A DNA stretch of 55,570 bases, filler included, from Platydemus manokwari (Eukaryota): NCBI GenBank assembly GCA_037951405.1. It is 5 parts of 5 records of this genome, joined end to end, with 100 filler letters (N's around TTAATTAATTAA, not from the genome) between each part and the next. Parts side by side here need not be neighbours in the genome. Positions count along the whole stretch, not along the records: positions 22,103 to 33,414 come from JBBMOY010771091.1; 4 more parts are not named here. The stretch is one strand, 5' to 3'. The notes beneath the pieces were generated by a model, which made no database searches, was not told the origin of the DNA, and worked only from the letters and a program-made list of their open reading frames with translations. Positions 1 through 55,570 of the stretch are shown here, in pieces. Position 1 is the first letter of the stretch. Each line of letters opens with the position of its first letter. A program made the position numbers and the translations under genes.

Positions 1-12998: not shown

Positions 12999-15900
12999 TT
13001 GGTGGCGAGACCTGTTGAATCTGTAGTCCACATAAAGTTCAATAATGGAAACAAAAATTGCGAATATAAAACCGGCTCCTAACAGTAGAAATACCCCTCC
13101 AACCTGGTGGATATTCAGTGCAGATGTGTGTGTGGTTTTATCTACGATATCGCATGATTGCGTGACATTTACCTCTCGCAACCATTTGTGTAAAAGAACA
13201 GCAAGTTTCTGAGATTTTTGTAATTTTAAAATCATTCTCGACATTTTATTTCTAAGAGAAGAACCTAAAATCGAATAACAAATGTTATCCAATAAAAGTA
13301 ATTCACCGGTTGGAAATCCAATTCCATAACCTTTTAGATCCAGTAAATCACCAACACGTATCAATTGACAGTTTTGTTCTGTATAATAGTCATTCATCAC
13401 TGATTCGAGAAGAAAAGCGTATTTCCCATTCGAGTTAAGAACTTTATTAACACCGTCCTTGGTCGTTGGTACTAAAACATCTGGATTTTTCTTCATGAAC
13501 TCAGCCATTTTCTTGTAAGTGGAAATCTGAGAATTCTACAATTTTTAGACATCAAATTTATCCCACATTTTTTATTAACAAACTCAATGACAACAATATA
13601 ATACTACTTTCAAATATTACTTGACGGGTTTTTACCAGCATAAATTAATATAGTCAGATAAAGGTCTCCTAAATTATAATTGCAGCTTCTAACTCGATAT
13701 TTTTCATTTTTTATTGAATTTTTAACACAATTAATTGATATCAATTATTTCACCACGGTTTTTCACAGCGAGTGATTCACTAAAAACGGGAACAGTGTAT
13801 TCGACATTTCATTCATCTAAGAGTGATATCCTCTGGCATCACTTGACCATTATCGCTTTACCAATATCTCCAACAATATTTAACAAATCAGTCGATATAA
13901 TATCTCTCATTACATATTGTTCCAATAATAAATGTCTTCCCTCTTTGATTTCATTTCAGTTTTTAAATTTAAATTGAGCACAAACGTGAACAATTATTGA
14001 TTTCCGTTATTATAAATCTTGATGATAATTTCATCATTTTGCATTCTGCAGAAATATTAGTGAAGGAATTCTCTAATTGTTTAACATCAACCAATTTATT
14101 AGACCTAAAAATGAAGAAATATCACGAGATATTCTAGAAACAGGATGTCGAGAAGGAGTCATCTTTGATAAACGTATTTCACCTATCGTTACATAAATCA
14201 GATCATTGCCAAGATAACTCTTATCAAATTATTTGTCCATCATATATTCGAGCTTCGATTTGTATTTTTCATGTCAAATAATTTTCTAACTCATAACGTT
14301 TATCGGACTCGGTGACAAATAACCGTTCTCATAATGATATCAAAATTATTTTTTCTGAATACCTTTTAATTAATTTGTTTACTTAATAATTATTTGTTTA
14401 CTTAATCAATATTTGTTTATTTAGTCATTATTTGTTTATTATTTTAACAATAATATCTATAATCCATAAAATATTTACTGAAATAAGTCGAAAAATTGGA
14501 TTATATTTAGACAGTAGCTAATTATTTCATAGCATCATATGTAGATAGGGCAATATTTATCAAAGATCAACAAATAAAGGCACTATTCTATAAACGTTAT
14601 CACCAATAACTACATAAATCATCGAGTAATTAAATCTAAATATGATATCGAAAATCGTGGTTTGCCTGATATTTTCGACAACATTTATATGTTAATAGAT
14701 CTGCGTTTATCAACTCCACTTGTTGTTTTATTATGTTTTTTAAAATACCATAAATATAACCTCAAAAAACTGTTCAGACGATCCACCTTTTATTGTACCG
14801 TACTTAATTTTTGACTGTTTCACCAGATCTTCGACGCTTTTGATGGGCAGAATCAAACGTTCGACAGTGAGGAATGCGGCTAAATTTGCGGTGTATGTTG
14901 ACATAATGATCAATGTGAAAATCCACCATGCACCCGAAACAATTCTCGTCGACGAGGCCTGCGGACAGAATTCCAAACCTTAAAAATATTTTATGATGAA
15001 AACAAAAGTACCTAACAAATACCTAGTCGTATTTATTGAATGTTAAATATCACAGTAATCTCTTATTTAAATTTTGATTATAAGGAGGCATGTAGAGCGT
15101 TAGTTACTACTGTCATATAAAAGGCGCATCGAAAACGAAATTAAATCTGCAGAAATTTAATTAAATTTATATATTTAATATACGCTCACTGATGAATTCG
15201 AATTTAGAGTAATTTGATTAAATAATTTGTGGGCAGTTTTTATTATCATTATTTTGAAAAATATTAGAATCTCGAATTGTCGGAAATTTAATGGTATGCA
15301 GGAGATTATTGCGAACATCTCACCGCAATTAATTACAAATTATTTAATCAAAGATTACACCATCAAACATGGATAATCAACCAAAACAACATGCGTACCC
15401 CACTATATCACACCATTGAATGAAACATTGATGCGACAAAAACTCGAAAAAAAGTGAATAAAAATTGCATTATTTATTGCAATGATAGGGCATGACAATC
15501 TCACCTTGTCTTACCAAGGCTCCTGTTGTAAACCAAAGGCTATTCAAAAGATTAAATTGATTTTCTGACTCCCTGTGAATTGTGCAATGAGGTGTTTGCA
15601 GATACTCATAAGGGGTGACATGCGAAATGAGGAATATGATGAGACTCACGCTTATATAAGCGCTGATCACATAAATCCATACCTAAAAACAAATATCAAC
15701 ATCAATCTATTATTAATCCATTTATAACCGGGGGTGACAACGGTGAGAGAAAAGAAAATAATCCAGGAGGCTCTTTCTTCGGCTTGAGAAACATGATACT
15801 CAAGCCCAAACTCATGAAAGGAGTAGTGAAATCGACAACTTTCTCTCGCTCGTAAGAAATTGTCATGGGACCTACAGCCAGATCAGCCTCCTAAATTGAT

Positions 15901-18900
15901 GAATAAATTAATATAAAAAATAATAAATATTAGTAAAGCATGTGACGAATAAAGCCAATTAATCCTTGTGTTATCAGGAATATTAAATTTCACGTTTCTC
16001 AATAATTCGTCACGATTAAACAAACCGTATATCATACTAGAGTTAATGTGATGTCGAGAGTTTCGTAATTTCCAGACGTGTTTCATATTTCCTTTCATTC
16101 GACTTTATTTTCTTACCAACTGACCAGATCGATAAAAAATATTTTTGTCATGGAAATACAAACATTGACCGGATTATATTAAAATATTTATCAAAAACCT
16201 TTCACCTGAAAAGTTATGCTAAGATATGATGGACAATCTCATTCCCAAAACATCATAGGCAGTTGAAATAATAAAATAACTTGTGCTCTACATGACTGGT
16301 AGTAGCGTTGATTCTTGATTATCAACATTAAATATTATTAAATTCAGAATCCAAACACTGTGTTAGGGAAGAGCTTTAGCTATATTTTGATTATAATTCA
16401 GGATATATTATAAATATATCTTTAATTTTTAAAATTCTATTTCAAATATCCTCCAATGGCAATATTTCAAATCGCTAACATTGGCCATTAAAATATCCAA
16501 TATATTTCCATTGTTTTCAGTGATTAGAATTATGGTTTTAGCATTTAAAATGTTGTAAGACCTTGTGATTATTTATCATTTCATCTTGAAGATTTTCGAC
16601 TTAAAGATTTAGAAAAAATTGAAATAAATTTCTGATTATTATGAATTATTTAGATATTGATTGGTAAAATGATTGGTGGAATTAATGAATCATTACATTT
16701 GACATCAGTTCACCTATCATCCCGTTCCATTGAACTGACCCGTCTTCATTTGTTGAATTCGAAACGGGCGATCCGAATTGATTATCCTTGACAAGATGAA
16801 TTGTGAATTTAAAATTAAAATCTCTGCTAATCTCATTTAGCAATTCTATGCAGAATCCGTCCCAAGCCTCGACATTCGTGTCATAGTTTTCCGTATCAAT
16901 GTTGCCGTGCTTGTATATAACGAAAGGCTCAATCTACAACAAAAAGATAACAACTCTTATTGAAGTTCACTTAAACGATCAGCAAAAAAGTAGAATTTTT
17001 GAATCTGATAGAATATCTATTTGATGTACAAAAGAAAAATTTAAACATGCGACATATAACCATTCAAATTATAATCCATTAATTTTAATATAAATAATCC
17101 AATCCAATCCAATTCAACTTAATCCATGTCAATCCAATTAAATTCAATCCTATCCAATCAAACCCAACCCAATTCAATCCAATCCAATTAAATTAAATCC
17201 AATCCAACTCAAACCAATCCAATCAAATTCAATCCACCCAAATCCAATCCAATCCAATTCAATCCACCCAAATCCAATCAAATCCAACTCAAACCAATCC
17301 AATTCAATCCACCCATATCCAATCCAATCCAACTCAATCCACCCAAATCCAATCCAATCCTATCAAATCCAATTCAATCAAATCCAATTCAATCCACCCA
17401 TATCCAATCCAATCCAACTCAATCCACCCAAATCCAATCCAATCTAATCAAATCCAATCAAATCCAACTCAAACCAATCCAATGCAATCCACCCAAATCC
17501 AATCCAATTAAATCCAACTCAAACCAATCCAACTCAATCCACCCAAATCCAATCCAATTCAATCCACCTAAATCCAATCCAATTCAATCCACCCAAATCC
17601 AATCCAATCAAATCCAATTTAATCAAATCCAATTAAATCCACCCAAATCCAATCCAATCCAATCAAATCCAATTCAATCCACCCAAATCCAATCCAATCC
17701 AATCCAATCAAATCCAATTCAATCCACCCAAATCCAATTCAATCCACCCAACTCAAACCAATCCACCCAAATCCAATTCAATCAAATCCAACTCAATCCA
17801 CCCAACTCAAACCAATCCGATTCAATCCACCCAAATCCAATCCAACTCTATCCAATCCAATTCCATCCAATCCAATTCCATCCAATCAAATCCAATCTAA
17901 TCCAATTCCATAAGAATCAATTCAATTCAACATAACACTACATTAATCTAAATTTAATAGAGATTGATCTCATTCATAACCAGTTATTGTAGAAGTACAA
18001 ACCCTTTCTTGACAACACGAGCATTGATTAAATGGCAGAAACTAATTCAAGAGCTAATCATTGATTTATTTATATTTTTCCTATTTAATTTAATCAATAA
18101 CATTAATCAATGCTCACATTGTTATTGTGCGTTTGACATGATATTATTTTATTGATTTGTCTCCATTAACTATCATCTACCAACAATCATATCGAACCAG
18201 TGATTCAAAGACCAATGACAATAGTATTTTCGTGGAGAATTTTGAAATTATCAAGATAGATGAATCGATATTAAAAATATCTTTGAAATAATCTTCAAAA
18301 AAATGATAAAGCTCTAATCAAAAGATGGGTAACTCATTAATTTAAAATTTTAATGGTTTGAATGAACTTTGGATTTCACCACAGTTTTTCTAAACATCCT
18401 TCTTTGCATCGATTTTTCTTTATATCAATGTTTGAGATACAAGAAACATGACTGAGATCACGTTATAACACCTATATCTTCTCCTGAGACGCGTTCTTTA
18501 GAAGATTCATACATATCACTCTTAGCACCAGTGAAAAAGCTCATAAAATCAATATGGGTTATCGATTGGATCTGATTTATTATCAAATAATATGAGCTAA
18601 TAAGATTGAACTCGTATTGATCGTTTCTAAAAGTTGAATTACCCTAATTTGATTTTGTTCCTTGTATTTATATCAGCATTGTTTAGGGTAATTTTGTGCA
18701 TTGTCATCTTGGGATTGCTCTTAAATTTTGATATCAGCTTTACGACTTCGAACAGCTTATAAGAGTCCCTATAAACGAAATTTCGTCAGTATGGACAGCT
18801 TTGTTAAGAACATACAGATGTTGAGATTGTTTCAAAACATTTCAACATTCTCTCAATGTCTATATAAGTGAGTGTTACACCATTGTTTGGTGGTCAATTA

Positions 18901-21714
18901 ACGTAGCACATAGCAGAGTATTACTCAAGGTCATTGTTCAAATGAAACATACGATCGAGTATTCTCGACATAATCCAATAATCTTATAGGAATATTCACG
19001 AGGTGATATATATACAAAGTTTGACACAACAAATCACAATCATTTTCATTGGATAGATTTCCTGATTGATTTCTATAATCGTGTTTAGGTTTTTGAAGCT
19101 GGTACATGAATAATTTGAGTTATAAACACACTATTTTTAAATATTATTTGTGCCCATGTTGTGCCTGATTCCAAAGGCGCAGTAAAAGAAATAGTGGTAC
19201 TAATTTGAAGATAAATAAGTAAAAATAAATTAGAACATGACAATATAATTTTCAAATCAATCAATGTACGATAATCAATTACAAGTAATAGATGAAATAA
19301 TAATGATTAATAAATAAACGTTAACAAATAACAACTAACCAGGTATTTTATGAGTTTTTTTTAAAAATTATTCGTTATTGTCTTGTGTAGAATATTAAGA
19401 GATCCTTGTGCGGAGAGCTGCAAGGTCCTTTTGGTTGATTTTATGATAGTTGAGACCTACAAAGTCCGGCAACTATTAAGAACAAGATGTGATGAGTTTA
19501 AATAATGTTTCTTTGCTAGGGTTTCGTTTTGAAAATAACTCCTCTAATATCTGTGGATAAAGGTGGATTTTACATAATCCGTTATAAGTGGTGCGTGATA
19601 TTTCTAGTAATGTCAGTGCAAACTGTCGTCATAGTACTATAAATAATTATGGACCTTGTCTGGTTTCAGATGTTTTATTTTATACTAATTCTTATTTTTG
19701 ATATTTTTATATTTTATCTGTGCTATTTTTAGATCTTCAGTTTCTTATACTCTAATTTTAGTATCTTCTAATTATTTATTCTATTTTTATTATTGATAAA
19801 TTTTATTCATGGATTTGAGGGTCTGGTACCTGGTTGATTAAAAAAATTATAAGTAGTTTTAATTGTTATTTATTTTCCGGTATTTGGTACCAAACAGTTG
19901 TTATTAGTAGCTCACTCAAGCAGATTTTGAAATTCACGATAACTAATCATGGAGAAGTTTGATGGAACCTATTCGAGAAATGTATTATTGAAAACATCTT
20001 TAAACAAAAGAAAATATTTCCGAAAGACCTCAAAATGATTGCCAATCTTAAACACGAAGATGTGGAAATGAAAATATGAAAATTATTCAAAGTTATTTCA
20101 AAATAAATTTTCAAATGACTCATTACAATTCTCCATTCAAAACATGTTATTTATTCATCACCGAGAGACATAACCTATCTAATATTGACGATTCAATCCA
20201 ATCAATTCTCACAATATAGGACTATCCTGTGACAAATATTTTGTTGTACTTTATTTGAGAAAGCTTTAAACAACTAAAATATTAAATTTCCGTTACCAAT
20301 TTATTGAATATCTTTAACGCTTCTCAATAATTTTTTTCTTAAAGGTATCCCATATCAGAAGAGAGGTGTAAAAGTACTCATTTTTTATTAGTAGATTATG
20401 TTTTTGATATTCACAATGAAGGGCATGTTGAAAATATCGAAGTGGTATTGAAACATATCAATACTCAAACCAAATCAATATTAAATGAATATTGAAGATT
20501 CCATACAATAAGCGATGCCTGGAATAGGAAATTGTATATCATTATATGGGTTATTACGTTACTAGGAATACAACATGCTTGTTCATTCCTAATAATTCCA
20601 AGAAAACTTCCCGCCATAACTTTATTGATTTATTCTCAAATGATGGCCTATTTTAACATTTTATTCAAAAATTTGTACTAATTTTATCAAATCATTTTAC
20701 TGTCTTAGAATATCATTTTCCTGACACGCGATAATTCAATATTGAAAGTAATTTTTTTTCTATAATAAATCGTTAAATGTCGATAATATTGTACGCTTGA
20801 TTTGTGGCTTAGCCATGATTCCTCTCTCATGTGACAATGAAATCCAATATATTGTTTGAGTGAATGAGTCAGTGGCCAATGTAAATCTACCACTAATATA
20901 TCGATCCATTGGTTAGAAAGTGTCTAATAAACTCCATTTCCAATATTACATGATGTCCATAATTTCATCATATTTCGATTTATTCCAAAATTAACATATT
21001 TGAGCATTTTTTCGTCAGTGATAGTTGGCGAGAGAATGTAGGAACAAAATTACAGAGAATCATGAATAATAAATGGTAAGTTAATTGACCAGAGAGTATT
21101 GATTGAATGTGGTTTTGTCGAATAAATTTTTAATTATAATGAACTGGAGTTAATTGATGGAACTAATCAAGAAATTGACAATTTATTTATCTCTCTCTCT
21201 CTGTGTGTATCGGGCAATAAATTAAACAACAGAAATAGATGAAAAAGACACGAAACAGATTGAATTAATTAATTATTATAATATGCTGTCATATAATTTC
21301 GATTGATTTTGATTTGGGTTAGAAAGGAGATCGATTTGAAATCAATAAAACATAATCATAAACAATGTGTTTGTTATTCGATAATTCAATTTGTCATAGC
21401 AACGATTCATTTTATTCATTCTACAGAAAATTAAAATATCTGTTAATTCCATCTTGGTCACATAAGGTGATGATTTTATCTCCAAATACAGACATATATT
21501 TACAGCCATATTTGCAGGTCACTAGTGGGTATGAGCTGATCAATAATTGCGAATCACAATTTGTCATCAGATTTATTTTATCAATTTATTTTCAAATACA
21601 ACTAACCAAAATTGTTGTGACTCTCAGGGGTTTTGGAGCAATTATTGGATTTGGAATGATTGGTTCAGGTGGTTTAGGATAAATTATGAATTTATTTCCA
21701 TCCCAATGACCACT
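12999..21714 (-). CDS. Ionotropic glutamate receptor, kainate/AMPA type (kainate-like), partial: ATD and extreme C-terminus not resolved
   Basis: In-frame GT-AG exons: 21607-21714 (SGHWDG...LRVTTIL), 16697-16933 (IEPFV...DGFCIELL...WNGMIGEL), 15729-15890 ([25 protein letters not shown]...[11 protein letters not shown]), 15505-15682 (M1, M2 [14 protein letters not shown]), 14761-14978 (M3 [14 protein letters not shown]), 13307-13535 (YAFLLES...KGYGIG), 12999-13264 (M4 GGVFLLL). STRIV and FSFLSPLSP resemble GluK subunits. Confidence 0.92.
14367..14442. repeat. ~19-bp tandem repeat x4 in an iGluR intron
   Basis: Units of the form TTAATAATTATTTGTTTAY, each containing TGTTTAC or TGTTTAT. Confidence 0.7.
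17095..17930. repeat. (AATCC/CCAAT)n pentamer satellite with variants, ~830 bp, intronic
   Basis: Continuous 5-bp periodicity with AATTC, ACCCA, AACTC and AATCA variants; the plus strand is nearly G-free. Confidence 0.95.
20300..20620 (-). mobile_element. Highly decayed LTR-retrotransposon RT-like remnant
   Basis: Minus-strand fragments such as DIQFPIPGI and a later IPF-like segment are spaced roughly like the Gypsy RT 'D.YPIP.I ... MPFG' motifs; many stops. Confidence 0.25.
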
Positions 21715-21893
21715 CTAAATGCAAATAAGTTACTAATAAATAAATTGTATTCATGTCAAGCTATGAATGGATAAAAACTAAGAAGGCTTTAAAAGTTTAG
21801 ACTTGTGTATAGAAAGACAGTATAGACATGGTTAACAAAATCAATATTATATATAATCAGCATCGTTGTGGTAGAGCATCAGTATTTGGATCA

Positions 21894-21955
<62 letters not shown>
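21894..21955. repeat. (AAT)n microsatellite
   Basis: Near-perfect trinucleotide array. Confidence 0.95.
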
Positions 21956-21956
<1 letters not shown>

Positions 21957-22002
21957 CGCAAGACTTATTAAGACAAGCTGATTCTAAAAATTCTAAAAAT
22001 TT

Positions 22003-22102
22003 NNNNNNNNNNNNNNNNNNNNNNNNNNNNNNNNNNNNNNNNNNNNTTAATTAATTAANNNNNNNNNNNNNNNNNNNNNNNNNNNNNNNNNNNNNNNNNN
22101 NN
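22003..22102. other. Artificial linker N44-TTAATTAATTAA-N44
   Basis: Same as 12577-12676. Confidence 0.95.
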
Positions 22103-22877
22103 AAATCAAACGTCGCAATTATATGTAAATGTAATTTATAAAATTATCTCATACGCGAAAATTCATTATTACAAAACTAAATTGGTTTTGTCATTATTAG
22201 ATATCCTAAAAAGTGAGATATTAACCCAGTTATACGAATAAATCAAACTTCGCAATTTTAGATAAAATTAAGTTATAAGGTTATGTCGTGCGCAAAAATT
22301 GATTAAAACGAAAGCAGAACTTAAGCCAATCAATAAATAAATCAATGCAAGCAAGACTATGATAAAACAATGGGTTGATTCCAATTATTTTAATTATATT
22401 ATTATAATAATATTATTTAATTATTATTTATTAATATTACCTTTAAAATTATTTTGATCCCATGACAAATTTCCACGACAGTCTCACAAAGCTTCTTGTC
22501 TCATAGTTACGTGGCTCTTTATTTAAAACAATAAGTTCATAATTTTTTAGAATAGTTTTTAGTTCAAGATAATTTCATTGATATTCGAATGAGTCAAAAG
22601 ATACATTGATAGAGAGGTTGTCGTTCAGGAATATTAATTTTTGATTAAGAATTACAACGAAAATATAGATTTGTAAAACACTTAATTGATTCTCACATCA
22701 CTTTCACTGACATTGATATGCCAAAAAAAATAAATTTTTCAACCGCCAACGTGAAATAACATTTTGCAGAATAACTCATATAATCTTATGGTAATGGATC
22801 CGTGATCTTGTTTCTGATTGTCATCTGATATTAACATTATTAATTTGTATTTTAAGATGACAACTACTCTATTTTAT

Positions 22878-22971
22878 TCGGGTCAATGATCTCAATAATA
22901 TCATAACAATATCGGGTCAATGATCTCAATAATATCATAACAATATCGGGTCAATGATCTCAATAATATCA
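22878..22971. repeat. 34-bp tandem repeat (~2.8 copies)
   Basis: Unit TCGGGTCAATGATCTCAATAATATCATAACAATA repeated head-to-tail without spacers. Confidence 0.9.
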
Positions 22972-23108
22972 CAATGGATTCATCGTATTGGATTAGTGAG
23001 AATAGTTATTTGCGAATTTAATGAAAAATTGTATGGTAGGAAATATAATTTAATACATGGTTTACTCCAAGACGCAGGGGAATACACACACAAAGTGACC
23101 GGATAAAT

Positions 23109-23198
23109 CAGAGGTTTTCAAACTTTTTTCTCTCATAGACCCCTTGCAGGTTCTCGTCGACCCTTGGGGATCGATATGGACCACTTTGGGAATCACTG
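23109..23198. mobile_element. hAT (Charlie-like) MITE, 90 bp
   Basis: Ends CAGAGGTTTTCAAA and TTTGGGAATCACTG (reverse complement CAGTGATTCCCAAA); the 8-bp flanks GGATAAAT and GGCTAAAT match at 7/8, as expected for a hAT target-site duplication. Confidence 0.75.
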
Positions 23199-23781
23199 GG
23201 CTAAATCAACGACTGATCATGGATGCATATTGATACCAAATCAAAATGGTAAGGAAAACATAGAATATTTTGAGAGAAATTCAGATAGTTTGTGTATTGA
23301 TCGAAAGAAACTATGTTTTAGTATTGATTAAAATCAATATTATGTAAATAACATTTTCAAATGACATGTCTTGACCTGATAATCATTATAGAATATTCAT
23401 ATTAGAAATTTTCGATTAAATATCATCTCCCTTTATGGATAGAGAATATAAATATAAAGCAATATAGCATTTTGATTTACTCTGATCACTTATTTGCTAG
23501 GTTTGAAGATTAAAAAAATTAAAAATATCAAATGAATTCAGTATTTTCCAATCAGAAAGTAAATCAATAAACCATCCAATCAAATTCAATCTTATAAATC
23601 ATCATAAAATACTACTCAATTGATTAATCATCTGTGAAAATTTTCAAAGAAATTAAGCACAACAAAATAATCGATTTTATTATAAAAAATAGTAATCTGA
23701 ACTCGTCAATTTCCAATCTTTACCATTTTAGCTGAATCAAGAAATATAATCAATAATAAATGCAAAATCGGGCACAATTAA

Positions 23782-26700
23782 TCAATCGATCAATGAGAAA
23801 TTAATCGTGAATTCATCGTCATCGTCGTCATCGTTGTCATGACAATTCCAATTCTCTTCATCAAGTTCTCGGTTGATATTTTCTTTTTCACCAGATTCAT
23901 CAGGCACCTACAACAAATTCGTGAAATTGTTTTCACATAAAAATATAAAAGGAAACATTGTGCCATTGTTCCATTGGGATTGTGTGAATGTATTCATCGC
24001 TATCAGTATCTGATTGAAGCTCTTTCGACGGTTTATCATAGACGAAGTCATTCTGTCAACATTAAAATCGATACAAAATAATCGTTGAAACCTCTAACTT
24101 GAAATTGTTCCAATACTTCTCGAGGAATATTGATTTCAAATGAAGCATCATCGCTCGACGATTGATGTCGATTCGGTGAAACTGTATCAGCTGATTGAAA
24201 GATGATTGGTTCATCTCCGAAAGGTGCTGCACAGGCGGAAAAATTCGCTTTTTTCTTGACGGTTTTTTTTCGCGATATTTTATTAGTTTTTTTGGTATTG
24301 ATAATTTCCGAATTATAAGGATCATTGATTATGAAATCATCGTTATCGTCATTATATAATTCAGAAATGCTAGTATTTATATCTTTATTCTGAAATACAG
24401 AAAATGATTGTAATGATCAAGTACCATCAAAACAAAAGTCGATTTAAAAATCAAAATATAAATCATAAATAATAGTTTTAATTGGAGTTATTATTGATTA
24501 TTTAGTTTGCAGGATAATTCAAGCATCACAGAAATAAATCGATTGCAGTTTGAAGTAAATCTTTGATTTTCAATCAAGGTTCCACGAAACCGAAGAATTC
24601 CATGAGAGTAAAATCAAAGGAATCACGAACCGCTTGTGCTCATCTTGTGCCCCTATTTATACAAAAAAACTGCATCATCTACAGTTTTTCTGCACGATAA
24701 CACGGTTTACAGTTTTCCATTAAAAACATTTTCGGTCTACAGAAATAACTAGCTAAAATAATGCTAGAGAACACATTGTCATTTATGGTTTTGTTAAACA
24801 TGAGGCCTAATACGAGCAGGCATTTTATACGAGATCGCGTCGTTAGATGTACCGGTACTTCAAAAGAAATAAAGTAAAAGCTAAGAATAAGATGAATTAT
24901 ATGGAGTTCTGTGTTTATAAGGGGTTCCATATCCATATATGAGTGTTAATGATAAATTATTATGCTCGTATTTCAATCAGAACTTGTCAAATGTTTCATG
25001 AATTGTCTGTCCTCGATTCTGCTGTATATTTACATTTTAGCTACACACTTTTAAAATAATATTTACAATAATTAATTTTGTCATTATTTTTTATAAATAT
25101 TTATAACTACATAGATGATATTATAAAGGCTACCTTTGAGAGTGACAAAAGCATTTTGGGTTTCTTCTTTAAATGACACACAGAATCATCAAAATCATCC
25201 GCAACACGTTTCACGCTTGGTTTGCGCTAAAGAAAAGAGCAAATTATTGATATAATTATATTATTCGGCTTTAAAGCGAATATTATTAATAAAAGATTAT
25301 AATTATTATTTTAATAATTCGATAATAATAATCATTATTATTATCATTAAGGTAGATATCAACACTGTATCGATCCATCATTTCATTTGTATAGATTTCA
25401 AAGATCCTTTATCGATCTAAAACTCCAATTTATCATTTAAGAGATTTATCAATAATTACGCTGCATGATCTTTATGTTGAATATTTATAAATAATAAAAC
25501 ATATCAATAATAGTTATTATTAAATTATAATTTATTAAAAAAACTTACATCTGTGTGTGGCAGAAACACTTTGGGCTTCTTTGGGATTTGAGATTCAGAT
25601 TCGCTAAAGTCTTCGGCAAAGCGTTTCGCAGGTGCTTTTTTCTGGAAGATAAATTTTGAGAATAAAAACAATTATTAGATTTGTCAAGAAAATCAATAAT
25701 AATAGTTATAATAATTATGATTATTATTTATATTATTATAGGTGGAATAATATAGGTGATTATATTATAATTGATTATTTTATGAGTAGCAAAATCATTT
25801 TTGGTTTCTTCGAGAAATGAGAATAGCTTTCTTAAACAGCGTGCGTGACAAAGGTTTAACTTGTCCATGATGGTGACGGTGTGTTTCCAAACACACACGC
25901 ACACACACAGTAAACTCCATTCAAATACTGTTCTCACCTTATTAATGCTTCTCATAAGCTGATTGTTTTGTTTCGATGTGGAACTATTCGACTCTTGTTT
26001 CTTTATTTGAGACAATAAATAACAAAAAACAATGCCATAAATTTACCAAAAGTTTTGGTTTGGCAGGTGTTGATTTGATGAATTCATTCGATTCGCTAAA
26101 TTTCTGCTTAAGATTCTCTCCGAATTTGTTGAAATTAGGACATTCTTGATTGGTTCTGATGTGACCTACAAAAATTTTCAGCTAATTTGTACCATGGATA
26201 TTATAAAATAAGTCAAATTTCTCTATGGTAACCATGGAGATTTTTAGAAAATTTAATTTTCTCAACATGAACATTTGTAAATAAATGATAAAATTTTGTC
26301 GATTGCCCCTAAATATAACAATAAAAAATCAAACCCTTTCGTCCACAGCTGCTGCAAATTTTATCTGTTGTATCTTGACAGTTAACATCGACAGGTAAAT
26401 TCATCTCAATTCGTTTCTTTTTGTAATTCTCTTGACGTCGAAGTTTATCCTAATAAATCGATATTCCATTGATATATAAAACAACCAATCATTTGTTACT
26501 CTCAACTGTTGTTTTTCTTTTTTGGCCAAATCTCCAATCCCGTACAATTTCTTACCGAATCGACCGCTTTTCGCGTGTTTCAAATAATTCAAAACATAAT
26601 CATTAACCAGATATTTCTCTTTTTTCACCACATCGCCTTTCTTTCTATAAATGATGAATTGAGCCAACGGATTTTCAATCAATTGTTTCACATTTTCCGA

Positions 26701-29700
26701 ACTGAATATCACCGGATTCACCACGGTTTTTTTCGGATTGTGAAAACTTTCCTAATGACAAAACGATTTGAAAATCAAAATGTCTGAAATAAACAGCAAA
26801 TATTTCTCTCATCTACCTTGAGATATTTTTGAAAATCTTCTATCGTTATATCTTTGGTTTCTGCTTTCAATATTTCTTCGCTGCATTCATTTTCGCTTTC
26901 CAGTTCATTTTGATTGGATAATATTATTCGATTAGCTTCAAAAGTGGCTTGACATTGTTGGATATATTTCATTCTCTATCGATGGATTTCAAATAATCAA
27001 TAATTCAATACCAGAATTTGTCATTATTAAATTCAATTATTGATTTTTAACTGAAATAAAAATCGATTCGATACGATCGAAAATTTTAAGAAATCAATTT
27101 CATTTATTCCATATTATCGATTAAATAATTTTATTCTCTATCGCTATATTTTATATAACCAGTAATTCAATATTAGAATTCTAATTATTATTGATTTTTA
27201 ATTGAAGTGAAATCGATTTTATTTAATCAATATTATCGATTATATTAGATTTATCGATTAAATTATTGATTGGAATTTTATTTGAATTTTTGTTGAATAT
27301 ATTTCGATTCCTACCATCAGATTTCAAATAATCAATATCAGAATTTAATTAAATTATTGATTTTTTAATCAAAATAATCGATTTCATTTAATTAATATTA
27401 TCGATTATACCAGAATTATCGATTAAATTATTGATTGAAATTTTATTTGAATTTTTCCTTATCCATTTATTATCGATAAATAACGTTCCTAAATATCTTC
27501 CGAAATAAACCTCGATTTTAATAAAACAAAATCAATTAAAAATCAATAAAAACAAATATAATATCATTCAGTAAATAATAGTTGAGGGATTTGGTGACGA
27601 GAGCCCGGAAAATATGTCGATATTTCTTGACATATATAAAATGGGTGATCGGATCACAATTTACGAGACACTTTATAAATAAATGTTTGACCAATGAGTT
27701 TGACAAAATCTACCATAAACCATAAGCGCATTGCCCGGAAAAATGTAAGACAATAAAAAATTAAACCAATCAATTACGATATTTCTTCGATTCGTTTTCG
27801 TATCTCTCGCATATTTCTCCATATCGGCATTGCCCTGCACACAAATCAAACATCAGCATACAAATATCAACTCCAATCGCACTACTCACCCCCAAATCCG
27901 TTGCTGCATGAGTTGACAAGTGATTCACCAACGCCCATCTAAAACGACACACAAACACACAAATCAATTTCCATCCAATGTTTAACCGTTCGAAATTTTC
28001 ACCTTTTCATTTTTTTCTTTTTGGAAAAATCAGCCAATCGAAATTTCTTCAACAATCGATTCGTTTCATAAACGGTCAATTTTCGTAAATCGGTTTTCTC
28101 ATTGATAATCCGTTTCGGTACCAGCGTTGTCACGTGCATAAAGGAATCCATTTGATGACGTTTCGTTGGTTGCTCGAAATTTTCCAATTTCCAAAATCCT
28201 CGATGGATACCATTGAGATACGATTTCGATATCGACCAAGGAGAAAATGGATTTTTCGGTTGTTTCTTCTAAATTTGTCCGTTTAAAACACGCCCATTCA
28301 TTGGACAACAATATTTTACTTTATCGATTTTGTGGGATTTTTTCAATTTCTTGTCCGGTTGAACATATTCGTACGAATTCAGATAGGAGAAAATTGCAGC
28401 CCAAATCATATATTGTTCGATTTCGACGTTGCCATAGAAACCATCGATTTCTGAAATCGGTGATTTTAATCGCCAAAATTTTTTATCGCTACCTAAATCA
28501 CAATCAAATCGATATGGACTCGAAACAGGAAACAATTCGCTCAATTCTTACTCAGAACGGCAATTTTCTGCAAATCAGATTCAATATTGATGAAATCGAT
28601 GTTGGATAAAATCGATGCCAGCAATTCAACTGGCACAGTTTGATGATCGATAAACAGTTGAAATACAACACGCTGAAATGAAATCAATTAAATGATTGGT
28701 CGATCTTGAAGCCAATTTTGGTCTATCGCGTGAGATGTTATTCAAATGAAAAGTCGATCTTACGTACACAAATGATATAGATCAAAATGTATCGATTAAA
28801 TGACATTGATTAAATTGGATTTATTAAATGACATGGATTAAATTGGATCAATTAAATGGCATGGATCAAAATGGATCGATCAATGATTAAGACAACAATA
28901 ATCAATTATTACCATCATTATTTTTTGGAAAAACATCGATTTCGGATTGTGAATTTTCATCAGAGGCATTTGTTTACCACCGAGAAACAAGCCGTCGAAT
29001 TTTCGAATAGCAAACTGGTCGCCATTGAGAAACAAGAGAAAATCTGTCGATTTCATTTGATGCTCATAAATCGGTACGCGGAAAAAGTCGTTTTCCAACG
29101 CCAACTGAAATGGAACATCATCAGACAGAGATCCGAAAAATGGCGATTTCCGTTTGATTTGTTTCGTAACTCCCAGATTGCTTGCAAAATTTTGCGGATT
29201 GTTGGAATACGCAACAAGTTCAGAAGTCAGCATTGATTGCATTCGAAACGGGGAATGCTGTTCCGATGTTTCATAGAAGAATATTCGATCTTTGCCAGCA
29301 GTGATCGTGAACGATTGATCGAAATCAAATGACGGAATATTTGTCGCTTCACCATTGGAAACCGTGTGGAATGTTGAGGGAAGATGGGCAATCTGTTTAC
29401 TAATGGCATCATCTTCACTGAATACAATTGGAAAGAATCGACGATCCATGTCGAGAAAATATCGATTTTGATTGACACTGACTGGATAATAATCCAAAAC
29501 CGTTCTTCTTGATGACGATTTGCCAATCTTAAGCGGAAAATTCTCAAATCCACACTGTAACGGACGATACCGAGCAAAAATTTCCCGAGCTAACTGAGGC
29601 ACACAGTACGATATTGTTGATTTAATATTCTTTTCATCATAAAACACATCATTTTCCCACCGTATCTGCTGCCATTGTTCAGGTCCATTCGACAAATCGA

Positions 29701-30050
29701 TGTCTGTTTTTCAACTCAATCATTCAGACAAATGAGTAAGGAAAATATTACTCTTATTCGATTCATCATTTTCTTCTTTTTCTTCATTCACTGAACAAAC
29801 AATATTATCATCCCAATCCTATGTATTGTTAAATCAAGGAAATCATTAATGATAAATTAAACACCATTCGTTGTTTTAATAACTTTTCGTATTCCCATGT
29901 TTCGAATTGTGGTCGATTTTTTGTTTGATCTATGATTTTCATAATTCATTAATTAATATTCAGAAACTAACTTTCAACATATTCTTGAATAGAAAGCTGA
30001 CATGGAATTGTTAGACAATTAGTTTTGTCTATTAAATTTCTATTTTGCAT
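23782..30050 (-). CDS. TAF1: Divergent TAF1-like protein (TFIID subunit 1): central domain plus zinc knuckle, no bromodomains
   Basis: Manually spliced GT-AG exons give TAF1 motifs in the expected order: DWDDNIV, RWENDVFYD, SPFFGSL...ALENDFFRVPIYEHQMKSTDFLL, SPWSISKSYL, DLRKLTVYETNRLLKKF, RWALVNHLS, MEKYARD, KYIQQCQATFEANRIILS, FIIYRK, KKEKQQLRDKLRRQ and the knuckle ICSSCGRKGHIRTNQECP (split by intron 26166-26334). Low-complexity exons follow, to a stop at 23782-23784. The ATG at 30050 is tentative. Confidence 0.85.
26990..27460. repeat. Degenerate tandem repeat (~3 copies, unit roughly 150-170 bp) in a TAF1-like intron
   Basis: Recurring block AATTATTGATTTTTAA...AAATCGATT...ATATTATCGATTA, followed in two copies by GAATTTT/GAAATTTTATTTGAATTTTT. 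Confidence 0.7.
28792..28882. repeat. ~28-bp tandem repeat x3 in a TAF1-like intron
   Basis: Repeated ATTAAATGACATGGATTAAATTGGAT-like unit. Confidence 0.7.
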
Positions 30051-33000
30051 TAAGTACTCTAAAATGATTTACAAAATAAAATTGAAGAATGATTATTTCC
30101 AGTTCAATTTCAAATAAGTGTTCAGATATTTAAATTCAACACAATTTTTCTATTAAATTTCTAAGCAAATATCAATAACATTGAATTAAATTTTTCAAAA
30201 ATTAAAATAATTATTCAATTTATGAGATATATTATATAAACAATATTTTAATTTTCAAGATTAGAAAATTAATTTAATTAGAAATTGATATTATAATAGC
30301 AAACTAAAAATGAAATGTTTGGATTATTAAGTCTGTTTGGGAAAAATTATGGTTAAAATTAAATTCAAAATAGTAAAAAATATATTATTCATGCTAAGAT
30401 ATTCACAATGGTAATATATTATTATTTTATAAAATTAATTAATTCTATGAATAATCACTGAAGAAAATAGTTATTTATACAACATTATACTTTTACAATC
30501 AATAGAATAAATATGATGGCAAATTTTGTGTTAATTTTGTTATTTATTTTATCCCCAAAACATGAAAGTGACGTAAATCTAATCTTTTTATTCGAAATTG
30601 TGAAATATTTATGCTAGATATCACAAATGAGAATAATAATAATAATAATAATAATAATTATTATTATTATTATCATTATTATTACATAAAGCAAAAAAAA
30701 ATTTTATAAGAAAAATTTTCAAGCCTAAGCCCCGAGTGGAATTTATTTATAGACTAAAACACAATACACGAATAAAGAAAATTAATAATGCATAGTAATT
30801 TCTATAGCAAAGACATAAAGCCAATGAATAAAAATCAAAGAGGCACATAAATACCACAGATAAATAATTGAAGAAAAATCAATAACAGATAAATCAAACA
30901 AAGTATATGCACTCTACTGTAGTAGGAGATCAAAATAAATACAAAGAGAGTAAGTGGAATGTAGAATACATAAATAGAAAAGGAATTTTTACTTGCTTCC
31001 ACAATCACATAATGCAAATATCTTTCATTCAATTCAAAGCGAAAGATAAAATGAACCAGATGAAGCAAAAAGTGAGCTTATAAAATGTTTATAAATGTAC
31101 CAAAAAGTTAAATATTGAATGGAGACTGTATGTAGCAGCTGAAGGCGGAGATATTTGACATAGAGAAACGATTTGACATTTATGTACATTTGATAATTTG
31201 TCGTATGACAAACATTTTAATGTTTTTTATCTCATTAAGATGCATATATTAATTTTTTATTGTTTTAGAATTTCTTGTTTATAAATTCTTTTCTGTTGGT
31301 TCTAACTTTTAAGTCTCCCAGGACTTTGATAATAAGTATGAGGTCTATAGTATATATAAACTGAATATCTGAAGATCCTTTTTATAATAATTTAAACCAG
31401 TTTTTAACTCAAATGAATATAACAGAGATTTTTCTCTTTTTTTTTTTACTAAAATGAGTTATTAAGTAATGACAAGTGATATATTGATCGAGATTAATAA
31501 TCAATATGATTGATAAATGCAAATTAGAACCAAACATGCTTCAAACAAATTTCTAGAGAGCTTTGTTTTGCTAATCTTAATCAGGCACACAGACATATAA
31601 ATTACTTAATATTCAATTTTTAATAATTTAATAATTTTTTTAATAATTGATTAAAATTTTTTTTAAATCTTGAAATTATCACTGAATTATCAAAACTATT
31701 TGTTTAAATTTTTTTATTAAATAATTATTTAATTATTATTGAATTTGTTCGTTTTAATTTTCCTCACAATATTCATATTTAACGATTTTAAGTCTTACGC
31801 CGCTCAGGTGTTTCTGCAGAAACTCCTTAGCAACATGATTATTTCAAACCTTCGAAAAATTCGATCAATGTGCAATTGATTTATCCAAATTTTATACGCT
31901 GCTGTGAATTGTAATGTATTCGCGTGCAATGACTGATTCGAATGAATGTTTATTCTTAATTGTACTTCCTCGTGATTAAATATCACCAATTAATTTGCTG
32001 AGTGATTGCTATTGTACTATTTTCGCTGTAGTTTTAGTGTGACAGTTTTTTGTAGGTAGCCGACCGACACTCAGACCAACTACTCATACCTCTCTCAACA
32101 CGCGGGCTGCAAGGATTGTCGTTTTTGTTAATCACTTAATTATCCAAATATTTTAATTTTTCTAGTATTATATAATTTTAATATTTTTATTAATTATCTT
32201 TATTAATTAATTCTATATTTTATATTTATTTATATTTATAATAAATTATGTAAGAAATAAATAACTTTATTGAAAATAAGTCAAAGTAAGAATTAATATG
32301 TTAATATCACGATTAGTAAAATGAAAAAGTAAAGTTAGTAAAGTTATTTAATGAATATAAAACTAGGTAAATAAAATAGTAGAACCAGAATAAAATAAAT
32401 CGTTTGTATTTAAAAGTAGTCGCATTATTCAGAGCAGTACAATAGTTACAACTATACATATATTTTGAAAGAGAGACAAGTCTAAGGCAAAGTACTTATG
32501 TACAACACTCAAAAGGTTCTGTAATGATCACTTAATGATCACACATGCCAATAACCAATCAGGTGCCTCCAAAATATCAATCTAAATAGAATTCGATAAC
32601 CAATTGGCGCACGTCAACACGAGGCAACAAAAAATAGGATAAGCCAAGAAATCGAAAAAGTTAAGCCAACAGATAAAGGAACACAGAAAGTCTATAAAAT
32701 TAGTTAGATCTGGGAAGTATTTTTTGGTCGGTAATTATTGCTTATCTTACTTTTTTGTGTGATTATTATAATGACCAATCTTTAATATTTGTAGTTTTTG
32801 TTTCTATTTTATCTTTCAGGTCGACTTCCTTGAATATGATTTAGAGTATGAATATTGACAAATTTATTTTAAAGTGCAACTTTGATTATAATTACATTTT
32901 CGAATATTCAGTGTTAACGAATATTGTTTAGTAAAGATGAAATCACATAAAAGAAAAATAACTTTATGCTTTGGGACCATGAAGGCACAGCACCCAGCCA

Positions 33001-33414
33001 ATTAGTGAGAACTTAAATGGAAGATAGATACACATAGTTTCTTGTTATTACTTATCTTATAATTTAATGATTTATCCAAAACTGAACTCATTTGTTGAAT
33101 ACTATTATTTTACTGGTCTTTATGGTTTGATTTAATTCTTAATTCTTATTAATCTTTTTGAAATTTTTATTGTGAAGTGTCTAGATGAAAATTACTGTAA
33201 TATCGTATGAGAATTTATTACCATAATCACCGAAGTATAATGCTCCCATTTTCGTATCAAATTTCAACATTAAAAATGTGGGGAGTATTATACTTGAGTA
33301 TGTAAGAAAGCTCAAATTATGTAATTGTTATTTAATTAGATAAGTATGTTTATTAACAATTTTTAAACGACAATCATTCTGATCCCCCAACAAGCATGAC
33401 TGACACGCCAGAAT

Positions 33415-33514
33415 NNNNNNNNNNNNNNNNNNNNNNNNNNNNNNNNNNNNNNNNNNNNTTAATTAATTAANNNNNNNNNNNNNNNNNNNNNNNNNNNNNN
33501 NNNNNNNNNNNNNN
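33415..33514. other. Artificial linker N44-TTAATTAATTAA-N44
   Basis: Same as 12577-12676. Confidence 0.95.
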
Positions 33515-33526
33515 AATTCCCGGGTA

Positions 33527-33590
33527 CAAAGTACCGGATTTCAACGACTATATAAGCAGAGGGATTTCCATCACAATTCACTCTTAAAAA
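33527..33590 (+). repeat. Dispersed repeat, copy 2 (possibly LTR-derived)
   Basis: CAAAGTACCGGATTTCAACGACTATATAAGCAGAGGGATTTCCATCACAATTCACTCTTAAAAA matches 3557-3620. Confidence 0.6.
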
Positions 33591-35858
33591 TTTCGACGAT
33601 TTAAGCTGTAGAAAACAGATAATCAAAGAATTCAAATTTTTAGAAAGTAAAGGTTAAATATATTATTTGAACTACTCTCTGAAGGATCTACCTTTGGGGA
33701 TAACTAAATAAATCTTATCTAAAAAATCTATATTTTTAAAATTTGTAAGGAAAATAGCGGTTCTCACGGTCTCTGTGAGATTACCACAGGAAATTTGTTT
33801 TTTCAATAAAATCTCGTTTGAGCTAAACTGTGTGATTAATTGTTTGTACTTTGTAGTTTAAATAAAATTTGATATAAATTCTTTTGTGTTGATATAGTTG
33901 TTGATATAAATAAATAAATAAAATAAAGGGACTCACGCTGTTGAGTTGTGTTCTAACAACCGACAAATTAACAATCAACCACGACCCAACAATTAGTAAC
34001 GAGACAAGCATAGGAATCTCCGTCACAAGCCAACCGATTTAAGCAGCGAGGTACAAAGTGACTTATTGATTGATTTTCGTACCGTGTCAACAGATTTTGT
34101 ATCAACTAAATATCTCATCGTTTTTCTTCCATCTTTTTAATAGTTTTATTTTATTGTACGGTTCGCCCGTATCGTGAATCTTGCCCTCTGGTTAAGCAAG
34201 CCACACTTCGCCAGTTCTTTGTTTACATAAGCTTAATAATTCAATTGTTATTTAATTTGTAGATTGTTTTGAATCATAATTATATTTTAATATCACTGCG
34301 TTATTGTTATTTATTATATTATTACTATTTATATTTAACTTCATCTACTTCTAACGAACGCAGCCAATCATTTGGAATCTGGTAGGCACCACAAACGAGC
34401 ACATTAATAATGATTAAACCAACAACCAACACAAAAAACCAATAATACCTTAAAATCCAATAATACTCTAAAAAACAAATCAATTTTGTTAGTTTTTCAG
34501 AGTGTGGAGCCAACAAATGGTTATCCCTACTACTAACAATGAGTAATAATTTTGCTATTTAATTTCAAGACAATTTCATCAAAGGAGATTATCATGTATT
34601 GATAACTCGTCAAAATTTTTATTGAACACTATTTCTTTCTTAAACTGAACTTTTTTTGAAGCTCATTTGTCTGCCAGAACAGTTATTTATGTACTACACA
34701 TTAATCATTTTTAATTATTGTGTTTTTTATAATAATCAGATATAATTTAGTGCCTATTTTTTATTTACATGCGACATTTTTAATTGTTTTTCTGATCTTC
34801 CTCATCTTTTTAAAACTGTGAGAACATCCTGTTCAGGACTCACTGACATCGTCTATAAAATTCATTTTACTCTTTGCCTAGGTTAACGGTTGTTGAGCTG
34901 TTCTTCATCCGCTCATCAGAAGTATATCAATTATGTAACTATTATGATTTTTAAGAATTTAGTAATTGTCAGTAAATATAAAAATAAAGATAATTAGACG
35001 GCTTCGTGCCATGTTCTTAATTGGTTAAAATAAATAATTTTATAATAAGTGACTGTTATCTTAACTGTGTAAATAATATCAAAATCTAGAGAAAAATATT
35101 GAATAGAGATTTGTGAATTTTCTTAATAAATTGAGACTTATCATAGAGTGACAAGTTAATAAATATAGATGGATTAAAATAGCAGTAATTGGAATATTAT
35201 TTTTGTTTATAGCTTCCTATTATAAAACAAATTTTGTTCTAACTCATGTTAGACAAAACATAAACCAACCTACGCTGTCCATTAGATTAATAGATACCAG
35301 AACCAAACAATTATTAACATTAATGTTCAACCGAGTAGTTAATGCATTTAATCAATTTATGTGACAAGTGATTTTCATTGCTAGTGGTGTGTGCAATTTA
35401 CTAAATACATTAACTTAAACTTATTAAAGATATTAAAGGTTATAAATATATAAACCAACGTAACATTTCAAATTATTATAAACAATATTTTTAATTTGAA
35501 AATTGAGATAATTATTGCTGATCAGCTTTTAGTACTGTGTTAAAATTATTTAAGTGATTTGGAAAATATAATTTATAACTAAATCATATGTATTTGTTAA
35601 CTTAAGGATCATTAATTAATAATGGTAATTTCAAATGTAATTTGAAAACATATTTGTTGATTTTATGAATATAAAAATGTCATTTTGAATAATTATAAAA
35701 TTCACATAAATATTATAATGTTTTTATAGAACCCAATATATTTTATGAAAAAACATTCTTATTTTCTTACTTGTTTTACTATATTAAATAACTGTTTGAT
35801 AATATTCTATAGTTAAATTTAAAATAATTAATTTTTATTTTTCTAAGTTAGAAGAAAA

Positions 35859-37258
35859 ATGAAAAAAGAAGAAATTATACAGCGCTTAGAAATAATTAAG
35901 ACAATTAAGTAACTTTATTTAGCAATGTTGTTAAATTTTTTATTTTTACACAGAAAAAAGGCGAATACATTAAATGATTGTCTTGGTAATCTTCAAGATT
36001 CTGTAAATTATGTGGAAAAAGAATCATGTTTTATTAACGAGTATAATTGTGAATTACAGCAATTAAACATTGAAAGAGAGTATCACGTCGAACAACTCCG
36101 ACTTATTCATAATGATATAAATATAGTAATAATGAATTTGATCATAATATTTATGTCATTTTAGTTAGAAACCACAATTAAAAATGCAACCATTGATACT
36201 ATAAAAGCGCGAACCAGAGTTATTGATCTAAATGCTAAATACGTAGAATATTTGATGGAAATAAATCATTTACGTAAATTATTAGAACTTGAACCGCAAA
36301 AGGACAATAGATCCGAAAAAATCAATGAATGGTACGTATGATATCCAATTATAGTCAATTTTTATATTTAAATAATAGTGTGTTAAGTATGGAGGAATCT
36401 TACCGACCTACATTGGATGATTCTGGTAATATCTATGGTGATAAATCTGGCAGTGACGCAGGCATCATTGATATAGAAAAACACAATAGTTCTTTACCTA
36501 TTAACAATTATAATGAAAATCCATATATTACCAATAATTTGCTTAAGTCTACTGGGCCGAGTTCATCATTACAAAACATATTTAATGACATTAATGAGTT
36601 GTATATGCTTCACCATTATATGAATCCCGATTCTAATGTGATGAGACAGAATTCAGTCTTTTCCCGACCAGATGTTCCTGGATTAGTGCCTGTAAATAAT
36701 TATGATCACAATTCTCTTATAAATCTTGGCAGTAATGAGAATTTGACACAAACAGTTCCAACGGAATCTCAAAATAATAAAGGTTGGCTAATCATAATTT
36801 ATTATGCGTCATGATATCAAGGACAATAAACATGAAATTTAAATTATCATCTTTATAATATTAAATATTGAATAATAATAATAATAGATTATTGCTTCTG
36901 TTTAACCATATAATCATTATATATAAATGTTAAATGGAATATATTATTGATTATTAAATAATTATAAATATGTTTTGTATTCAAATCAGATAAAGGAGAA
37001 ACATTGAAAAGTGATCAATCGAATTTCATAATGCATAATCCAAGTATGCCTGCTACATTGGCTGGAGTTCTCGGTACAGAAAGTTTACATCAACAGCCTC
37101 CACCAATGAAAAAATGTCAAAGTTGTCAACAACAAATTCATAGAAATGCTCCTATTTGTCCACTGTGCAAAGCCAAATCGCGTTCCATTAATCCAAAGAA
37201 ACCCAAGAAAAAACCAATCTCACCTACCGAAGATAAGGACGAAAATTTCTTATTGTAA
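35859..37258 (+). CDS. ZC4H2: Zinc finger C4H2-type protein
   Basis: Five exons (35859-35908, 35954-36125, 36165-36331, 36379-36782, 36990-37258). Coiled coil ...[20 protein letters not shown] and the diagnostic C-terminus [41 protein letters not shown]. Confidence 0.93.
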
Positions 37259-37377
37259 TTCTCAGAAATACTTGGATTTTTGTTTTAATCGTGTAGTTGT
37301 ATAGATATTTGTTAGCTTGAATTATTATTATTGTTTTGAAATAAATTATTTTGAAAACTTTATTAACAATATTATCA

Positions 37378-38143
37378 TTATTTATTTCTTTGAGCTCTAT
37401 AAATCGAAATCTTTGATCTGTCAGTTTGATTGATTGTTTCTTTGTGGCGCAAAGCTTGATAATTGTAGTTGTTTTTCTTTTTTTTAATTTTTGTGTTGAA
37501 AGTTTTCCATATTTGACGTTCCGCTTCAACTTTGGAATTAATTTCATCATCAAACATCTTTTTCTCATACAGCCGTTTCGCTTTGTATTCTTCAAAGCCC
37601 ATTTTGTTTTTATGTCTGAATATATGCTTAGGTAATACGATAATAATAAATGTTACAAAAATATTGATCACCTTTTACGTTGTCTAACTTTATTTGACAT
37701 CTTATCATCTGCTAATTTAAGCTTCAATGATGACAGCTAAACAGTAATTCAATACAATTTACAACCTGAAATTACTCACATCACAGATTTGTTTGTCGGT
37801 ATATTTGTTAAATCTAACTTGGCATGTTCCATCAGCATAGATATCTTCAATAATTGCATTATAAAAATGTTTATCTCCAATCCACATTGCCTGACATTCG
37901 TCCCCTTTATTCCATTTGAGTGCACTTTCATTTTGCTTGGCACTTTTGATGTCATCACACAATGCAATTGCTTCTTCTAAATGTTTTTTCAATTCGAGCA
38001 ACTCCTGATTGTCTGGATCAAGAGATAAAGAAACGGTAACCTAGATTCAGAATATATATAATATATAGTTATATTAATAAAATATTTCCAAAAAATTGTT
38101 CGTCTACTTGTTGATATTTAGAGAGAATATATTGATATAACAT
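37378..38143 (-). CDS. SMNDC1: SPF30/SMNDC1-like Tudor-domain splicing factor
   Basis: Exons ~38108-38143, 37780-38040, 37672-37736, 37378-37615. Contains QQV...LDPDNQELLELKKHLEEAIAL, the Tudor domain WNKGDECQAMWIGDKHFYNAIIEDI...VRFNKY, and EAERQIWKTFNTK. Start codon uncertain. Confidence 0.85.
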
Positions 38144-40605
38144 TATCCATCAAATGCTTACATTTCCACAAATAATTATAAATTATATTTTCAATAATGT
38201 TAAAAAGATTTGTATTTGCAAACAACTTGTTTGGTAAATTAGCGAATGATGAATTTATTTAAAAAACATTAAAATTAATTAATTTTAGTCTCGTCTCTGT
38301 ACATGTCAATATTACAAATGGTTATCCTTATTAGAAATAAGAAATTATAAAGAAATCATAAAGACACCAAACTAGAAACGAAAAATACTTGATCTCAAAT
38401 AAATAAATCTTCTTAACTATTCAAAACAATTCCATACTTTTAAAACAACTTTGTGCATTAACAATTGGAGCAAACAACTATAAACCCAACATTATCAGAA
38501 CCATCAAACAACTAATTTGTCATTAAACTAAAAATCGCGTGTTGATTATTCAAACTTGATTACGCTACACTTTTATACGTGAAGTTCATGAAGTATTGCT
38601 TGACAATTGATTATTCCCAGTCTTTGAATCGTAAATTATTTAAAATTGAAAATAATCTTTATCAAACACTAAAAACATCATTATGTAGTGTATTAAAATC
38701 AATTAAAATAAGAAAATTATTTTTAGTAAGAAACTTAAAATCCAATTATCAATTCATATGTATAATAATTACTGATTACTTAGAAACCACCAAGATTAAT
38801 TACTGGTGCTACTGGTATGATGCCATTCAAGTCTAACAAATAAAAACAAATTTTATATCCAAATACCATTACCAAGAGTTGTACACCTCAAGAAAAAAAG
38901 GATTACATTAAAAAATTAATGAATTCGAATTTATAAAACATTCAATTAACAATTCAGATAACTCAAATTTTTCAGATTAATATTTTGGTTGGATTAATGT
39001 GTCAAACGGCCCTTCATTCAAAACCATATTATATTTCATAACAAAATATTATATAAGAATTTTTCATCTGGTTCATTTAATTTTTTTCGCACTTCATTAA
39101 ATAAATTTCAAAAAACTTATTGTATTCTACGTCTGTGCCGAGGTCTAAGTCAATGAGTCATTTATTATGAAGCCATATCAACACAGACAGACCTCAATTG
39201 TTAATAAAATATTTCAAGCTATGTATAAAAATTAATCTAAAGTAAATAATTTGACAAGCTTAATTTATTTCAAAATCAAAGCAGATGTCATTAATAACGG
39301 AGTATCAAAATATGAACAATGTTGAAATTGCTGTCGTTTCTCTTTCAGGTGAAATTGATTGTCAAAAAACTTGCTGCATTTTTACTGAAAATTCAACAAA
39401 GCATCAATACGTATGCTTTTAGACAGGATTCCTTATTTACTTGAGACAATGTCAATTTTACTTCGATCTCATACTAGTGGCTTTTCAACAGTATTAAAAA
39501 ATAAAGTATTAAGTGTAAAACTTAAAACACTCCAAGTTCAAAACGCCGCTTTTATTTCGAACGCACAGTTAACAAATTGGAAGAAAAGAATCAAATCCTA
39601 GAACCAAAAATAATTAACAAAAAAATATTGTGCAATTAACAACAAAGATTTCGTTTCGGTAATGGTGGACAATGGTAGAGTATAAGTGATGTGGAGTCTA
39701 ATCTTATTGAAACCACAAACTTAAATTACTTCAATTGCTGAAAATCGGAGGTATCACAAATCCAAGTATGTCCTGGTACACTTCACTTGACTCATGAATT
39801 AATAATTTATATTGACCAAACTTATCAACCAAAGGTTCAATAAATAAAACAAACATTAAAGCTAACGTCAGCTCCAGTATAATGCAAAACAATATACGTA
39901 TTGGAAGGCTAATCAATTATTTAATAAACAGACCAAAAGATAAACATAATCTCATCAAATTATTTGCAAAAAAAGGTAAAATCGAGTAATCTTTTAAAAT
40001 AAGAAGATTAAACCTGCTGGATAAAGTAGATTCCAAAAAATGAATAGAAAAAAGAGATCATGATCCCAAACTAAAAATAATTTCAATTTGGACAACTCAG
40101 ACAGGACTTTCATCTGTAATAGTAAAGATTGCAAAGCAGTTCTTGATATGAAAAACCCTGAAGACTTCGTTCTAGGTAGAGTCAATAAAGGAAACAAACT
40201 GAAAAGACAAAACATAAGGACCATTAGAAATAAGGTTAACGATACCAGAAAAAACTGTTTGCTGCAACTAAAATAAACTAGGAGAATTATTGGAATTTTG
40301 ATTTAGATATAAGATTTCTAGAAAAAAAACCATAGATCAGGAATATCCAAAAGTAAATTAGTCAAGACCTATGGCGAAGGATAGAAGTGACAGTCTTTGA
40401 TAACACAAATAATATTTCCGATAGTAACTTTAGCGTCTAAAATGTAGGCATGAGAGTCAATCCAACGTTAAGAAAAATGACAACAACATCCGGTAAAGGA
40501 GCATAAAATGTGCTGATTGAAATGTCATTGAAATTTATATTAAAAAATTTATAAAAAATATTCCAAATAAAAAATTAAATTATTATTGTCTACCCAAATT
40601 AATTA

Positions 40606-41788
40606 TTGGGTTTGTGCATAAGTTCGTGCAGTTTTGTACAATTATGAAAAATACATACTAATCAAGAATAAAAATCATGCAAAAAATTACAGATAACAAA
40701 ATGAATTTATAAAATCATTAGATAAAAAAATATCTCAGTCTCAATTGGAAGGATATTCTACGCCACAATCGATCACTTCTTTTCAGTGTCATGGCAGTTT
40801 GTCAAACCCACGTTTAAAGAAGCTTGGTGATTTTTGGTTGAAAAATTCTTCAATCTACTGTGTCATTGCTTCTGCGTTTTTAAAAGTGAGACCAGAAAAA
40901 TGGTTCGGCATGGAAAGGAAAAGATGAAAATCTGTTGAGGCTAAATCAAGGAAATATGAAGGATGGGAAGAACTTCCAATCCAAACTCTTCAATAGACAA
41001 CTTTGTAATTGTGGCGACATGAGGCCGAGTATCGCCATGACGTAAAAGTATCTGCTTCTTATTGGTCTTTGCTTTGATTGCAATGTTTACTCGCTTGAGT
41101 TGTTCACAATGAAATTCCGCATTGGTTTTTTGGCAAGATTTCGTAATGAATAACACCAACTTGGTACCAACAAATACACAGCATGCATCATTTCTCATCA
41201 CCTATTACGCTTCTTAAAGCAAAGATTGATGTTGCTGCACAACACGCTAGTAGAGAACGAGTATATATACAGAAATTGAAACACGTTGATTTTTGTGACT
41301 TTCTTTGAGGTACCCATGATGCAAGCTTTTGAATTTTTTCTATTTTCTTGAGATGACGAGAAATAGTGGTGTGATCACAATCCATGACTTATCCAAGCGA
41401 TTGTGTCGATTGATGAGGATCATCATGAATCAATTGGTTCAAGCAGTCTTCATCAAAGTACGTCGTTTAAATTAAAATATCCACTGTTAAATATTGAAAA
41501 CCATTTTTGTGCTGTTCGTTCACTTACTTTTCTCCATAAACGCAATAAATCATTTTGGTGGCTACTGCAGCGTTTTAATGTTGATTAAAATAAGAGTAGA
41601 TGCTGGAAATTTTCATTTTTATCTATCTGACACTCCACTTTGAAGAGGGTAATGAAAGCGAAAGTCAGTCTAAAATGATTTAAATAGATAATTCAGCTGA
41701 ATGAATATAACTCAAATCAGTTAAAACAAGAAATTGGTATGTATTCTTTGTAACAAATAAACCCGCACAAATTTATGCATCAGCCCTA
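40606..41788 (-). mobile_element. Full-length decayed mariner element (~1.18 kb)
   Basis: Imperfect TIRs TTGGGTTTGTGCATAAGTTCGTGCAGTTT and (reverse complement) TAGGGCTGATGCATAAATTTGTGCGGGTTT with TA flanks. Transposase pieces: HTTISRHLKKI..IQKLASWVPQ, VIGDEK, LRHGDTRPHVA and a frameshifted YSPD-type region. Confidence 0.9.
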
Positions 41789-41899
41789 TAATAAAAGCAA
41801 TAATAATTAAAACAATAATAATACATAAAAATGATATATATTCAATTTTAGATGAATAAAAACGCCTAAATTACATTGACAAAACAATTACAATTTGAA

Positions 41900-42960
41900 A
41901 TTGTTTGTAGAAAAAATTTTATGGTATTAAAAGCATTATCAGATTAAAATTGTTGCCTCCATAATATTGCGTAAATATAGGATAACAAATTTCCTTATGG
42001 ATCTACTTCTGAGACAGCTATCCTTAGGCACATTCAATGGTGCTTCTATATTCTGAGTGTAAATGTCTCGGTTTTCTAGATTTATAAAGCACTTTGAGTG
42101 ATTAACGGCGCTATGTTGATAACCGAGAATTTGAAGACAGCTATACGATCTCCAGTTATTCGGATATATAATGGATCCTAGTTTCACCCATCTACAATTA
42201 AGTAAAATGTTTTGTAAATATAGTATTTCTGTAAATATTATATTACTGTCTGATTATTGCTTTTAGGGCTGCAGCGCTTCGGTTGAGGAGTGGACTTAGG
42301 AAGCAATTCTTCTTGTTTTATCTTTCCAGTTCTCCAACAATCAAAATTTTAGGTCTTCGACGTCATCGATTATATCTGGCCCTTCAAAATAAGCCTTATC
42401 GATTTCGAAGACTATATAATGACCTCCGATAATTTTCCTGTTCCACGTCATTTGTTCATAAACGTGGAATCGACAAATTCTGAACCTTAATAAATTCTTA
42501 GTTTAATTTTATTAAGAATTATTACCATTTCGTAATTGTTGGCTTGCTTACGAAGGTCATTTGATAACACACTTTTCGTGTGAATTCCGTGCCCCACAAA
42601 TAACTAATACTGAAAATGTCAAAAAGGGATAAGGCCAAATTGCTGGACCAACTCCTTATTCGAATTCCAATACTTGTTTTGTATTTGTGGCATCTCCAAC
42701 TATATAATTTTCTTGATTTTGGTAAAAATTTCATTGGATTGCCACATTGACATATTTTGGATCTATGTATCCAACCTATTAAATAAATATTTATGCACTT
42801 ATTTTAAGTTAAAATATAATGACCTAATTCCTGGCATTTTCAATAATTTCTATATCACTTCTTTCTTTAAATAATCATAAAAATTTTGGATACCTTTCCA
42901 CTTGCTTCTAATTTTAAAAAAATGGGTCCTCGGTAATTTTAAAAAAATTGCATTTTGACC
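41900..42960 (-). mobile_element. Decayed Merlin (IS1016/IS1595-like DDE) DNA transposon
   Basis: Minus-strand fragments LYSWRCHK...IRIRSW...YLW (N-terminal part), KIIGGH.IVFEIDKAYF and GSIIYPNNWRSY...GYQHSAVNHSKCF...TQNIEA match Merlin/ISXO2-like motifs; boundaries approximate. Confidence 0.8.
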
Positions 42961-43160
42961 TAATTAAATAATTAATTTTAGTGAATTTTGAAGCTCTAGT
43001 GTACATAATATATGATTATAAACAACTAAAATTCTTCTCAAGTACTTATTGGGTCTATAACTTAATAACCGGAATTCGACACCAGATGTAAACACTTGTG
43101 TATGTGCTGTAGCAAATCATTAACATACACGTCATTTTGAAGCTCTATTCATAAGCTATC

Positions 43161-43260
43161 NNNNNNNNNNNNNNNNNNNNNNNNNNNNNNNNNNNNNNNN
43201 NNNNTTAATTAATTAANNNNNNNNNNNNNNNNNNNNNNNNNNNNNNNNNNNNNNNNNNNN
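43161..43260. other. Artificial linker N44-TTAATTAATTAA-N44
   Basis: Same as 12577-12676. Confidence 0.95.
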
Positions 43261-45831
43261 CATTATTACTAAAAATAATAATTATTAATCATTATTATTA
43301 TAAATTATTATTAATATTANNNNNNNNNNNNNNNNNNNNNNNNNNNNNNNNNNNNNNNNNNNNNNNNNNNNNNNNNNNNNNNNNNNNNNNNNNNNNNNNN
43401 NNNNNNNNNNNNNNNNNNNNNNNNNNNNNNNNNNNNNNNNNNNNNNNNNNNNNNNNNNNNNNNNNNNNNNNNNNNNNNNNNNNNNNNNNNNNNNNNNNNN
43501 NNNNNNNNNNNNNNNNNNNNNNNNNNNNNNNNNNNNNNNNNNNNNNNNNNNNNNNNNNNNNTTAATATTATCGAGTAATCATAGCCGTTAGATATATGGT
43601 TCTATGATTGTTATTAAAAGTGATTCTTGGGCATTTCGGATCACGATATCAATTTATATTTTAAAAATTCTGATAAATTTCACTTGGAATCTGATATTTA
43701 TAATATTTCCAAGATTATCAGATGAAGTTTTGTTATTTCCTGAAATCATTCAATGAAAATCAATTAATATCTATGTTTATGTTTGTTACCGATATAATCA
43801 TTAATCGGAATCATGTTGACAAGAAATAAGTATATATAATTCATTATTCAAGTTTTATTCGAAGCAAATCATCTAATTCGATATAATAATCTTTATGATA
43901 ATATCAGATTCGATTACTCATATTTTGTAAGCAGATGAATATCTTTAAATTAATTCCCATTGATTATTGAATTCGATGATTTATCATTGGTCGTTGGAAA
44001 TTTTTTAAAACAATCTAACATCATTAATTAATTTTACGATTAATTACTGAAAATTCTTTAATATTTCAGTGGTAGAGATTAACGATCATTAATAAATATT
44101 ATTAAAAATCAATATTATTGTGTGAATATGAATTGCTGAAGGATATTCATTTGTGGCAAAGAGATCTGATATCACCATGAAAGCTGAAATCTTAATATAA
44201 GATTTTCCTCGAATAAAATTTAATCTGGTTAGTCTCAGNNNNNNNNNNNNNNNNNNNNNNNNNNNNNNNNNNNNNNNNNNNNNNNNNNNNNNNNNNNNNN
44301 NNNNNNNNNNNNNNNNNNNNNNNNNNNNNNNNNNNNNNNNNNNNNNNNNNNNNNNNNNNNNNNNNNNNNNNNNNNNNNNNNNNNNNNNNNNNNNNNNNNN
44401 NNNNNNNNNNNNNNNNNNNNNNNNNNNNNNNNNNNNNNNNNNNNNNNNNNNNNNNNNNNNNNNNNNNNNNNNNNNNNNNNNNNNNNNNNNNNNNNNNNNN
44501 NNNNNNNNNNNNNNNNNNNNNNNNNNNNNNNNNNNNNNNNNNNNNNNNNNNNNNNNNNNNNNNNNNNNNNNNNNNNNNNNNNNNNNNNNNNTCCTGGTGA
44601 ATTGAAAATTATATTTATAGTGTTGAAAGCTTTCTCATGAATTATATCAAAAAATACCTCAGAATTGCCCACCCACGACCGTGATGATAAATTTATTGTT
44701 TTAGTTTATCATCATATTTATTATAAATTTTAATCACTAAAAAATTATCTTAAAAAACCATACATTTTTAACGACAAAAAATTCTAGCAAATAAAGATAT
44801 TTTTTTCTCACATTCATCACAAATTTATTGCCAGAAATATAATGAAAGACTGTCTCGACTAAATATAAGGAATTCAATTATATTCCCTCTAGATTATTTG
44901 TAATAAATTAAAAACATAATTGTTATTATTATACTTTTTTCAAAAAAATAATTTTACAGAAATGATTTTTCGTTACTTTCCACCAGCTTTTTTGCTTCTT
45001 GAATTGTGGAGAATTAATTAAAAAATTCGATACATAAGAATGATATAAAGTATGACGAAAATTAAATTATTCGTAGCTTTTACAATTTTCATAAATAACG
45101 CTAGTGTGTGTGTCTAGGTAGGCGTGTTGGAAAGAATAATCTATATTTGCAGCACACAAGTGAAAAACTTACGGATATTTTTTGATATTTTAGAAAAGAT
45201 AATTTATATATGTATATAACTTTTAATAATTTCAGTAGAGTGGAATATTGTATGGCGTCAGTCGTCATTGATTTTTATTAACAAAATTCTAATCAATAGT
45301 AAATAGGTGAATTTTATGAGTGAGAAATTCAATAATATTAGCAGAGATATAACCATATCATCGAACATATTCTGTGAGAAAGAGCACCGATTTTTATAGA
45401 ATTAGTGCTCTTGTTTCTATGGTTTTACATTCCATGGAAACAGTACTTACTATCCAATGAAATCAATGACGAATAACTTCAATATTAAATAAATATTTGC
45501 TCCGAATATTTAGTAATTTTAATTTAACTCATAAATTATGGATTAACATAAGCATGGGGTCCGACATAATCAGTATTGAAGTAGATATTCAATGAAAATA
45601 CCGATTAAAAATTCATTATTTTATTGATTATTCTAAAACTAGAATAAGTACGGAAATTTTTTTCAATCAAAATTATACTCGAAGATTATGAAACAAATCG
45701 TTTCAAATTTCCTGTTGAAAAAAATCTATTGTTTTTGGATGAATTCTCCGGCTTTTCATTGAAAAGCTGAAGCATTATATTTGGTATGAAATAATATTTA
45801 ATTATATAATTTCAATCAATCGGTTTTTTTA

Positions 45832-48690
45832 CCGACATCAAACAATTATTTGTAGAAAATTTAGTGATTTTCTCGCATATCAATATCGTTATCAGAGATA
45901 ATTTCTGATCGATTCTCATTTTAAAAGTATATTCTATCACTCACCTTTGTCTCACTGGCATTATTGTCTTTCTTCTTGTATCGATTGAAAAGCTTTTTGT
46001 CACTTATCAAAATATTTTTCTGTTCATCTTCACTGATGTAGCTGATTTGCTTGCAATCGCTTTTATTGATTGGAATAATATGTCGCTGAGGAGAATACAA
46101 TCGAGGATAACTACTGTAATCGTTTGGACTGTCGGCATCATAATAATGATAATTATGGCTGTTTAATGTGGCATTGATAGTCGACTGGGAGCATTGTTTC
46201 GATTCGAATTGTTGGTGATATGATTTCGATGCTGGCATTTGCAGAGAAGTTAATTGATTTATATCATCAATCCATCGACAGACATCGTTCTTTGGAGATC
46301 TTGAAAAAAAATAGCAGCTTGTTTTGAAAATCAAGATAATGATTGAATAGACTCTTACGGATTTATGGCACTGATTTGTTGGTCGGTTTGGAAATTTAAT
46401 TTCGCTAAATACTTATTTTCAACCAAAATTTTCGAAATGAGCAGATTTACTTGGAGATATTCTCGAATTGAGACTGTTATATCGAATATCACTCAATCCA
46501 ATATATTCATTGGCGCTCTTCAGTAAATCGACTTCATCGGTTATCTCACTGATATCAGACAGTGGATGAAACTCTGTCGTCGAATCAATAGTTTGATACT
46601 CATACTGTGTCTCCTATAATTCATTTATCATTGACATCTACTATTCCAATAAGTGGTACTTGTGATTTCATTGTGGCCTTGGTAGATTTGCTAAGAGATC
46701 CCAATACTTGTTTCACTGTTTCTGGAGTGGAAGTGGTACTGACAGAATAGTTTGGTTTGTCGGGAATATTTTCTGATTTTTGGAACACATTTGGCCCATC
46801 GACCCACAATTCTTGCCCGTTTAGAATTACGGCCTTTGCCATTCGGATTGCAGACTTCGGCCAAGCCAGTGCATTTGTTCTTGGGTGAGTTTTTCGTTTG
46901 TTTGTGTTCACTGGTGTGCCTCCACGAGAATAGCTGGATTGGGACATTAGAAGATCCTTACAACCCTACAATTCAATTTGAAAAAAAAAATCACAGTTTA
47001 AAATTCCATAGAAAAACTCAAAATAATTTACTGAATCCGAATCTGAAGAGATGAATACCGATCTCAGCCTCCTTGAAATAAGAGATTCATCATCACTATT
47101 GCCGCGTTTGTCTTTTCTGAGACAAATAACAGTTTCGGCGCACGAAATTTCACTGTTTGATGTGATTTCTGAGTCTGAGAATTTTCCTGACTTATGGGGA
47201 GTGTAATTCGTTATTTTTAGATAAGAGCTTTTCTGGTTGGTTTTCGATTGATATTCGTGACAAGTCCAACTTTTTTTCAACTTGATTTTTAACCGTTGAA
47301 TTCTTCCCGACAATTGTAACAACTAATAATGAAGGAATTAAATGTTTTCAAAAACCTGTCTTCATGATTGTCAAATCAATTACTTGATAAGCGTCCTGGA
47401 ATTTTTTCTCATTCCCTGATATCTGGGTGATGAACGAATGAAAGCCAATGTTTTTCTGGAAAATGTCTGAAAATAGTTTCTGGAATTGTTTTTCAAAATG
47501 GCCATTTTTATTTTCACCATTCAGATGAGAAATGATAAATTTGGATAGAAACGGAAGTGACATGGAATGTTGTTGGTTTCGACATTTTGTTAAGTCCAAA
47601 TTCAGCAGAAAAATCTTTGAGCATTTTGATGAAACTTAATACGAAAATTCCCCCTAAATTCGTCCAATAACTCATCAATAAAAATACCTGAACAAGCTGA
47701 AGATTTTAAACCGGTTTGTTGATACAAATGAAATATGTAGAGAATGTGTTTTTTGGACTTATCGCATTTTCTCTGATTATTAGAATAATTTTCATTGAAA
47801 AATCCAATTGCTGAATCGATATCATTGCACCGTCGATAAAACGCATTATCAATTGTTGTTTGATGATCGGAATTGATTTCATTTGATTTTCCCAGATCCG
47901 TTACAATATCATCTTCCTCATCGATTTCCAGCTGGGAAATGCGTACCGAGAATTTGAAATCCATATTTTCCTCACAGACATTCAAATAATGATACAGCCA
48001 TGTGACCAACGTTTCCAGGAAATCTCGATTCCATAATTTTGAACTGGCTCTGGTTCCTGGATTACATGAACATACGATTACGTTATCATTTAATACAGAG
48101 AGAAAGAAAAAAAAATCTAATGTTGTCATACCTCTGTTTGCTGAGACAATTAGAGAATTTTCATTCTCAACGGCACGCTTGATCACAGACGCGAGAAGGT
48201 CCGAAAAAATCGTTTCCTGCATACGATAAAAGTCAACACATTATGTAATAGATACGAAAAAAATTTGAAAAATTATGCAAATACATCAATATTCAATGTA
48301 AATTTGTCTTTTGTTGTTGTAAAATAAAGTCCAGATTGAAATCCAACTCTTACATGTGTTAATATCGAATCCAACAAGAATGTCTTTTGTACTTTTTGAC
48401 TGAAAAACGGATGATTCGACGATTCCGGATTGACAGTGATGCTATTGGTTTTGGTATTCACGGTGAAATTGTTGTTGTCTTCTTTATTGTGATGAATTTT
48501 AACGACATTGTATATCTATAGTGGAAAAATTCGTTTATTAACACCATTTCTTTTCACGATTGATTTAAATTATTATAGGAACAAGCATCATTACTTTATC
48601 TCGGATCACTTTGGAATCATTTTTATGACCTTCCGAAAAATCCACCAATGCCAATGGTAATTTGTTGAGTGATTTTTTAAATTTTTCCAT
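45832..48690 (-). CDS. KIF26: Divergent KIF26/kinesin-11-like protein; 3' end unresolved
   Basis: Spliced exons give KTFLLDSI, TWLYHYL...FKFSVRISQLEI, HILYIFHLYQ, SKIFLLNLDLTKC, MSLPFLSKFIISHLNG, LQLSGRIQRLK, SCAETVI and ELWVDGP. These are collinear with the KIF26 motifs SWLF..FSVRVSA.EV, HMLFTLHVYQ, SRLHLIDLGSC, LSLSALG.VILALVNG, QLAARIHRL and SCDTVIY. Confidence 0.78.
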
Positions 48691-51600
48691 TAATTCAAAC
48701 GATGATCGGTAATTGCATGAAAAGCGAAAAAAAATAAATCCAGAAATAAAAATTTGAAATCCACTTGCTTTGTATACAAGTCAAGACTGTTAGTTTTAAT
48801 TAAATATCACTCTCGTTATGCACACGAGACATCTTGTCTAATACTGTGATTTCATAGGTTAATAAAATCAATAAATCAAACCAACCAATCAGATTCGAGA
48901 TATAATATTATGAGTTTGTAAGACTATTTTTAAGTATTTTAGATGTATTATAATTTTTTCCAGTCGACTTTTTTTTATTATTTAAAAATATAATTGATTT
49001 ATTGATGAAAATAGAAAAAATCTGGAAAACAACATATTAAATATTCATTAGAAATATTATATTAGATTAAATAGGATCTTTCAAAGATGTCTTGATGGGA
49101 TATCATTTGTCAACAAATGGATTATATTATGTAATCGATTCTTGTTTCTAAGTGGATAAGAAGTAGCGATTGTTGATCAGGTGTTCCGCAAACAGGCAAA
49201 CTATTGCATTCTAAGCAAACAACAGAATGTACAATTCCAACAAATAAACATGCGCAATCACTGTACAAATTTTTGACCAGGTGGTTGCATCTCGGTGAGA
49301 TATTATCTGATTAAAATTGGATAGAAATCGTCATGTTAACTAGTCGAAGAATAATCCATTCTCAGTAGGAAGCTGTTACCCAGTAGCTATGTAACTGCAT
49401 TACATTTTGATAAGGATTACCATTTTAGCTGGCAGTTATCAAATGAGATCAATAAAATGAATTGCCAATTGTCATGGTGATGCACATTCCTTTTAGACAT
49501 TGTGTATTATCGATTGTTCGGTTCATTGAAAGTAGATTTGGCGAGCTTTAGATTGTGATAAGATTGAAAAAGTCATTTTTGTATTATGGAATGTTTTTTT
49601 TGTTAATCTAAACGAAAATGTCAACGAAAAAAAAATTTATTAGCACATAAATATTAGGGAAAAAATTTTTGTCGATATATTTTTTTTGATCAGGTCTAAA
49701 ATAAATTTACATTGATAAAACGTCTCGCTAATGAAATAAAATTCCAACACTGGTAATTGAGTTTCGGAACATAATTGGAATATTTCGGAAAGTCAATTGA
49801 GTGAACGCTATAAATTTCAGACTGTGTATTTGATAAAATAAATCACAATCTCAGCTGAATTCCCCCGGTTTGGGAGTGAATTTCGAAAATGAATTAAAAA
49901 CCCTATCCTTTGGGAAAGTGTCTGAGAAATTTTGTTTTTAGAAGAAACCTGTCCAAAGTGTTTGTGACATTAATAATTACCAATTAATAGTTTAGGAAAA
50001 TATTTTTCACGTTTTTGTTTCGTGTTTATCTGTTATTATCGACGGTGGATCGTATTGGTGCATTCAGTCTGGTCAGGATTACTTTCAACTATCATGAATG
50101 GATTCAAAACGTGACTTCAGACATGAAGGATAGCACGATATTTTATCCATATTGTTTGTAAGCAAAAGAGAACAGATAGAAATGTTTATTTTGTCCATGA
50201 GTTAGTCATCGATGGAAAATCATGACGTAAAATTATAAGATGATGCAATTTGTGGGTTTCATGGAGGTCATTGATATCTCAAAGTAATTTGAGATTACTC
50301 GAATATATGTACATCCAAGGATGAAAGGTTAAGATTTTTGAGTTCATAACTAGCCACACCGAATGTGATTGAAATAAAGATTTTCAGAGATTCAATAAAA
50401 CACATCGATATAAGAATAACCCGCATCAATTATAATGGAATTATATTGGAATTTAAACCATTGCTTTGAAAGTTTGTCAGTAATTGGAATGAAAATTAGA
50501 ATAATGGTGGATTTATTTGACAATATAAAACTCACCACGCACTCTATGTGGGTTGGTCGGACTCGTGTCAGTTATCATAGGAGTGAATCCAGGCGTGAAA
50601 TTGTTTGTAAATAATGTCTCTCATTGTGAAAAATATTTGAGACTCATTGTAATTACGCCTAGCAACATAAATCTTAATGACATTTACTCATTCATATAAC
50701 TTATATCTCGTTGTGATGAATGGTTTCTCAATAGCTCATCTGAATTAATCGAATATGTTTCTTTATCATTTCATTACTTTTCAAATCCTGTTTCGATTTG
50801 TGGCTGTTTTAAATCACATTTAATTCAATGCTACCACCGATCGATTGCAAATAGAAAGATCCTGATAATTTTCGATCGATTTTTGCAGAATTTTTTTGTT
50901 ATCATTATCTGTAATTATACAATATTCAATGAGATTATTATTGGCATTTTTGGATTTAAGATAATGTGTTTTTTTATCTAATAGATTTTGCAGAATCACT
51001 GATAAATTTTCAGCCACGATTTCTGAAGAATTTATCAATATTTTTTCTCAATGACGTCATTGTTTGAGTTTGACAATGTTGTAAAAGAAAGAAATCCATT
51101 GCAAACCAAACTTACACCTGCATCTGTCAGTATTAATGTTTCAAACATCCTTTTGATCATCAATAATAAAACCTAATGGATACACTGACATACATTATGG
51201 CATATACTTATATCTGTTGATTATGTGAATGTTTTATTATCATGCCTTATGATGCAATAGATTGTTTTACACAATATTCAGATAATGATGTCGATCATGC
51301 CAATTTTATATGCGCAATAAATTTATCAAAATTATTTTATACTGAAATTTTATACGAGTTCATTTTTTAAAGATGAATGGAATAAGAATGCTTTGATTTC
51401 GACCGACAGTGATTTTTTCAATCATTATTTCGGTGATTTTGCAAGAGACATTCATTAATTGAGATTTGTTGAGTTTTGCTTTGTTGAAAGATTTCGTTAA
51501 ACAAAACACGCATAAATTGTTACATTTCCTCAAATTTCAGAAATAAAAAGGAATAAGGAAACAATTGATACAATTATATTGTAGGTAATAATAAATAATC

Positions 51601-54600
51601 AGAACAAAAGCTATTTTAATCGATTCAATATTATTGATAATATTATTTTATCGATAGATGTTTTCAAATATTTCCATTTTTTATATTGAGTCTTGGAAGA
51701 TCTTTAAATGCTTAAGTGATGGACAATGGAGCTGCTTTGATAAATGAAAACGAGAAAATTATGATATATCCATACTAGATGTATAGAGTGATAGAAATTG
51801 CTAGTTGTTTGAAAAGGATGGCATCATTTGAAAAAATAAAATAAGATTTAGCGAGTAGTTTTGTGTTGATTTATCAAGAAAACCGTCTCATACGATGTCA
51901 TACAAAACTAATGGTTTGAAATATTGAAAAATAATGATTTATAATGGATATTAAAGTTGTGGTTATTTTAAATATAAGAGCAACTAAAATTGGCTTTTCT
52001 CGTGGATGAATGTTGACAGTAGAATTGTTAAATAAAATTGAAGATCGAATTGTTTTAACAAATTTCTTTGATAATGGAATTGTATGGCTATAACATTGAT
52101 CATTTTCATTACATGTTAAGAACAGCCGCTTTGGCTTTTAAAGAAATTTTATAATCTTCTGCGTTTCGGACATGACTTTGTAAAAATAAGTAAAGTGATA
52201 AATTCAAAAATAAAATTGGTGATTATATGACCATGAAAGTTTGTAGATTGAACCAATGATAATTCCAATAGGTAGCCTATAGATATATTGGATTCACAAT
52301 GTTTTCTAAATATTAATATCGGATAATATCTTTTTAAAATATTTTTTATTGATGAATTCGAACCAAATATTATTTTACCGTACTATAACTTGGGCTTGGG
52401 TATTTGCTGTAATATAATATGCATATTCATCACAGTAATCATTTCATGAAGTTACTGTATCTTACTACATGTATCAATGATAAATCAATAACCCAAGTGG
52501 AATCGGGAAAAGTAGAGCACACAAACTTCTGAGTTTAAATTACAATGCAAACATGACACATTGACAGCTGAAGTCAATCGAAAGAATGAAATGTATTTGT
52601 TTTGGTTATGTCAGTGTCAAGTAGTATTATTTGGAGTCAGTAAACATTTTAGAAGCAACTTCGATTTTAAATTTCAACAATCACATCAATATAAATGAAT
52701 GAACATGAAAGCTAACAGATTATTTAGATTGCACAAATAAAATATTTTAATGAGAAACAACCATTAAACAGAAAATATAAAGATTAAGTAAAAAACCTAA
52801 AAGCCTTAGTTTTGATACGATAACATTTATAACCTCGGTGCCAATTGAATTAATACTATATACCTGGCAATTGGGGGATAAAATTTTGAAACTCATTTCA
52901 CATTGTGAATTTTTTTTCGAAGTGACAAATTATGTCAATACTATTAAATCATAAAAGAAAATTGCTTTTTAACTTATCAATTTTTGATTTCGACAAAAGT
53001 TTTTATGATATTTGATATACAAATCAAGCATTTTCAAATTAACTCATTGACGAACCCTAGGAACAAATGAAGTTCGAAATTGTCGGTTATAGACGCGAGT
53101 GTCCGTCAACGTGTTAATAAGAATTATACAAAACGTAATACGTTCATCATAACGTTTCATTCCAATGATTAAAAATGTCGTCATTTGCATTTTGATAGGC
53201 TTTCGGGTATGACGAGAAATTTCATTATATTCAATTAACAGATTAGCTGGGACATTTTATTGTTCAATTCCTTTATTATTTCTCAAATAAGATATTAAAC
53301 TTAACATTGAAAATGATTGTTATTGAAAGGGCATAATATTGCACGTGTATGTATGTCCACTTCACGTGTTTCGCACACTTCTAAGTAGGAAGTAGTGAAC
53401 ATTGATTCAAATTTAAGATTCACTTATTGTATCAACTGTAGCAAGTAGAATTTTTGTCTTCACTATATGTTGAGTAAAGAATAACGAAAAACGATTCTGC
53501 ACCTTGAAACCCTTATTTTTGCTCTTCAAGTATTTGAGTGCCTACACAGCCATGTGGGCAAAGTAATCAACCAAATGGATAGAACTTATATGTAAGATTC
53601 TAATTCGAAAATGGACATAACTACTCAGTAGCACAAGTATAAGGATTGACCAATCCCGATCACAAAAAATCAATAAATTCAAATGGAACCTGAGAAATAA
53701 ACTCCACGTCGAAATGTGACATACAAAGTAAACACATCTCAAGTATAAATACTGATATAAAGATGTTGGAAACGGAGTATTATGCCATTGTTTTGTATTG
53801 ATTTATGGAGAATTTCATCAAGTTTTAGATTCATTTGTGTACGTACTGATCAGTGAAATATGGATTGCAACCTTCAATTCTTTTGGACACTATATATTTG
53901 TTAATCTTTCGGATTACATCATATAATCATAAGCATTATTAAATTTTAAAAGAAAGAACAACAAATAACCATCAATGAAATATAATTCAAAAGCGATATT
54001 GTTGTGATGAAACTGTGAAACATCTTCAAACAGTATATGGTATACAAATTAGATCTGCTTCGTCATTATCGACCTTCATATATGACACTGTTTCACAAAG
54101 GTTCTTAGATCCAAATTTGAGCATTTCCAGATTCGAAAGATTATACACTGAAAATAATAAATATAAACATTTAATAATAATAGAAACATTTGTTGATAAT
54201 TAAATAAAATTATTTTCATTATTGTAATTACTTAAACTCGTATTTTCGGAATGATCTCTCTGTCTGTGCTAATTGATTGGATTAATACATTTTTGAAGAG
54301 CAGTTCCAGTTGTTTATAAATTATACATTATTTTATTTTATTTTGAAAAAAAAGTCTGACAACAGGTAAGAATGTATTTTATTAATTTTTCTATTTATAG
54401 TCTTCATCATTATAATTAATTGCATTGCTTTAATTCGGGAAATTTTCATTAAAATCAATTTGTTTTGAGTTATCTAGGAGAAAATAGCTGAATAAGAACC
54501 AAATTATTTGGAAATATTCCAGTGTCTGCAAATAATGGAAAATCAAAGAAAACATTTAATATCAGAGAATACATCAGCACATTTTTTAAAGATTCCTACT

Positions 54601-55499
54601 GTGTTATCTATTGTATGATCTTCATTTCAAATATTAGAGTACAATTGAGAAAAATTCTCTTAAATATTTGATCTTTAAAAGATTTTATTCGTCAATTTTA
54701 AACATGAAGAAAAAGCAGAGCCCATTAAGACAAAAAACCAGACATTTCGAATATTATTACGTTAATTTACAATTTCAAGAAAAATTATAATCAATAATTT
54801 ATTAAAACAAAAAATTGAGTCCATCTTTTAAAAAAGTGCATTATCTCCCATAAAAATCTAAATATCTACCAAATAAATACATTGTCGAGAAAACTTGATT
54901 GGTAAATAAAATTTGATATTATCGGCTGAAACGTGTTCTGGTTCGATTGGCAATTTTGTAAATTCAATAAATAATTTAAAATAACTCAAATATAAAATGT
55001 AGACTTACAAATATAAATGGATTATATTTTATGACGCAATAACTGTAAGCCACTGCAATTTTATAAAATGACAAGAAAGTCACAACACAAAATTATATGT
55101 TTAGCCATAATTATTTAAATAAATTGATATATTTTGATATTAATTTATAAATAAACAATTCCTCACAATGACATTGACAAACAAAAGTCCAAAAAAATTC
55201 TCTGTGTACCGAGAATTGAAAAATATAATTTTGAAAAACAGCAAATGGATGTAGTCAATAAAATGTATGAAAAAACAGTTTCCAAGATAATAATATTGAA
55301 TTTTCAATTTCACTTTGTAATCTCCACGAATTGATGCAATTGTATGTCCTTACAGTCATGGAATCGGTGCAGTGCAATTTTGAAAATGATATCAGTGCTT
55401 TTTGAAATAAGATTCAGCTATATCAGAATTAATTATATAACGATGGTTACGCCACTCAAGGAATATTAGTCAGTCTTGACAATCATGTATTCATTTTTC

Positions 55500-55532
55500 A
55501 TAATGATGATGATAATAATAATAATAATACTG

Positions 55533-55570
<38 letters not shown>
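55500..55570. repeat. (GAT)/(AAT)n microsatellite
   Basis: Trinucleotide array at the end of the window. Confidence 0.9.

Follow-up and report, generated by a model that had tools for sequence, protein, structure and literature searches.

The question raised by this locus is whether an animal TAF1 can be maintained without its tandem bromodomains and its TAND, both of them textbook parts of TFIID in animals. Through its bromodomains TAF1 links promoter recognition with histone acetylation, while the TAND controls TBP, and a TAF1 without these modules is unusual for an animal. The gene in question lies on an 11.3 kb piece (22103-33414, from JBBMOY010771091.1) of the window, that is, the whole stretch of Platydemus manokwari DNA analysed here (55,570 nt, filler included).

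The gene model was rebuilt from coordinates alone and database searches were run exon by exon, the joined protein being used for the frame check, for local comparison with fetched proteins and for the alignment of intron positions. The TAF1-family coding region (23782-30050, minus strand, as are all gene features below) comprises 19 exons that splice into a 3,075-nt CDS of 1,024 codons, with no internal stop and no frameshift in the joined frame, GT-AG borders at all 18 introns and a longest intron of 802 nt; conservation with two metagenome relatives, L001 and L002, was seen exon by exon within exons 1-9. An earlier reading of the sequence alone had described an intact TAF1-like gene with canonical in-frame exons, and the rebuilt model bears this out. 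The start codon (30050-30048) opens exon 1 (29972-30050), and both are kept in L002, where a stop codon lies directly upstream of the ATG; the model ends at a TGA (23784-23782). A TTTTAG acceptor-like site at 30059-30064, 8 nt upstream of the ATG and not conserved in L002, may reflect a 5'UTR or a trans-splice acceptor. Past the stop codon by 101 nt, an AATAAA (23676-23681) is a possible poly(A) signal, although the hexamer is weak evidence because it is common in AT-rich DNA. Elsewhere in the 11.3 kb piece, Rfam and tRNA scans were empty, a candidate mariner relic at 22933-23328 (plus strand) received no support from Pfam and was rejected, and a bacterial promoter scan, irrelevant to this gene, showed no enrichment.

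The front of the predicted protein carries the TAF1 signature. Exon 2 (29865-29929) shares 61% aa identity with L002, and exon 3 (29752-29818), modelled and compared with L002, opens with a first WEDD-like motif (DWDD). A second WEDD-type motif, at about 29665-29630 in exon 4 (28913-29703), can be aligned with RWEDD(I/V)I(W/Y)D, the corresponding motif in canonical TAF1s, and is followed by the N-terminal half of DUF3591. The DUF3591 core in human TAF1 binds TAF7 and carries a winged-helix DNA-binding part. Specifically, exon 4 matched Pfam PF12157 at 29323-28916 with 57.9 bits (cut-off 25; E 1e-15; profile positions 80-229), and it matched human TAF1 chains in the PDB with E 2.6e-11 and yeast Taf1 with E 1.4e-4; an AF2 model of an exon 4 piece from a 5-row alignment reached a pLDDT of 34. 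The remaining core, which by comparison includes the stretch corresponding to the winged-helix part, occupies exons 5-9 (27778-28672), supported by conservation in L001 and L002: exon 5 (28552-28672), exon 6 (28320-28492), exon 7 (28003-28268), exon 8 (27890-27938) and exon 9 (27778-27834). These exons are too divergent to give a Pfam match singly, and exon 7, whether alone or as a 4-row profile, found no sequence match in the PDB; in tblastn they align colinearly with the database protein P0004 and weakly with canonical TAF1s.

Colinear local alignments with canonical TAF1s and P0004 likewise support exons 10 (26817-26975) and 11 (26500-26751) as the linker between core and knuckle. An invariable Cx2Cx4Hx6C zinc knuckle located C-terminal to the core is a feature of TAF1 (PMC5854669). 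This spacing is present here, split by the 169-nt intron 12 (26334-26166): exon 12 (26335-26449; 44% identity to P0004 residues 668-706) closes with the first half of the knuckle (26356-26335) and exon 13 (26047-26165) opens with the second (26165-26140), the exon 13 half showing 37-69% identity to eight TAF1 knuckles in tblastn. The G after the second Cys, the G before the His and the P after the last Cys are kept; at the two conserved basic positions, one residue is retained (Arg) and the second is Gln. Pfam zf-CCHC_6 was not matched when the two halves were searched separately. The earlier claim of a run from WEDD-like motifs through the core to a complete zinc knuckle thus agrees with the profile match, the motif alignment and the cysteine-histidine spacing, and the order along the protein (WEDD-type motifs, core, linker, knuckle) is that of TAF1. 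By its DUF3591 core and knuckle, as read from the predicted exons, the gene is a member of the TAF1 family.

The end modules were then sought across the whole piece. A local HMM trained on 70 TAF1 bromodomains and run on 630 six-frame pieces of 22103-33414 found no bromodomain, the best score being 4 bits (E 1.6), whereas the positive controls, twelve 33-aa stretches each covering one third of a held-out bromodomain, all scored between 10 and 43 bits. Bromodomain-bearing TAF1s used in tblastn matched the core and knuckle only, and Pfam found no family on the tail pieces. This is in line with the original observation that no double bromodomain is visible in exons or introns, and nothing bromodomain-like was found by the six-frame search within 22103-26046, where a match would have spoken against it. 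In a MAFFT alignment the beginning of exon 19 came to lie opposite the first residues of Priapulus bromodomain 2, a pairing that was taken as chance because the bromodomain HMM sees nothing there. Searches for the TAND (PF09247, TBP-binding) by Pfam and by a local TAND HMM yielded only noise, although the TAND is short and poorly conserved and a very divergent version could escape both; together with the ATG conserved in L002, they agree with the earlier statement that no TAND is evident. Within the 11.3 kb piece, the canonical metazoan features of tandem bromodomains and TAND are therefore absent from the predicted gene.

After the knuckle the protein continues for 284 aa, K/S-rich and then acidic down to 23782, a composition that is as initially described. 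Exon 14 (25938-26000), K/S/N-rich, is predicted from the in-frame GT-AG model; exons 15 (25549-25641, with a basic KKPK-type motif) and 16 (25134-25226) appear to be a tandem duplicate pair, both 93 nt long and of equal phase, with 12 of 27 aa identical; exon 17 (24099-24389) is a low-complexity part of the tail inside a 122-aa open frame, an AF2 model of which gave a pLDDT of 45 and almost no secondary structure; and exons 18 (23957-24052) and 19 (23782-23907, including the stop codon) form the modelled acidic C-terminal tail.

The gene belongs to a small group of sequences. L001 and L002 share 50-60% identity and a common exon structure with it, introns 1-3 lying at the same places in L002. 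Exon 4 is 61% identical to P0001 and 49% to P0002, while in exons 5-9 the aa identity to L001 and L002 is 62-88% and synonymous sites are saturated; exons 5 and 7 (versus L001) and exon 9 (versus L002) reach 83-88% identity with the nearest relative showing each. With P0004 (UniParc UPI00060FE917, 751 aa) and its clade partner P0003, an ORF on a JGI metagenome contig, which group in the clade with support 100/100, these sequences make up a five-member clade that lies about 3 substitutions per site from all canonical TAF1s; in the tree, a long branch separates it from all 39 other sequences, Monosiga included. Four of the five members come from environmental assemblies, and only five were found in a library drawn from about 15 billion proteins, which suggests that the host lineage, and not just the gene, is rare in databases. 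Further searches added no member: word searches with exon 4 gave two fragments only, with exon 11 no match and with P0004 only itself, a scan of JGI metagenomes recovered nothing beyond the known contig, and a feature search of the ESM Atlas gave only unrelated low-score clusters.

Several readings of these observations have to be weighed. A very divergent core and the absence of domains at both ends might suggest a decaying pseudogene, yet the 19 exons run without stop or frameshift, exons are conserved in L001 and L002 but introns are not, and pN lies far below pS (pN 0.175 and pS 0.77 versus L001; pN 0.23 and pS 0.84 versus L002). Neutral decay, which the sequence-only reading had proposed to check by substitution rates, is refuted for exons 1-9 by the low pN and the exon-only conservation, and a pseudogene is scarcely credible. 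The constraint among close relatives is of the kind shown by essential genes, and it indicates that the gene is under purifying selection and selectively maintained. The bromodomains might instead be present and have been missed, either in exons below 22103 or through misprediction of exons 14-19. The tail exons were predicted without homologue support, the constraint on the exon 15/16 pair is weak (pS 0.51, pN 0.34) and the piece stops 1.7 kb past the stop codon. Against this, the tail spans six consecutive in-frame GT-AG junctions, its exons match the front exons in GC content by codon position (GC1/2/3), exons 15 and 16 share 62% nt identity as against 30-37% in their flanks, and the open frame holding exon 17 was matched by only 11 of 2,000 shuffles. 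The acidic C-terminus also resembles other TAF1 acidic tails, in composition only, the AATAAA lies shortly past the stop, nothing bromodomain-like occurs down to 22103, and an intron of over 4 kb leading to distant exons would be atypical because the largest intron is 802 nt. Overlooked bromodomains are hence considered very unlikely.

Whether the host is an animal bears on the "metazoan" label rather than on the mechanism. A fungus-like or protist host, in which a TAF1 without bromodomains would be ordinary, overlaps with the preferred reading set out below; it could explain why the tree fails to place the clade inside animals and is compatible with the JGI metagenome origin of one relative, with the repeated loss of the TAF1 bromodomain in fungi (Antonova et al. 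2019) and with fungal TAF1 conservation ending just past the knuckle (PMC5854669), as P0004 does. It is nonetheless judged unlikely, given that the 28 named matches are 27 animals and one choanoflagellate despite the abundance of fungal genomes in the searched library, that exon 4 matches human TAF1 far better than yeast Taf1, and that intron 4 is identical in position and phase in Priapulus TAF1. Bdelloid rotifers, Strongyloides and arbuscular fungi are also unlikely hosts, since close matches to annotated relatives would then be expected. The label "metazoan" therefore survives in part, resting on the named matches and on this one exact intron, and an animal origin of the gene is probable rather than observed. 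A closer competitor, one of the two alternatives offered in the earlier reading, is an old, fast-evolving paralogue residing beside a canonical TAF1 and building a variant TFIID, for example in the germline; it would have shed the TAND and bromodomains because such a complex has another mode of recruitment. This is quite possible. The clade is extremely distant while even the orthologues from Intoshia, flatworm and nematode are still of the canonical type, both regulatory ends are gone together, TAF paralogues such as TAF1L, TAF7L and TAF4B are a known theme (PMC6672047), and among public models a springtail has TAF1-like duplicates (P0035, P0050) and a stalk-eyed fly has TAF1-like entries too. 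However, constraint among close relatives is strong, not relaxed, the 18 introns do not fit a TAF1L-like retrocopy, and a paralogue in a well-sampled phylum should yield many annotated copies, whereas the only archive sequence is P0004.

The reading tentatively preferred, though short of being probable, is that the Platydemus gene is orthologous to TAF1, in a lineage of animals or their close relatives that evolves fast and has been very sparsely sampled, and may encode a stripped-down working TAF1. We lean slightly to such a sole orthologue over an old paralogue. The clean model, the DUF3591 core, the knuckle, the strong constraint, the rarity of the clade and the likeness to P0004 are consistent with it, as are the intron positions, only one or two of about nine alignable introns being shared with Priapulus and most lying off the conserved animal pattern; such mostly shifted positions would be expected in a fast-evolving genome. 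On the other side, the fast-evolving animals sampled all keep a strong DUF3591 (Intoshia 410, a monogenean 400 and a nematode 433 bits, compared with 58 for exon 4 here and 66 for full-length P0004), the divergence of about 3 substitutions per site would also be expected from relaxed constraint after duplication, and all metazoans are reported to have the second bromodomain (Antonova et al. 2019). It is possible, if rather doubtful, that the only TAF1 of an animal lineage lost its TAND and double bromodomain; that lineage would then have arrived, independently of yeast, at a split TFIID of the yeast kind.

If the gene is a sole orthologue, the predicted protein would be incorporated into TFIID as its scaffold subunit, keeping the WEDD-type motifs, the DUF3591 core, the linker, the predicted DNA-binding knuckle, a basic NLS-like stretch and the acidic tail. 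TFIID in this lineage would then lack acetyl-lysine reading through TAF1; such reading may fall to a factor acting in trans, like yeast Bdf1, which supplies bromodomains separately, or to bromodomains such as those that exist in fungal TAF2, or it may be absent, and TBP would be handled without a TAND. Either outcome would be informative. A conserved, intron-rich TAF1 without either module defines a small clade absent from annotated genomes, and it would represent either a natural experiment on an animal TFIID without bromodomains and TAND or a new class of paralogous TAF1 that serves a variant TFIID. Loss from a sole TAF1, if true, would contradict the view that tandem bromodomains occur in all metazoan TAF1s; literature searches turned up neither an animal TAF1 devoid of bromodomains nor a TAF1 paralogue in an invertebrate.

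Compared with canonical metazoan TAF1s (human, Drosophila and C. elegans TAF-1), the Platydemus gene has the same order of WEDD motifs, core, linker, knuckle, basic stretch and acidic C-terminus, but is without their TAND and double bromodomain, is shorter (about 1,024 aa versus 1,500-1,900) and is detected by Pfam in exon 4 only (58 bits, versus 370-530 bits in TAF1s of other animals). Dikaryan fungi, with a TAF1 and a separate Bdf1, likewise have a core and knuckle without bromodomains, the arrangement meant by the split-TAF1 alternative of the earlier reading; yeast Taf1, however, keeps a TAND, none being detectable here, and the Platydemus gene has animal-like rather than fungal matches and a long tail after the knuckle, where conservation in fungal TAF1s stops (PMC5854669). 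Primate TAF1L offers a precedent for an extra TAF1 copy serving a variant TFIID. Drosophila testis TAFs are further TAF paralogues. TAF1L was retrotransposed in the primate lineage, whereas the Platydemus gene is far more divergent, and its 18 introns and missing end domains argue against a retrocopy of the TAF1L type. The closest parallels are P0004 and P0003, with a weak DUF3591, a knuckle near the end and no bromodomain, as here, although P0004 ends 37 residues past the knuckle and may thus be a truncated model. P0003 and P0004 are only 28-30% identical to the Platydemus gene in exon 4, but have in common with it the pattern of core insertions and a strongly AT-biased composition.

In the window, TAF1-like open frames span approximately positions 30050 to 23782 on the minus strand of the piece at 22103-33414 (28.6% G+C, zero N). 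Exon borders were read off the sequence and then verified by a coordinate-only script, giving a model of 19 exons and 18 introns and a coding sequence of 3,075 nt (1,024 codons) that ends in a TGA at 23784-23782 (minus strand). The in-frame canonical splicing claimed in the sequence-only reading was upheld, with GT-AG borders in 18/18 introns and no internal stop. The exons are higher in G+C than their introns, most of which are short (42-65 nt), the longer ones being 169, 240, 296, 322, 744 and 802 nt. In the largest, intron 9 (26976-27777, minus strand; 22% G+C), ATCGAT-type units occur in several short, AT-rich tandem arrays at 27343-27442, and intron 4 has a 28-bp repeat of 3.9 copies at 28770-28877. 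A TTTTAG acceptor-like site at 30059-30064 (minus strand), 8 nt 5' of the ATG and not kept in the environmental contig L002, would be in keeping with a 5'UTR intron or with trans-splicing of a spliced leader.

Across 22103-33414, CpG is over-represented (observed/expected 1.31), with no sign of CpG depletion, and the hexamer ATCGAT, often intronic, occurs 30 times (3.8 expected). A 34-bp tandem repeat (2.8 copies, 100% match) lies downstream of the gene at 22878-22971, and AAT and ATT microsatellites stand back to back at 30632-30684, roughly 600 nt before the ATG; in the 3.3 kb upstream of the gene (25% G+C), no coding sequence was recognisable. Transposase-like open frames at 22933-23328 (plus strand), a by-eye impression, were unsupported, with zero Pfam matches at E ≤ 1.

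Every database search, family scan and fold was run per exon, the joined protein being used only for the frame check, local comparison and intron-position alignment. Pfam identified the stop-free piece around exon 4 as the TAF1 core, DUF3591, with 57.9 bits over profile positions 80-229 (E 1e-15; cut-off 25); for this piece, the E-value was 2.6e-11 against human TAF1 chains and 1.4e-4 against yeast Taf1. The AF2 model of exon 4 had a pLDDT of 34, and the remaining core exons, each scanned singly, gave no Pfam match. Using fetched TAF1 proteins as tblastn queries, colinear matches were obtained along the gene: exon 4 aligned with the core in every TAF1 queried, exons 6-7 weakly with the next part of the core, exons 11-12 with the UniParc protein P0004, and the start of exon 13 with the zinc knuckle in eight TAF1s. 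In the local comparison, the exon 4 RWEND-type motif was aligned to the RWEDD(I/V)I(W/Y)D motifs of canonical TAF1s, and residues 557-700 to the linker preceding the knuckle. The knuckle, described earlier as complete, is indeed so: its Cx2Cx4Hx6C spacing, which Curran et al. 2018 (PMC5854669) defined as invariable, is intact across the interrupting intron 12.

The absence of a double bromodomain and of an evident TAND, both proposed from the sequence, held within 22103-33414. By tblastn (E ≤ 1), the bromodomain-bearing parts of canonical TAF1s gave no match in this piece. An HMM trained on 70 TAF1 bromodomains and run over 630 six-frame pieces of at least 12 aa reached at best 4 bits (E 1.6), with no match in 22103-26046, the interval singled out beforehand. 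As a control, the Intoshia and Halicephalobus bromodomains were withheld, the HMM rebuilt and the withheld domains split into thirds of about 33 aa; 12/12 fragments scored 10-43 bits, well above all window pieces. Pfam and a local HMM returned only noise for TAND. In L002, the same ATG starts the gene, a stop codon lies immediately upstream and introns 1-3 are positioned as in the window, so that the short N-terminus is a clade feature.

The predicted tail (exons 14-19) has six consecutive-exon junctions, all in frame and GT-AG, and a 122-aa open frame equalled in 11/2,000 shuffles. Its GC1/2/3 values (0.45/0.31/0.33) follow the same codon-position pattern as exons 1-13 (0.43/0.30/0.36), and an AATAAA was read in the sequence 101 nt 3' of the stop (minus strand). 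Exons 15 (25549-25641) and 16 (25134-25226), both on the minus strand, 93 nt long and phase 0, are diverged copies sharing 12/27 residues and 62% DNA identity, compared with only 30-37% in their flanks. On this pattern, they are a tandem exon duplication retained in exon bodies alone, and could be either both included or mutually exclusive alternative exons. The junctions, coding-like composition, open frame, AATAAA and exons 15/16 speak in favour of the predicted tail. Pfam gave no match on the tail pieces, and the AF2 model of the largest tail exon, of low confidence and with almost no secondary structure, is compatible with disorder, as weak evidence.

A word search recovered two related ORF fragments on short environmental contigs, P0001 on L001 (60% identity) and P0002 on L002 (50%). 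In tblastx, conserved blocks tracked the exon limits and conservation was lost in introns. Against L001 (428 codons), pN was 0.175 and pS 0.77; against L002 (518 codons), 0.234 and 0.84, with synonymous sites saturated and replacement sites unsaturated. This divergence is not neutral, the pattern that the sequence-only reading had tied, together with a lack of expression, to a pseudogene; with pN far below saturated pS in both comparisons, the gene is, as judged from substitutions, under purifying selection and therefore, over exons 1-9, not a pseudogene.

An exhaustive search returned just 133 proteins at E ≤ 0.001, the 28 named matches coming from animals throughout, plus Monosiga. Next best after P0001 and P0002 were P0003, from a JGI metagenome contig of 28% G+C, and P0004 (35-36% identity). 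In P0004 (751 aa, very AT-biased), DUF3591 scores weakly (66 bits), the knuckle lies at residue 699 and no bromodomain was found; a word search with it gave no other relative. In a maximum-likelihood tree from the exon 4 region, the window gene, P0001 and P0002 grouped together (support 100/99) as sister to P0003 and P0004 (98/96), and this five-member clade (100/100) was separated from 39 canonical TAF1s by a stem roughly 3 substitutions per site long. Set against the 33 introns of Priapulus TAF1, only intron 4 of the window gene (phase 0) matched exactly, its intron 5 sharing phase at an offset of five columns; none coincided with Halicephalobus or Cichlidogyrus TAF1.

Two annotated TAF1-like proteins of the springtail Orchesella dallaii, P0035 and P0050, with which P0008 was grouped as a related observation, have a strong DUF3591 (373-378 bits) and no bromodomain in either model; P0050 has a Pfam zinc-knuckle match and P0035 merely a Cx2Cx4H-type motif by pattern search. 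They may represent a further bromodomain-less animal TAF1 or truncated models. The Logan contig L008 (SRR31175926) carries P0017, a 722-aa very AT-biased TAF1 core ORF (1541-3709), and 3' of it on the same strand a 661-aa bromodomain ORF (3944-5929), probably a single gene of an unrelated organism interrupted by an intron or frameshift.

These results support a real, constrained TAF1-family gene without both end modules. The parts binding TAF7 and DNA in human TAF1 are retained, so that a TFIID scaffold would be the most economical mechanism; such a TFIID would lack an in-cis acetyl-lysine reader, and its TBP would not be under TAND control. Our tentative preference is for an orthologue that is the lineage's only TAF1, for which strong constraint, the rarity of the clade and heavy intron turnover argue. 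A paralogue alongside another TAF1 is a serious possibility that we hold with less confidence; it would account for the large jump from every canonical TAF1, fast-evolving animals included. That bromodomain exons exist and were missed seems very improbable. That the entire clade is so scarce in a library built on some 15 billion proteins speaks for a host lineage not yet sampled; judged separately, an organism other than an animal, in which a bromodomain-less architecture would be ordinary, is unlikely.

Compared with canonical TAF1 relatives, which carry TAND, DUF3591, the knuckle and one or two bromodomains, the window gene has neither TAND nor a bromodomain detected in 22103-33414, and its DUF3591 match is far weaker than in the fastest-evolving animals sampled (Intoshia, a monogenean and a nematode), which keep DUF3591 at 400-433 bits. 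A literature search found no described animal exception to the TAF1 tandem bromodomain, which Antonova et al. 2019 (PMC6672047) report as universal across metazoans, the domain having been lost repeatedly in fungi.
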